From Pseudomonadota bacterium (lineage in GTDB: Bacteria > Pseudomonadota > Gammaproteobacteria > Burkholderiales > Burkholderiaceae_C): 64,000 nucleotides of DNA. This document shows, piece after piece, positions 1 to 64,000 of this stretch. The notes below the pieces were generated by a model. It ran no database searches and was not told the origin of the DNA. It was given only the letters and a program-made list of their open reading frames with translations. Made by a program: the position numbers and the translations under genes. Every line of letters begins with the position of its first letter. The stretch's first letter is position 1. The stretch is taken from positions 188,054 to 252,053 of the forward strand of contig JAZKAY010000002.1 of NCBI GenBank assembly GCA_040388905.1, in the 5' to 3' direction.

Positions 1-231
1 CATCTGCACAAAAATACGGGCGCGGGCAACGGCACTTTCACTTTCATCAACATCGCCAGTTGGGACAGCGCAGAGCACTGGAAGAAGTCGCATGACGCTT
101 ACGCACCGACCGAATACCTGATTCCAGGCGTGAAAGGCCACCCGTCGATCTACGAATGCATTGTTGACCTGGTGGGGGCGGGCCGTACCGGAAGCGGTGG
201 TGCGTTTCTGAGCATGGCTAAAAAGGACTGA
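1..231 (+). CDS. 3' fragment of an ABM (antibiotic-biosynthesis-monooxygenase-like) domain protein; 5' end lies outside the window
   Basis: Frame 1 is open from base 1 to TGA at 229-231. The translation ...GTFTFINIASWDSAEHWKKSHDAYAPTEYLIPGVKGHPSIYECIV... looks like a dimeric alpha/beta-barrel ABM domain (recalled, not searched). Confidence 0.45.
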   Translation, partial: HLHKNTGAGNGTFTFINIASWDSAEHWKKSHDAYAPTEYLIPGVKGHPSIYECIVDLVGAGRTGSGGAFLSMAKKD

Positions 232-278
232 CTGACTGGCTGACTGCCGGCGGGTGTTGGCCGCCAGCTTTGACAACG

Positions 279-1241
279 TCAGGCGGCGGCCTTGAGCGCG
301 TTCTTCAGCGTGCCAATGCCCTTGACTTCAATCTCGATCACATCGCCAGCCTTCATGAAGACTGGCGGTTTGCGGCCCACACCCACACCGGCAGGCGTGC
401 CGGTCAGCAAAATGTCGCCCGGCTGGAAGGTATACCACTTCGAGAAATAGGCAATCGTTTCTGCCAGCGTGAAGATCAGGTCGCTGATGGGCGCCTTCTG
501 CATCTCCTTGCCATTGAGGCGTGTGACGATTTCAAGCGCGGTGACATCGCCGATGTCATCCGAAGTGGCGAGCACCGGACCCATGGGTGTGAAGGTATCG
601 AACTGCTTGCCCATGATGTTGGTCTCCCAGGTCAGGCGTGCGGGCCAGGCCTCCTTCGCTTCCCACACGTCTTTTACCCAGTCGCGTGCCGACACATCAT
701 TCGCCGCCATGTAGCCCGCCACATGGCTCATCGCATCTGCTGCACTGACCCGGTGGCAGGTCTTGCCGAACACAACTGCAAGTTCACCTTCGTAATCGAT
801 GTGGCCCGATGCGTCGGGTGGGACGGTGATGGACGCGCCGGAACCAACAATGGAGTTCACGCTTTTCAGGAAGCCCGTGGGTTTGGCGGGCGTCGGTGTA
901 CCGGCCATTTCAGCCAGGTGTGACTTGAAGGCCAGGCCGGCCGCGACGATCAGGCGCGGGTTGGGCACGGGTGTGAGCAGGCGCGTGTCGGCGCCGGTCA
1001 GCGCGCCGGTTTCGCGAAGTTGCGCGAGCTCAGCCGGTGACGCGGCCTCCACACGCTTGACAAGTTTCTTTACCACTGCAAGGCCGTCCGGTCCGGATTC
1101 GAGGATCTCGCGCACGCTGCCGGGTATCCACGTTTCAAGCGTTCCCGCCTTGGCGGCTTTGGCCAGGTGAAGGATTTCACCTGATGTCAGCATGGCGCCT
1201 GGAGTGCCTGCTGCGGTGTTGTTGATGGTGACGAGCTTCAT
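279..1241 (-). CDS. fumarylacetoacetate hydrolase (FAH) family hydrolase/isomerase
   Basis: 320-aa ORF. The C-terminal half has FAH-fold hallmarks (GYMAANDVSARDW, GDILLTGTPAGVGVG). The antisense ORF 270-923 has no protein-like features. Confidence 0.85.
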   Translation of the reverse strand: MKLVTINNTAAGTPGAMLTSGEILHLAKAAKAGTLETWIPGSVREILESGPDGLAVVKKLVKRVEAASPAELAQLRETGALTGADTRLLTPVPNPRLIVAAGLAFKSHLAEMAGTPTPAKPTGFLKSVNSIVGSGASITVPPDASGHIDYEGELAVVFGKTCHRVSAADAMSHVAGYMAANDVSARDWVKDVWEAKEAWPARLTWETNIMGKQFDTFTPMGPVLATSDDIGDVTALEIVTRLNGKEMQKAPISDLIFTLAETIAYFSKWYTFQPGDILLTGTPAGVGVGRKPPVFMKAGDVIEIEVKGIGTLKNALKAAA

Positions 1242-1288
1242 GATGTGTTCCGGAAAATTCTGTTCTTGATGGCGTGTTGTGTATCAGC

Positions 1289-2275
1289 TCATTCTTCAGC
1301 GGTGAAGCCTGATGCCTTGATCACCGGCCCCCACGCAGCAAGGTCTGCCTTGATGAGTTCGGCAAAGCTCTGTGGTGTGCCTTGTGCGGCCTCCATGCCG
1401 AACTTTGCATAGGTGTCCTTGAGCTCCTGCGACTTCAGCGCATCGTTGATGGCTGTTGCTGCTTTGGCCACGACGGCTGGTGGTGTGGCGGCGGGCATCA
1501 GCACACCGAGCCAGACTTCAGCGACCACATCCTTGAAGCCCAGTTCGACCATGGTGGGCACGTCGGGCATGAATTTGTTGCGCTGCGCGCCGGTGGTCGC
1601 CAGCACACGCAGCCGGCCCGACTTGAGTTGCGGCAACACCTCGCCAACCGGGTTGAAGCTGGACGAGATCTGGCCGCCCATGAGGTCCTGCAGCGCCGGC
1701 GCGCCGCCCTTGTAGGGCACATGCAGGATGGGAATGCCGGCAGCCTTTGAAAACATCAGGCCTGCAAAATGCGGCGTGGCGCCTGCAGAAGTCGATGCGT
1801 AGGCGGCCTGCTTCGGGTTGGCCTTGCACCAGGCGATAAAGTCAGCCGGTGTCCTGACGCTTTCGGGTACGGTGGGCCCGACGATAAACGCCAGGGAGGT
1901 TTTGGCACAGACGGCGACCGGTGCGAAATCCTTGATGGGGTCGTAGTTCAGTTTGCGAAAGCTGTGCGGATAGATCGTCATCGCAAAATCTGTCGTGAAC
2001 AGCATGGTGGTGCCATCCGGTGGACTGTTTTTCACATACTCGACGGCCAGCCTCGCTGCTGCCCCCGGCCTGTTCTCGACCAGCAGCCCTGCAGGATAGC
2101 TGCCCCGTATTCTTTCCGCCAGGCTGCGTGCCGCGACGTCAGTGCCACCACCGGGCGGGAAGCCGACGATGATGCGGGTGATTTTGTCCTGCTGCGCGAA
2201 AGCTGTGCCGGGAAGGCCCAGCGCGGGAATGGCCACACCGGCGGTTGCGGCGACGAGATGCCTGCGATTGATCAT
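1289..2275 (-). CDS. Bug-family (TctC-like) tripartite tricarboxylate transporter substrate-binding protein
   Basis: ORF 1289-2371, with the start moved to ATG 2275 (MINRRHLVAATAGVAIPALGLPGTAFA, a Tat-like signal peptide). Bug-family motifs are present (VENRPGAA, PYKGGAPALQDLMGGQI). Confidence 0.85.
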   Translation of the reverse strand: MINRRHLVAATAGVAIPALGLPGTAFAQQDKITRIIVGFPPGGGTDVAARSLAERIRGSYPAGLLVENRPGAAARLAVEYVKNSPPDGTTMLFTTDFAMTIYPHSFRKLNYDPIKDFAPVAVCAKTSLAFIVGPTVPESVRTPADFIAWCKANPKQAAYASTSAGATPHFAGLMFSKAAGIPILHVPYKGGAPALQDLMGGQISSSFNPVGEVLPQLKSGRLRVLATTGAQRNKFMPDVPTMVELGFKDVVAEVWLGVLMPAATPPAVVAKAATAINDALKSQELKDTYAKFGMEAAQGTPQSFAELIKADLAAWGPVIKASGFTAEE

Positions 2276-2408
2276 GAATTTGTCTCCTTGTATGCCGCCT
2301 GAATCTATAGGCGTGGATCGATTTTCGGAAGATGGCAGGACTTGCGCTGCGATATCAGAAACACATCGCATTTTTAAGGGTTAACCACGAGATCCCTGCG
2401 GTCGCGTC

Positions 2409-3578
2409 TTACTTGACCAGCTTGCCGTTACGGTTGAGCAGGGTGATGTCTACAAATCGTGAGCCGTGGTGTTTGTCAGGTCCGAATTCGACAACGTAGT
2501 TGCCGAGGTCCATGTTCCTGATGCTTTCGATGGCGTCCATGAGTCGTTCCCGCGTCAGGTCGCGGCCGGTTTTTTTGAGCGACTCGACCATCATGCGTGC
2601 AGAGACATGACCCCACAGCCCGAGGTGGGTGAAGTCCGATGAACCCCTGCTCTTGCCGACGGACTGGTATTCACGTACCAGTGGTATGGCTGCTGTCGTC
2701 GGGAAAGGAACGATCTGCGACACGACGAGACCGTTGCTTTTTTCACCGAGCTGTTTGAAAACAATGTCTGTGCCCACGCCTGAAAAAGCCAGCAGCAAGG
2801 CAGCAGAGCCGCCGTCCTTGAAAGCACGTATGAAGTCGGCAGCATTGGTGCCGACCGCGCCGAGGATGACTGCGTCTGGTTTTGTGGCCAGCAACTCGGC
2901 CGCTGCTTTTGTCTTGTCGCCCTGCAGGTCGAATTCAACGCTGGAGCGCATCTTCAAACCCCGGTTGGCAAGTGAGCGTTCCGCAGCCTGCTTGATGGCA
3001 ACGCCGAACGGGTTCTTGAGGTGGGCAACCGACACGTTCTTCGCACCAATCGTGGCTACGTGGCCCACCAGCTTGTCGATTTCATCTTCAAAGCTGGCAG
3101 TGACGGTGAAGTAGTAGCGGTTGGGTGCGCGCCTGATGGCAGCGTCACCATTCATGGGGAAAAGAAAGGGCGTTTTCGCGGCCGTTGCAACAGGAAGTGC
3201 CGCAACGGTATTGAGCACGCCCAGCACGCCGAAGATCGCCAGAACCTTGTCGTTCTCGATGAGGTCCTTGACGTTGTCTGCCGTTTTTGCCGCAACGTAC
3301 CCGTCATCCTTCGTCAGCAGTTTGATGCGCCGGCCATTGATGCCGCCCTGCTTGTTTACGAAATCGAAATAGCCGTTGGCTGCCTCATTAAAGGGGCGTG
3401 CCACTTCAAGCAACGGGCCCGACAGTGCCGTGGACTGGCCAAGAATGATCTCCCTGTCGGTCACGCCGTTTTCTGCAGCTGAGGCCCTGAAGGCCGTGCC
3501 GACACCCAATGTGGCGCCCATTCCGTGCACCAGGACCGTCCGCCTTTGCAGGGAACTCATATTTTTAAACACCGACAT
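2409..3578 (-). CDS. ABC transporter periplasmic substrate-binding protein, LivJ/branched-chain-amino-acid family fold
   Basis: ORF 2409-3650. The most plausible start is ATG 3578 (GGGA 5 nt upstream; MSVFKNMSSLQRRTVLV... signal); ATG 3560 and 3593 are alternatives. It is the last gene of the livHMGF-like operon. Confidence 0.8.
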   Translation of the reverse strand: MSVFKNMSSLQRRTVLVHGMGATLGVGTAFRASAAENGVTDREIILGQSTALSGPLLEVARPFNEAANGYFDFVNKQGGINGRRIKLLTKDDGYVAAKTADNVKDLIENDKVLAIFGVLGVLNTVAALPVATAAKTPFLFPMNGDAAIRRAPNRYYFTVTASFEDEIDKLVGHVATIGAKNVSVAHLKNPFGVAIKQAAERSLANRGLKMRSSVEFDLQGDKTKAAAELLATKPDAVILGAVGTNAADFIRAFKDGGSAALLLAFSGVGTDIVFKQLGEKSNGLVVSQIVPFPTTAAIPLVREYQSVGKSRGSSDFTHLGLWGHVSARMMVESLKKTGRDLTRERLMDAIESIRNMDLGNYVVEFGPDKHHGSRFVDITLLNRNGKLVK

Positions 3579-4260
3579 ATTTTTCCCAGACATCTGAAGC
3601 GTTTCTAAGGGCATTGGAGTCGCCGCTCCAGACGACAACGCCGCGATCAATCACGTTGTGGCGGTCGCCGATTTGAAGTAAAGGTTCAAGGTATTTGTCT
3701 ATCAGCAATATGGCCATTCCTTCGGACTTGAGGCGTTTGAGGCAGGCCCAGATCTCCTGCCGTATCAGGGGTGCCAGACCTTCCGTTGCTTCATCAATGA
3801 TGAGCAGCTGGCCATTGCGCAGCAGCGCGCGGCCAATGGCCAGCATCTGCTGCTCGCCACCTGACAGCTGGTTGCCGAGATTGGCCTTGCGGCGTGCCAG
3901 CGAGGGGAACTGCTCGAACACTTTCTCAAGCGTCCATGCCCCGGGGCGCGCAAAGGCCTGCAGGTTCTCGGTGACCGAGAGGTTGGGGAAAATACGGCGC
4001 CCTTCAGGCACCAGCGAGATTCCGGCTGCAGCCACCTTTTCGGGCCGCATGCCGCGTATCGGTTGGCCGGCGAAAGTGATGTCACCGGACTGCGCGGGCG
4101 TTAGCCCCATGATGGAGCGCACCGTGGTGGTTTTGCCCATGCCGTTGCGGCCGACCAGTGTGACCACCTCGCCGGCATTGATGGTCAGGCTCATGCCAAA
4201 CAGCACCTTGCAGTCGCCATAGGCTGACTGCACATTCACGAGTTCAAGACACTTGTTCAC
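3565..4260 (-). CDS. ABC transporter ATP-binding protein (LivF-like)
   Basis: Walker A GRNGMGKTT, signature LSGGEQQML, Walker B LLIIDE. 4-nt overlap with the upstream gene. Confidence 0.92.
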   Translation of the reverse strand: MNKCLELVNVQSAYGDCKVLFGMSLTINAGEVVTLVGRNGMGKTTTVRSIMGLTPAQSGDITFAGQPIRGMRPEKVAAAGISLVPEGRRIFPNLSVTENLQAFARPGAWTLEKVFEQFPSLARRKANLGNQLSGGEQQMLAIGRALLRNGQLLIIDEATEGLAPLIRQEIWACLKRLKSEGMAILLIDKYLEPLLQIGDRHNVIDRGVVVWSGDSNALRNASDVWEKYVGV

Positions 4261-5012
4261 TGCGTTTCCTCATCGCCCAGGTAAGCCTTGCGCACCGCGG
4301 GTGATGCCCTGATGGCGGCCGGTGCGTCGGTGGCTATGACTTTCCCGTAGACCAGCACGCTGATCTGGTCTGCAAGCCGGAAGACGGCATGCATGTCGTG
4401 CTCGATCAGCACAATGGTGGTTTGCGCCTTGAGCCGCTCAATCATGTGAACGATCTGTTCGGCATCGGATGTGCCCATGCCGGCAAGCGGTTCATCCAGC
4501 AACAGGAGTTTTGGGCGTGTGGCCAGGGCCAGCGCAATTTCTATGCGCCGCTGCTCGCCATAGGACAGTGATCTGGCCAGCTGCTGCTCGCTGCCCTGCA
4601 GGCCGACCATCGCAATGATGTTCGTCGCCTCGGTGATGAGTTCGCGCTCGTTGAAAGGCGAACCATAAAACCTGAAGCTTGATCCGCTGCGCGCCTGCAC
4701 CGCCAGCAGCACGTTGTGCAACACCGTGTAGCCGGTAAAAATATTGGTGAGCTGGTAGGAGCGGGCAATGCCAAGTGCCACGCGCTTGTGTATGGGCAGG
4801 CGTGCAATGTTGCTGCCCAGAAATTCGATGCTGCCTTCATCGGCCATCAGCGTGCCGGCGAGCTGGTGCACCAGCGTGGTCTTGCCTGCACCATTGGGGC
4901 CGATCAGCGCATGAATGGTGTTGGGTGCGATGTCCAGGCTGACATGGTCTGTGGCCAGGATGCCGCCAAAACGTTTGACCAGTTTGTTGATGCGAAGGAC
5001 GGGCGCGATCAT
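4257..5012 (-). CDS. ABC transporter ATP-binding protein (LivG-like)
   Basis: Walker A GPNGAGKTT, signature LSYGEQRRIE, Walker B LLLLDEP. 4-nt overlaps on both sides. Confidence 0.92.
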   Translation of the reverse strand: MIAPVLRINKLVKRFGGILATDHVSLDIAPNTIHALIGPNGAGKTTLVHQLAGTLMADEGSIEFLGSNIARLPIHKRVALGIARSYQLTNIFTGYTVLHNVLLAVQARSGSSFRFYGSPFNERELITEATNIIAMVGLQGSEQQLARSLSYGEQRRIEIALALATRPKLLLLDEPLAGMGTSDAEQIVHMIERLKAQTTIVLIEHDMHAVFRLADQISVLVYGKVIATDAPAAIRASPAVRKAYLGDEETQ

Positions 5013-6088
5013 GACGAGCCTCCTTCAACAACGGAAGCCTTTTTACGGCCGAACAGCGCGGTGAATTTTTCGATGAGGCTGGCGATGCCGTTGTTGCCGA
5101 AGAGCACCACGGATATCAGGCCGATGCCGACGAAGAACTGCCAGTACTCGGTATGGCTGGAGATGACTTCTTCAAGCACCAGCAGCAGCACGGCGCCATA
5201 GATGCCGCCGCAACGGTAGCCGACGCCGCCGACGATCAGCATCATCAAAAGGATGCCCGATTGTGTCCAGTCAAGAATCCGCGGGCTGACATAGGCGTTC
5301 TGATTCGCCAGAAGTGCGCCGGCCAGGCCTGCAAAAGCACCGGCGATAACGAAGCAGACCAGCTTGTAACGATAAACGGGTATGCCGATGGCCGACATGC
5401 GCGATTCGTTTTCGCTGATGCCGCGCATGACCACCCCGAACCTTGAGCGCACCACCAGCGTCAACAGGAACATGGTGGCTGCAGTGAGCACGAACACGAC
5501 GTAGTAAAAAGTCGTGTCGTTGGCGAGGTCAAGGCCCAGACCGAAGCCTGAGCGGCTGGCCAGGCTCATGCCGTTGTCGCTGCCGAAACTTTTCATCCCG
5601 ATGAACAGGAAGTACACCATCTGGCTGAAGGCCAGGGTGATCATGATGAAGTAGACCTGCCGCGTGCGCAGGGCCAGTGCACCGACGGCTGCGGCCAGTA
5701 CGGCCCCCATCAGCATGGCAAACGGCCAGGCGACCCAGGCGCTGGCTACCCACTTGGGCAGCACGTCGCCGCCCAGCAGGGTTGCTGCACCGACCGCGTA
5801 GGCACCGACACCGAAGTAGGCGGCATGGCCAAAACTCACCAGCCCGGCGTAACCCACCAGCAGGTTCAGGCTGCTCACGACGATGACGTAAATCATGATG
5901 CGCGTGGCAAAGCCGATGTAGAAGGTGTGGTCCGTCGCCGACGCGGCGAGTGGAAACACGATGGCTGCAGCCATGGCAATCAGCGCTGCTGTCCATTGCG
6001 GTCCGGTCAGCAGGCCTGTGGTTTTGAATTCTGGAATCTGTTGCGCTGGGAGTGCAGCGCCGTGTAAGGGATCTGGAGTCGGCATCAT
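5009..6088 (-). CDS. branched-chain amino acid-type ABC transporter permease (LivM-like)
   Basis: 359-aa polytopic membrane protein within the operon; overlapping stop/start codons. Confidence 0.88.
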   Translation of the reverse strand: MMPTPDPLHGAALPAQQIPEFKTTGLLTGPQWTAALIAMAAAIVFPLAASATDHTFYIGFATRIMIYVIVVSSLNLLVGYAGLVSFGHAAYFGVGAYAVGAATLLGGDVLPKWVASAWVAWPFAMLMGAVLAAAVGALALRTRQVYFIMITLAFSQMVYFLFIGMKSFGSDNGMSLASRSGFGLGLDLANDTTFYYVVFVLTAATMFLLTLVVRSRFGVVMRGISENESRMSAIGIPVYRYKLVCFVIAGAFAGLAGALLANQNAYVSPRILDWTQSGILLMMLIVGGVGYRCGGIYGAVLLLVLEEVISSHTEYWQFFVGIGLISVVLFGNNGIASLIEKFTALFGRKKASVVEGGSS

Positions 6089-6999
6089 GCAGTTTTAAAG
6101 AGGCCCTGGGGACGCCATATGAGGACCGCAATCATCAGTGCGTAGGTCAGCATGGCAGCGATGGCGGGTGCCATGGTGTCGGCGGAAAGATTTGGGAGGT
6201 AGGTACGCATGACTGATGGCAGCACAGAGCGGCCGAAAGTATCGAGAAAGCCGATGGCAATGGCGCCGAGGAATGCGCCCTTGATGGAGCCCATGCCGCC
6301 AATGACCACAACCACGAAGGCCAGGATGATGATGCTTTCGCCCATTCCCATCTGAACTGAAAACAGCGGGCCGAGCAGGCCGCCGGCCAGCGCGCACAGC
6401 ATGGCGCCCAGTGCGAACACAAGGGTGAACACCAGCTTGATGTTCACGCCCATGGCCTGCGCGGTTTCACGGTCGGATGCGCCAGCCCTGATCCACATGC
6501 CGAAGCGCGTGCGGTTGATCAGCAGGCTCAACAGGATGGCCGTGACAATGCCGACAGCGATGACCACCAGACGGTAGGACGAATACGAAAACCCGTTTGC
6601 CATCGTCAATGGCTGGCTCAAGGCCGCAGGCATGTCGAGCATCACCGCACTGGGACCGAAGAAAAAGCGGATGACATCGTTGGAGACCAGGATCAGGCCG
6701 AAGGTGGCCAGAACCTGGCTGAGGTGGCTACGTCCGTAAAGCCGTCGCAAGAGACTCATTTCAAGCAGTGCACCCACCAGCCCTGCCGCAATGATGCCCA
6801 GTGGAAGCGCCAGCGCGAAATTGCCGGTCAAGCGCATGAAGACCACGGTCAGGAAGCCGCCGAACATGTAGAGCGACCCATGGGCCAGATTGATCAGGTC
6901 CATGATGCCGAACACAAGCGTCAGCCCTGCTGCGAGCAGGAAAAGCATGAGCCCCAGCTGCAGACCGTTGAGGGTCTGCTCTATAAAAAACGTAGACAA
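6085..6999 (-). CDS. branched-chain amino acid-type ABC transporter permease (LivH-like)
   Basis: 304-aa polytopic membrane protein starting MSTFFIEQTLNGLQLGLMLFLLAAGLTLVFG, a typical LivH N-terminus. Confidence 0.9.
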   Translation of the reverse strand: MSTFFIEQTLNGLQLGLMLFLLAAGLTLVFGIMDLINLAHGSLYMFGGFLTVVFMRLTGNFALALPLGIIAAGLVGALLEMSLLRRLYGRSHLSQVLATFGLILVSNDVIRFFFGPSAVMLDMPAALSQPLTMANGFSYSSYRLVVIAVGIVTAILLSLLINRTRFGMWIRAGASDRETAQAMGVNIKLVFTLVFALGAMLCALAGGLLGPLFSVQMGMGESIIILAFVVVVIGGMGSIKGAFLGAIAIGFLDTFGRSVLPSVMRTYLPNLSADTMAPAIAAMLTYALMIAVLIWRPQGLFKTA

Positions 7000-7017
7000 C
7001 TCGACTCCCGGGTGAGG

Positions 7018-8187
7018 TTACATGCGGCAGGCAGATGCGTTGCTGGCGGCCTGCTGTGTGGCAATGGTCTTTTGGGTCTGGTTGAACAGCTCGCCGCTGT
7101 TGGACTTCATGACCTTGCGCAGGTAGACGTTTTCAATCGGGCTGTGGTCCACGTTGAAGCGGAATGGGCCGCGTGGTGCATCGAGCTTCACGCTTTCAAA
7201 TGCCTTGCGCAGCGCCGCCTTGTCTTCAATCTTGCCCTTGACGGCCTTGACTGCGGCATCGATCACCAGTGCGGTGGTGTAGCCCTGCTCGTTGTAAAGC
7301 GTGGCGGGGCGGCGGTATTCCTTCAGGAAAGCCTGGCTGAATTGCTTGTTGGCTGCGTTGGGCAGGTCCAGGCTCCAGTGACCGCCGGTGGTGACGCCGT
7401 TGGTACCTTCACCCACGGATGCAATGGTTTCTTCGTCAGCCAGCGGTGCTGAACCGTACAGCGGAATCGACTTCAGGCCGGCCTGTGCGTACTGCTTGAT
7501 GAAGTTGACGGCCAGCGGACCGAAGGCAAAGGCGTAGACGGCGTCAGGCTGTGCTGCGCGGATTTGTGCGAGCTCGGCGCTGAAGTCAAGGGTCTGGGGC
7601 TTGAAATAGGTTTCACCGGCGATGCTTCCCTTGAAGGTTTTCTTGAACGCTTCCAGGTGTTCCTTGCCAACGGGCACGCCTGCGCCAATCACGTACACCT
7701 TCTTTGCGCCGACTTCTGTGAGGTGCTTGCCCATGGCCTCGTTGACCGCTTCGATGTGCCAGCCGGTGTTGTAGTAATAAGGACTGCACTTGGCGCCCAC
7801 CAGGTCGTGCGGGCCGACATTGGTGTTGATGAACAGCACCTGCTGCTGTGCAGCCTGGGGCGCGATGGCGTACACCACGCCTGAGGCGACAGTACCTGTG
7901 ACCAGGTCGATTTTGTCGCGCTTGACCATGCGGTCGAACACCTGTTTGCCGACTTCAGGGTTGCCCTGGTCATCGCCAAAGATCACTTCTGCGGGCAGGC
8001 CGCCCAGTTTGCCGCCGAGCTCCTTGACGGCCAGGTCGAAGCCTGCACGGATTTCCTTGGAAACACCGATGGTCGGTGCAAGTGATGCAGTGGCAAGAAA
8101 GCCGACCCTGATCTTGTCGGCGGCCCACACAGGGGACAGTGCGGATGCAAGGAGTGAAAGGGCAATGGTTTTTTTGATCGCGTTCAT
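7018..8187 (-). CDS. ABC transporter periplasmic substrate-binding protein (LivJ-like), first gene of the operon
   Basis: ORF 7018-8352. The start was moved to ATG 8187 (MNAIKKTIALSLLASALSPVWAADKIRVGF, a Sec signal peptide; GAGGAAAC upstream). Confidence 0.85.
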   Translation of the reverse strand: MNAIKKTIALSLLASALSPVWAADKIRVGFLATASLAPTIGVSKEIRAGFDLAVKELGGKLGGLPAEVIFGDDQGNPEVGKQVFDRMVKRDKIDLVTGTVASGVVYAIAPQAAQQQVLFINTNVGPHDLVGAKCSPYYYNTGWHIEAVNEAMGKHLTEVGAKKVYVIGAGVPVGKEHLEAFKKTFKGSIAGETYFKPQTLDFSAELAQIRAAQPDAVYAFAFGPLAVNFIKQYAQAGLKSIPLYGSAPLADEETIASVGEGTNGVTTGGHWSLDLPNAANKQFSQAFLKEYRRPATLYNEQGYTTALVIDAAVKAVKGKIEDKAALRKAFESVKLDAPRGPFRFNVDHSPIENVYLRKVMKSNSGELFNQTQKTIATQQAASNASACRM

Positions 8188-8841
8188 GGTTTGTTTCCTC
8201 GGGTTAATTGATGAATCAGATGACTTTTGCCTGATGTATGGGCCGGATGTCGTGGCTTGCCAATCGCTGAAGCCGGATGACTGATGAAGAGGGCCTGCCG
8301 AAGCAACCCAGGCAAGCTTCACGTCACGGTGTTGTTTTTGTTGTCCTTGCACCGCCCGCTGGGCTTGCTGCTGTTTTTAATTCATTTTGGTATTCAGGCA
8401 GTGAATCTTTGGCATTGATGAATTTGCTTCCTGACTGGTGCGGACGGGTTGCCCAAAGGGGCTTTTGCAGGCGTTTGCCGTGAAGTTCTGTCATGGTGTT
8501 GTCTCCGTTTTTTCTCGCGGGCGACGCATGTGGCGGGACTCGAATTCATCCCTCTCGCCCGTGGCGCCTGCTGACCTGTTGCATGGTTTTGGCAGCTAAT
8601 TGCCCTTCACCCATTAAATGCAATAGCAATTAAATTTTGACGCATTCTGTCGCCATAATTTTTCTTTGTCAACCGACTAAATTCCTGTTTATTTGCAATT
8701 TTCATTGGTGAATTTGCAAGTATTTTCCTTTGAGTGGCCTAAAACCAAGGGTAAGCCCTTATAAAAATACATGCAAATGCAAATAACATTCTTGTCAATA
8801 AGCGTGCATTAACACCAGTCGTTTTCAAAAAAGGACACCCC

Positions 8842-10110
8842 ATGAACTCTCTTGCTGACCTGCCTGCGTCCATACGCCCCAATGAAGATTTCGCATGGGC
8901 GCCCGGCCGTTTTTCTCCTGTACCCGGTGCGCCGCCGCTCTCGACAATCATGGCTGCCGCGACTGAATTGCGGCCTTACCTTCGTGAGCGTGCGCGCCAG
9001 ACAGAAGAAGACCGTCGTGTGTCTGATGAGTCCACTGAGCTCTTTCGCAAGGCGGGGTTTTTCAAACTCATGCAGCCTGCACGTTATGGAGGTTATGAGT
9101 ACGGCTTCACCGCTTTCACCGATGTGATCAGTGAGCTCGGCCGTGCCTGCACGTCGTCGTCATGGGCGTGCTCGCTCGGTGCGATTCACCAATGGCTGGT
9201 GGGTACCTTTCCTGTTGAAGCCCAGGACGATGTCTGGAAGGACAACCCGGATGCCATCGTGTGTGTGTCCTATGCGCCTGTCGTGAAGGCCGAGCGCGTA
9301 CCGGGGGGCTACATGGTCGAAGGCAAATGGATGTGGGCGTCCAACGTCGACAACTCGCAGTGGGCCATGCTGGGTGTGCAGTTGCCCAATGACGACGGCA
9401 AGACCATGCAGGCCGGGTTCCTGCTTGCGCCGCGCAAGGACTGGGAGATTGAAGACACCTGGTACATGGCGGGCCAGTCAGGTACGGGTTCCAAAACAGT
9501 GGTCATCAACAGGAAGACTTTTATTCCCGAGCACCGCAAGCTGACGTTTGCCGAAGCGTCGTCCAACATGCCGCCCGGATGCGCGGTGAACCAGAACCCG
9601 ATTTACCGCATCCCTTTCCTGTCGGCTGTGCCGGTGTGCCTGGTGTCTCCGTTGCTGGGTACCGCGCAGGGTGCGATTGATGAGTTTGTCGACATGGCCG
9701 GCGCGCGCGTGACACGCGGCGCGGTGGCAGGTGGCGGCAATCGCCTGAGTGAATTTTTCCCGGTGCAGTCACGGCTGGCCGAGGCCAGTGCCAGCCTGGA
9801 CGCCGCACGCCTGCTGATTTACCGCGACACCGCCGGCGTTGAGCAGATGGCTACTGATGGCCGCATCATCACCATGGATGAGCGCATCCGCAACCGCCGT
9901 GACCATGCATTTGCAGCCAGGCTGTCACGCGATGCGGTGGAAGCGGTTTTTGCAAGTGTGGGCGGCGGTGGCCTGGCACTGGACCAGCCGCTGCAGCGCA
10001 TGTGGCGGGATGCCAATGCCATCTCGCGCCACATCAGCCTGAACTGGGATGCTGTGTCGTCCATGGTGGGGCAGTACCTGCTGGGCATGGAACCCAAGGG
10101 CCAGTACTGA
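8842..10110 (+). CDS. acyl-CoA-dehydrogenase-fold, FADH2-dependent aromatic hydroxylase, oxygenase component (GraD/resorcinol-hydroxylase-like)
   Basis: 422-aa ORF with AAGGA 6 nt upstream of the ATG. The fold is ACAD-like. It sits directly before a gamma-resorcylate-decarboxylase-like gene, with a flavin reductase gene 3 kb downstream. Confidence 0.75.
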   Translation: MNSLADLPASIRPNEDFAWAPGRFSPVPGAPPLSTIMAAATELRPYLRERARQTEEDRRVSDESTELFRKAGFFKLMQPARYGGYEYGFTAFTDVISELGRACTSSSWACSLGAIHQWLVGTFPVEAQDDVWKDNPDAIVCVSYAPVVKAERVPGGYMVEGKWMWASNVDNSQWAMLGVQLPNDDGKTMQAGFLLAPRKDWEIEDTWYMAGQSGTGSKTVVINRKTFIPEHRKLTFAEASSNMPPGCAVNQNPIYRIPFLSAVPVCLVSPLLGTAQGAIDEFVDMAGARVTRGAVAGGGNRLSEFFPVQSRLAEASASLDAARLLIYRDTAGVEQMATDGRIITMDERIRNRRDHAFAARLSRDAVEAVFASVGGGGLALDQPLQRMWRDANAISRHISLNWDAVSSMVGQYLLGMEPKGQY

Positions 10111-10186
10111 ACTGACATGACCCGCCGCGTGTTGTTCTGCAGTGGGCATCAAACAAAAACCAAAGACATTCAACAGGAGATATGAG

Positions 10187-11167
10187 ATGAACGGAAAAAT
10201 CGGTCTGGAAGAGCACTTTGCGATTCCTGAAACGCTTCAGGACTCGGCTGGCTTTGTGCCTGGTGAATACTGGAAAGAACTCAGCAAGCGCTTGCTGGAC
10301 ATGCAGGAATACCGCCTGCGCGAGATGGATGCCAATGGCATGGAGATGATGATCCTGTCGCTCAACGCGCCCGCAGTGCAGGCGATTCCCTCGCCGCAGA
10401 AGGCCAACGAGATTGCCATGCGTGCGAACGACTTCCTCGCCGAACAGGTGGCCAAGCGCCCGACACGTTTCCAGGCATTTGCCGCGCTGCCTTTGCAGGA
10501 CCCGGACATGGCCACGCGCGAGATGGAGCGTTGCGTCAAGCAGCTGGGATTCAAGGGCGCGCTGGTCAATGGTTTTTCGCAAACCAACACGCCGGAAAAC
10601 TGTGTGTATTACGACGCGCCGCAGTTTGCCGGTTTTTGGGACGTCGTTGAAAAGCTGGATGTGCCTTTTTACCTGCATCCACGCAACCCGATTGGTGCCT
10701 GGGCCCAAATCTATGACGGCCACCCCTGGCTGATGGGCCCGACCTGGGCGTTTGGCCAGGAGACGGCGGTGCACGCCTTGCGCCTGATGGCTTCAGGCCT
10801 GTTCGACAGGCATCCCAAACTTCAGATCATCCTCGGCCACATGGGTGAAGGCCTGCCTTACAGCATGTGGCGCATAGACAACCGCAACGCATGGGTTGAA
10901 CTGCCAAAGACCTACCCCGCCAAAAAGACTTTTGGTGAGTATTTCCAGAATAATTTTTACATCACCACTTCTGGCAATTTTCGCACCCAGACCCTGATTG
11001 ACGCGATGCTCGAAATCGGCGCCGACCGCATCCTGTTCTCGACAGACTGGCCTTTTGAGAATGTGGATCATGCTGCGAAGTGGTTCGATTCAGCCTCCAT
11101 CAGCGAGGCGGATCGCATCAAGATAGGCCGCACCAACGCAGCGCAGCTGTTCAAGCTGGACATCTGA
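10187..11167 (+). CDS. amidohydrolase-2 family non-oxidative decarboxylase, most like gamma-resorcylate (2,6-dihydroxybenzoate) decarboxylase
   Basis: AGGAGA lies 6 nt before ATG 10187. The sequence MNGKIGLEEHFAIPETLQDSAGFVPGEYWKEL...PFYLHPRNP...ILGHMGEGLPY...FSTDWPFE is colinear with the Rhizobium GRDC sequence as I remember it. Confidence 0.85.
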   Translation: MNGKIGLEEHFAIPETLQDSAGFVPGEYWKELSKRLLDMQEYRLREMDANGMEMMILSLNAPAVQAIPSPQKANEIAMRANDFLAEQVAKRPTRFQAFAALPLQDPDMATREMERCVKQLGFKGALVNGFSQTNTPENCVYYDAPQFAGFWDVVEKLDVPFYLHPRNPIGAWAQIYDGHPWLMGPTWAFGQETAVHALRLMASGLFDRHPKLQIILGHMGEGLPYSMWRIDNRNAWVELPKTYPAKKTFGEYFQNNFYITTSGNFRTQTLIDAMLEIGADRILFSTDWPFENVDHAAKWFDSASISEADRIKIGRTNAAQLFKLDI

Positions 11168-11252
11168 TCGCGTGAGGGGTTTGGTCGCCAGTTTGCTGAG
11201 CCCCCGCACCAGCAAATCAGTCAATGCAAATTAAAAGTTACAGGAGACAAAC

Positions 11253-12245
11253 ATGACATCATTTACCACGCGCCGCAAGCTTGGCCTGTTCGCGGCAGCC
11301 TTCGCTGCCACCCTCGGTCTTGGCCTCAGTACTTCGGCGCTCGCCCAGGTCTGGCCCAACAAACCCGTGCGCATGATCGTGCCCTTCCCGGCAGGCGCCA
11401 CCCCCGATGTCATCGCCCGCCTTGTCGCCGACAGGCTGGGTACCGCATGGGGCCAGCCCGTTATCGTGGACAACCGCCCTGGTGCAGGTGGCATCCCCGG
11501 CATGAGCGCACTGGTGCGTTCCGCCAATGACGGCTATACCATTGGGTTTATTCCCGCAGCAGTGCTCACCCTGACGCCCGAGCTCTACAAGAACCCCCAG
11601 TTCAACGCCGATACCGATATCGTTCCTGTTGCCGCAGTAGGTACCAGCCCCATGATGATCGTGGTCAATGCCAATTCCGATATCAAGAGCATGGCCGACC
11701 TCGTCAAGGCCTCCAAAGCGCAAGGCGGCAAGCTCACCTTTGCAGCAGCCCAGCTCAACTCTGTCCCCCACCTGACCGGTGAAATGCTGGGCAAGGCCAT
11801 GGGCGCGCCCATGATGGTGGTGCCCTATACCGGCTCCCCGCAAGCGATTACAGCTCTACTGTCCAACGAGGCTGTGGTCACCATTGACGGCATGGCAGCG
11901 CTGGTTCCCAACGTCAAGGCAGGCAAGTTCAGGGCGCTGGCTGTGATGTCCAAAGAGCGCCTGCCGGGCTTTGAATCAGTGCCCGTGGCTGCAGACACCG
12001 TCAGGGGCATCGAGTCGATAGGCTGGTTCTCGATTTACGCACCGACGGGCACGCCCCAGGCGGTGGTGGACAAGGTCAATGCCGACATCAACAAGATTGT
12101 GATGACGCAGGACCTGGTGGCACGCTTTGCCGAGCTGGGTGTGTACCCCAAGACCGGCACGCCAAAACAGCTGGGCGAGTTTGTGACCGAGCAGCGCGGT
12201 GTGTGGAAGAAGGTTGTGACCGACCTGAAGCTGCAAGCCCAGTAA
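11253..12245 (+). CDS. Bug-family (TctC-like) substrate-binding protein
   Basis: CAGGAGA upstream; signal peptide ...STSALAQVWP; Bug-family motifs (VDNRPGAGG, PYTGSPQAITALLSNE). Confidence 0.85.
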   Translation: MTSFTTRRKLGLFAAAFAATLGLGLSTSALAQVWPNKPVRMIVPFPAGATPDVIARLVADRLGTAWGQPVIVDNRPGAGGIPGMSALVRSANDGYTIGFIPAAVLTLTPELYKNPQFNADTDIVPVAAVGTSPMMIVVNANSDIKSMADLVKASKAQGGKLTFAAAQLNSVPHLTGEMLGKAMGAPMMVVPYTGSPQAITALLSNEAVVTIDGMAALVPNVKAGKFRALAVMSKERLPGFESVPVAADTVRGIESIGWFSIYAPTGTPQAVVDKVNADINKIVMTQDLVARFAELGVYPKTGTPKQLGEFVTEQRGVWKKVVTDLKLQAQ

Positions 12246-12248
12246 GCT

Positions 12249-12280
12249 GCGCGGGCATTTAGGCAGTCTGTTGCCCGCGC
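12249..12280. terminator. GC-rich hairpin between convergent genes (possible bidirectional terminator)
   Basis: GCGCGGGCA (12249-12257) pairs with TGCCCGCGC (12272-12280). The stem is 9 bp and the loop 14 nt. There is no clear U-tract. Confidence 0.4.
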
Positions 12281-12300
12281 TGTGTCATGAAGGTCGCCGC

Positions 12301-12837
12301 CTACTCTTCGTGGTCAAGCGGCGCCATGTTGTCATATAACAGCTTGAGCATGTCGCGCAACTGGTCAGCCTGGGCGCTGCTGAAGCCGTTCAGCGACACG
12401 CGTTCGTACAGCTGGGCAATCGGTATGAGTCGCTGGGTGATGTCCATGCCTTCAGGCGTCAGGCTCAATGCCAGCGCGCGTGCGTCGTCGCCAGATCTTT
12501 CCCGGATCAGCAGGCCGCGCTGCATCATGCCATCCACCACCCGTGAAAGGGTGGAGGGCTCGGTTGATGTGTTGAGTGCAACTTCCGACAGGCGCTGGTG
12601 CGGCTTGTGGCTCAGCGTCGAGCACACCCGCCATTCCGTCAGCGTCATGTTGAATTTGCGCATCTCGCGCGTGAAGGACTGGCCCATACGCACACCTGCC
12701 CTTGCGATCAGGTACGGAATGGAGTTCTGCAGGTCGTTGTCGAGTACCGGTCCCGAGGCTGTGCGAGGCCTGATCGTGCGTTTGACGGCGGGCTCTTTTA
12801 AAGGTGATCGTGCAGGCGTGGTCGTTTTTTTGGGCAT
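12301..12837 (-). CDS. MarR family transcriptional regulator
   Basis: ORF 12301-12900; the likely start is ATG 12837 (MPKKTTT...). A winged-helix region is present (LTEWRVCSTLSH...RLSEVALNTSTEPSTLSRVVDGMMQRGLLIRE). Confidence 0.85.
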   Translation of the reverse strand: MPKKTTTPARSPLKEPAVKRTIRPRTASGPVLDNDLQNSIPYLIARAGVRMGQSFTREMRKFNMTLTEWRVCSTLSHKPHQRLSEVALNTSTEPSTLSRVVDGMMQRGLLIRERSGDDARALALSLTPEGMDITQRLIPIAQLYERVSLNGFSSAQADQLRDMLKLLYDNMAPLDHEE

Positions 12838-12937
12838 GGTTGAATGTACCAGCGCTTGCAGATGATGCTTCAAAACTGGATTAACAAGTTGTACCTGCAA
12901 TTGTTTCCGATAAAAAAATCAGCGCAATGGCAATGGA

Positions 12938-12952
12938 AATAGCAGTGCTATT
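12938..12952. promoter_or_regulatory. 15-nt palindrome AATAGCA-G-TGCTATT in the marR / flavin-reductase divergent spacer (candidate MarR operator)
   Basis: Perfect 7-bp arms read directly from the sequence. It lies between the divergent starts at 12837 and 13019. Confidence 0.4.
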
Positions 12953-13018
12953 GCTTCTTTCAAGAGTGTGAACTGGTATGCCGGCCAGGGCCGGCCTTCA
13001 TTTTCCGCAAGGTAATTT

Positions 13019-13555
13019 ATGTATTCATGGGCCCCCATTACTGGTGACGCACCGCAGACGATGGATGCGCAACGCTTTCGCAGGGCGCTGGGCTCTTTTC
13101 CGACAGGCATTTGCCTGGTCACCACGATTGCGGAAGACGGCAAGCGCGAGGGGATGACGATCAACTCGTTTGCATCGGTCTCTCTGGCACCTCCACTGAT
13201 ACTCTGGAGCATCCGCGATGACGCCAGGAGTTCGGATGCATTCCTCACGTCACGGACATTTATCCTGAGTGTTCTTGCCGCCGACCAGGCACAACTGGCC
13301 ATGCATTTCGCCAAACCCGCCCCTGACAAGTTTGAGAGCCATGAGGAGGCTTTCGAGCCGGGCATAGGTGGCTGCCCCCGGCTTAAGCGCAGTGTGGCGA
13401 CTTATGAATGCAGCGTGTACTCGCGTCACCAGGAAGGTGACCACACCATACTGCTGGGCAGGGTGCAGGAGTTCAGTGTTGAAGACCATGCGCCGCTGAT
13501 GTTCCACGCCGGCAAGATGGGTTCGATGAAAGAGCTGGCAACTGACGGGGATTAA
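13019..13555 (+). CDS. flavin reductase (FMN-binding split-barrel), probable reductase partner of the 8842-10110 hydroxylase
   Basis: FRRALGSFPTGICLVTT...EGMTINSFASVSLAPPLILWSI is the classic flavin-reductase-domain motif. An alternative start is ATG 13061. Confidence 0.85.
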   Translation: MYSWAPITGDAPQTMDAQRFRRALGSFPTGICLVTTIAEDGKREGMTINSFASVSLAPPLILWSIRDDARSSDAFLTSRTFILSVLAADQAQLAMHFAKPAPDKFESHEEAFEPGIGGCPRLKRSVATYECSVYSRHQEGDHTILLGRVQEFSVEDHAPLMFHAGKMGSMKELATDGD

Positions 13556-13783
13556 GGCCTGGGTCGGTGGTCGCCTGATGTGTTTGCCGTCACAGTCATG
13601 CCTGGCGTCTGGATATGTTCAGGCCGACGGCTTACGGTAAATGTGTGCTTTTGCTTACAAAGCCGTCAAAGGCGACGCGCAAGTTCATGGGTAGCATCAG
13701 GGCAGGTGGCTTGCAGGTTTGACCGAGGGGGAAAATCCTGCAAGCCAAAATACAAAAATGCACAACCTGCAGAATTCCAGAAA

Positions 13784-15205
13784 ATGAAAAAAATACTTTC
13801 GCGCCGCTTTGCCCTGTGCGCCTCAGCCTTGATGCCAGCGCTGTTTGCAATGAATTCGGCTCATGCCATAGGGGGAACTGAGCCTCTGGTGGACATCCTG
13901 AATGCCCCGGGTAGCGCCGGCCTGGGCTTTGTAACGCGTATCGAGACCTCCCCCTATGTGGGTGGTGGAACCCGTTATGACCTGCTTCCGGTTTACCTGT
14001 ACGAGGGTGACCGGCTCTTCCTGCACGCCAACCGGGCGGGCATCAAGCTCATCAATGAAGGTGATCGCATCAAGACAGGCACAGGCCAGCGGCTTGACCT
14101 GTTTGTGGAGCAGCGGCTGGAGGGCCACCCCATAGGCGACAACCTTCCCCCCAGCCTGGCGGGTATGGCACCACGTGACTCGGGTATTGACCTGGGGCTT
14201 TCCTACCGCTACAGCCAGCGCTGGGGCACGCTCCAGGCGGAGCTGGTCCGCGATGTCGGCAACACCTCCAGGGGCAGCGAGGCGCGGTTGGGTTACAGCT
14301 ACGACTGGCGTTCGGGTGGGCTGCTGTTGCGGCCCACCATCAGCGTATCGCTGCGCGATGCCAAACTCAACAATTATTACTACGGCGTCACGGCGGCCGA
14401 AGTCATTGGTGGCCGGCCAGCCTATGCGCCCGGCTCCGGGGTCAACACACAAATCGGCTTGTATGCCTCCTACGACATCTCGCAACGCTGGCGCCTGTTG
14501 GGCGGCGTGTCGGCCACCTACCTGGACAAGACCATACAAAACAGCCCTATCGTGCAAAAGCGCGTGCTGCCGGCGGTTTATATTGGTGCGGCCTATGACT
14601 TCGGCGGCCACAAGCGCGAGTGGGCGGAAGAGGGCTCGCCAACCTATGTGAAGGTGCTCTACGGCAAGGCGACTGAACCGAATTGCCATCTCGCCAGAAT
14701 CATCACGGCACGCTGCCTGAGCACGGCCAGCACCAACCCGACCTATATCAGCGGCATACAGGTGGGCAAGCCCTTCATCAACAACCTCAACGGCTGGCCG
14801 CTGGACATTTCTGGCCATGTCGGTCTCACCCACCATGATGACCGCGGGCTGCAGTCCAATGGCGTCCAGCTCGACGCCTTCATGAAGGCCACATACACAG
14901 GCTTCCCGTGGAGCGACAGGGTCAAAACCCGCCTGGGCCTGGGTGTCGGGTTGTCGCTTGCGCAGCGCGTGCCCTATACCGAAGTCAGCAGCCAGGCCGG
15001 CAAAACCACTTCACGGCTGCTGAACTACCTTGACCCGACCATTGACATCAGCCTGGGTGACCTGATTGGCTCACGTGCACTGAAGAACACCTATATCGGT
15101 TTCGGCGTGTCGCACCGCTCCGGCATCTTTGGTGCATCGCGCCTGCTGGGCAATGTGAACGGCGGCTCGAATTACCTCTACACCTACCTCGAAACCTCGC
15201 TGTAG
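13784..15205 (+). CDS. outer-membrane protein: N-terminal MipA/OmpV-family domain plus a ~190-aa extra C-terminal beta-rich domain (PagL/acyloxyacyl-hydrolase-like?)
   Basis: ORF 13580-15205. The start was moved to ATG 13784 (MKKILSRRFALCASALMPALFAMNSAHA signal). MipA-like strands are present (RYDLLPVYLYEGDRLFL). The C-terminus ends in the aromatic-rich YLYTYLETSL. Confidence 0.75.
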   Translation: MKKILSRRFALCASALMPALFAMNSAHAIGGTEPLVDILNAPGSAGLGFVTRIETSPYVGGGTRYDLLPVYLYEGDRLFLHANRAGIKLINEGDRIKTGTGQRLDLFVEQRLEGHPIGDNLPPSLAGMAPRDSGIDLGLSYRYSQRWGTLQAELVRDVGNTSRGSEARLGYSYDWRSGGLLLRPTISVSLRDAKLNNYYYGVTAAEVIGGRPAYAPGSGVNTQIGLYASYDISQRWRLLGGVSATYLDKTIQNSPIVQKRVLPAVYIGAAYDFGGHKREWAEEGSPTYVKVLYGKATEPNCHLARIITARCLSTASTNPTYISGIQVGKPFINNLNGWPLDISGHVGLTHHDDRGLQSNGVQLDAFMKATYTGFPWSDRVKTRLGLGVGLSLAQRVPYTEVSSQAGKTTSRLLNYLDPTIDISLGDLIGSRALKNTYIGFGVSHRSGIFGASRLLGNVNGGSNYLYTYLETSL

Positions 15206-15215
15206 GGCGAGTGTC

Positions 15216-16445
15216 CTAGCGCGCGGCTGTCAATGCTGGCGTGCGCGCATGGCCTGACCCGGGCAGTGCTTCGGGACTGTTCTTCACATTGCTCGAGGCA
15301 ATCACGCCGCCGCCCAGGCAGACATCGCCCCGGTACAGCACGGCGGACTGTCCTGGCGTGACCGCCCACTGGGCTTGAGCAAAATCAAGTTCGCAGCTTG
15401 TCGGTCCGCTGCTCACAAGAGCGCAGGCGGCGTCTGCCTGTCGATAGCGCGTTTTCGCTGCCAGCCCGCCCGGTCCGGGCGCGCTGCCCGCAACCCAGCT
15501 GCAATCCTGCGCATGCAGTTGTGTGGATTTCAACCACGGGTGATCATGGCCCTGCACCACCCACAAGGTGTTGCTGTCCATGTCCTTTCGCGCCACAAAC
15601 CATGGTTCGTGTTCACCTACACCGCGCTGGCCGCGTGCCTGTGCGGCTTTGAGGTCTGCCCCTTTGGCTTTCACGCCGCCAATGCCCAGGCCCTGGCGCT
15701 GGCCAAGTGTGTAAAACGACAGTCCGACATGTTCACCCAGCACCCGGCCGGTGTCGCTTTTGATGGGGCCAGGCACTTTGGCGATGTAGCGGTTAAGAAA
15801 ATCGCGAAACGGCCGTTCGCCGATAAAACAGATGCCCGTCGAATCCTTCTTCTTCGCATTGGGCAGGCCAATCTCGTCGGCGATGCGCCGCACCTCGGTC
15901 TTGTGCAGCTCACCGACGGGGAACAGGGTTTTTGAAAGCTGCGCCTGGTTGAGCCGGTGCAAAAAGTAGCTCTGGTCCTTGGCCGGGTCCAGCCCCTTGA
16001 GCAGCTCGTGCAGGCCGGTGTTTTCGTTCAGCCTGACCCTCGCATAGTGTCCCGTGGCGATTTTTTCTGCGCCCAGCCGCATGGCGTGGTCCAGAAAGGC
16101 CTTGAACTTGATCTCCGCGTTGCAGAGGATGTCGGGGTTGGGCGTGCGTCCGGCCTGGTATTCGCGCAGGAACTCGGCGAAGACGCGGTCCTTGTAGTCG
16201 GCGGCAAAGTTGACGTGCTCGATCTCTATGCCAATCACATCTGCAACGGCGGCTGCATCCACAAAGTCGACGTTAGACGAGCAGTACTCGCTGTCGTCAT
16301 CATCTTCCCAGTTCTTCATGAAGATGCCGATGACTTCATGGCCCTGCTGTTTGAGCAGATACGCCGTCACGGCAGAGTCCACGCCTCCGCTCAGGCCCAC
16401 GACCACACGCTGCCTTGGCGAAGATGTTGGCATTGATGCAGGCAT
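15216..16445 (-). CDS. mnmA: tRNA 2-thiouridine(34) synthase MnmA
   Basis: PP-loop [28 protein letters not shown] and [11 protein letters not shown]; colinear with MnmA. An alternative start is ATG 16433. Confidence 0.93.
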
Positions 16446-16447
16446 TC

Positions 16448-16713
16448 AGGGCCTGTTCCCACTATTTTCAGGAGTGCGAACGCGGTGAAAACTGGGCCCA
16501 TCAAGGCGCGAGACGACGGCAAGGCTACTGCCTTGCCTGGGAGTGCAACGCCGAGTGGCGCTGTTTTCGCCCCGTTCCCTACGGGTTGTGATCAAAAAGG
16601 CCGTGCGCGGCGTTGCAAAGCCTTGCCGGGGTAGACCCCGGCAGCGTTTTGCGCCTTGCGCACAGCCTTTTTGACTCACAACGCATCTCCTGAAAATAGT
16701 GGGAACAGGCCCT
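16448..16713. mobile_element. MITE-like non-coding element with perfect 27-bp terminal inverted repeats
   Basis: AGGGCCTGTTCCCACTATTTTCAGGAG (16448-16474) is the exact reverse complement of 16687-16713. The interior has a further ~90-nt imperfect hairpin (16588-16679) and no credible ORF. Confidence 0.7.
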
Positions 16714-16774
16714 CATTATCCCCGCCTGTCAAAAGCCCCAGGGGGTGCCCGGAATGCGCACGGGTCCTTGTTCG

Positions 16775-17284
16775 CTATGCGTTGTGAAGCGTTACGGTCG
16801 GGTCCGTGGTGATGAGTTCCAGCGGGTAGCGCTTGCCGGCGAGGTAATCCTCTACACACCGAAGCAGCAAAGGGCTGCGATGGGTGTCTGGCTCAGCCTT
16901 GAGTTCGTCGATGTCCATCCATACCGTGCGAACAATCCCTTCGTCCAGCGGCTGCCCTGCAACATGCCCGCCGAGCTCACCGCAGAACGCAAACCGCAGG
17001 TAGGTGATGTCCAGTGGTTCTTCTTTTGCAGAACCCGTGCGTTCAAAACGTGAAAGATAGACGCCAACAATGGCCGTGGGCCTGAAGTGAAAGGCGGTTT
17101 CTTCAAGGGTTTCGCGTATGCAGGCATCAACAGGACTTTCGCCCGGGTCAAGGTGCCCTGCGGGGTTGTTGATCTTCAGGCCATCGCGGGTTTGCTCTTC
17201 GACCAGCAGGAATTTTTGTACGCCATCAATGGTGCGCGCGATGACCGCTGCGACCGTGACATTGGGTTTCCATCGTGAGTTCAT
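16775..17284 (-). CDS. NUDIX hydrolase
   Basis: ORF 16775-17431, start moved to ATG 17284 (MNSRWKPNVTVAAV...). Nudix box GHLDPGESPVDACIRETLEETAF. Confidence 0.88.
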   Translation of the reverse strand: MNSRWKPNVTVAAVIARTIDGVQKFLLVEEQTRDGLKINNPAGHLDPGESPVDACIRETLEETAFHFRPTAIVGVYLSRFERTGSAKEEPLDITYLRFAFCGELGGHVAGQPLDEGIVRTVWMDIDELKAEPDTHRSPLLLRCVEDYLAGKRYPLELITTDPTVTLHNA

Positions 17285-17330
17285 GGGGGAAATTATCGGT
17301 TTGGTTTTTGACAGTTTGCGAATGGAAGGC

Positions 17331-18275
17331 TCAGGCCGGCCGGGAAAATCCGTGCGCAAAGCTGATGCGCAGGTGTTCGACAAAACACTGCACGGCCTTG
17401 GGCACCTGCGGCGACCAGGGGCGCAGGGCATAAATGCGTTCGCCGAAAAAGCCCTGCACCTGCCAGTCTGGCAATACGGGTATCAGCTGCGGCTGCCGGC
17501 CAGTTGCCGGGACACTGAAGTCAGGCAGAAGACCGATTCCCAGCCCGGCCAGCAAGGCATCACGAAGCACTTCGCTGTTGTTCGCCTTGAGAATGCCCCT
17601 GACGTTGACGCCTACCAGCTCGGCGGGCGCCTTGCGTTTGCCCGGTCTTGCGAATGTCCAGTTGCCCGCATGGCCGCCCAGGTACAGCAGGCAGTCATGT
17701 GCCGCCAGATCAGACGGGTGTTTTGGCGTGCCATAACGCTTGAGGTAGTCGGGGCTTGCCAGCAGGATGGAGCGCGTTTCACACAGGGTCCAGGCCACAT
17801 GGGTCTCGGGCGGGGTGCTGGTGTGGCGTATGGCCAGGTCAAAGCCCTCGTTGGCCAGATTGACGAAGCGGTCTGTGAGTTCAAGCTCTATCTGGATCTC
17901 GGGGAAGCTTTTGAGAAAGGCAGCAACGCAGGGCGCCAGGTGTTGCCGGCCCAAAGCTACCGGGGCGGTGACGCGGACCAGCCCGCGCGGCGTTCCAGCC
18001 AGGTCGCGTGCGGCACTGTAGCTGTCACTGATCTGCGTAAAGGCCGGCAGCATGTCGTTGACCATTTGCTGGCCGGCCTCGGTCAGGCCCACCGAACGCG
18101 TGGTGCGGCGCACCAGCGACACACCGGCAGAACGTTCCAGTTCGCTGATGCGCATGCTTGCCGACGCCTTGGAAACACCCAGGCGCCTGGCAGTTTCTGT
18201 GAAGCTGCGGGTGGCGGCCAGCACCGTGAGCAGGTGCAGGTCGGCCACCAGCGGGGCGATTTGGTCTGCGGACAT
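17331..18275 (-). CDS. LysR family transcriptional regulator
   Basis: N-terminal HTH (LLTVLAATRSFTETARRLGVSKASASMRISELE) plus a LysR substrate-binding domain. Divergent from mmsA. Confidence 0.9.
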   Translation of the reverse strand: MSADQIAPLVADLHLLTVLAATRSFTETARRLGVSKASASMRISELERSAGVSLVRRTTRSVGLTEAGQQMVNDMLPAFTQISDSYSAARDLAGTPRGLVRVTAPVALGRQHLAPCVAAFLKSFPEIQIELELTDRFVNLANEGFDLAIRHTSTPPETHVAWTLCETRSILLASPDYLKRYGTPKHPSDLAAHDCLLYLGGHAGNWTFARPGKRKAPAELVGVNVRGILKANNSEVLRDALLAGLGIGLLPDFSVPATGRQPQLIPVLPDWQVQGFFGERIYALRPWSPQVPKAVQCFVEHLRISFAHGFSRPA

Positions 18276-18284
18276 GCAGCATTA

Positions 18285-18304
18285 TTGTTCATTTATTTGA
18301 ACAA
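18285..18304. promoter_or_regulatory. LysR-type binding palindrome TTGTTCA-N6-TGAACAA
   Basis: Perfect 7-bp arms, 10 nt from the lysR start codon, in the lysR-mmsA divergent spacer. It fits the T-N11-A architecture of LysR sites. Confidence 0.55.
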
Positions 18305-18417
18305 TGAAGTCAGCAAACACGGGGTTATCAAATTCGTCGCATGGCCATAGACTGGCGCGGTGGGGTTTTCAGCCCCAGTGCCTTCCCCGAGACAAACACC
18401 CTAGCCAAGGACAAATC

Positions 18418-19935
18418 ATGAGTGCATCACCCACGGCCATTGGCCATTACATCAATGGCCGCGCAGTCGCCGGCACCTCCGCCCGTAGCCAGGATGTTTT
18501 TAACCCGGCCACCGGCGCTGTCACCGGTCAGGTAGCGCTGGCAGGCCTGAAAGATGTGGATGCCGCTGTTGCAGCCGCGCAGGCTGCGTTTCCCGCCTGG
18601 AGCGACCTGCCACCACTGCGCCGTGCGCGTGTGATGTTCAGGTTCCTCGAACTGCTTAATGCCAACAAGGACAAGCTGGCCCACATGATCACGGCCGAGC
18701 ACGGCAAGGTGTTCACCGATGCGCAGGGCGAGGTTGCCCGTGGCATCGACATCGTTGAATTTGCCTGCGGCATCCCGCAGTTGCTCAAGGGCGACTTCAC
18801 CGACCAGGTCTCCACCGGCATTGACAACTGGACAATCCGCCAGGCTTTGGGCGTGGTCGCTGGCATCACGCCATTCAATTTCCCGGTCATGGTGCCCATG
18901 TGGATGTTCCCGGTCGCCATTGCGGCGGGCAACACCTTTGTTCTCAAGCCCAGCCCGATTGACCCCAGCCCCAGCCTGTTCATGGGTGAGCTGCTCAAGC
19001 AGGCAGGTCTGCCCGACGGCGTTTACAACGTGGTGCAGGGCGACAAGGAGGCCGTTGATGCCCTGCTGGTGCACCCGGATGTGAAGGCCGTGTCCTTTGT
19101 CGGCTCCACGCCGATTGCCAACTACATCTACGAAACCGGTGCGCATCACGGCAAGCGTGTGCAGGCGCTGGGCGGTGCCAAGAACCACATGGTTGTCATG
19201 CCGGATGCCGACCTTGAGCAGGCTGTCGACGCACTGATAGGCGCAGGTTACGGCTCGGCCGGTGAACGCTGCATGGCGATTTCCGTGGCCGTGCTGGTGG
19301 GCGATGTGGGCGACAGGCTGATTCCCATGCTCGAGGCGCGCGCCAAAACGCTGGTGATCAAGAACGGCACCCATCTCGATGCCGAGATGGGTCCCATCGT
19401 CACGTCGATTGCGCACAAACGCATCACCGGCTACATCGACATCGGCGTGGCAGAAGGTGCAAAGCTGCTGGTGGACGGCCGAAAATTCACAGGCGCCGAC
19501 GCGGGTGAAGGCTGCGGTAATGGCTTCTGGATGGGCGGCACGCTGTTTGACCACGTCACGCCCGACATGCGCATTTACAAGGAAGAAATCTTCGGCCCGG
19601 TGCTGGGCTGCGTGCGTGTGAAGGACTTTGCAGAAGCCGTGAACCTCATCAACGCCCATGAATTTGGCAATGGCGTGAGCTGCTTCACGCGTGACGGCCA
19701 CATTGCGCGCGAGTTCTCGCGTCGTATCCAGGTCGGTATGGTTGGCATCAATGTGCCGATTCCCGTGCCCATGGCCTGGCACGGTTTTGGCGGCTGGAAG
19801 AAGAGCCTGTTTGGCGACATGCATGCCTATGGCGAAGAAGGCGTGCGCTTTTATACAAAGCAGAAGTCCATCATGCAGCGCTGGCCTGAAAGCATTGGCA
19901 AGGGGGCTGAGTTTGTGATGCCAACCGCGAAATAA
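18418..19935 (+). CDS. mmsA: CoA-acylating methylmalonate-semialdehyde dehydrogenase
   Basis: ORF 18304-19935, start moved to ATG 18418 ([15 protein letters not shown]...). ALDH motifs are present ([26 protein letters not shown]). The length and C-terminus are typical of MmsA. Confidence 0.9.
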
Positions 19936-20210
19936 GGCCCCCACGTTCGCTCACTGCGTGTAGCTCTCTGCCCCCCGAGGGGGCGCTGCTCCTGCGGCCC
20001 GGCTGGGCCGGTTCCGCGGACCCTGCTTGCCTTGGGAAGCACTATCGCTCGTGTCTGGTGCTCTAGGTGTGCATGACTATTTGCCTTAAAACTAAGGCAT
20101 ACCCCGCCAAAAGCGTTAAAAAAGTCATGTAAGCTTCGCGACAGCTGCAAATTGGCCGCATGCGCCCATGCTGCAGACCACTCAATAACTAATGCACAGA
20201 GGAGAGACCC

Positions 20211-21326
20211 ATGCTGATTGGGGTACCTGCCGAAATTACTGACGGCGAAACACGCGTCGCTGTCACGCCTGAAACCGCAAAAAAGCTCAAAAGCCAGGGC
20301 CACACGGTTCGTGTGCAGTCTGGTGCCGGTGTGGCGGCCAGTGTTCCTGATGAGGCCTACACGGCAGTGGGCGCAGAGATCACCGATGCAGCCGGTGCCT
20401 ACGCCGCCGACATCGTGCTCAAGGTGCGCTGCCCGCTGGACAGCGAAGTGGCCCATGCCAAAGCCGGCGGCGTCATCGTCGGCATGATGAACCCGTTTGA
20501 CGCCACCGGCCTTCAGCGTCTGGCCGCTGCGCAACTCACCTCTTTCTCCCTAGAAGCCGCTCCCCGGACCAGCCGCGCGCAGAGCATGGATGTGCTGTCG
20601 TCGCAGGCCAACATCGCCGGTTACAAGGCCGTGATGATGGCCGCCGAAAAATACCAGCGCTTCTTCCCCATGCTGATGACGGCTGCCGGTACGGTGAAAG
20701 CCGCACGCGTGGTCATTCTGGGCGTCGGCGTTGCCGGCCTGCAGGCGATTGCAACCGCCAAGCGCCTGGGTGCCGTGATTGAAGCCAGCGATGTGCGCCC
20801 CAGCGTGAAAGAGCAGGTCGAATCCCTGGGCGGCAAGTTCATTGACGTCCCTTATGAAACCGACGAAGAGCGCGAAGCCGCAGTCGGCGTTGGCGGTTAC
20901 GCCAAACCCATGCCCCCGAGCTGGCTGGAGCGCCAGAAGGCTGAAGTCGCCAAGCGTGTCGCGCAGGCAGACATCGTGATCACCACCGCACTCATCCCCG
21001 GCCGCGCCGCGCCCGTGCTGGTCACTGAAGACATGGTCAAGGCCATGAAGCCCGGCAGCGTGATTGTTGACCTGGCCGCGCCCCAAGGCGGCAATTGCCC
21101 GCTGACCGAGCCCGGCAAGACTGTGGTCAAGCACGGCGTGACCCTGATTGGCGAGACCAACGTGCCGGCACTGGTCGCCGCCGATGCCAGCGCGCTGTAT
21201 GCACGCAACCTGCTTGACTTTCTGAAGCTCATCATCACCAAAGAGGGTGCGCTCAACATCGACATGGCCGACGACATCGTGGCTGCCTGCCTGATGACGC
21301 AGGGCGGCGAAGTCAAGCGCAAATAA
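20211..21326 (+). CDS. pntAA: NAD(P) transhydrogenase subunit alpha part 1
   Basis: MLIGVPAEITDGETRVAVTPETAKKL...; Rossmann motif VVILGVGVAGLQAIATAKRLGA; GGAGAG upstream. Confidence 0.93.
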   Translation: MLIGVPAEITDGETRVAVTPETAKKLKSQGHTVRVQSGAGVAASVPDEAYTAVGAEITDAAGAYAADIVLKVRCPLDSEVAHAKAGGVIVGMMNPFDATGLQRLAAAQLTSFSLEAAPRTSRAQSMDVLSSQANIAGYKAVMMAAEKYQRFFPMLMTAAGTVKAARVVILGVGVAGLQAIATAKRLGAVIEASDVRPSVKEQVESLGGKFIDVPYETDEEREAAVGVGGYAKPMPPSWLERQKAEVAKRVAQADIVITTALIPGRAAPVLVTEDMVKAMKPGSVIVDLAAPQGGNCPLTEPGKTVVKHGVTLIGETNVPALVAADASALYARNLLDFLKLIITKEGALNIDMADDIVAACLMTQGGEVKRK

Positions 21327-21355
21327 GACGGTAAAGAAGACAAGAAGGAATCGAC

Positions 21356-21688
21356 ATGGAAGTCTCACACACCATCACCAACCTCATCATCTTTGTGCTG
21401 GCCATCTATGTTGGCTATCACGTGGTCTGGACTGTGACCCCCGCACTGCACACGCCGCTGATGGCGGTGACCAATGCGATCTCGGCCATCGTCATCGTCG
21501 GCGCCATGCTGGCTGCTGCATTGACGGAAACCCCCCTCGGCAAAACCATGGGCTGGCTGGCGGTTGCGCTGGCTGCCGTCAATGTATTCGGCGGCTTTCT
21601 CGTCACAAGGCGAATGCTGGAGATGTTCCGAAAGAAAGAAAAGAAGGCGCCCGCCGCCGATGCAGCTGGATCGGGAGCAGCGAAATGA
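21356..21688 (+). CDS. pntAB: NAD(P) transhydrogenase subunit alpha part 2 (membrane)
   Basis: 110-aa, three-TM protein between pntAA and pntB; 4-nt overlap with pntB. Confidence 0.88.
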   Translation: MEVSHTITNLIIFVLAIYVGYHVVWTVTPALHTPLMAVTNAISAIVIVGAMLAAALTETPLGKTMGWLAVALAAVNVFGGFLVTRRMLEMFRKKEKKAPAADAAGSGAAK

Positions 21689-23109
21689 GCATGAACCTCG
21701 TCACGCTGTTGTACCTCGTCGCCTCGGTGTTTTTCATCCAGGCGCTCAAGGGCCTGTCGCACCCGACCACCTCCATTCGCGGCAACCTGTTCGGCATGGC
21801 CGGCATGACGATTGCCGTTGTCACCACGGGTGCACTCATCATCCAGCTGTCAGGCGGCAAGGGCATGGGCATGGCCTATGTGCTGAGCGCGCTGGTTGTG
21901 GGCGGTGCGGCCGGCACGCTGATGGCGAATCGGGTCGAAATGACCAAGATGCCGGAGCTGGTCGCTTTCATGCACAGCATGATCGGCCTGGCTGCGGTGT
22001 TTATCGCTGTCGCTGCAGTGGCAGAGCCTTACGCTTTCGGCATTGCCATCAAGGGTGACCCGATTCCTGCGGGCAACCGGCTTGAACTCTTCCTGGGTGC
22101 TGCCATCGGCGCCATCACTTTCAGCGGCTCGGTGATTGCCTTCGGCAAGCTCAGCGGCAAATACAAGTTCCGCCTGTTCCAGGGTGCGCCTGTCACGTTC
22201 TCAGGTCAGCACATGCTGAACCTGGTGCTGGGGTTGGTCACCATCGGCCTGGGCCTGGTGTTTACCGCTACTGGCAACTGGACGGCCTTCTTCGCCATGC
22301 TGGCACTGAGCTTTGTGATGGGCGTGCTCATCATCATCCCGATTGGCGGTGCCGACATGCCCGTGGTGGTGTCCATGCTCAACAGCTACTCGGGCTGGGC
22401 CGCAGCGGGCATCGGTTTCTCGCTTAACAACGCGATGCTGATCATTGCCGGCTCGCTGGTCGGCTCGTCGGGTGCCATCCTCTCGTACATCATGTGCAAG
22501 GCGATGAACCGTTCATTCTTTAACGTGATTTTGGGCGGTTTCGGCGGCGAAGCCGGCACGGCAGCCACGGGCGCCAAAGAGCAGCGCCCGGTCAAGTCGG
22601 GTTCTGCCGACGACGCGGCTTTCATTCTGGGCAACGCCGAAACCGTGATCATCGTGCCGGGCTATGGTCTGGCAGTTGCCCGCGCACAGCACTCGGTGAA
22701 AGAACTGGCGCAAAAGCTGATCGACAAGGGCATCACGGTCAAGTACGCGATTCACCCTGTCGCAGGCCGCATGCCCGGCCACATGAACGTGTTGCTGGCC
22801 GAGGCCGAAGTGCCTTACGACCAGGTGCATGAGATGGAAGACATCAACGCCGAGTTCGGCCAGGCCGATGTGGCCATCATTCTGGGCGCCAATGATGTGG
22901 TGAACCCCGCAGCCCACGTCAAGGGCAGCGCGATCTACGGCATGCCGATTCTTGAGGCTTACAAGGCCAAGACCGTCATCGTGAACAAACGTTCGATGGC
23001 GGCGGGTTATGCAGGCCTGGACAATGAGCTCTTCTATATGGACAAGACCATGATGGTTTTCGGCGACGCCAAAAAAGTCATTGAGGACATGGGTAAAGCC
23101 ATAGAGTGA
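21685..23109 (+). CDS. pntB: NAD(P) transhydrogenase subunit beta
   Basis: 474 aa. The N-terminus is polytopic and the C-terminus is the dIII NADP(H) domain (IIVPGYGLAVARAQH, HPVAGRMPGHMNVLLAEA). Confidence 0.93.
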   Translation: MSMNLVTLLYLVASVFFIQALKGLSHPTTSIRGNLFGMAGMTIAVVTTGALIIQLSGGKGMGMAYVLSALVVGGAAGTLMANRVEMTKMPELVAFMHSMIGLAAVFIAVAAVAEPYAFGIAIKGDPIPAGNRLELFLGAAIGAITFSGSVIAFGKLSGKYKFRLFQGAPVTFSGQHMLNLVLGLVTIGLGLVFTATGNWTAFFAMLALSFVMGVLIIIPIGGADMPVVVSMLNSYSGWAAAGIGFSLNNAMLIIAGSLVGSSGAILSYIMCKAMNRSFFNVILGGFGGEAGTAATGAKEQRPVKSGSADDAAFILGNAETVIIVPGYGLAVARAQHSVKELAQKLIDKGITVKYAIHPVAGRMPGHMNVLLAEAEVPYDQVHEMEDINAEFGQADVAIILGANDVVNPAAHVKGSAIYGMPILEAYKAKTVIVNKRSMAAGYAGLDNELFYMDKTMMVFGDAKKVIEDMGKAIE

Positions 23110-23256
23110 CTTTGGAATAACCTGAAATTAATTGCGGGAATTATTAGAGGGCTTCCCCTCCGTATTCCCTGTATTTCCTAGGGAAAACGCAATAGCCCCG
23201 CAGAGGGCGCGCCGTCAAAATGGGCGGCAGTCAACACAGGAATGGAGAAGACAAAC

Positions 23257-24945
23257 ATGAATGCAGCAACGCAGGAGCGCCCCTGGCTCAAGGCCTACCC
23301 ACCCGGAGTTCCTTCGGACATAGACGCATCGCAGTATTCGTCGCTCGTGGGGCTGATGGAAGAAAGCTTCAAGAAGAACGGCGCGAAGGTCGCCTACAGC
23401 TTCATGGGCAAGGACGTGACCTTCGGGCAGACCGACAGCCTGTCGATTGCATTTGGTGCCTACCTGCAAAGCCTGGGCCTCGCCAAGGGCGACCGCATCG
23501 CCATCATGATGCCCAACGTGCCGCAGTACCCCATCACGGTGGCCGCGATATTGCGCGCGGGCTATGTGGTGGTCAACGTCAACCCGCTCTACACGCCGCG
23601 TGAGCTTGAGCACCAGCTCAAGGACTCCGGTTCCAAAGCCATCGTCATCATCGAGAACTTCGCCAATACGCTTGAGCAGTGCATTGCGGCCACGCCGGTC
23701 AAGCATGTGGTGCTCTGCGCCATGGGCGACCAGCTGGGTGTGCTCAAGGGCGCGCTGGTCAACTACGTGGTGCGCAACGTCAAGAAGATGGTGCCGGCTT
23801 TCAACCTGCCGGGTGCTGTGCGTTTTAACGATGCCGTCGCGCGTGGTACGCGCCTGACGCTCAAGCGCCCCGACATCAAGCCTGATGATGTGGCTGTGCT
23901 GCAGTACACCGGCGGCACTACCGGCGTTTCAAAAGGCGCCGTGCTGCTGCACCGCAATGTGATTGCCAATGTGCTGCAGTCCGAAGCCTGGAACGGCCCG
24001 GCCATGGCCACCATGGAGGCCGGTGTGCAGCCGGTTTATGTGTGCGCGCTGCCGCTGTATCACATCTTCGCTTTCACGGTGAACATGATGCTGGGCATGC
24101 GCACCGGCGGCAAGAACATCCTGATCCCGAATCCGCGTGACTTGCCGGCTGTACTGAAGGAGCTGGCCAAACACAAGATCCACAGCTTCCCGGCGGTCAA
24201 CACGCTGTTCAACGGCCTGGCCAACCACCCGGACTTCAACACCGTTGACTGGTCGCACCTCAAGGTGTCCCTGGGTGGCGGCATGGCCGTGACCGGCGCA
24301 GTGGCCAAGCTGTGGCTGGAGAAAACCGGCTGCCCGATTTGTGAAGGTTATGGCCTGTCTGAAACCTCGCCATCGGCCAGCTGCAACCCGACCAACAGCA
24401 AGGCCTTCACCGGAACGATTGGTGTGCCGATTCCCGGCACGTACTTCAAGCTGCTTGACGACGATGGCAATGAGGTCGGCCCCGGCCAGCCCGGCGAGAT
24501 CGCCATCAAGGGCCCGCAGGTCATGGCCGGTTACTGGCAGCGCCCTGACGAGACCGCCAAGGTCATGACGCCCGACGGCTACTTTAAGTCCGGCGACATC
24601 GGCGTGCTCGAAGACAACGGTTTTTTCAGGATTGTTGACCGCAAGAAAGACATGATTCTTGTCAGCGGCTTCAACGTCTACCCGAACGAGATTGAAGACG
24701 TGGTCGGCCGCATGGAAGGCGTGATGGAATGCGCCTGCGTCGGCGTGGCGGATGAAAAATCAGGCGAGGCTGTCAAGCTGGTCATCGTCAAGAAGAACCC
24801 GGACCTGACCGAAGCCCAGGTACGCGAATACTGCAAGACCAACCTCACCGGCTACAAGCAGCCCAAGGTGGTTGAGTTCCGCGCCGACCTTCCCAAGACG
24901 CCGGTCGGCAAGATCTTGCGCCGCGAGTTACGCGACAAGAAATAA
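23257..24945 (+). CDS. fadD: long-chain fatty acid--CoA ligase
   Basis: AMP-binding motifs (LQYTGGTTGVSKGA, GYGLSETSP, SGDIG, DRKKDMILVSGFNVYP). GGAG lies 9 nt before ATG 23257; ATG 23242 is an alternative start. Confidence 0.9.
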   Translation: MNAATQERPWLKAYPPGVPSDIDASQYSSLVGLMEESFKKNGAKVAYSFMGKDVTFGQTDSLSIAFGAYLQSLGLAKGDRIAIMMPNVPQYPITVAAILRAGYVVVNVNPLYTPRELEHQLKDSGSKAIVIIENFANTLEQCIAATPVKHVVLCAMGDQLGVLKGALVNYVVRNVKKMVPAFNLPGAVRFNDAVARGTRLTLKRPDIKPDDVAVLQYTGGTTGVSKGAVLLHRNVIANVLQSEAWNGPAMATMEAGVQPVYVCALPLYHIFAFTVNMMLGMRTGGKNILIPNPRDLPAVLKELAKHKIHSFPAVNTLFNGLANHPDFNTVDWSHLKVSLGGGMAVTGAVAKLWLEKTGCPICEGYGLSETSPSASCNPTNSKAFTGTIGVPIPGTYFKLLDDDGNEVGPGQPGEIAIKGPQVMAGYWQRPDETAKVMTPDGYFKSGDIGVLEDNGFFRIVDRKKDMILVSGFNVYPNEIEDVVGRMEGVMECACVGVADEKSGEAVKLVIVKKNPDLTEAQVREYCKTNLTGYKQPKVVEFRADLPKTPVGKILRRELRDKK

Positions 24946-24983
24946 GCATCAAGTTTTAATGGGGCCCGCAAGGGTTTTCTGAC

Positions 24984-25010
24984 AAAGGCGGCGCAAGCTG
25001 CCTTTTTTTT
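24984..25010 (+). terminator. Rho-independent terminator of fadD
   Basis: AAAGGCGGC-GCAA-GCTGCCTTT: a 9-bp stem (one G-U pair) with a GCAA tetraloop, running into a T8 tract. Confidence 0.85.
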
Positions 25011-25059
25011 CGCCATCCAACTCTCCGTGCCGTGGGCCGGCAACAGGCAAAATCCGTTG

Positions 25060-25830
25060 ATGACTTCCACACCCTCCATCACCGCCATCCTGAGCGCCCT
25101 GCAAGAAGAGCAGCAAGGCCTGATAGACCTGCTGCACAAGCCCCAGAAGACAGTTCATGCCGGGCGTGATTTCTGGCACGGCGAGTTGCACGGCCAGCCG
25201 GTGGTGCTGGTGCTGTCGCGCATCGGCAAGGTGGCCGCTGCGACCACCGCGACCGCGCTGATCGAGCGCTTCAAGGTCAGCCGCATCGTGTTTACCGGCG
25301 TTGCCGGTGGCCTGGGCCACGGCGTGAAGGTCGGCGATGTGGTGGTGGCCGAGGATTTTGTGCAGCACGACATGGATTCGTCACCGCTGTTTCCGCGCTA
25401 CGAGATCCCGCTTTATGGCCAGACGCGCTTCAAGGCCGACCCCGCGTTGACGGGTTTGCTGCTGCAGGCGGCGAATTCGGCTTTCAAACACATCAACGAT
25501 GGTGAAACGCCCTGGGCCTTTCCGGATGCAAAGGTGCACCACGGCCTGATGGCCAGCGGCGACCGGTTTGTGTCCGGCGCGCAGGAGGCGCATGACCTGC
25601 AGCATGCACTGCAGGCGGCGGGCCACCCGGTGCTGGCGGTCGAGATGGAGGGCGCAGCCATCGCGCAGGTGGCGCTGGACTACGGCCTGCCGTTTGCAGC
25701 GGTGCGGACGATTTCTGACCGGGCCGACGACCAGGCGCATGTGGATTTCCCGGCTTTTGTGCGTGATGTGGCCAGCTACTACGCGCGTGCCGTGGTCGAG
25801 AAGTTTCTCGAGTTGCTACCAAAAAAATAG
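25060..25830 (+). CDS. mtnN: 5'-methylthioadenosine/S-adenosylhomocysteine nucleosidase
   Basis: VLSRIGKVAAATTATALIERF...FTGVAGGL...VEMEGAAIAQV...RTISDRAD. The start is uncertain (GTG 25027 or ATG 25060). Confidence 0.88.
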   Translation: MTSTPSITAILSALQEEQQGLIDLLHKPQKTVHAGRDFWHGELHGQPVVLVLSRIGKVAAATTATALIERFKVSRIVFTGVAGGLGHGVKVGDVVVAEDFVQHDMDSSPLFPRYEIPLYGQTRFKADPALTGLLLQAANSAFKHINDGETPWAFPDAKVHHGLMASGDRFVSGAQEAHDLQHALQAAGHPVLAVEMEGAAIAQVALDYGLPFAAVRTISDRADDQAHVDFPAFVRDVASYYARAVVEKFLELLPKK

Positions 25831-25906
25831 CTGGTCACGCACGTATTTATTGGCCTGCAGCCGTTTTCATGCCTGAAAATGGCACTTTTTGAGGCTTTTC
25901 AGGCCT
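25828..25906 (+). repeat. intergenic repeat family, copy A (core module)
   Basis: TAGCTGGTCACGCACGTATTTATTGGCCTGCAGCC...GCCTGAAAATGGCAC...TTTTCAGGCC aligns with copies at 28639 and 63059, all in the same orientation. Confidence 0.8.
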
Positions 25907-25940
25907 TATTCGGCCGATTCTTGATGCTGCTGAGATGTCT

Positions 25941-25972
25941 AAAACAGCTAATTTGGCTAAATTAGCTGTTTT
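25941..25972. terminator. A/T-flanked hairpin, bidirectional terminator between mtnN and corA
   Basis: AAAACAGCTAATTT-GGCT-AAATTAGCTGTTTT: perfect 14-bp arms. It sits 4 nt past the corA stop, and T-runs follow on both strands. Confidence 0.6.
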
Positions 25973-25976
25973 TGCC

Positions 25977-26963
25977 TTATTTCAGCCAGCCGCGCTTGCG
26001 GAAGTAATACATCGGCACCACCGCACTCGCCACCATCAGCGCCAGTGCGTATGGGTAGCCCAGCGCCCAGTCCAGCTCCGGCATCCACTTGAAGTTCATG
26101 CCGTAAACGCTGGCGATCAGGGTGGGCGGCAGCAGGGCCACGCTGGCCACCGAGAAGATCTTGATGATCTTGTTCTGGTTGATGTTGATGAAACCGACCG
26201 TTGCGTCCATCAAGAAGTTGATCTTGTCGAAGAGGAAGGCCGTGTGCGAATCCAGCGAGTCGATGTCGCGCAGGATCTGCCGCGCCTCCTCAAACTGCTC
26301 TGAATTGAGCATCTTGCTGCGCATCATGAAGCTGACCGCGCGGCGCGTGTCCATCACGTTGCGGCGTATGCGGCCGTTCAAATCCTCGTGGCGGGCAATC
26401 GCGCCCAGCACTTCGCCGGCCAGGGCGTCGGTCACGTCGCCTGACAGCACCTTGGTGCTGACTTTTTCGAGTTCGACGTAGATGTTCTCCAGCGTGTCGG
26501 CTGAATACTCGGCGTCGGCATCAAACAGTTTGAGCAGCACTTCCTTGGCGTCTTCAAGCAGCCCCGGCGCGCGGCGGGCACGCATGCGCAGCAGCCGGAA
26601 CACCGGGACGTCTTCATCATGGATGGAAAACAGCACGCCCTTGCTTTTGAGGTCGTCATTGACCAGGTTCAGGATGAACGCGACGCGCACCGTGCGGGGC
26701 TCGTCCTCGTCGGCGATCAGGAAGTCGGAACGGATATGCAGTTCGCCGTTGTCTTCTTCGTAAAAACGTGCGGACTCCTCGATGTCCTCGTCCATCGCGT
26801 CTTCCGGGATGGACAGGCCGTAATACTGCTTGATCCAGCGCTTTTCTTCGAGGGTGGGGGACTCCAGGTCGACCCAGATCGGCTGGAACTTGGAGAGCTC
26901 TTCAAGCGACTCGATTTCTTCCTGAAAGAGCCGCCCGTTGGCGAGGGTGAAAATATTGAGCAT
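25977..26963 (-). CDS. corA: magnesium/cobalt transporter CorA
   Basis: 328 aa, with two C-terminal TM segments carrying the YGMNF signature (ASVYGMNFKWMPEL). Confidence 0.92.
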   Translation of the reverse strand: MLNIFTLANGRLFQEEIESLEELSKFQPIWVDLESPTLEEKRWIKQYYGLSIPEDAMDEDIEESARFYEEDNGELHIRSDFLIADEDEPRTVRVAFILNLVNDDLKSKGVLFSIHDEDVPVFRLLRMRARRAPGLLEDAKEVLLKLFDADAEYSADTLENIYVELEKVSTKVLSGDVTDALAGEVLGAIARHEDLNGRIRRNVMDTRRAVSFMMRSKMLNSEQFEEARQILRDIDSLDSHTAFLFDKINFLMDATVGFININQNKIIKIFSVASVALLPPTLIASVYGMNFKWMPELDWALGYPYALALMVASAVVPMYYFRKRGWLK

Positions 26964-27211
26964 GACCGACTGCCTTTGTTTTCAAGGTTATGCACCGGGC
27001 ACCGCATGACGGGCGCCGGGTGGCAGGAGGGTGGGGGTGAATGTGCATCGCTTTCAACCCCTCTCCATGACGGCGGCCTTGTCGCCTGTCTCGTCAGTCG
27101 GTGGTGCTGAAAGCTAGCAACTAGGGCTGCTTTCCAAGGATTTCTCCGTAGTGAATCTGCCGCGATTATGGCACCGCAGCCCTCATTTATCTACCTCAGG
27201 CCAGCCCTGCG

Positions 27212-28438
27212 TCAGCTCGCCGGGTAGCCAAAAAACGCCAGCAGCTCGGCCTTGCGGGCATAGGCGTCTTGCTCGCCCAGCGCCATCAGGGCCTTGACGA
27301 AGCCGGGCTCGAACAGCAGGTAACTGGCGAGTGCCGCGCCGCCCGGGCTGCCGCGGCTGCCGAGCGCGCCCAGGCCTTCAAGTGCGTGGTAAGTGGCAGC
27401 AGGCAGTTCGCTCGCGTGGGCCTGGGCCAGCGCGTCAAGCGACTGTGACGGCGCCATGGCCAGGATGTCGACCGCCCGGTAGGGCATCACGGCGGCGATC
27501 TCGCGCGGCAGCTCGCGCATGGTCTTGCTCACGCGCGTGGCCTGCTCCACATCGGCCTGAAGTGTGTCCTGGAAGACGCTGGCCATGGCGTGGCCGGCAA
27601 TCGCACCCAGTGTGGGGCGTACACCGGTGGCCGCGGCCTCGGTGCCGCCGAAACCGGCGCGCTCGGGCTGGCCCACGCCTATCACCATGATCCTGCTGGC
27701 GCCCAGGTGCAGGGCCGGCGAGAGCGGCGAACTCTGGCGCATGGATCCGTCGCCAAAATACTCGCGCCGGCCATCAACCCACAGCGGTGTGGACGGGAAT
27801 ATAAACGGCAGGGCGCTCGACGCCATCAGGTGCTCGATGGTGACGGGCTGGAACTCTGCGCGCCGGCCGGGGCGGCTCCACATGCCGTCGGGTTTTCCGC
27901 TCTCGGTCTGGCAAAACGTCCAGTGCACACCGCTGGTGTAGCTTGAAGCGGTCACCGCCAGCGCCTTGAGGGTTTTGTCGTTCAGCGCCTGCTCGATGTT
28001 GGCCAGCGAAATGGCCTTGTGCAGCGTATCCACCAGAGGCGTGTTGTTCAGGAAAGCCTGCTGCGCGCGAACCTGCTGCGAGAGGAAAAGCGCGGCTGCG
28101 ATGCGGCTGGAGCGTATCCAGGCCGGCACTTTGAGGTGGTAGACCTGTGAAGACCGCAGGCTTGACCAGAAGTCCGCCAGGTGCGCAAAGGCGTTCAGGC
28201 CTTCACTGGCGCGGCTGGCGAGAAAAGTGGCATTGAGGGCCCCGGCCGAGGTGCCGACCAGAATCCTGAAGGGGAAGGGTGGCGCGACCTCGCTGCCTGC
28301 CAGGCCCAGCATGCTGGCCAGGGCATGCAGTACACCCGCCTGGTAAGCGGTGCGCGCCCCGCCGCCCATCAGTACCAGCGCCGGGCAATCTTCGCCGCGC
28401 CTGACAAGTGCGGACGAAATGATGGTTTCAAGCGACAT
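27212..28438 (-). CDS. patatin-like phospholipase family protein
   Basis: ORF 27212-28615, start moved to ATG 28438 (MSLETIISS...). Oxyanion GGGARTAYQAG, nucleophile elbow GTSAGA, and a later DG(S/A) dyad Asp region. Confidence 0.85.
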   Translation of the reverse strand: MSLETIISSALVRRGEDCPALVLMGGGARTAYQAGVLHALASMLGLAGSEVAPPFPFRILVGTSAGALNATFLASRASEGLNAFAHLADFWSSLRSSQVYHLKVPAWIRSSRIAAALFLSQQVRAQQAFLNNTPLVDTLHKAISLANIEQALNDKTLKALAVTASSYTSGVHWTFCQTESGKPDGMWSRPGRRAEFQPVTIEHLMASSALPFIFPSTPLWVDGRREYFGDGSMRQSSPLSPALHLGASRIMVIGVGQPERAGFGGTEAAATGVRPTLGAIAGHAMASVFQDTLQADVEQATRVSKTMRELPREIAAVMPYRAVDILAMAPSQSLDALAQAHASELPAATYHALEGLGALGSRGSPGGAALASYLLFEPGFVKALMALGEQDAYARKAELLAFFGYPAS

Positions 28439-28638
28439 GGGATTTGGTCTGGACTGTGTTGCGCAACTTGCAGCCCGGTCAGCGGACTGCCACCAGGCAA
28501 GGATAGCAGTGGCAGGCGGGAGGCAGGGCTCTTTGTGCGCCGTGTGAACAGGGTTGCATCCTGGCTGCTGCCCCGCTTGCAGAACGGTAATCTTGCCTGC
28601 CAATATGGTTTCCAAAAAAAACAGTTGCTATGTATTTA

Positions 28639-28826
28639 GTAGCTGCTTACGCACGTATCTATTGGCCTGGAGCCAGATTTGATGCCTGAAAACGCCTGTT
28701 TTAGAGCCGTCCCGAGGTTTTTTGGAGGCAAAATTGACCTCAAAACCTGAAAAGTTAAGTTCCATATTAACTTTCCACCAGAGTTTAATATTTACGTCAA
28801 TTTTTTAATGTGTACGTTAAAAAATG
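28639..28826 (+). repeat. intergenic repeat family, copy B (core plus AT-rich module)
   Basis: The core 28639-28707 aligns with copies A and C. The AT-rich module 28750-28826 is colinear with 63171-63246. Confidence 0.8.
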
Positions 28827-28855
28827 GACATAGCTTTCACTGATAACCTTCAGCC

Positions 28856-29293
28856 ATGAGTGATCCTGCCAACCTGATCATCCACGCCATCAGGCTGAGC
28901 CCGGGTGAAGACCTTCGCCTTGCCGTGGAAGCGGCCTGCAACCAGCTGATGGCCGGCAAAGATTGCCAGGCGGCCTGCGTCATCTCTTCCGTCGGCAGCC
29001 TCTCATGCGCGGTTCTGCGGTATGCCGCCGAGCCTGAGGGCAGCCGGATCGAAGGCCCGCTGGAGATGATCACGCTGTCGGGCACCCTGGCGGCGCCGGG
29101 TGGCGGCGGTGTTCACCTGCACGCCAGCGTGGCCGATGCACAGGGCCGCGTGACGGGCGGCCACCTCATGCCGGGCTGCATCGTGCGCACCACGGCCGAG
29201 GTCGTGCTGGCCCTGTTGCCGGGCTGGTCGTTTGTACGCACGCTGGACCCGGCAACCGGTTTCCGCGAGCTTGCTGCCAGCCGCCGCGCCTGA
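28856..29293 (+). CDS. PPC (DUF296) domain-containing DNA-binding-type protein
   Basis: 145 aa. IIHAIRLSPGEDL...ISSVGSL...ITLSGTL....GGVHLHASVADAQGRVTGGHL is the usual PPC/DUF296 pattern. Confidence 0.75.
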   Translation: MSDPANLIIHAIRLSPGEDLRLAVEAACNQLMAGKDCQAACVISSVGSLSCAVLRYAAEPEGSRIEGPLEMITLSGTLAAPGGGGVHLHASVADAQGRVTGGHLMPGCIVRTTAEVVLALLPGWSFVRTLDPATGFRELAASRRA

Positions 29294-29434
29294 TTGCGCG
29301 AAGCCGTCCTACGCCAGGGCTGCGCACAAGGCGCTGGCGTTGCGCACGCACGCGCCCAAGATGACTTTCTGACGATCCATTAATTTCAGCCACGGCGTGA
29401 TGCTGTCCGGTCACGGATCAACAAGGAGCTTGCC

Positions 29435-29749
29435 ATGTCCATGAAATCATCAGTTCAAAAACACGTACGCCAACACACGGTTTTGCCGCTTGCGTTGATG
29501 GCCGGTATGGGCACTTTCGGCCTGTGCCCGGCACAGACACCCGGCCTTCCGGCTGCTGCGGAGCCCACCGCCCCCGCCTCACGCATAGGCCCGCCGCTGG
29601 TGCCGCCGTCCACGACTGCGCCGCCGGATGCCACGCCGTCAGGCAGCACACCGCGGGTCTCAGGCACGATGCCGCTGCCCCGGGTACCGGCTGATCCTTC
29701 CGGGACGACAGGCAAACCCATGACACCGGCATCCGCCCCGCGCGCGTAG
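29435..29749 (+). CDS. hypothetical small exported proline-rich protein
   Basis: AAGGAG lies 7 nt before the ATG. An N-terminal hydrophobic segment is followed by Pro/Thr/Ala-rich low complexity. An equally long antisense ORF exists, so confidence is modest. Confidence 0.45.
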   Translation: MSMKSSVQKHVRQHTVLPLALMAGMGTFGLCPAQTPGLPAAAEPTAPASRIGPPLVPPSTTAPPDATPSGSTPRVSGTMPLPRVPADPSGTTGKPMTPASAPRA

Positions 29750-29776
29750 CCGGTGGCAACTTGTCGCCCTGCAGAC

Positions 29777-29802
29777 TTGAAGCGGACAATTGAAGCGGAC
29801 AA
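29777..29802 (+). repeat. tandem 13-bp direct repeat TTGAAGCGGACAA x2
   Basis: Two exact adjacent copies, 90 nt upstream of the ATG at 29893. A third degenerate copy (TCGAAGCGCG) follows. Confidence 0.8.
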
Positions 29803-29892
29803 TAACTGCACAATCGAAGCGCGCGCTTGTGGTTTCAGATGTCCCGATGGACACAAGCCCTCACGCGTGAAGCACAGGAAAAGGAGAGAGCC

Positions 29893-30210
29893 ATGCGGCG
29901 CTGGTCTGGTTATTTGTTGATGGCGTTTACCGTTTCCATGCTTGGCGGCTTGACACCCACTGACGCGGACGCACAAAGATGTTTCCCCTGTTTCCGCCTG
30001 CCCAACCCCAAGGACCGCAACCCGGATCGCAGGGAGGACAGGCCCAACACCCTGGAAGCGCCGGATGGCAGGGATTCATATACCCGCCCGACGGAGCTGC
30101 CAGGCGTCAACAATGACTCGCGTGATTTTGTGCCCAGGCAGGAGATCATCAAGGGCGTGCCAGGTGACACTGTCCCTGATGAGGTCTTGCCTACGCCACC
30201 CAATTCCTGA
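29893..30210 (+). CDS. hypothetical small exported protein
   Basis: AAGGAGAG lies 4-5 nt before ATG 29893. MRRWSGYLLMAFTVSMLGGLTPTDADA is a signal-like N-terminus, followed by a charged Pro/Arg/Asp-rich tail. Confidence 0.5.
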   Translation: MRRWSGYLLMAFTVSMLGGLTPTDADAQRCFPCFRLPNPKDRNPDRREDRPNTLEAPDGRDSYTRPTELPGVNNDSRDFVPRQEIIKGVPGDTVPDEVLPTPPNS

Positions 30211-30238
30211 AGTGGTCGCCCGGTCTTAAGCGCGGCCT

Positions 30239-31843
30239 TTAAGCCTGGGCTTTCAGGTGAGCAAGATCAGCAAGCCATGCCGACCAGGCCTCGTCTTTCG
30301 CGTCGGGCGGCAGACGCAGCAGCGCGGAAGGGTGCAGGGTCACCAGCACCTTCAGGCCGTCCTCACGCTCAAAAATCTGGCCGCGTGATGCCATGACGGG
30401 GACAGGCCGGCCAAGCAGCGAGCGCGCGGCTGTGGCACCGAGTGCCACCAACAGTTGCGGCTTGACGATGCGGATTTCATCGTCAAGCCAGTGCTGGCAG
30501 GCCGCCGCTTCACGTTGTGTCGGTGTTTTGTGGATGCGGCGTTTGCCGCGCAACTCATACTTGAAATGCTTGACTGCGTTGGAGACAAATACCCCATCGC
30601 GGGCTATGCCAAGCTCTGCCAGTGCGCGGTCCAGCAGCTGGCCGGCAGGGCCGACAAAGGGTTTGCCGCGTACATCCTCATGATCCCCCGGTTGTTCACC
30701 CACAAACATGAGGCGCGCACCGACCGGGCCTTCACCAGCAACTGACTGGGTTGCGCATTCACCTATGGGGCACTCGCGGCAATGTTCGGTGGCCTGACGC
30801 ACGGCAGACAAAGACTTCATGGCCTTGCCATCTGCGGCATGGGTGAACGCGGAAACCGGTGCATGTGTCACATCGGCTATCGGAATGACGGGAATGCGCC
30901 GCAGCGGCACGCTACCGGGCTGCTCGATCATGCGTATGCTGCTCTCGTGCGCACCGGCTACCAGCGTGTGGATCATCTCTGCCTCGGGCAGGTTCTTCCA
31001 GTACTTGCGCGGCATTTCCTTTTGCATCATCTTCACCTTCAGGCGTGCCGGGTTGAAGATGTTGCGGTAGTAGGTGAGCCACAGCTGCTCGCCTGCATCG
31101 GGCATCGGTGCGTCTTCCTTGCGGGCGCCGGGACCGAAGCGCAGGCCGGCCATCACGGCATCTTGTCCCGCACCCTTTGACAGGGGCTCGTCAAGGCCCG
31201 CGTTCAGCCATTCCACGCTGCGTTCAGGTGTGAGGATGGCCCAGCGCATCTGCGCAAAACGGCGTGCAAAAAACGGAGCCACGGCTTCGACGATATGGTG
31301 TTCAGGTTCAAACCAGGCCACGTGCAGCGGCCCGCCTTCGGGGTGGGTGTTGAAGGTTTCATCCTGCACGCTGCGAAAACGCACAAAGGCCTTCATCTTG
31401 TGCATGTCGCGCCGTACGGCATGCGCCATTTGCTGGGCGCGCATCATGTCGGCATCGAGCGGGTCATGGCGCAGGCCGGGCTCATGGGCCAGCCGCCACA
31501 AAATGCGGTAAAGCAGGCCGAAGCGCGCAGGGTCACTGTGCAGGATGGCGGCCTGGCACAGGGTTAAAAACTCGGGCGGCACACTGATGGCGGGGGCAGC
31601 GGCGAACTCCTGTGGGCTGAGGTAGTGAAAGGTGTCCTGCTCGCCTGAAGCCTGCGCGCCGAAAAGATCCGGGGTGGCTTCATCACCACTGCTCCAGACA
31701 ATCTGTTCGGGCAGCATCTGGCGCGCCAGTAATGCGCGTGAAGCACGGCGAAAGCCGTCCAGGTCCGTTGCGCCCTGAAGGGTCACGGGCAACAAGGCCT
31801 GTGGAAACAGGTCGGTCGTCAGCGGGTCATTCATCACGCCCAT
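30239..31843 (-). CDS. DUF4130 domain fused to a UdgX-type family-4-like uracil-DNA glycosylase domain
   Basis: The N-terminus carries DUF4130 motifs (HKMKAFVRF, VAWFEPEHHIVEAVAPFFARRF). The C-terminus carries GEQPG (30686-30700), FVGPAG, the KRRIH loop (30530-30544) and HPSALLR. 10-nt overlap with the upstream rSAM gene. Confidence 0.88.
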   Translation of the reverse strand: MGVMNDPLTTDLFPQALLPVTLQGATDLDGFRRASRALLARQMLPEQIVWSSGDEATPDLFGAQASGEQDTFHYLSPQEFAAAPAISVPPEFLTLCQAAILHSDPARFGLLYRILWRLAHEPGLRHDPLDADMMRAQQMAHAVRRDMHKMKAFVRFRSVQDETFNTHPEGGPLHVAWFEPEHHIVEAVAPFFARRFAQMRWAILTPERSVEWLNAGLDEPLSKGAGQDAVMAGLRFGPGARKEDAPMPDAGEQLWLTYYRNIFNPARLKVKMMQKEMPRKYWKNLPEAEMIHTLVAGAHESSIRMIEQPGSVPLRRIPVIPIADVTHAPVSAFTHAADGKAMKSLSAVRQATEHCRECPIGECATQSVAGEGPVGARLMFVGEQPGDHEDVRGKPFVGPAGQLLDRALAELGIARDGVFVSNAVKHFKYELRGKRRIHKTPTQREAAACQHWLDDEIRIVKPQLLVALGATAARSLLGRPVPVMASRGQIFEREDGLKVLVTLHPSALLRLPPDAKDEAWSAWLADLAHLKAQA

Positions 31844-33318
31844 GGCAAACTCCTTTCTTCACTTACTGGTGCGGATAGTGCGCCCGGCCCCGGCGCCGCC
31901 CATGTAGGCAAAGGGGCCGTCATGCCTGTTGCCACAGTCGTGATCTGCGGGGGAATATACGGAAGCTGCGGCGGCGTAGCAGCTGGCACAGGTGCCCCCT
32001 GTACGGGGGCAGGTTCATCAAAAAGCCCGGGCTGGACGGGGTCACGCAACTGCTCACCCAGGGCCATGCCATCCAGCAGGCCGCCCGGGTGGTGATCAGG
32101 CAGCAGCACAAAAGGCATGACCTTTTTAAGTGGCAGATGAAGGCACAGCAGGTCAGCTGCACGCAGGTGGCGCACCCGGCGGCTCTGCAAGATGCGCTCG
32201 ACTGCCTTCACGCCCATGCCGGGCACCCGAAGCAGCATTTCGCGCGGTGCGTGGTTAAGGTCGACGGGAAAGCGGCCACGATTGGCCAGCGCCCAGGCCA
32301 GCTTGGGGTCATGCAGCAGCGACAGCATGTCGCCGGTGTCTGCAGCGCCGGACGCGGGCGTTGCCGGCACGATCTCATCGTGGCTGAAGCCATAAAAGCG
32401 GATCAGCCAGTCAGCCTGGTACAGGCGATGTTCACGCAGCAGGGGTGCCTGCAGCAGGGGCAGGCGCATCGACGCGTCAGGTATGGGGCTGAACGCCGAG
32501 TAGTAAACGCGCCGCATGCGGAAGGTGCCGTAAAGCGATGCAGAGGTCTGAAGGATGACGCGGTCGCTGGAGTCATCGGCACCCACAATCATCTGGGTGC
32601 TCTGGCCTGCCGGTGCGAAGCGTGGCGCGGCACTGCGTTTGGCCATTCGCGATTTGGGCAAGGAGATGACACTGGTGCGTGCGCCGTCGATGGCCTCGCC
32701 TTTTGCATCGTCGATATGCACCCTGAGCCTGGCCATGGAGCGGCGGATGGCCGGTGCGTTTTTCTCGGGGGCCAGCGCATGAAGTGCGTCTTGCGTGGGC
32801 AACTCGATGTTGATGCTCAGGCGGTCGGCATAACGGCCGGCAGCGGCCAGGAGTTCGGGCGACGCATCGGGAATGGTCTTGAGGTGGATGTAGCCGCGAA
32901 AGTCGTGGTCTTCGCGCAGCCTGCGCGCCACCTCAACCACCTGCTCCATGGTGTAGTCGGGGTTCTGGATGATGCCGCTTGAAAGAAACAACCCCTCTAT
33001 GCAATTGCGGCGGTAGAAGTCGAGCGTCAGTGCAACGACTTCATCGACAGAAAAGCGTGCGCGCGGCACATTGCTGCTGACCCGGTTCACGCAATACAGG
33101 CAGTCATAGGTACAGAAATTGGTAAGCAGGATTTTCAGCAGCGATATGCAGCGCCCGTCAGGTGCATAGCTGTGGCAGATACCCGAACCCTCGGTAGAAC
33201 CAATGCCCTTGCCGCCCACAGAGTTGCGTCTGGAACTGCCGCTTGATGCGCAGGAGGCATCGTATTTGGCGGCGTCAGCCAGAATCGCGAGCTTGCGGTG
33301 GGTAGTTTGTGTGGACAC
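31834..33318 (-). CDS. putative DNA modification/repair radical SAM protein with a C-terminal helix-hairpin-helix
   Basis: CTYDCLYC (CX3CX2C, 33091-33114), N-terminal KLAILADAAKYDASCASSG, and HhH LLRVPGMGVKAVERIL. The only in-frame start near the conserved N-terminus is GTG 33318. Confidence 0.88.
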   Translation of the reverse strand: MSTQTTHRKLAILADAAKYDASCASSGSSRRNSVGGKGIGSTEGSGICHSYAPDGRCISLLKILLTNFCTYDCLYCVNRVSSNVPRARFSVDEVVALTLDFYRRNCIEGLFLSSGIIQNPDYTMEQVVEVARRLREDHDFRGYIHLKTIPDASPELLAAAGRYADRLSINIELPTQDALHALAPEKNAPAIRRSMARLRVHIDDAKGEAIDGARTSVISLPKSRMAKRSAAPRFAPAGQSTQMIVGADDSSDRVILQTSASLYGTFRMRRVYYSAFSPIPDASMRLPLLQAPLLREHRLYQADWLIRFYGFSHDEIVPATPASGAADTGDMLSLLHDPKLAWALANRGRFPVDLNHAPREMLLRVPGMGVKAVERILQSRRVRHLRAADLLCLHLPLKKVMPFVLLPDHHPGGLLDGMALGEQLRDPVQPGLFDEPAPVQGAPVPAATPPQLPYIPPQITTVATGMTAPLPTWAAPGPGALSAPVSEERSLPWA

Positions 33319-33333
33319 TGTATTAATATACAG
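33318..33333. promoter_or_regulatory. LexA (SOS) box 1, CTGTATTAATATACAG
   Basis: Perfect CTGT-N8-ACAG with an AT-only spacer; it overlaps the GTG start of the rSAM gene. Confidence 0.8.
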
Positions 33334-33348
33334 CTTTTTGTCAATTAA

Positions 33349-33364
33349 CTGTATTTATTTACAG
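33349..33364. promoter_or_regulatory. LexA (SOS) box 2, CTGTATTTATTTACAG
   Basis: Perfect CTGT-N8-ACAG with an AT-only spacer, 15 nt from box 1. Confidence 0.8.
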
Positions 33365-33413
33365 TTATCAGGGCTTTTCTGTCCCCGGCTTCACAAACCA
33401 GGTTTTAAGTGGT

Positions 33414-34421
33414 TCAGGCGCGAACCTTGTGGCGGTTACGGCCCTTGCTGCCTTTGGCCTCCATCAACAGATAGCCCAGCACGGCCACTGCCAGGGGTGC
33501 GATGTAATAAATCACCCGGTAGGCCACCAGCGCAGCCAGAAGTTCGGCCTGGGGCATCTGGTGGGACAGCAAGGCGACAAAAACGGCTTCAAGCACGCCG
33601 AGGCCTGCAGGGATATGCGTGATCACGCCAGCAATCGCAGCCAGCAGAAGCACACCGACCACCATGGAAAATTCAATGCGGTGCTGCAGCAGGATAAAAA
33701 CAATGCCAGACATGGTGAGCCAGTTGGCTGCGCCCATCATCAGCTGAAGGCCGGCAAGCCTGGCTGACGGCAACTCGATGACGTGGCCGCGCACATTGAA
33801 CTGGCGGTGGCCCAGCAGCACGCAGGCGCCCACGTAAGCCACAGCCACACAGACAAGCACCGCACCGCCAAGTCGCAGCAAGGCGGGTTGAATGCCCCAA
33901 CTGGCCGGCAAGGTCGGCGGGACAAGGCTGAACACCAGACCCGCCAGGAACACGTAGCCCATCCAGTTGGTCAGCATGCTGATGGACATGATGCGCGTGA
34001 TGACCCCGGGTTTGAGACCCAGCCTCGAATAAAGCCGGTAACGCATTGCGACGCCGCCCACCAGTGAGCCCAGGTTGAGGTTGAACACATAGCTCACAAA
34101 GGTGGTGGCCATCACGGTGCGCGTTCCGAGCCCGTGACCGGTGTAGTGCCGACCCAGGAGGTCAAAGCTGCTGTAGAGCGTGAAACTGGTGATGGCCAGC
34201 AACACGGCGCCCCAGGCTGCCGACAGCGGATAGTCTTCAAGCGCGGTGAGCACTTCTGCCCATTCGATGCTCCGTGCCTGGGATGCCAGCAACGCCAGGA
34301 CCAGAATCATGAACGCCAGGCCTGCGGCCCGTTTCAGCCACGGCCACCAGGAGCGTCGTGCTGCGGCCGTTGAGGGCTGCTCAGGCGTGTTGGCGGGCAC
34401 GGCGTCCACAGGCTGCGTCAC
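33414..34421 (-). CDS. ybhN: UPF0104/YbhN-like (lysylphosphatidylglycerol-synthase TM-region family) membrane protein
   Basis: 335-aa polytopic protein. ATGA overlap with clsB. Same gene order as the E. coli ybhP-clsB-ybhN operon. Confidence 0.8.
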   Translation of the reverse strand: MTQPVDAVPANTPEQPSTAAARRSWWPWLKRAAGLAFMILVLALLASQARSIEWAEVLTALEDYPLSAAWGAVLLAITSFTLYSSFDLLGRHYTGHGLGTRTVMATTFVSYVFNLNLGSLVGGVAMRYRLYSRLGLKPGVITRIMSISMLTNWMGYVFLAGLVFSLVPPTLPASWGIQPALLRLGGAVLVCVAVAYVGACVLLGHRQFNVRGHVIELPSARLAGLQLMMGAANWLTMSGIVFILLQHRIEFSMVVGVLLLAAIAGVITHIPAGLGVLEAVFVALLSHQMPQAELLAALVAYRVIYYIAPLAVAVLGYLLMEAKGSKGRNRHKVRA

Positions 34422-35725
34422 ACCGGGTCGGCATTGGCCACATTGTCTGCGCCAGCACGTTTTAACCGGGTGGCCTCATCGTCGTGGTCGCTGCGCGTCA
34501 TGGCTGGAATGATGTGTGGGGCATGTGCAGGCAGCCAGCTGGCCCATGACGGGTAACGTCGCAACAGGTGAAAAACAAAAAAGCTCCTGAGCGAAAACCA
34601 CCAGCGCGAGGTTTCGAGTTCATCGGCCCTGATCTGCTTGCAGCTGTTCTGCATGAGATGGTCCAGCCGCCCGGTGAGATGCTCGTTGAAAGCCTTGTCC
34701 CGGATGATGACGTTGGCTTCCAGGTTCAATGAGAGGCTCAGGGGATCGAGGTTGCTGGAACCCACGGTCGCCCATTCGCCATCTGACACTGCCACCTTGC
34801 CATGCAGGGGCCGCTCGCAGTATTCGTAGATGCGCACACCGGCCTTGATCAGGTGGTGGTAGAGCATGCTGGCCGCCGTCTTGACGATGGGCATGTCCGG
34901 CTCGCCCTGCAATATGAGGCGCACATCCACACCGCGGCGCGCTGCCTTGCGCATTTCCTTGATAAGCCTGTAACCCGGGAAGAAGTAGGCGTTGGCAATG
35001 ATGACCCGCTCCCGCGCCGCACGTATGGCGATGCGGTAGTGGCGCTCGATGTCATTGGTGTGCTTGCGGTTGTCGCGCGTCACAAAAATTGCACCGGCAT
35101 CGCCGGCGCTGCCATTTGCGGCAGACGAAGCCAGCCGGTCCTCAGGCTTGCGTTGTGAACGGCCGGGAAAGCGGTCACGCCATGGAACAGCCGCACTGGC
35201 CCCCTGCGCATTGCGCTGGCCCGCCGCAAGCGCACGGTGCACAAAATCATGAATGGTGGAGACGATGGGGCCTTCAATCTCGACTGAATAATCCTGCTTG
35301 GCCTGCGGGCCGAAGTCGGCAAGATGATCTGCCGAGTAATTGATGCCGCCCACAAAAGCGTGCTTGCCGTCAACTACCACGATCTTGCGGTGCATTCGGC
35401 GCAGGACATTGGTGCGCCAGCCAAGCACCGGCGTGCTGGGGTCGAAAACATGAACCCGTACGCCGGCCTGCGTCAGGGTGGAGATGAATTCATGAGAAAG
35501 ATCGGGTGAGCCGAAACCATCAATCGTCACGTCGACCTGGACTCCTCTGGTCGCGGCTTTCAGCAGGGCGCCGTGAAGCTCCTTGCCCACCTTGTCTTCA
35601 AACAGGATGAAGGTTTCAAGGACAACCTCGCGCTCGGCAGCGGCTATGCATTCAAAAACACGTGGAAAAAATTCCTCGCCGTTCTCAAGCAGCTTGAACC
35701 TGTTGCCTTCAACCCATTTACTCAC
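34418..35725 (-). CDS. clsB: cardiolipin synthase ClsB (phospholipase D family, two HKD motifs)
   Basis: HRKIVVVDG...GGIN and HGKVAVSDG...GSSN. AGGAGA lies 5 nt before GTG 35725; the longer ATG 35797 start would overlap ybhP by 52 nt. Confidence 0.88.
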   Translation of the reverse strand: MSKWVEGNRFKLLENGEEFFPRVFECIAAAEREVVLETFILFEDKVGKELHGALLKAATRGVQVDVTIDGFGSPDLSHEFISTLTQAGVRVHVFDPSTPVLGWRTNVLRRMHRKIVVVDGKHAFVGGINYSADHLADFGPQAKQDYSVEIEGPIVSTIHDFVHRALAAGQRNAQGASAAVPWRDRFPGRSQRKPEDRLASSAANGSAGDAGAIFVTRDNRKHTNDIERHYRIAIRAARERVIIANAYFFPGYRLIKEMRKAARRGVDVRLILQGEPDMPIVKTAASMLYHHLIKAGVRIYEYCERPLHGKVAVSDGEWATVGSSNLDPLSLSLNLEANVIIRDKAFNEHLTGRLDHLMQNSCKQIRADELETSRWWFSLRSFFVFHLLRRYPSWASWLPAHAPHIIPAMTRSDHDDEATRLKRAGADNVANADPV

Positions 35726-35745
35726 GGTGTTCTCCTGATACAGGG

Positions 35746-36609
35746 CTAAATTTCTATTTCCGCCGCAAGCGGCGCATGGTCGGACAGATGTGACCACGGC
35801 TTGTTGGGCAGAACCACAGGCGCATGGCCAATGGCGTTACGCACGTAAATCCGGTCCAGCCGCAGCAACGGGAGCCGCGCGGGAAAGGTTCTTGCCGGAT
35901 GGCCGTTGGCCTGTACAAACACCTCGTGCAGGCCGGCACCCTCGGCCAGCTGCTTGCCTGCGCGGTGCCGCCAGTCATTGAAGTCACCTGCCACGATGAG
36001 GGGCGCAGCTGCGGGGACGGTGTCCTCCACCAGCTTGCAGAGTTTTTGCATCTGCTGCATGCGGTGGGCTTCAGTCAGGCTCAGGTGCACGCAAATCGCA
36101 TGGACGTTGAGGGAGCGACCCGGGATCTGCAGCTCACAGTGCAGCAGGCCGCGGCGCTCGGGTCCGCTGATGGACACATCGTGGTTCTCAAAACGCACGA
36201 TGGGGAATTTGGACATGATGGCGTTGCCGTGGTCGCCATGCGTGTAGACCGCATTGCGCCCGTAGGCAAATTGAGGCCAGATGCTGTCCGCCAGGAATTC
36301 GTAATGCGGTGTATCCGGGTAGTTGTCAAACCTGTCCTGATGGGTGGTGTGGCTGCCCGTTACTTCCTGCAGGAACACCACATCTGCGCCCACGGTACGC
36401 ACAGCCTCCCTCAACTCGGGCAGGATGAACTTGCGGTTGAAGAATGTAAAGCCCTTGTGGATGTTGACGGTCAGTACCTTGAGCGAAAAAGTCATGGCTG
36501 CCGTGGCCAGCGCTTCCTGCGTCTGGGCGACGACATCCGCATCCGTCCCGGATGACAGGTCGACAGGTGTTTGTTCAGTGACAGAAATGACAGAAGCGGG
36601 AGTGGACAT
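35746..36609 (-). CDS. ybhP: endonuclease/exonuclease/phosphatase (EEP) family protein, YbhP-like
   Basis: ORF 35746-36648, start moved to ATG 36609. EEP motifs are present (VLTVNIHKG, ADVVFLQEV, GDFNDW, SDHAPL). Confidence 0.85.
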   Translation of the reverse strand: MSTPASVISVTEQTPVDLSSGTDADVVAQTQEALATAAMTFSLKVLTVNIHKGFTFFNRKFILPELREAVRTVGADVVFLQEVTGSHTTHQDRFDNYPDTPHYEFLADSIWPQFAYGRNAVYTHGDHGNAIMSKFPIVRFENHDVSISGPERRGLLHCELQIPGRSLNVHAICVHLSLTEAHRMQQMQKLCKLVEDTVPAAAPLIVAGDFNDWRHRAGKQLAEGAGLHEVFVQANGHPARTFPARLPLLRLDRIYVRNAIGHAPVVLPNKPWSHLSDHAPLAAEIEI

Positions 36610-36999
36610 ATGAATTACGAAACTGCACATGCAGTGAAGCGCAGGCAATGATGGAAACCATCATTAAAACAAACCGTTGCCGAGATTGTTGTGCAAGCGC
36701 CCCGGCCTTCATGTAGGACCGCAAGCTAATTGTGTGTATGAAGGCGTTTGCCACCGGGGTTGCCAGTGTGATCCGGTTTTGTACACCTGCCTGAAACGGG
36801 TTTTGCATGAGTGTCGGGCGTACTGTCCTACGCGCGGGAGCGGGTAGCGCCGATAAGCCGCCACACGACTTGCCGCCTAAATTGAAATCAACCAAACCAG
36901 TTGGTCTGGCTTCTGATGAAGTGCCTTGTTCAGGCGCGGTTCAGATTGTTGGTACTGGAATGACCTGTCAGGTCTTCCGGGTTTCTAAAGGAGTCAAAA

Positions 37000-37515
37000 A
37001 TGAACAAGTTCTCAATCCGATCCATCCCCGCTGCCATCGCCCTCACGGCAACAATGGCCCTGTCGGCTCACGCGCAGGTTGGCCTGGGCGTTGGTGCCGG
37101 TGTTGGCGTCAATGCCGGCACAGGCGTGTCCACATCTGGTACCGGCGTGGGCGCAGGTGTGCGTACCGGCGTGAATGCCAATATTGGCAGTGATGTGCGT
37201 TCCAGCGCAGGCAACTCCGCCACCAACGGGTCTGCTGAAGCAGGACTGAATGCAGGTACCAACGCCAACGTCAACACCGGCGCCGTTACCAGCGGTGCAG
37301 CCCGTGCCGGTGCACGTACCTCGGCAGCAGTGCAGGGCAGCGCAGATGCCGCCGCAAACACAACCCGCCGCACGGCGCGTCGCGCTGCGAATACAGGCGG
37401 TGACGTTGCAGCACGCGCTGGCGGCACGGTTCGCAGCACTGTCCCGTCGTCTGCCGGTGTGTCGGCTGGCGCATCTGCAAACATGCAGGGTAACTTAAGC
37501 GGTCAGGCCAACTAA
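37000..37515 (+). CDS. hypothetical secreted Gly/Ala/Asn/Thr-rich low-complexity protein
   Basis: AAAGGAG lies 6 nt before the ATG. Signal peptide ...ATMALSAHA-QV. Codon choice (GGT, CGT, GCA) looks like a well-expressed gene. The antisense ORF lacks a start context. Confidence 0.65.
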   Translation: MNKFSIRSIPAAIALTATMALSAHAQVGLGVGAGVGVNAGTGVSTSGTGVGAGVRTGVNANIGSDVRSSAGNSATNGSAEAGLNAGTNANVNTGAVTSGAARAGARTSAAVQGSADAAANTTRRTARRAANTGGDVAARAGGTVRSTVPSSAGVSAGASANMQGNLSGQAN

Positions 37516-37539
37516 AAACCGCATCGGCGGCCCGGCTTC

Positions 37540-37566
37540 AGGACTCATTGCGTGGCAATGAGTCCT
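37540..37566 (+). terminator. perfect 12-bp hairpin downstream of 37000-37515
   Basis: AGGACTCATTGC-GTG-GCAATGAGTCCT, with no U-tract after it. Confidence 0.4.
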
Positions 37567-37708
37567 ACAGAAGCTCAGCCTTGTCGCCGATGTGCGCTGC
37601 AAGCCAGGCGCATTAACTTGAAAGGTCTGGGTCAATCAACGACAGGCCTTGCAAAAGTCTCCAGCGAATATGCAATCCGCAAACATTTTTAATCCAAAGG
37701 AAATTCAA

Positions 37709-38101
37709 ATGAACAAGTCCACAATGTCAGTCCTCCTCGCAGCCATGATGGCTGTATCCGGTTTTGCCGCAGCACAGACATCCGATGTGAAATCGGGTAC
37801 CCAGGGCGGTGCAGGTCCCACTGGAGCCAGCGGGATGGGCGACAACGGCGCGTCCGTGAAGTCACGCGCTGAAGTCAAATCAGAAATCGTTCCGCAAAAG
37901 TCAGGCATTGGCGGTGGCTCGGGTACCAGCCGTGCCAACAACCCCAACACCGCCAAGACCACCGAAGGTGGCCCACAGGCTCCGAAGATGACCCGCGAAG
38001 AGCGCAAGGCCCAGCGCGCCGAAGCCCGTGCAGCGCGTCAGGCACGCCTGGCAGGCAATGCCGGTAACACACCCCAGAAGGAAGGCAAGTCCTCCAACTA
38101 A
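37709..38101 (+). CDS. hypothetical secreted low-complexity protein (possibly DUF4148-like)
   Basis: AAGGAAA lies 6 nt before ATG 37709. Signal peptide MNKSTMSVLLAAMMAVSGFAAA-QT, an SRAEVKSEIV segment, and a basic Ala/Arg-rich tail. Confidence 0.65.
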   Translation: MNKSTMSVLLAAMMAVSGFAAAQTSDVKSGTQGGAGPTGASGMGDNGASVKSRAEVKSEIVPQKSGIGGGSGTSRANNPNTAKTTEGGPQAPKMTREERKAQRAEARAARQARLAGNAGNTPQKEGKSSN

Positions 38102-38152
38102 GGTCCGACCTGCCGGACGGGGAGCTTGCTATTGCCAGCTACCCGCACCAGA

Positions 38153-38181
38153 GCCCCGCCGTATCAGGTGGGGCTTTTTGC
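38153..38181 (+). terminator. Rho-independent terminator
   Basis: AGCCCCGCC-GTATC-AGGTGGGGCT: a 9-bp stem (one G-U pair) followed by TTTTT. Confidence 0.8.
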
Positions 38182-38246
38182 TTTCTGCTGACGTGAAATA
38201 AACGGGCGGCTGCAAATCCGCCCTGCGTTGACAGCCAGGGGCACGC

Positions 38247-39317
38247 CTACTTGGGACGCGGGCGCTCCTGCTTGCGATCTGGCTGTTTGAGTTCTCCTGC
38301 CCGTAGCTGCTTTACGGCCATTGCCACAGCTGCTGCAACATTTCTGACTTCTGCCAGTACGTTTTTATCAGCGTCCAGGGTGTCGTGGCTGGTGGCATAG
38401 GGTTCGTAGTAGCCGATGTAGCGGTCGAGTTTTGCCTGGGTACCGGCGTCAATCAGGCCCATCCAGTCCAGCCAGTCCGTCAGGCTGCGCCTGGCGCCTT
38501 CGATACCGGCAACGTCACCGTGCACAACCACTCCATAGGCACGGCCATTCAGGTGTTTTGGATAGTCCCAGCCCTTCATCTCAAGCTGTTTTGCCAATTC
38601 AGGTTTTTTGCCGCCTGTGGTGGTCGGATCGGGATTGCCACCATCCGCGCACACCAGCCGGTCTATCATGAGTTTGAGCGGGCTGGGTGATTGATACCAG
38701 TGCACCGGCGTGAGAATGATCACGCCGTGCGCAGCAACCCAGCGCTCATAGATTTCCGCCATCCAGTCGCCGGTCTGGCCCAACGAATGGTTGGGGTAGC
38801 AGCTGCAGGGCCAGTGGCACAGCGGCATGGCCGTGGACACACAACCCTTGCAGGGGTGAATGTTCAGGTTGTAGCTGGACGTGAGCAGGCTGAGGTCGAG
38901 CACATCCACTTCCATGCCGGCTTTGGCCAGCACCGTCTTCGCAGTATTGGCCAGCCGCCACGTTTTTGAAATTTCACCGGGACAGGTGCCGTCATTGCGC
39001 GGGGATCCGCAGACCAGCAGTACGCGGGAGGGGGTTGCCGGTTTGCTCCATGCTGACTGCGCTTTTTTCAGCCGGGCACGCGTTTCAAGCCATTCGACGG
39101 ACATGTCGTAATCGGGGTTGGCAAAAGCCGGGCCGGCCTTGCGCGTAACCGGTGCCTTGCGGCCCTCCTTGTAAGCACTCCAGGCCACGTCTTCAACGCG
39201 CGACAGGGCATCGCCTTCAGCCCTGAAAGCCGGATCCATGAAGGACTGCATGAAGCGTTCGTGGAACTCCTTGCGCGTGAGAACGGCCGGCGCCTGGCCT
39301 TTGCGGATTTTGATCAT
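38247..39317 (-). CDS. flavodoxin-fold NAD(P)H-dependent FMN reductase-like protein with a Cys-rich insert
   Basis: LLVCGSPRNDGTCPGEISKT (FMN-reductase P-loop-like), HPCKGCVSTAMPLCHWPCSC, and VIILTPVHWYQSPSPLK. Confidence 0.7.
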   Translation of the reverse strand: MIKIRKGQAPAVLTRKEFHERFMQSFMDPAFRAEGDALSRVEDVAWSAYKEGRKAPVTRKAGPAFANPDYDMSVEWLETRARLKKAQSAWSKPATPSRVLLVCGSPRNDGTCPGEISKTWRLANTAKTVLAKAGMEVDVLDLSLLTSSYNLNIHPCKGCVSTAMPLCHWPCSCYPNHSLGQTGDWMAEIYERWVAAHGVIILTPVHWYQSPSPLKLMIDRLVCADGGNPDPTTTGGKKPELAKQLEMKGWDYPKHLNGRAYGVVVHGDVAGIEGARRSLTDWLDWMGLIDAGTQAKLDRYIGYYEPYATSHDTLDADKNVLAEVRNVAAAVAMAVKQLRAGELKQPDRKQERPRPK

Positions 39318-39461
39318 CGGACCAGTTTAAGAAGCGCGAGAGACACAAAAAGCGCTTTCGGGAGCAGTCCTACGCCGCCTTGCGCGGCCGTCCGAGCGCA
39401 GGCAATGCGAGCCCTGCAACATCAGGCGAGTATGCTGTACCTTTAACAATAAGGGAGCTTC

Positions 39462-39830
39462 ATGTCACGCGCACTACTCGACGAAACGCATGTTCATCCG
39501 GCCATAAAAAAGCGGCTGTCCGGCTGGCACCAGTCCATCGTGAATGAAGTGCAGGCTGCCGTGTCCGCCAACGATGTGGTGGTGGTCGGCATGGGCATCA
39601 ACCCGTTCGTAAAAAAAGCACGCAAGGCGCTGGGCCAGGCTGACATCGCTTTCACATACCTTGAGTATGGAAATTACTTCAGCCTGTGGCGCGAACGCAC
39701 TGCACTAAAAATGTGGACGGGCTGGCCCACCTTGCCCATGGTCTTTGTGCGGGGCACATTGATTGGCGGCGCAACCGACCTCGAAAAACTCATCGCCAAC
39801 GGTGAACTGAAAGCCCTGCTCGCCAAATAA
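39462..39830 (+). CDS. glutaredoxin-fold protein lacking the active-site cysteines
   Basis: AGGGAG upstream. VVVVGMGINPFVKKARKAL...WPTLPMVFVRGTLIGGATDLEKLIANGELKALL is colinear with monothiol Grx, but GINPF replaces CGFS. Confidence 0.75.
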   Translation: MSRALLDETHVHPAIKKRLSGWHQSIVNEVQAAVSANDVVVVGMGINPFVKKARKALGQADIAFTYLEYGNYFSLWRERTALKMWTGWPTLPMVFVRGTLIGGATDLEKLIANGELKALLAK

Positions 39831-39833
39831 AAA

Positions 39834-39868
39834 CCCGCATCGGATGTCTGGACAACAGTCGATGCGGG
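39834..39868. terminator. hairpin between convergent genes
   Basis: CCCGCATCG (39834-39842) pairs with CGATGCGGG (39860-39868). The stem is 9 bp and the loop 17 nt. There is no U-tract. Confidence 0.35.
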
Positions 39869-39919
39869 CAGAGGCAGAGGCCCGGGCCAGGCAAACCTGC
39901 CCGGGCATGGAGAACGGGC

Positions 39920-40459
39920 TTAACCCTTCTGTGGACCGCCGTGATGGCCTGGGCCATGGCGGCGTTTGGCATGCTCGGTATCAAAGACCTTTTGCTGCTC
40001 TGGCGTCAGTGCTGCATAAAAAGTCTTGGTTGCTTCACCGCGCTTGTCCATTGCCGCATTCATCGCGCTCATGCGTTGGGCGCGCATTTCCTTCATCTTG
40101 TCTATGCGTTGCGGCGTGGTCAGCTTGTCGAACTCGGCGCGCTGCTCAGGCGTGGGGCGGGCACCGCGGACAGGCGGTTGCATGGACGCCGTGTAAGCCG
40201 ACCATGCACCTTCCTGTGCCGGGGTGATTTTCAGTTTGGCTTTCATGTCCGCCTGCCGCTTGGCCATCATGGCCTGCATTTTTGCGGGATCGTGACGGCC
40301 CATGCGCTCGCCGGGAGGGCCAGAAGGCTTGCCTGCAACAGCAGGTCCTGCAGGCGGCGCAGCGGGAGCGCCCTGCGCCATCGCGCTGGCCCCCACAGTT
40401 GCCAGCAGGCCGGCGAGTACAAAGCTGTTCAGGGCAGAAGATTTGATAGCGAATTTCAT
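39920..40459 (-). CDS. Spy/CpxP (LTXXQ-motif) family periplasmic protein
   Basis: ORF 39920-40861, start moved to ATG 40459 (MKFAIKSSALNSFVLAGLLATVGASAMA signal). LTXXQ-like motifs ITPAQ and LTPEQQ; His-rich C-terminus. Confidence 0.8.
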   Translation of the reverse strand: MKFAIKSSALNSFVLAGLLATVGASAMAQGAPAAPPAGPAVAGKPSGPPGERMGRHDPAKMQAMMAKRQADMKAKLKITPAQEGAWSAYTASMQPPVRGARPTPEQRAEFDKLTTPQRIDKMKEMRAQRMSAMNAAMDKRGEATKTFYAALTPEQQKVFDTEHAKRRHGPGHHGGPQKG

Positions 40460-40508
40460 GGAGAGCTTCCTTTCGAGAAGATGCCTGATATCCGGAATTG
40501 GCCTCAGG

Positions 40509-40528
40509 TTGGAAGCAAGTTTGGAAGC
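40509..40528 (-). promoter_or_regulatory. direct repeat TTGGAAGC-N4-TTGGAAGC upstream of the Spy-like gene
   Basis: Two exact 8-mers with a 12-bp period, 50-70 nt upstream of ATG 40459. This is the geometry of a response-regulator site. Confidence 0.35.
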
Positions 40529-40698
40529 CCCATGTATCGCAGCCATTGCGGCGCAGTGATGGTTTGTAAAGTTTGATGAAAACCTGGTTTCCGCAGACGT
40601 GGAATTTTGGGGCATCACGGCCAGTGGCGCCGTGGAACTGGCTTCGCCAGGCCACAGGCGCCGTCCCCTGCAAGGGGAGAACAGGCTACACGCAGTGA

Positions 40699-42849
<2,151 letters not shown>

Positions 42850-42868
42850 GAGAGGACACGTAACACTC

Positions 42869-43957
42869 ATGAGCAAACTTCACGTCGGCATCGCAGGTGC
42901 GGGGTTGGCCGGGCGCACACTGGCCTGGCGGCTTTTACGCGCCGGTTGCCGCGTGAGCCTGTTTGATGCACGCCAGCGCGGCGACATCAATACCGCCTCC
43001 ATGACGGCAGCGGCCATGCTCTCGCCGCTGGCCGAGCTGGCGGTTGCCGACGACGAAGTATTTGCCATGGGAAGACGCTCGCTTGAACTGTGGCCTGAGT
43101 GGATTGCCGATATGGCGTCGCAAGGGCATGGGGTCTACTTCCGCAAGGAGGGAACCCTGGTCGTCGCCCACACGCAGGACCAGAGTTCGCTGGAGCATTT
43201 CACACGCTTGCTGCAACACAAGCTGCCCGATTCATCGAAAGCACAACTGCAAACCCTGGATGCGACGGCCCTTGGCCAGATGGAGCCCGCGCTGGCAGGG
43301 CGTTTCAGTAGGGGCCTGTTTCTGGACGGCGAAGGCCAGTTGGCCAACGACCAGTGGATGGCCGCGCTGGCGATTGAAATAGACCGGTTGGGCGGCGAGT
43401 GGCATGAGGGGCAAGGCGTGGAGCGGGTCAAATCCAGACGCATCGTCTGCGCCGGCGCATCACACGATGTTGATGTGGCCGTGGATGCACGCGGTGTGGG
43501 CAGCAAGACCCAGTGGCCCCAATTGCGAGGCGTGCGAGGCGAGGTGCTGACGGTGGAATGCAGGGGCGTGACGTTGCAAAGGCCGGTGCGCCTCATGCAC
43601 CCGCGTTACCAGCTCTACGTTGCGCCTCGTCCCGACCACCAGTTTGTCGTGGGCGCCACCGAGCTGGAGTCAGAAGATGCAGGCCCCATGACGCTGCGCT
43701 CCACCCTGGAACTCGGCAGCGCGCTTTATAGCCTGCACCCTGCATTCGGGGAAGCACGCGTGTTGCGGCTTGCTGCAGCGCTGCGCCCCGCACTTGATGA
43801 CCACAGGCCTGCCATCGCCTTTCGCTGCGGGGTCTGGCACATCAATGGTTTGTACAGGCATGGGTACCTCTGTGCTCCGGCGCTGGTCGATGAACTTGCC
43901 CACAAGCTGATCAATGAGACCGTATTGAACGAAAATGCAGGCCATGACGATGCTTGA
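42869..43957 (+). CDS. thiO: glycine oxidase ThiO (FAD-dependent oxidoreductase)
   Basis: Start at ATG 42869 (MSKLHVGIAGAGLAGRTLAWRL, an FAD dinucleotide fold). Position is between thiC and thiS. Confidence 0.85.
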   Translation: MSKLHVGIAGAGLAGRTLAWRLLRAGCRVSLFDARQRGDINTASMTAAAMLSPLAELAVADDEVFAMGRRSLELWPEWIADMASQGHGVYFRKEGTLVVAHTQDQSSLEHFTRLLQHKLPDSSKAQLQTLDATALGQMEPALAGRFSRGLFLDGEGQLANDQWMAALAIEIDRLGGEWHEGQGVERVKSRRIVCAGASHDVDVAVDARGVGSKTQWPQLRGVRGEVLTVECRGVTLQRPVRLMHPRYQLYVAPRPDHQFVVGATELESEDAGPMTLRSTLELGSALYSLHPAFGEARVLRLAAALRPALDDHRPAIAFRCGVWHINGLYRHGYLCAPALVDELAHKLINETVLNENAGHDDA

Positions 43958-44153
43958 CATTTCCCTCAACGGCGAACGTGTGACCACCGATGCACCGACG
44001 CTCCACGCCCTGCTGCAGTCGCGCGGCTATGACTTCAAGTCGGCTTTTGCCTGCGCCATCAACAATGCCTTTGTGCCGCGTCCGCAATGGCCTGAGCGTG
44101 CATTACAAAATGGCGACCGCATCGACATAGTTACTCCGATCACGGGCGGCTAG
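43950..44153 (+). CDS. thiS: sulfur carrier protein ThiS
   Basis: ~67 aa ending in ...VTPITGG. The start is ambiguous (ATG 43935, 43944 or 43950). Confidence 0.85.
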   Translation: MLDISLNGERVTTDAPTLHALLQSRGYDFKSAFACAINNAFVPRPQWPERALQNGDRIDIVTPITGG

Positions 44154-44155
44154 AC

Positions 44156-44974
44156 ATGACCAGCCACATCAATTCGCCCATCGCACACGGCAATGCCTGG
44201 ACGGTTGCCGGTACCACGCTGAACAGCCGCTTCTTTCTGGGGACCTCGCACTACCCGTCACCACAGGTCCTCAGCGATGCAGTTGCTGCCTCCGGTACAG
44301 AAGTCCTCACTGTCGGCCTGCGCCGCCTGCAACCAGAGAGTGGTGGGGGCAACAGCTTCTGGCAGCGCGTGCAAAGCATGAAGTGCCACATCCTGCCCAA
44401 CACCGCAGGCTGCCACAGCGCAGAAGAAGCCATCACGCTGGCACAAATGGCGCGCGAGATTTTCGGCACCACCTGGATCAAGCTCGAAGTCATAGGTGAC
44501 GACTACACATTGCAACCCGATCCCCAGGCCACGTTGCAGGCGGCCACCGTTCTGGCGAAAGAAGGCTTCGCCGTCTTCGCCTACACCACCGATGACCTGG
44601 TCATTGCACAGCGCCTGCGCGATGCGGGTTGTGCAGCTGTCATGCCCTGGGCTGCTCCGATTGGCACTGGCCGCGGCCCGTTGAACCCCTACGCACTTGA
44701 AACCATGCGCCGCCGCCTGCCTGATGCCGTGCTGGTGGTGGATGCGGGCCTCGGCCGGCCGTCCCATGCCGCGCAGGTGATGGAGATGGGTTTTGATGCG
44801 GTGCTCCTCAACACCGCAGTGGCGCAGGCCGGCGACCCGGTACGCATGGCTCGCGCGTTTGCCGATGGCATTGCAGCCGGGCGTGCTGCCTATGAATCAA
44901 CCCCTATGCCGGAGCGGGCTGCGGCGCAGGCTTCCACACCGACAGTTGGTGTACCTTTCTGGCATGCACCATGA
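44156..44974 (+). CDS. thiG: thiazole synthase ThiG
   Basis: ILPNTAGC, KLEVIGD and VMPWAAPIGTGRG; colinear with ThiG. Confidence 0.93.
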   Translation: MTSHINSPIAHGNAWTVAGTTLNSRFFLGTSHYPSPQVLSDAVAASGTEVLTVGLRRLQPESGGGNSFWQRVQSMKCHILPNTAGCHSAEEAITLAQMAREIFGTTWIKLEVIGDDYTLQPDPQATLQAATVLAKEGFAVFAYTTDDLVIAQRLRDAGCAAVMPWAAPIGTGRGPLNPYALETMRRRLPDAVLVVDAGLGRPSHAAQVMEMGFDAVLLNTAVAQAGDPVRMARAFADGIAAGRAAYESTPMPERAAAQASTPTVGVPFWHAP

Positions 44975-45621
44975 GCGACAACGCCTTTTCCCCACTGACT
45001 GGTCCCATAGGCTTTTACCCGGTCGTGCCCACAGCCGATTGGGTGGAGCGCCTGCTGGGCTGGGGCGTGCGCACAATCCAGCTGCGCATCAAGTCAGCAG
45101 ACCACACGCCAGAAGAGATTGCCCGCGAAGTCAGGGCCGCCATTGAAGCCGGCAACAAGGTGCCCGGTGCGCAGGTCTTCATCAACGACCACTGGCAGCT
45201 AGCGCTGGCGGCTGGCGCTTATGGCGTTCACCTGGGCCAGGAAGACCTGGACATTGCCGACATCGAAGCCCTGCGCAAGGCCGGCATCAGGCTGGGGCTG
45301 AGCACGCACACACCCGCAGAACTGGCTCGGGCACATGCGGTGCACCCATCCTATCTGGCCATAGGGCCGATCTATCCGACCACGCTCAAGGTCATGCCCT
45401 ATGAGCCCGTGGGTCTGGAGTGCCTCAAGGTGTGGGTGCCGGATGCCGCGCCTTGCCCGGTGGTTGCCATAGGCGGCATCTCACTGGAGCGCATGCCTGG
45501 CGTGATGGCCTGCGGCGTGGACGGCGTGGCCGTGGTCAGCGCCGTCACACTGGCCACTGATCCCCGCCAGGCCGCACTTGAAGGCCTCAGGCTGGCTGGC
45601 ATACCCCGCCGGGGGGATTGA
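44971..45621 (+). CDS. thiE: thiamine-phosphate synthase ThiE
   Basis: ATGA overlap with thiG. Motifs VQLRIK, GVHLGQEDL and VVAIGGI. Confidence 0.9.
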   Translation: MSDNAFSPLTGPIGFYPVVPTADWVERLLGWGVRTIQLRIKSADHTPEEIAREVRAAIEAGNKVPGAQVFINDHWQLALAAGAYGVHLGQEDLDIADIEALRKAGIRLGLSTHTPAELARAHAVHPSYLAIGPIYPTTLKVMPYEPVGLECLKVWVPDAAPCPVVAIGGISLERMPGVMACGVDGVAVVSAVTLATDPRQAALEGLRLAGIPRRGD

Positions 45622-45652
45622 GGCGGCGCCGCTTTTTTGTTAGGGTCTGGGC

Positions 45653-46342
45653 ATGAGCCCTGATGCCCGCCCGGACGACAGACGTGTGCCTCTGGATGTC
45701 CTGATCGTCGAAGACGAGCCCTATCACATGGACAGGCTCTGCCAGAACCTGCAACTCGACAACAGCCTGGCGCTTGCTGGTGCGTTCTCAAGCGGCGGGG
45801 CAGCGCTGGATGCACTGGCGGAACTGCTGCCCGACGTGGCACTGGTGGACCTGGGTTTGCCCGACATGGATGGCTTTGAGCTGATCCGCCGAATACGTGC
45901 GCGCTGCCCCACAACAGACGTGCTGGTGGTGTCCGTATTTGGCTCTGAGTACCATCTGCTGCATGCGATAGAGGCGGGTGCTACGGGCTATCTGCTCAAG
46001 GATTCACCTGCGGCCGACTTCAATGCAGCCATCCATGCCGTGCATGCGGGGGAGTCACCCATCAGCCCTGCACTGGCGCGACACCTCCTTCGCCGCTGCG
46101 TCGGCATGGCGCCCAGCAATCCGTCGCCCGATCCCAAAGACGTGGGCTTGCTGTCGCAGCGCGAAACCGGCATTCTCGAAGCCATCGCGCGAGGTGACAG
46201 TCTTCCGGAGATCGGCCGCAAATTGTTCATCTCGCCGCACACGGTGAAAACCCACGTGAAGAATATCTACCGCAAGCTCGAAACACATACGCGGCATGAA
46301 GCCGTGCTGGTGGCCCGGCAACGAGGGCTCATCCACCCATGA
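45653..46342 (+). CDS. NarL/FixJ (LuxR-type HTH) family response regulator
   Basis: Receiver domain (VLIVEDEP...DLGLPDMDG) plus LuxR HTH (LSQRETGILEAIARGDSLPEIGRKLFISPHTVKTHVKNIYRKL). Confidence 0.9.
   Translation: MSPDARPDDRRVPLDVLIVEDEPYHMDRLCQNLQLDNSLALAGAFSSGGAALDALAELLPDVALVDLGLPDMDGFELIRRIRARCPTTDVLVVSVFGSEYHLLHAIEAGATGYLLKDSPAADFNAAIHAVHAGESPISPALARHLLRRCVGMAPSNPSPDPKDVGLLSQRETGILEAIARGDSLPEIGRKLFISPHTVKTHVKNIYRKLETHTRHEAVLVARQRGLIHP

Positions 46343-64000: not shown

Follow-up and report, generated by a model that had tools for sequence, protein, structure and literature searches.

A DUF4130-UdgX fusion protein and a helix-hairpin-helix radical-SAM protein encoded by a predicted SOS operon of a Burkholderiales bacterium

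UdgX is widely applied as a tool, in uracil mapping, in base editors and for DNA-protein conjugation, but work on it has so far been confined to an orphan protein of mycobacteria. The mycobacterial UdgX genes encode stand-alone proteins (~210-233 aa), with neither a radical-SAM (rSAM) nor a DUF4130 gene within 6 kb and with no LexA-type (Cheo) box upstream. Only the stand-alone Mycobacterium smegmatis enzyme (MSMEG_0265, hereafter MsmUdgX; structures 6ajo, 6ail, 6io9) has been shown to form a covalent complex with uracil-DNA that withstands SDS and heat; in this enzyme the crosslinking His blocks turnover (PMC4787834, PMC10359453). The crosslink cannot otherwise be reversed, and its removal lacks an explanation (PMC10359453). 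The other closely related system is the TIGR03916/TIGR03915/TIGR03914 set, which corresponds to the COG4277-COG1573 SOS operon in the literature of Erill and Galhardo. The COG1573-COG4277 operon has been reported to be SOS-regulated in Alphaproteobacteria, Verrucomicrobia and Bacteroidetes (PMC8565304). In Moraxellaceae, which lack LexA, the DdaA damage regulon includes the rSAM and TIGR03915 genes (PMC12392091).

The locus analyzed here, found in a 64-kb window (the whole stretch of 64,000 nucleotides under study), shares with this set all of the models, the gene order and the predicted LexA control, but it is beta-proteobacterial, carries E. coli-type tandem boxes, and its rSAM protein has a 61-aa tail that creates a gene overlap. 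It differs from MsmUdgX in that the UdgX domain forms the C-terminal third of a 534-aa DUF4130 fusion, encoded in an SOS-boxed operon with the rSAM gene. A preliminary description of the locus, made from the sequence alone, stated that the rSAM/DUF4130/UDG linkage was already present in TIGRFAMs and had no known biochemical function; the three models were indeed matched, and the literature yielded no functional study on UdgX with radical SAM, DUF4130 or the TIGR0391x families. The find was overrated there in that the fusion protein family is already catalogued, named UdgX by NCBI, and very common (at least 8000 homologues).

The reading frame of the fusion protein exists as described (Table 1), and Pfam and NCBIfam agree with its proposed architecture of a C-terminal UdgX-type domain fused to an N-terminal DUF4130. 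In Pfam, residues 106-287 match DUF4130 (E=1.9e-39) and residues 370-525 match UDG (E=1.6e-35), while NCBIfam assigns residues 25-288 to TIGR03915 (211.7 bits vs the cutoff of 112.25) and residues 291-528 to TIGR03914, "UdgX family uracil-DNA binding protein" (276.7 bits vs the cutoff of 189.95); together with TIGR03916 in the neighboring gene, all three linked models are thus found above their cutoffs. Both segments quoted earlier for DUF4130, HKMKAFVRF and VAWFEPEHHIVEAVAPFFARRF, are found in the protein. The alignment of relatives reveals no consensus in the linker between the two domains. The Shine-Dalgarno sequence of the fusion gene is also kept in the closest locus, L001.

Table 1. Features of the operon and their positions in the window
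Feature	Positions	Strand	Basis or remark
DUF4130-UdgX fusion gene, 534 aa	30239..31843	-	Pfam, NCBIfam, phmmer
Uracil-DNA glycosylase domain of UdgX type, derived from family 4, residues 345-527	30263..30811	-	phmmer, NCBIfam
Motif B HPSALLR, residues 504-510	30314..30334	-	aligned to HPSSLLR of MsmUdgX
R-loop KRRIH, residues 434-438	30530..30544	-	His438 on H109 of MsmUdgX
Motif A GEQPG, residues 382-386	30686..30700	-	aligned to MsmUdgX 51-55
CxxC (CRECP), two predicted Fe-S ligands of the glycosylase	30767..30781	-	aligned to CRGC of MsmUdgX
Variable linker between DUF4130 and glycosylase, residues 289-344 (~55 aa)	30812..30979	-	outside both Pfam domains
TIGR03915/DUF4130 region, residues 25-288	30980..31771	-	Pfam and NCBIfam
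Shine-Dalgarno AGGAG of the fusion gene, 6 nt 5' of ATG	31850..31854	-	
TIGR03916 rSAM gene (rSAM_link_UDG)	31834..33318	-	531.4 bits vs cutoff 343.5
Pro-rich disordered rSAM tail, 61 aa, lineage-specific	31837..32019	-	pLDDT <50
Putative beta-clamp-binding-type pentapeptide QPGLF, rSAM residues 429-433	32020..32034	-	
Helix-hairpin-helix DNA-binding domain, rSAM residues ~347-392	32143..32280	-	ComEA-related 2duy
CX3CX2C [4Fe-4S]/SAM motif CTYDCLYC, rSAM residues 69-76	33091..33114	-	
Sigma-70-like promoter TTGACA, 16 nt spacer, TACAGT	33317..33344	-	consensus match, 10/12
Proximal LexA box (predicted) CTGTATATTAATACAG	33318..33333	.	exact CTGT-N8-ACAG
Distal LexA (SOS) box (predicted) CTGTAAATAAATACAG, as read on the - strand	33349..33364	.	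exact CTGT-N8-ACAG

The phmmer search of the PDB identified M. smegmatis UdgX (6ajo, 6ail and others) as the match for the glycosylase domain (183-residue alignment, E=2e-48); the matched positions include E52 and Q53, the His of the R-loop, motif B and three Cys. The KRRIH sequence falls column for column on KRRIH of 6ajo and GEQPGD on GEQPGD, and NAVKHFK and HPS(A/S)LLR are common to both proteins; of the Fe-S Cys, the CxxC pair and the one in AACQHW have counterparts in MsmUdgX, where three Cys and one His are the ligands. The R-loop is two residues shorter than in MsmUdgX (YE--LRGKRRIH vs FTRAAGGKRRIH). The motif positions of the preliminary description (GEQPG, KRRIH, HPSALLR) proved exact when recomputed, and its reading of GEQPG with KRRIH as the UdgX signature is borne out by a residue-for-residue match to the M. 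smegmatis structures, in which KRRIH falls exactly at the R-loop. Among the features of the UdgX class, the domain has Gln in motif A, the KRRIH insert, a motif B of the form HPS(S/A)(L/V)(L/V)R, and a TIGR03914 score above the cutoff. The canonical family-4 UDG (UdgA) has motif A of the form GE(A/G)PG, no R-loop, and turns over, whereas here motif A has Gln and the R-loop insert is present, which places the domain outside the UdgA type.

The family-4 model TIGR00758 is nevertheless narrowly passed by this domain (133.5 bits vs the cutoff of 125.3), and the SOS literature treats the operon as a "putative UDG-based BER system" (PMC8565304); both are consistent with an ordinary base excision repair operon, in which the domain would turn over as a family-4 UDG and the role of the rSAM would be unrelated or accessory. 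We consider this improbable, as TIGR03914 is the best-scoring model for the domain, and as the domain alignment of rSAM-linked relatives reveals an invariant R-loop His (70/70) and GEQPG in motif A (69/70), while in MsmUdgX that His prevents turnover (PMC4787834, PMC10359453). The invariant R-loop His and GEQPG may be read as selection for covalent capture, and the glycosylase domain probably bonds itself to DNA.

The universally conserved residues of DUF4130 are H148, R155, F156, R195, W255, R267, W282 and E287, among them Arg, aromatics and a single His, and no catalytic-looking residue set is kept. The Foldseek search, carried out with a mediocre AF2 model (pLDDT 68), reported only RecJ, NrnA/DHH and AlaRS C-Ala, all with E>0.05 and TM ~0.2. 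A role of DUF4130 as a phosphoesterase was rejected, because the "EHH" sequence that resembles DHH is not conserved outside Proteobacteria. DUF4130 is probably a non-catalytic adaptor that docks the rSAM protein.

The upstream gene had been described as an HhH-containing radical SAM gene, and this agrees with the TIGR03916 match, the CX3CX2C motif (all three Cys invariant in 21/21 diverse members of the rSAM family) and a ComEA-like HhH domain; the family profile matches the ComEA HhH with E=1e-6, and the HhH domains of RuvA and Pol X as well. The AF2 model of the rSAM core is of high quality (pLDDT >90), and the top 50 Foldseek matches comprise generic rSAM cores only (BioB, HydG, HydE, ThiH, LipA, MiaB; TM ~0.3). 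The rSAM protein is therefore without a close structural relative from which its chemistry could be inferred. Aravind and colleagues grouped it with "SplB-like" photolyases (PMC3765255), and spore photoproduct lyase (SPL, SplB) is likewise a radical-SAM protein predicted to act on DNA; SPL, however, lacks the C-terminal HhH domain and the clamp motif. An SPL-like assignment was rejected: SPL was found neither by the family profile against the PDB at E<=10 nor in the Foldseek top 50, and no SPL model was among the NCBIfam matches.

At the C-terminal end, members of the rSAM family typically carry QLSLF, QLELF, QLDLF or QASLF (consensus QLxLF), a pentapeptide much like the QL[SD]LF of clamp clients such as Pol II, Pol IV, UmuC, Hda and MutS, and likewise in a disordered tail. 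The strict motif Q[LM]x[LM]x?F occurs in 38/79 rSAM C-termini vs 0.47 in shuffled tails, the relaxed QxxLF in 58/79 vs 3.3; among 67 representatives (the family clustered at 50% identity) the strict motif is found in 27, vs 0.36 in shuffles. It is also present in rSAM proteins of Firmicutes, Acinetobacter and Gemmatimonadota. The family is SOS-regulated like the translesion polymerases, but the predicted clamp-binding carrier is a radical-SAM enzyme; no paper was found that connects radical SAM to a clamp-binding motif or mentions the motif in this family. In the rSAM studied here the sequence is QPGLF, with P in place of the canonical L at the second position; rather than terminal, it is internal, at the edge of the low-pLDDT region and with a 61-aa tail after it.

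This tail exists because the T-run at 32020-32024 has five T where L001 has six T followed by TGA; one more T would give LF-TGA-TGA, i.e. a stop directly after the clamp-type motif. The same in-frame tail is present in P0122, which is 89% identical. As a consequence of the tail, the rSAM and fusion genes overlap by 10 nt (ATGGGCGTGA); the overlap is a derived trait, specific to this lineage. Of the translational coupling proposed earlier, the 10-nt overlap is real and AGGAG is present, but the coupling is not a conserved trait, because the overlap stems from a one-base difference in the T-run.

Clamp motifs of this type are typical of translesion polymerases, DUF4130 has been called "a predicted mutagenesis-related enzyme" in ImuB-C contexts (PMC3765255), and tolerance of UdgX in E. 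coli needed dinB and umuDC. All this could be accommodated by damage-induced mutagenesis or DNA modification, in which a covalent block or abasic site would be handed to error-prone polymerases or the rSAM would modify a base. To us such a function appears very improbable: DUF4130 has no catalytic-looking constellation of residues, polymerase genes are absent from this locus, PADLOC reports neither protein as a match for anti-phage defence, and there is no modification-system signature.

The 95-bp promoter region carries two exact CTGT-N8-ACAG sites, the only ones in the 64-kb window, 15 nt apart. A sigma-70-like promoter sits between and inside them, and the proximal box overlaps both its -10-like hexamer and the GTG annotated as the start of the rSAM gene, a start without a Shine-Dalgarno sequence. 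Both boxes are also found in L001; the position of the proximal box is conserved across Comamonadaceae loci as CTGTATATTCAT(A/C)CAGTG, and five further Comamonadaceae loci have a box with one mismatch in the same place. In the interval of -100..+30 relative to the rSAM start, class-specific LexA boxes were found upstream in 62/80 related loci, with exact alpha-type GAAC-N7-GAAC in 55/80 (57 sites vs 0.29 expected) and exact CTGT-N8-ACAG in 7/80 (8 sites vs 0.10 expected). Judging from these operators, the operon is most likely under LexA (SOS) control.

Co-occurrence of the three parts in related genomes, anticipated by the preliminary description, was found in 70/80 rSAM-centred loci from other species, with order and strand kept and with DUF4130 and UDG in a single ORF in 70/70 linked loci; the remaining 10 are mostly truncated contigs. 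Natural rSAM-DUF4130 fusions exist, one locus encodes a triple-fusion ORF, and an AF3 complex has been described (bioRxiv 10.64898/2026.08.19.745780). The rSAM and DUF4130 also occur free of UDG: in Acinetobacter, in one Firmicute, and in four of the 80 loci, all complete and proteobacterial. The core pair is rSAM and DUF4130, and UdgX is an accessory dispensable to it; this dispensability, the SOS boxes and the clamp-type motif had been missed earlier. Since the pair occurs without UDG, and mycobacterial UdgX occurs alone, the two halves are able to function apart, which makes recruitment by the fusion optional. The genes in the neighborhood are unrelated and of the housekeeping type (CorA, patatin-like, PCC-domain, PLD-like (PLDc), LPG_synthase_TM, Exo_endo_phos). 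The rSAM was found in 164 plasmid records, mostly non-mobilizable chromids, and the search of plasmid records gave no sign of mobility of the module.

The occurrence of rSAM and DUF4130 without UdgX would be expected if the rSAM reaction were the core of the system, for instance if the rSAM were a direct-reversal lyase that, by the logic of SPL, used radical chemistry to repair a pyrimidine lesion blocking replication of the template. UdgX would then serve downstream clean-up rather than as an anchor, handling the uracils that remain after deamination of cytosines within these lesions. SOS control, the HhH domain and the clamp motif would suit such an enzyme at stalled forks, and the "SplB-like" grouping (PMC3765255) points the same way. 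On the other hand, the rSAM shows no affinity to SPL in sequence or fold (profile vs PDB at E<=10; Foldseek top 50), and the invariant crosslinking His is left unexplained, as a UDG with turnover would suffice. We therefore regard direct reversal as rather unlikely. We give still less credence to the idea that the rSAM and DUF4130 resolve the UdgX-DNA crosslink by radical cleavage or reversal of the His-C1' adduct, the suicide step being a repair intermediate. It is true that the three domains are tightly linked, fused and co-regulated, and that an adduct which is otherwise irreversible has an unexplained removal (PMC10359453). Yet rSAM and DUF4130 are common without a nearby UdgX (4/80 loci among the cases), mycobacteria retain UdgX without rSAM or DUF4130, and the fused DUF4130 would itself belong to the adduct.

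We lean slightly towards the view that the products of the LexA-repressed two-gene operon form a complex that is associated with replication and acts in the processing of DNA lesions. In the best reading, this damage-induced and probably clamp-tethered complex would excise uracil and covalently shield the abasic site. [quoted passage not shown] The glycosylase would flip out a uracil, which could arise by deamination of cytosine where single strands are exposed or by incorporation of dUMP; once the glycosidic bond is cut, His438 would attack C1', and the protein would stay covalently bound and guard the abasic site from cleavage. The rSAM might then carry out 5'-deoxyadenosyl-radical chemistry on DNA at or near the captured site. 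Several observations speak against this mechanism: a suicide enzyme that makes DNA-protein crosslinks during SOS looks costly, rSAM and DUF4130 occur without UDG and mycobacterial UdgX without the pair, the QPGLF is noncanonical and internal, and the annotated GTG overlaps the -10-like hexamer.

The logic of guarding resembles that of HMCES/YedK (SRAP) proteins, in which a covalent protein adduct is likewise formed on an abasic site. Human HMCES travels with PCNA, which may be paralleled by the candidate clamp motif of the rSAM. The analogy is functional only: HMCES/YedK forms a thiazolidine through Cys2 on a pre-existing AP site, whereas UdgX makes a His-C1' N-glycosidic link after its own uracil excision, and the fold and chemistry of HMCES/YedK are unrelated to those of UdgX. 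An SRAP domain is absent from the Pfam and NCBIfam scans, and the proteins are thus not SRAP members. Proteins of the HMCES/YedK type are SOS-associated in bacteria (PMC3765255).

Taken alone, this window adds one family member and one lineage-specific quirk. In Proteobacteria, UdgX with an intact crosslinking His is found in an operon predicted to be damage-induced, fused to a probable adaptor for a DNA-binding rSAM that appears to carry a clamp-type motif; such links would join a suicide glycosylase, radical chemistry and the replisome. We speculate, tentatively and with more doubt than conviction, that the module could be a beta-clamp-tethered radical-SAM machine for lesions met during replication, with UdgX as a bacterial, HMCES-like excise-and-shield device for uracils in the single-stranded template. 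If this is true, the rSAM would stand as the first client of the sliding clamp among radical-SAM enzymes, with radical chemistry performed on template DNA at stalled forks, and UdgX would gain the physiological role that has been missing since 2015.

The fusion gene encodes a protein in which Pfam places DUF4130 at residues 106-287 and UDG at residues 370-525, while NCBIfam reports TIGR03915 at residues 25-288 as well as TIGR03914 (276.7 bits, cutoff 190), currently named 'UdgX family uracil-DNA binding protein'. A comparison with all PDB sequences matched the solved structures of Mycobacterium smegmatis UdgX (MsmUdgX; E=2e-48), and in the pairwise alignment the motifs GEQPGD, NAVKHFK, KRRIH and HPS(A/S)LLR are in register, which makes His438 the equivalent of the crosslinking His109. 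The upstream gene matches TIGR03916, so that all three NCBIfam models are represented in the operon, and its radical-SAM protein (rSAM) carries the SAM motif CTYDCLYC (residues 69-76) and a ComEA-like helix-hairpin-helix (HhH) domain. The preliminary description, which had proposed a DUF4130-glycosylase ORF with a UdgX-type KRRIH/GEQPG signature downstream of an HhH-containing radical SAM gene, is thus confirmed in its observations and supported in its interpretation, and all its coordinates proved exact on recomputation. We regard these domain identities as close to certain.

Coordinates of the features discussed (positions refer to the window unless a locus is named)
Feature	Position	Strand	Remarks
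DUF4130-UdgX fusion ORF	30239-31843	-	534 aa
x(D/G)LF(A/G/D) motifs	31661-31669, 31805-31813		fusion residues 59-61, 11-13
TIGR03916 radical-SAM gene	31834-33318	-	upstream of fusion; 531 bits
T-run and tail region	31837-32024		compared with L001:7285-7300
QPGLF	32020-32034		rSAM residues 429-433; edge of AlphaFold2-disordered region
Region of C23/C48/C57	33133-33267		rSAM residues 18-62
LexA-type box, proximal	33318-33333		within 95-bp region upstream of rSAM gene
LexA-type box, distal	33349-33364		within 95-bp region upstream of rSAM gene
Exo_endo_phos, PLD-like (PLDc_2/PLDc) and LPG_synthase_TM genes	33414-36648	-	three-gene block, immediately upstream
Hemerythrin gene	L080:7274-7798	+	same position in L058, L073, L070

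The linkage of rSAM, DUF4130 and UDG that the preliminary description noted for this operon is widespread: of 80 rSAM-centred loci taken from other species, 70 have the three in this order on one strand, DUF4130 and the glycosylase being parts of one ORF. When the 70 locus domains were aligned with those of the window and MsmUdgX, the R-loop His was present in 70/70 (pattern GK(R/K/…)R(I/L/M)H), GEQPG in 69/70 and HPSxxLR nearly always. In MsmUdgX this His makes the enzyme a covalent trap where it would otherwise turn over (PMC4787834, PMC10359453). That the residue never varies speaks for selection on covalent capture within the operon, and we consider covalent capture by the UdgX domain likely; plain BER is a rival explanation.

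The glycosylase is nevertheless optional, since DUF4130 occurs without it in four complete proteobacterial loci among the 80, as well as in Acinetobacter and a Firmicute. The conserved core is rSAM plus DUF4130; in alpha-, beta- and Xanthomonadales-type Proteobacteria UdgX is joined to this core by fusion, as an accessory. Fusions of rSAM with DUF4130 occur naturally, with lengths of 729, 666 and 669 aa, and the cluster representatives P0128, P0138 and P0143 are of this type; a confident DUF4130:rSAM interface was predicted in a 2026 preprint (bioRxiv 10.64898/2026.08.19.745780). A single uninterrupted rSAM-DUF4130-UDG frame is known from one uncultured betaproteobacterium MAG (L018:5440-8718) and could be an assembly artefact. 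Mycobacterial UdgX genes, in contrast, stand alone: neither rSAM nor DUF4130 lies within 6 kb of them, and their upstream regions contain no Cheo box. In Sphingomonas-type loci a hemerythrin (HHE cation-binding) gene (Pfam E=1e-16) lies between the rSAM and DUF4130-UdgX genes; its putative role may be the protection or repair of the Fe-S clusters of both partners. What separates the two genes in a Fulvimarina MAG (L023:7254-8506) is a HigB/HigA-like toxin-antitoxin pair, encoded on the opposite strand, and a gene of the cytidine/deoxycytidylate-deaminase fold on their own strand, a curious single case of a deaminase beside a uracil-trapping glycosylase.

The AlphaFold2 model of rSAM (pLDDT 79 overall, with a good core) retrieved from Foldseek only generic radical-SAM barrels (BioB, HydG, HydE, ThiH, LipA, MiaB; E 3e-7 to 1e-5, TM ~0.3), and spore photoproduct lyase (SPL) was absent from the best 50 matches. 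The family profile matched the HhH domains of ComEA, RuvA and Pol X and gave no SPL match. The published label 'SplB-like' (PMC3765255) is thus unsupported as a statement of family membership; direct lesion reversal coupled to uracil clean-up is a rival account of the operon. Three further Cys residues N-terminal to CX3CX2C (C23, C48 and C57, in KYDASCASSG, GICHS and DGRCISLLK) are kept in 15-18 of 21 diverse family sequences and may be ligands of a second (auxiliary) cluster or a catalytic site.

A pentapeptide of the QL[SD]LF type (Dalrymple consensus) binds the beta sliding clamp in Pol II, Pol IV, UmuC, Hda and MutS. Across diverse rSAM sequences the consensus has QLxLF at its end: 58 of 79 complete C-termini contain QxxLF (3.3 in shuffled tails), nearly always among the last few residues, and 38 contain Q[LM]x[LM]x?F (0.47 in shuffled tails), while most of those without QxxLF end in QLSLL or QLALL. 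The strict motif is found in 27/67 representatives of 50%-identity clusters, against 0.36 in shuffles. Variants include QLSLF, QLELF, QLDLF, QASLF and, in the window, QPGLF, with QLSLGF at the extreme C-terminus in Acinetobacter and, outside Proteobacteria, EQLSLF in a Firmicute and QLSLW in Gemmatirosa (Gemmatimonadota). Our literature search found no paper pairing 'radical SAM' with 'clamp-binding motif'. Judged from these motifs, tethering to the clamp through rSAM has about an even chance of being correct.

For DUF4130 the predicted model was mediocre (pLDDT 68), and the fold search returned RecJ, NrnA and AlaRS C-Ala as best matches, none of them significant. The residues kept from Firmicutes to Proteobacteria (one His, several Arg and several aromatic) are more in keeping with a binding adaptor than with an enzyme. 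In 63/78 loci the disordered loop at the N-terminus of the DUF4130 protein contains the short motif x(D/G)LF(A/G/D), which takes the full QxxLF clamp type in Acinetobacter (QHGLF) and Subdoligranulum (QPTLF) and may be a second, degenerate site that binds the clamp or a partner.

A feature missed in the preliminary description is a pair of SOS boxes. No other exact CTGT-N8-ACAG site occurs in the window (chance expectation 1.0), and the two boxes flank and overlap a promoter-like TTGACA-16-TACAGT site, the proximal one overlapping the annotated rSAM GTG start. We surveyed positions -100 to +30 of each rSAM start in the 80 loci. The exact alphaproteobacterial box GAAC-N7-GAAC occurs in 55 loci, mostly at the fixed distance -17 (57 sites, 0.29 expected from flanks), and the exact E. 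coli-type box in 7 beta-/gamma-proteobacterial loci (8 sites, 0.10 expected); five more Comamonadaceae loci have CTGTATATTCATCCAGTG, with one mismatch, at the same position. SOS control of the COG1573-COG4277 operon has been reported for Alphaproteobacteria, Verrucomicrobia and Bacteroidetes (PMC8565304), and the regulon of the damage activator DdaA in LexA-less Moraxellaceae includes the rSAM and TIGR03915 genes (PMC12392091). Together with the recurrent boxes, this indicates that damage-inducibility of the module is deeply conserved, and SOS control of the operon is highly probable. The annotated GTG lacks a Shine-Dalgarno sequence and lies inside the proximal box and a -10-like hexamer (window 33316-33344), an arrangement of box then GTG that is kept in Comamonadaceae; possible readings are a leaderless mRNA or a promoter that lies elsewhere than placed. 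Xanthomonadales-type loci have no recognisable LexA box; common to them is an inverted repeat, (G)TCTCA-N5-TGAGA(C), located ~30-50 nt before the rSAM start (L012:5948, L020:3254, L022:5972, L030:5948, L045:5960; variant in L013), with only one other instance in 930 kb of flanks, which looks like the operator of some other regulator. The block upstream of the operon, which resembles the E. coli ybhP-clsB-ybhN operon, appears unrelated.

The 10-nt overlap of the two ORFs (ATGGGCGTGA) is real, and AGGAG precedes the ATG of the fusion gene by 6 nt. It had been read as suggesting translational coupling but is no conserved sign of it; the overlap derives from a one-T difference to the closest locus, L001, where rSAM ends …QAALF-TGA before a ~160-nt spacer. 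The window reads CTT TTT GAT GAA against CTT TTT TGA in L001 (5 T versus 6 T then TGA), and one added T would give LF-TGA-TGA. The 61-aa proline-rich rSAM tail and the overlap are read-through of the former intergenic spacer. An 89% identical protein of other source (P0122) has the same in-frame tail, so the change is common to the lineage and not a one-off sequencing error.

Set beside the rivals of crosslink resolution and of mutagenesis or modification, the account with the most support is that of a complex under LexA repression, with covalent uracil/abasic-site capture. rSAM would bring this complex to DNA, probably to the clamp, with DUF4130 as the bridge; an anchoring or recruiting role in the complex is a tentative assignment. 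The UdgX domain would excise uracil and stay His-linked to C1', protecting an abasic site whose presence in a single-stranded template would be dangerous. AP-site protection and RecA-dependent resolution have been proposed in the UdgX field itself (PMC10359453 among sources).

At least 8000 database proteins are homologous to the fusion (E<=1e-10); among the matches listed, both Pfam domains are present in 120/120, many carry the NCBI label 'UdgX family uracil-DNA binding protein', and Polaromonas and Comamonadaceae are the nearest named relatives. The rSAM family comprises 829 clusters (50% identity, E<=1e-30). As the fused architecture is abundant and already named, the window adds one more member, probably of a Burkholderiales-like betaproteobacterium, to a catalogued family and is itself not unusual. 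The whole system, as yet uncharacterised, is where the interest lies, and three handles on it have been gained: the invariance of the His, the SOS operators specific to each class, and the clamp motif.

What the first reader, a model, noticed from the sequence alone, without database searches (positions are those of the whole stretch)
33318..33364. Two perfect LexA (SOS) boxes on the 5' end of the radical-SAM/UdgX-like operon
CTGTATTAATATACAG (33318-33333) and CTGTATTTATTTACAG (33349-33364) both fit the beta/gammaproteobacterial LexA consensus CTGT-N8-ACAG, and both have pure A/T spacers. They lie 15 nt apart in the 95-nt gap upstream of the minus-strand rSAM gene. The proximal box overlaps the only plausible start codon, GTG 33318. 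I did not notice another such pair anywhere else in the window. This predicts tight, DNA-damage-inducible control of the cassette 30239-33318, which would make it part of the SOS regulon rather than housekeeping base-excision repair.
Basis: partly seen in the sequence, partly recalled or inferred. Interest (0 to 1): 0.72.

Follow-up and report, generated by a model that had tools for sequence, protein, structure and literature searches.

The report
LexA boxes on rSAM–UdgX repair operon
Two genuine, evolutionarily conserved binding sites for the DNA-damage repressor LexA sit on the start of a two-gene radical-SAM/UdgX DNA-repair operon in this Polaromonas genome, so the operon is almost certainly SOS-inducible; this link is already known from other bacterial phyla, so it is a solid but fairly ordinary result.

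Summary
CTGTATTAATATACAG (33318-33333) and CTGTATTTATTTACAG (33349-33364) are the only two CTGT-N8-ACAG sites in the 64-kb window.

- **Strength of the sites.** On a matrix built from 116 published betaproteobacterial LexA sites they score 29.6 and 28.1 bits. The training median is 28.9, and the next best site in the window scores 2.5.
- **Genes downstream.** They precede a minus-strand operon: a TIGR03916 radical-SAM gene (31834-33318) and a DUF4130/TIGR03915 + UdgX fusion (30239-31843) that carries GEQPG, KRRIH and HPS.
- **Conservation.** Including the window, 77 of 80 orthologous loci from Burkholderiales species keep a box at the 5' end of the rSAM gene, although the flanking non-coding DNA is unconserved. 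The distal box occurs only in one Polaromonas subclade, 31-33 bp from the proximal one.
- **Prior knowledge.** LexA control of this cassette has already been reported or predicted in Alphaproteobacteria, Verrucomicrobia, Bacteroidetes and Clostridium. This is a new member of a known kind.
- **What is new.** In 64 of 77 loci the last G of the box is the first base of an in-frame GTG, usually the only plausible start. There is no Shine-Dalgarno, and the box-internal TATATT lies exactly at -12..-7 from that G. This suggests, but does not prove, a leaderless GUG mRNA made from a fused operator/-10/start-codon module.

The parts
33318..33333 (.). Proximal LexA operator. It reads CTGTATATTAATACAG on the minus (gene) strand, and its last G (33318) is the first base of the GTG start codon.
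   Evidence: Exact CTGT-N8-ACAG. PSSM score 29.6 bits. An orthologous box is present in 77 of 80 loci, counting the window.
33349..33364 (.). Distal LexA operator. It reads CTGTAAATAAATACAG on the minus strand, 31 bp centre-to-centre from the proximal box, and covers the position where a -35 element would lie (33353-33348).
   Evidence: Exact match. PSSM score 28.1 bits. It is present only in the window and 15 Polaromonas-clade loci, at 31-33 bp spacing, while the DNA between the boxes is not conserved.
33325..33330 (-). TATATT inside the proximal box. It is the putative -10 hexamer, lying at -12..-7 relative to G33318 (inference).
   Evidence: The geometry is read directly from the sequence. 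In 77 loci, box positions 4 (A, 75/77) and 8 (T, 72/77) keep the TAnnnT pattern, whereas position 9 is free.
33316..33318 (-). GTG start codon of the rSAM gene. There is no Shine-Dalgarno upstream; it is the putative +1 of a leaderless mRNA.
   Evidence: It is the only in-frame start before the conserved KLAILADAAKYD motif. In 64 of 64 loci with a box-abutting GTG, that GTG is in frame and the frame is open. No SD-like motif lies upstream.
31834..33318 (-). [quoted passage not shown]
   Evidence: TIGR03916: 531 bits against a cutoff of 343.5. Pfam Radical_SAM. The CxxxCxxC motif (CTYDCLYC) is in the translation.
30239..31843 (-). Fusion gene (534 aa): DUF4130/TIGR03915 at the N-terminus and a UdgX-family uracil-DNA-binding domain (TIGR03914) at the C-terminus. 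It overlaps the rSAM stop codon by 10 nt.
   Evidence: TIGR03915 212 bits and TIGR03914 277 bits. DUF4130 and UDG by Pfam. GEQPG, KRRIH and HPS motifs are in the translation.
31850..31855 (-). AAGGAG Shine-Dalgarno, 6 nt upstream of the gene-2 ATG at 31843. It shows that this genome uses an SD where it needs one.
33339..33344 (-). TTGACA between the two boxes. It is a consensus -35 match but is judged non-functional.
   Evidence: It pairs with TACAGT at a 16-nt spacing. However, it is not conserved even in the closest relatives. It would also start the mRNA downstream of the only start codon.

Best explanation
The two palindromes are operators for the host LexA repressor. They place the two-gene operon (TIGR03916 radical-SAM enzyme, then a DUF4130 + UdgX-type uracil-DNA crosslinking glycosylase) in the SOS regulon.

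**Proposed mechanism.** In undamaged cells one LexA dimer sits on the proximal box, which covers the start codon and the base immediately upstream. In this Polaromonas lineage a second dimer sits on the distal box, three helical turns away (31 bp) on the same face of the DNA, over the position of a -35 element. Together they would block RNA polymerase. RecA-stimulated LexA self-cleavage after DNA damage would free the promoter.

**Shown here.**
- The motif quality of both boxes.
- Their position relative to the gene.
- The conservation of the proximal box across Burkholiales orthologues (Burkholderiales).
- The identity of the genes.
- The 10-nt overlap between the two genes, and an SD before gene 2.

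**Inferred.**
- LexA binding and induction by DNA damage.
- Cooperativity between the two boxes.
- That the box-internal TATATT is the -10 element.
- That transcription starts at the G of the GTG, giving a leaderless GUG mRNA. I put this sub-claim at about 0.45.
For: - **Motif.** Both sites are exact CTGT-N8-ACAG with A/T-only spacers.
- **Score.** They reach 29.6 and 28.1 bits on a PSSM from 116 published betaproteobacterial LexA sites. The next best site in the window is 2.5 bits; V. paradoxus lexA scores 17.8 and 21.9, and recA 11.1.
- **Conservation.** 77 of 80 orthologous loci, counting the window, keep a box within 220 nt of the conserved N-terminus, while positions -45..-6 carry about 0-0.2 bits of information.
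- **Specificity.** 77 of 83 perfect boxes in 662 kb of loci are at this gene.
- **Distal box.** It is kept in 16 loci although the inter-box DNA is scrambled.
- **Host motif.** The literature gives CTGT-N8-ACAG as the LexA motif of most Beta- and Gammaproteobacteria.
- **Precedent.** The same COG1573-COG4277 operon is reported or predicted as SOS-regulated in Alphaproteobacteria, Verrucomicrobia and Bacteroidetes and in C. acetobutylicum.
- **Leaderless sub-claim.** In 64 of 77 loci the box's last G begins an in-frame, open GTG, across 10 different N-terminal lengths. TATATT lies at -12..-7 from that G. There is no SD. No motif is conserved upstream of the box. Other genes (DUF72, DUF2471 and a small-protein family) also start exactly at a box-abutting GTG in metagenomes.
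Against: - There are no binding, TSS or expression data for this organism.
- The host lexA gene was not seen, so its motif specificity rests on published comparative genomics of relatives.
- No convincing -35 element is conserved.
- The best consensus promoter in the gap, TTGACA-16-TACAGT, is incompatible with the GTG start, although it is not conserved either.
- Leaderless GUG mRNAs are translated poorly in E. coli (my own knowledge) and have not been documented in Comamonadaceae.
- 13 loci have the box 2-70 nt upstream of the start codon, so a leader is tolerated.
- A -10-like TAnnnT is intrinsic to many LexA boxes. In the published set, box position 8 is T in 13 of 116 sites and its mirror position 7 is A in 65 of 116, and TATATT occurs on either strand in 25 of 116. 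The asymmetry argument is therefore weak.
- The 80 loci are related species, not independent samples.
Confidence: 0.85

Rival explanations
1. The boxes are LexA operators, but the promoter lies upstream of or across the boxes, and the mRNA has a short A/U-rich leader that contains box 1. LexA would act by occlusion or as a roadblock. Translation of the GTG would be SD-independent rather than leaderless.
For: - Thirteen orthologous loci have 2-70 nt between the box and the start codon, with no SD either, so a leadered, SD-less mRNA works for this gene.
- An A-rich tract precedes the box in most loci.
- -10-like sequences are intrinsic to LexA boxes generally.
Against: - No conserved -10 or -35 element exists upstream of the box.
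- The exact, invariant ACAG|TG junction in 64 loci is hard to explain if the 5' end of the mRNA lies elsewhere.
- In a read-through or leadered RNA, the GUG is buried in the box-1 hairpin.
Confidence: 0.4
2. The real promoter is the consensus-like TTGACA (33344-33339) / TACAGT (33322-33317) pair. The true start codon would then lie downstream of GTG 33318.
For: It gives the best sigma-70 consensus match in the gap, 10 of 12 positions.
Against: - TTGACA is not conserved even in the closest relatives: TTGGCA, CTGGCA, AGTCAA and others.
- A TSS about 7 nt after TACAGT would remove the only start codon upstream of the conserved KLAILADAAKYD motif.
- The TIGR03916 profile begins about 5 residues before that motif.
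Confidence: 0.03
3. The palindromes are not LexA sites. They would instead be chance A/T-rich palindromes, a terminator for the upstream clsB/mprF-like operon, or operators of a different regulator such as a LexA paralogue.
For: - The loose pattern occurs about once per 64 kb by chance.
- The palindromes fold as hairpins in RNA.
- The host LexA was not examined.
Against: - The PSSM scores are 26 bits above the next site in the window.
- The box is conserved in 77 of 80 loci whatever gene lies upstream.
- There is no T-run after either hairpin, and the scan calls no terminator in the gap.
- The same cassette carries the lineage-appropriate LexA motif in other phyla.
Confidence: 0.05

Closest known systems
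SOS-regulated COG1573-COG4277 (UDG + radical-SAM) operon described by the Erill/Barbé group (Verrucomicrobia 2016; Bacteroidetes NAR 2021, PMC8565304) and in Caulobacter crescentus (da Rocha 2008); also C. acetobutylicum CAC3343-3344 (PMC3828012)
   Same: The gene families are the same (TIGR03916 rSAM with DUF4130 and a family-4-like UDG). The logic is also the same: a LexA operator of the lineage's own motif sits directly upstream of the operon.
   Different: - This instance is in Betaproteobacteria (Polaromonas, Comamonadaceae), with the E. coli-type CTGT-N8-ACAG motif.
- Gene order is rSAM first, with DUF4130 fused to the UDG domain.
- The UDG domain is a true UdgX type (KRRIH).
- There are two operators instead of one.
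- The operator abuts the start codon.
- For Comamonadaceae I found only a passing, data-not-shown mention of boxes at 'radical SAM proteins' in Acidovorax citrulli (PMC6595937).
Multi-operator SOS promoters of E. coli (lexA with two boxes, recN with three, colicin genes with two overlapping boxes) - from my own knowledge
   Same: Two high-affinity LexA boxes sit on one promoter. This arrangement is expected to give tighter repression and later induction.
   Different: The centre-to-centre spacing here is 31-33 bp (about three helical turns) rather than adjacent or overlapping boxes. Cooperativity has not been tested.
Leaderless SOS genes of Actinobacteria, e.g. M. tuberculosis lexA, whose translational start coincides with the TSS (PMC2897130)
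   Same: An SOS gene whose start codon would be the 5' end of the mRNA, with the operator close to +1.
   Different: The TSS here is not mapped. The start is GTG, forced by the ACAG half-site. The host is a betaproteobacterium, where leaderless GUG mRNAs are not documented.
M. smegmatis UdgX (PMC4787834, PMC10359453)
   Same: The C-terminal domain carries motif A (GEQPG), the R-loop (KRRIH) and motif B (HPSALLR). These define the uracil-excising, AP-site-crosslinking UdgX class, whose DNA adduct needs RecA-dependent repair.
   Different: Here the domain is fused to DUF4130, translationally coupled to a radical-SAM enzyme, and placed behind LexA boxes. The UdgX papers I read do not discuss this context. 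No biochemistry has been done on this protein.

Membership tests
LexA operator, Beta/Gammaproteobacterial type (CTGT-N8-ACAG) | A 16-bp palindrome CTGT-N8-ACAG with an A/T-rich spacer, scoring like known sites. | tested here: met
   Both boxes match exactly. They score 29.6 and 28.1 bits against a training median of 28.9 and a window background maximum of 2.5.
LexA operator, Beta/Gammaproteobacterial type (CTGT-N8-ACAG) | [quoted passage not shown] | tested here: inconclusive
   The boxes start at -15 and -46 relative to the start codon, inside a 95-nt intergenic gap. The promoter and TSS are not mapped. The only consensus promoter hit is not conserved.
LexA operator, Beta/Gammaproteobacterial type (CTGT-N8-ACAG) | Conserved upstream of orthologous genes (phylogenetic footprint). 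| tested here: met
   The proximal box is present in 77 of 80 loci from different Burkholderiales species, counting the window, and the flanks are unconserved. The distal box is present in only 16 loci of one Polaromonas subclade.
LexA operator, Beta/Gammaproteobacterial type (CTGT-N8-ACAG) | The host LexA recognises this motif, i.e. the same motif occurs at the host's own lexA/recA promoters. | not testable with these tools
Indirect support comes from V. paradoxus (same family), whose lexA, recA and imuA sites are of this type, and from a paper on Acidovorax citrulli that states most Betaproteobacteria use this motif, citing Sanchez-Alberola 2015.
LexA operator, Beta/Gammaproteobacterial type (CTGT-N8-ACAG) | LexA binding in vitro, and RecA/LexA-dependent induction by DNA damage. 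| not testable with these tools
   This needs EMSA or footprinting, and RNA-seq or qRT-PCR with and without mitomycin C.
rSAM-DUF4130-UDG cassette (TIGR03916 / TIGR03915 / TIGR03914) | A radical-SAM protein above the TIGR03916 cutoff, with the CxxxCxxC cluster motif. | tested here: met
   531 bits against a cutoff of 343.5. CTYDCLYC is in the translation.
rSAM-DUF4130-UDG cassette (TIGR03916 / TIGR03915 / TIGR03914) | An adjacent TIGR03915/DUF4130 domain and a TIGR03914 UDG-family domain. | tested here: met
   212 and 277 bits, both above their cutoffs, in one 534-aa protein that overlaps the rSAM stop codon.
UdgX class of the UDG superfamily | Motif A GEQPG, R-loop KRRIH with the crosslinking His, and motif B HPS(S/A)(L/V)(L/V)R. 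| tested here: met
   VGEQPGD, GKRRIHKTP and LHPSALLR are in the translation. The motif definitions come from PMC10359453 (abstract).
UdgX class of the UDG superfamily | Uracil excision with covalent crosslinking to the AP site. | not testable with these tools
   This needs biochemistry.
Leaderless mRNA | The transcription start coincides with the first base of the start codon. | not testable with these tools
   This needs 5'-RACE or dRNA-seq.
Leaderless mRNA | A -10-like TAnnnT hexamer about 6-7 nt upstream of the start codon, and no Shine-Dalgarno. | tested here: met
   TATATT lies at -12..-7 from G33318 and is retained as TAnnnT in more than 90% of 77 loci. There is no SD upstream, whereas gene 2 has AAGGAG.
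Leaderless mRNA | A 5'-terminal AUG, the usual requirement in E. coli (my own knowledge). | tested here: not met
   The start is GTG in all 64 abutting loci. The G is dictated by the ACAG half-site.

The most novel reading that the evidence does not exclude
The 18-bp sequence CTGTATATTnnTACAGTG may be a self-contained SOS expression module. In it, the LexA operator, the -10 hexamer (TATATT), the transcription start (the last G of ACAG) and a GTG start codon are fused, producing a leaderless GUG mRNA only when LexA leaves. The module travels with the rSAM-UdgX operon through at least 64 Burkholderiales species, whatever the neighbouring genes are. It also appears in front of other genes in metagenomes: DUF72, DUF2471 and an unannotated family of 110-130-aa proteins. 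That would make it a recurrent design for SOS genes in high-GC Betaproteobacteria. It would also make the crosslinking glycosylase UdgX a strictly damage-induced protein.
Probability: 0.4. Interest if true: 0.55.

Novelty: new member of a known kind. Interest (0 to 1): 0.38.

Why it matters
- **A lead on the cassette's role.** The result places a still-uncharacterised DNA-repair or DNA-modification cassette in the DNA-damage regulon of a whole order of Betaproteobacteria. The cassette combines a radical-SAM enzyme, DUF4130 and a UdgX-type suicide uracil glycosylase. The biochemical literature on UdgX has no physiological role for the enzyme, and the papers I read do not mention this context. 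LexA control, recurring independently with different LexA motifs in at least five phyla, says the cassette acts during or after DNA damage. One published suggestion is that it acts on lesions or misincorporated bases left by SOS polymerases (PMC8565304).
- **A defined experiment.** Induce with mitomycin C, delete the operon, and look for survival or mutation-spectrum phenotypes.
- **A possible compact promoter design.** The fused operator/start-codon architecture, if leaderless, would be a compact regulatory design of interest for promoter engineering and for understanding SD-independent translation in proteobacteria.

Tried and rejected
1. **TTGACA/TACAGT promoter.** Rejected because it is not conserved in relatives and would remove the only start codon.
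2. **Equating this gene with the 'splB' reported as SOS-regulated in Betaproteobacteria (PMC3323433).** Rejected because the V. paradoxus splB site (CTGTGTAAACATACAG at -42) differs from the box at the Variovorax orthologues of this gene. The later paper also lists SplB (COG1533) and COG4277 separately.
3. **A third operon gene downstream of 30239.** Rejected because the conserved reading frame there is a convergent plus-strand ORF, 29827-30210.
4. **A terminator role for the palindromes.** No T-run follows them, and the scan finds no terminator in the gap.
5. **pACM6 umuD as a second example of the ACAG|TG design.** It is not one. The annotated ATG lies inside that box, CTGTATTTATGAACAG.
6. 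**Papers not held in the library.** Sanchez-Alberola 2015, Erill 2016 and da Rocha 2008 could not be read. Their content is cited only through PMC8565304 and PMC6595937.
8. **Asymmetry of the box as proof of a -10 element.** Downgraded after seeing that published LexA sites often contain TAnnnT on one strand.
Full report
**1. The observation**

- The window carries CTGTATTAATATACAG at 33318-33333 and CTGTATTTATTTACAG at 33349-33364. These are the only CTGT-N8-ACAG matches in the 64 kb.
- They are 15 nt apart, inside the 95-nt gap between the stop codon of a minus-strand MprF-like membrane-protein gene (33414-34421) and a minus-strand ORF at 31834-33318.
- On the gene strand the region reads ...TGATAA CTGTAAATAAATACAG TTAATTGACAAAAAG CTGTATATTAATACAG TG TCC ACA.... 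The last G of the proximal box is therefore the first base of the GTG start codon.
- The bare pattern is expected about once per window, so it is not significant on its own. I applied stricter tests.

**2. Significance**

- I built a position-specific scoring matrix from 116 distinct betaproteobacterial LexA sites. They were published for lexA, recA, imuA, dinB, uvrA, ssb, splB and other genes of Burkholderia, Ralstonia, Cupriavidus and Variovorax (supplement 4 of PMC3323433).
- The two boxes score 29.6 and 28.1 bits. The training median is 28.9.
- For comparison, the Variovorax paradoxus (Comamonadaceae) sites score 17.8 and 21.9 for lexA, 11.1 for recA, and 28.8 and 33.8 for imuA.
- The third-best site anywhere in the window scores 2.5 bits. 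The boxes are as good as typical bona fide SOS operators, and nothing else in the window comes close.

**3. The genes**

[quoted passage not shown] It has a CTYDCLYC cluster motif.
- The second ORF (30239-31843, 534 aa) overlaps the first ORF's stop codon by 10 nt and is preceded by an AAGGAG Shine-Dalgarno.
- It is a fusion of TIGR03915/DUF4130 with a TIGR03914 UdgX-family domain. It carries the three UdgX signatures GEQPG, KRRIH and HPSALLR (motif definitions from PMC10359453).
- The operon ends at 30239. The conserved frame downstream is a convergent plus-strand ORF at 29827-30210.

**4. Comparative test**

- A scan of one genome per species recovered 437 relatives of the rSAM protein. The best 80 were kept, nearly all Comamonadaceae or other Burkholderiales by record title. 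The closest is a Polaromonas MAG at 99% protein identity, so the window is from a Polaromonas.
- I anchored each locus on the conserved KYDxSC motif. Counting the window, 77 of 80 loci have a CTGT-N8-ACAG with at most 1 mismatch and an A/T-rich spacer just upstream.
- Of the three exceptions, two show a decayed box and one is cut by the contig end.
- The non-coding DNA further upstream carries essentially no information (0-0.2 bits per position at -45..-6). The box positions carry 1.2-2.4 bits.
- In 662 kb of these loci there are 83 perfect boxes. Of these, 77 lie at the 5' end of this gene. The other 6 have spacers with 0-5 A/T of 8, at a density that fits chance.
- Within Polaromonas the upstream genes (an endonuclease/exonuclease/phosphatase-family gene, clsB, and an mprF-like gene) are syntenic. 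In other genera they differ, yet the box stays with the gene.
- The distal box is found only in the window and 15 loci of one Polaromonas-type subclade. It always lies 31-33 bp centre-to-centre from the proximal box, while the DNA between the boxes is scrambled.
- So the proximal operator is ancestral and general. The second operator is a lineage-specific addition under selection.

**5. Start codon and a possible leaderless design**

- In 64 of the 77 loci the last G of the box begins a GTG. In all 64 that GTG is in frame with the conserved N-terminus and the frame is open to it.
- This holds even though the distance from the GTG to the anchor takes 10 different values: 42 nt in 26 loci, 51 nt in 25 loci, and 57-102 nt in the rest.
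- In most of these loci it is the only start codon available. The TIGR03916 profile starts about five residues before KLAIL.
- The GTG at 33318 is therefore the real start.
- No SD precedes it, although gene 2 has one.
- The box-internal TATATT (33330-33325) sits exactly at -12..-7 from that G. Its critical A (75/77) and final T (72/77) are retained, while the neighbouring position 9 is free.
- No -35 element or other motif is conserved upstream.
- The best consensus promoter in the gap is TTGACA-16-TACAGT. It is not conserved even in the nearest relatives and would start the mRNA after the only start codon, so I reject it.
- My inference is that the proximal box doubles as the -10 element and that transcription starts at the G of the GTG, giving a leaderless GUG mRNA. 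The distal box covers the -35 position (33353-33348).
- Caveats are substantial:
  - TAnnnT is common inside LexA boxes in general.
  - Thirteen loci tolerate 2-70 nt between the box and the start codon.
  - GUG leaderless mRNAs are inefficient in E. coli (my own knowledge).
  - There are no TSS data.
- I put this sub-claim at about 0.45.
- If the region is instead transcribed from upstream, both palindromes form hairpins and the GUG is buried in the box-1 stem. That would disfavour translation of read-through RNA.

**6. The same junction elsewhere**

Nine are rSAM orthologues starting at the GTG.
- Long ORFs also start exactly at the box-abutting GTG for several other genes:
  - Two different DUF72 genes, whose N-termini begin just before the start of the DUF72 profile.
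  - A DUF2471 gene.
  - Four ORFs of 85-131 aa without family matches. Three have similar N-termini and all four look alike by eye; I did not align them.
- The design may therefore be a recurrent SOS module. I did not pursue this further.

**7. What is known**

- CTGT-N8-ACAG is the accepted LexA motif of most Beta- and Gammaproteobacteria.
- SOS regulation of the COG1573-COG4277 'UDG base-excision' operon has been reported for Verrucomicrobia and Alphaproteobacteria and predicted for Bacteroidetes (PMC8565304).
- The C. acetobutylicum operon CAC3343-3344 is also putatively LexA-controlled. Its first gene has the same product name and its second is of unknown function (PMC3828012).
- An Acidovorax citrulli genome paper mentions, with data not shown, boxes in front of 'radical SAM proteins' (PMC6595937).
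- The 'splB' reported as SOS-regulated in Betaproteobacteria is a different gene.
- The function of the cassette is still unknown. DUF4130 was predicted in 2013 to be a mutagenesis-related partner of SplB-like rSAM enzymes and UDGs (PMC3765255). In 2026 it was predicted to form a complex with the rSAM protein and to contribute to nucleic-acid binding (bioRxiv 10.64898/2026.08.19.745780).
- The original UdgX paper shows that the UdgX-DNA adduct needs RecA-dependent repair. The two UdgX papers I searched do not discuss LexA control of the gene or a radical-SAM partner.

**8. Verdict**

LexA binding and damage induction remain to be shown.
- The finding is a new member of a known kind, namely a further lineage in which this cassette is under LexA.
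- It has two modestly novel features: the lineage-specific second operator, and the conserved fusion of operator and GTG start codon, which suggests a leaderless SOS transcript.
- Interest is moderate to low for the regulatory link itself. It is somewhat higher for the architecture and for the handle it gives on the physiological role of UdgX.

Noticed in passing
L087 3632-4549 (+), L116 446-1348 (+), L150 2-337 (-), L113 8081-8467 (+), L119 751-1158 (-), L123 1091-1435 (-), L130 3-272 (-): In metagenome contigs, other genes also start exactly at a GTG whose G is the last base of a CTGTATATTnnTACAG LexA box. They are two DUF72 genes, one DUF2471 gene, and four ORFs of 85-131 aa with no Pfam or NCBIfam match that look related by eye (not aligned). 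This suggests a recurrent operator/start-codon module and possibly unannotated SOS genes.
   Followed up: partly
window 33414-36648 (minus strand): Directly upstream and co-directional with the SOS operon lies a phospholipid-remodelling cluster. It comprises an endonuclease/exonuclease/phosphatase-family gene (35746-36648), clsB (34418-35797) and an MprF-like flippase-domain protein without the synthase domain (33414-34421). It is syntenic in Polaromonas. No terminator was detected between it and the LexA boxes, so read-through into the rSAM gene is possible.
   Followed up: partly
window 29827-30210 (+): A small convergent ORF (127 aa) with an apparent N-terminal signal-like hydrophobic stretch and no family match. 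It is conserved in 6 Polaromonas-type loci at 48-97% identity. The 30239-29300 stretch is variable between relatives and is absent in L006.
   Followed up: partly
window 25828-25893, 28640-28692, 63060-63095 (also about 19933-20029, seen via L014): A short (about 35-70 bp) dispersed repeat at 84-92% identity, also present in the flanks of related Polaromonas loci (L001, L004). It could be a REP/MITE-like intergenic element.
   Followed up: partly
L081 553-568 (pACM6, NZ_CP029374 47052-47067): The umuD gene of the Paracidovorax citrulli plasmid has its annotated ATG inside a LexA box (CTGTATTTATGAACAG). This is another Comamonadaceae SOS gene whose operator overlaps the start codon, but with a different junction.
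   Followed up: partly
window 27212-28615 (-), 28856-29293 (+): A patatin-like phospholipase (weak similarity to the CBASS lipase, far below cutoff) and a PCC/DUF296-domain protein lie downstream of the operon. There is no evident link to the finding.
   Followed up: no
L009 about 60-80 and L027 about 3900-3995: Two Polaromonas loci have a decayed proximal box (CCCCTTATATTATTACAGTG and GCCGTATGTTCATTCGGTG) while keeping the GTG start. These may be natural cases of loss of LexA control of the operon.
   Followed up: no
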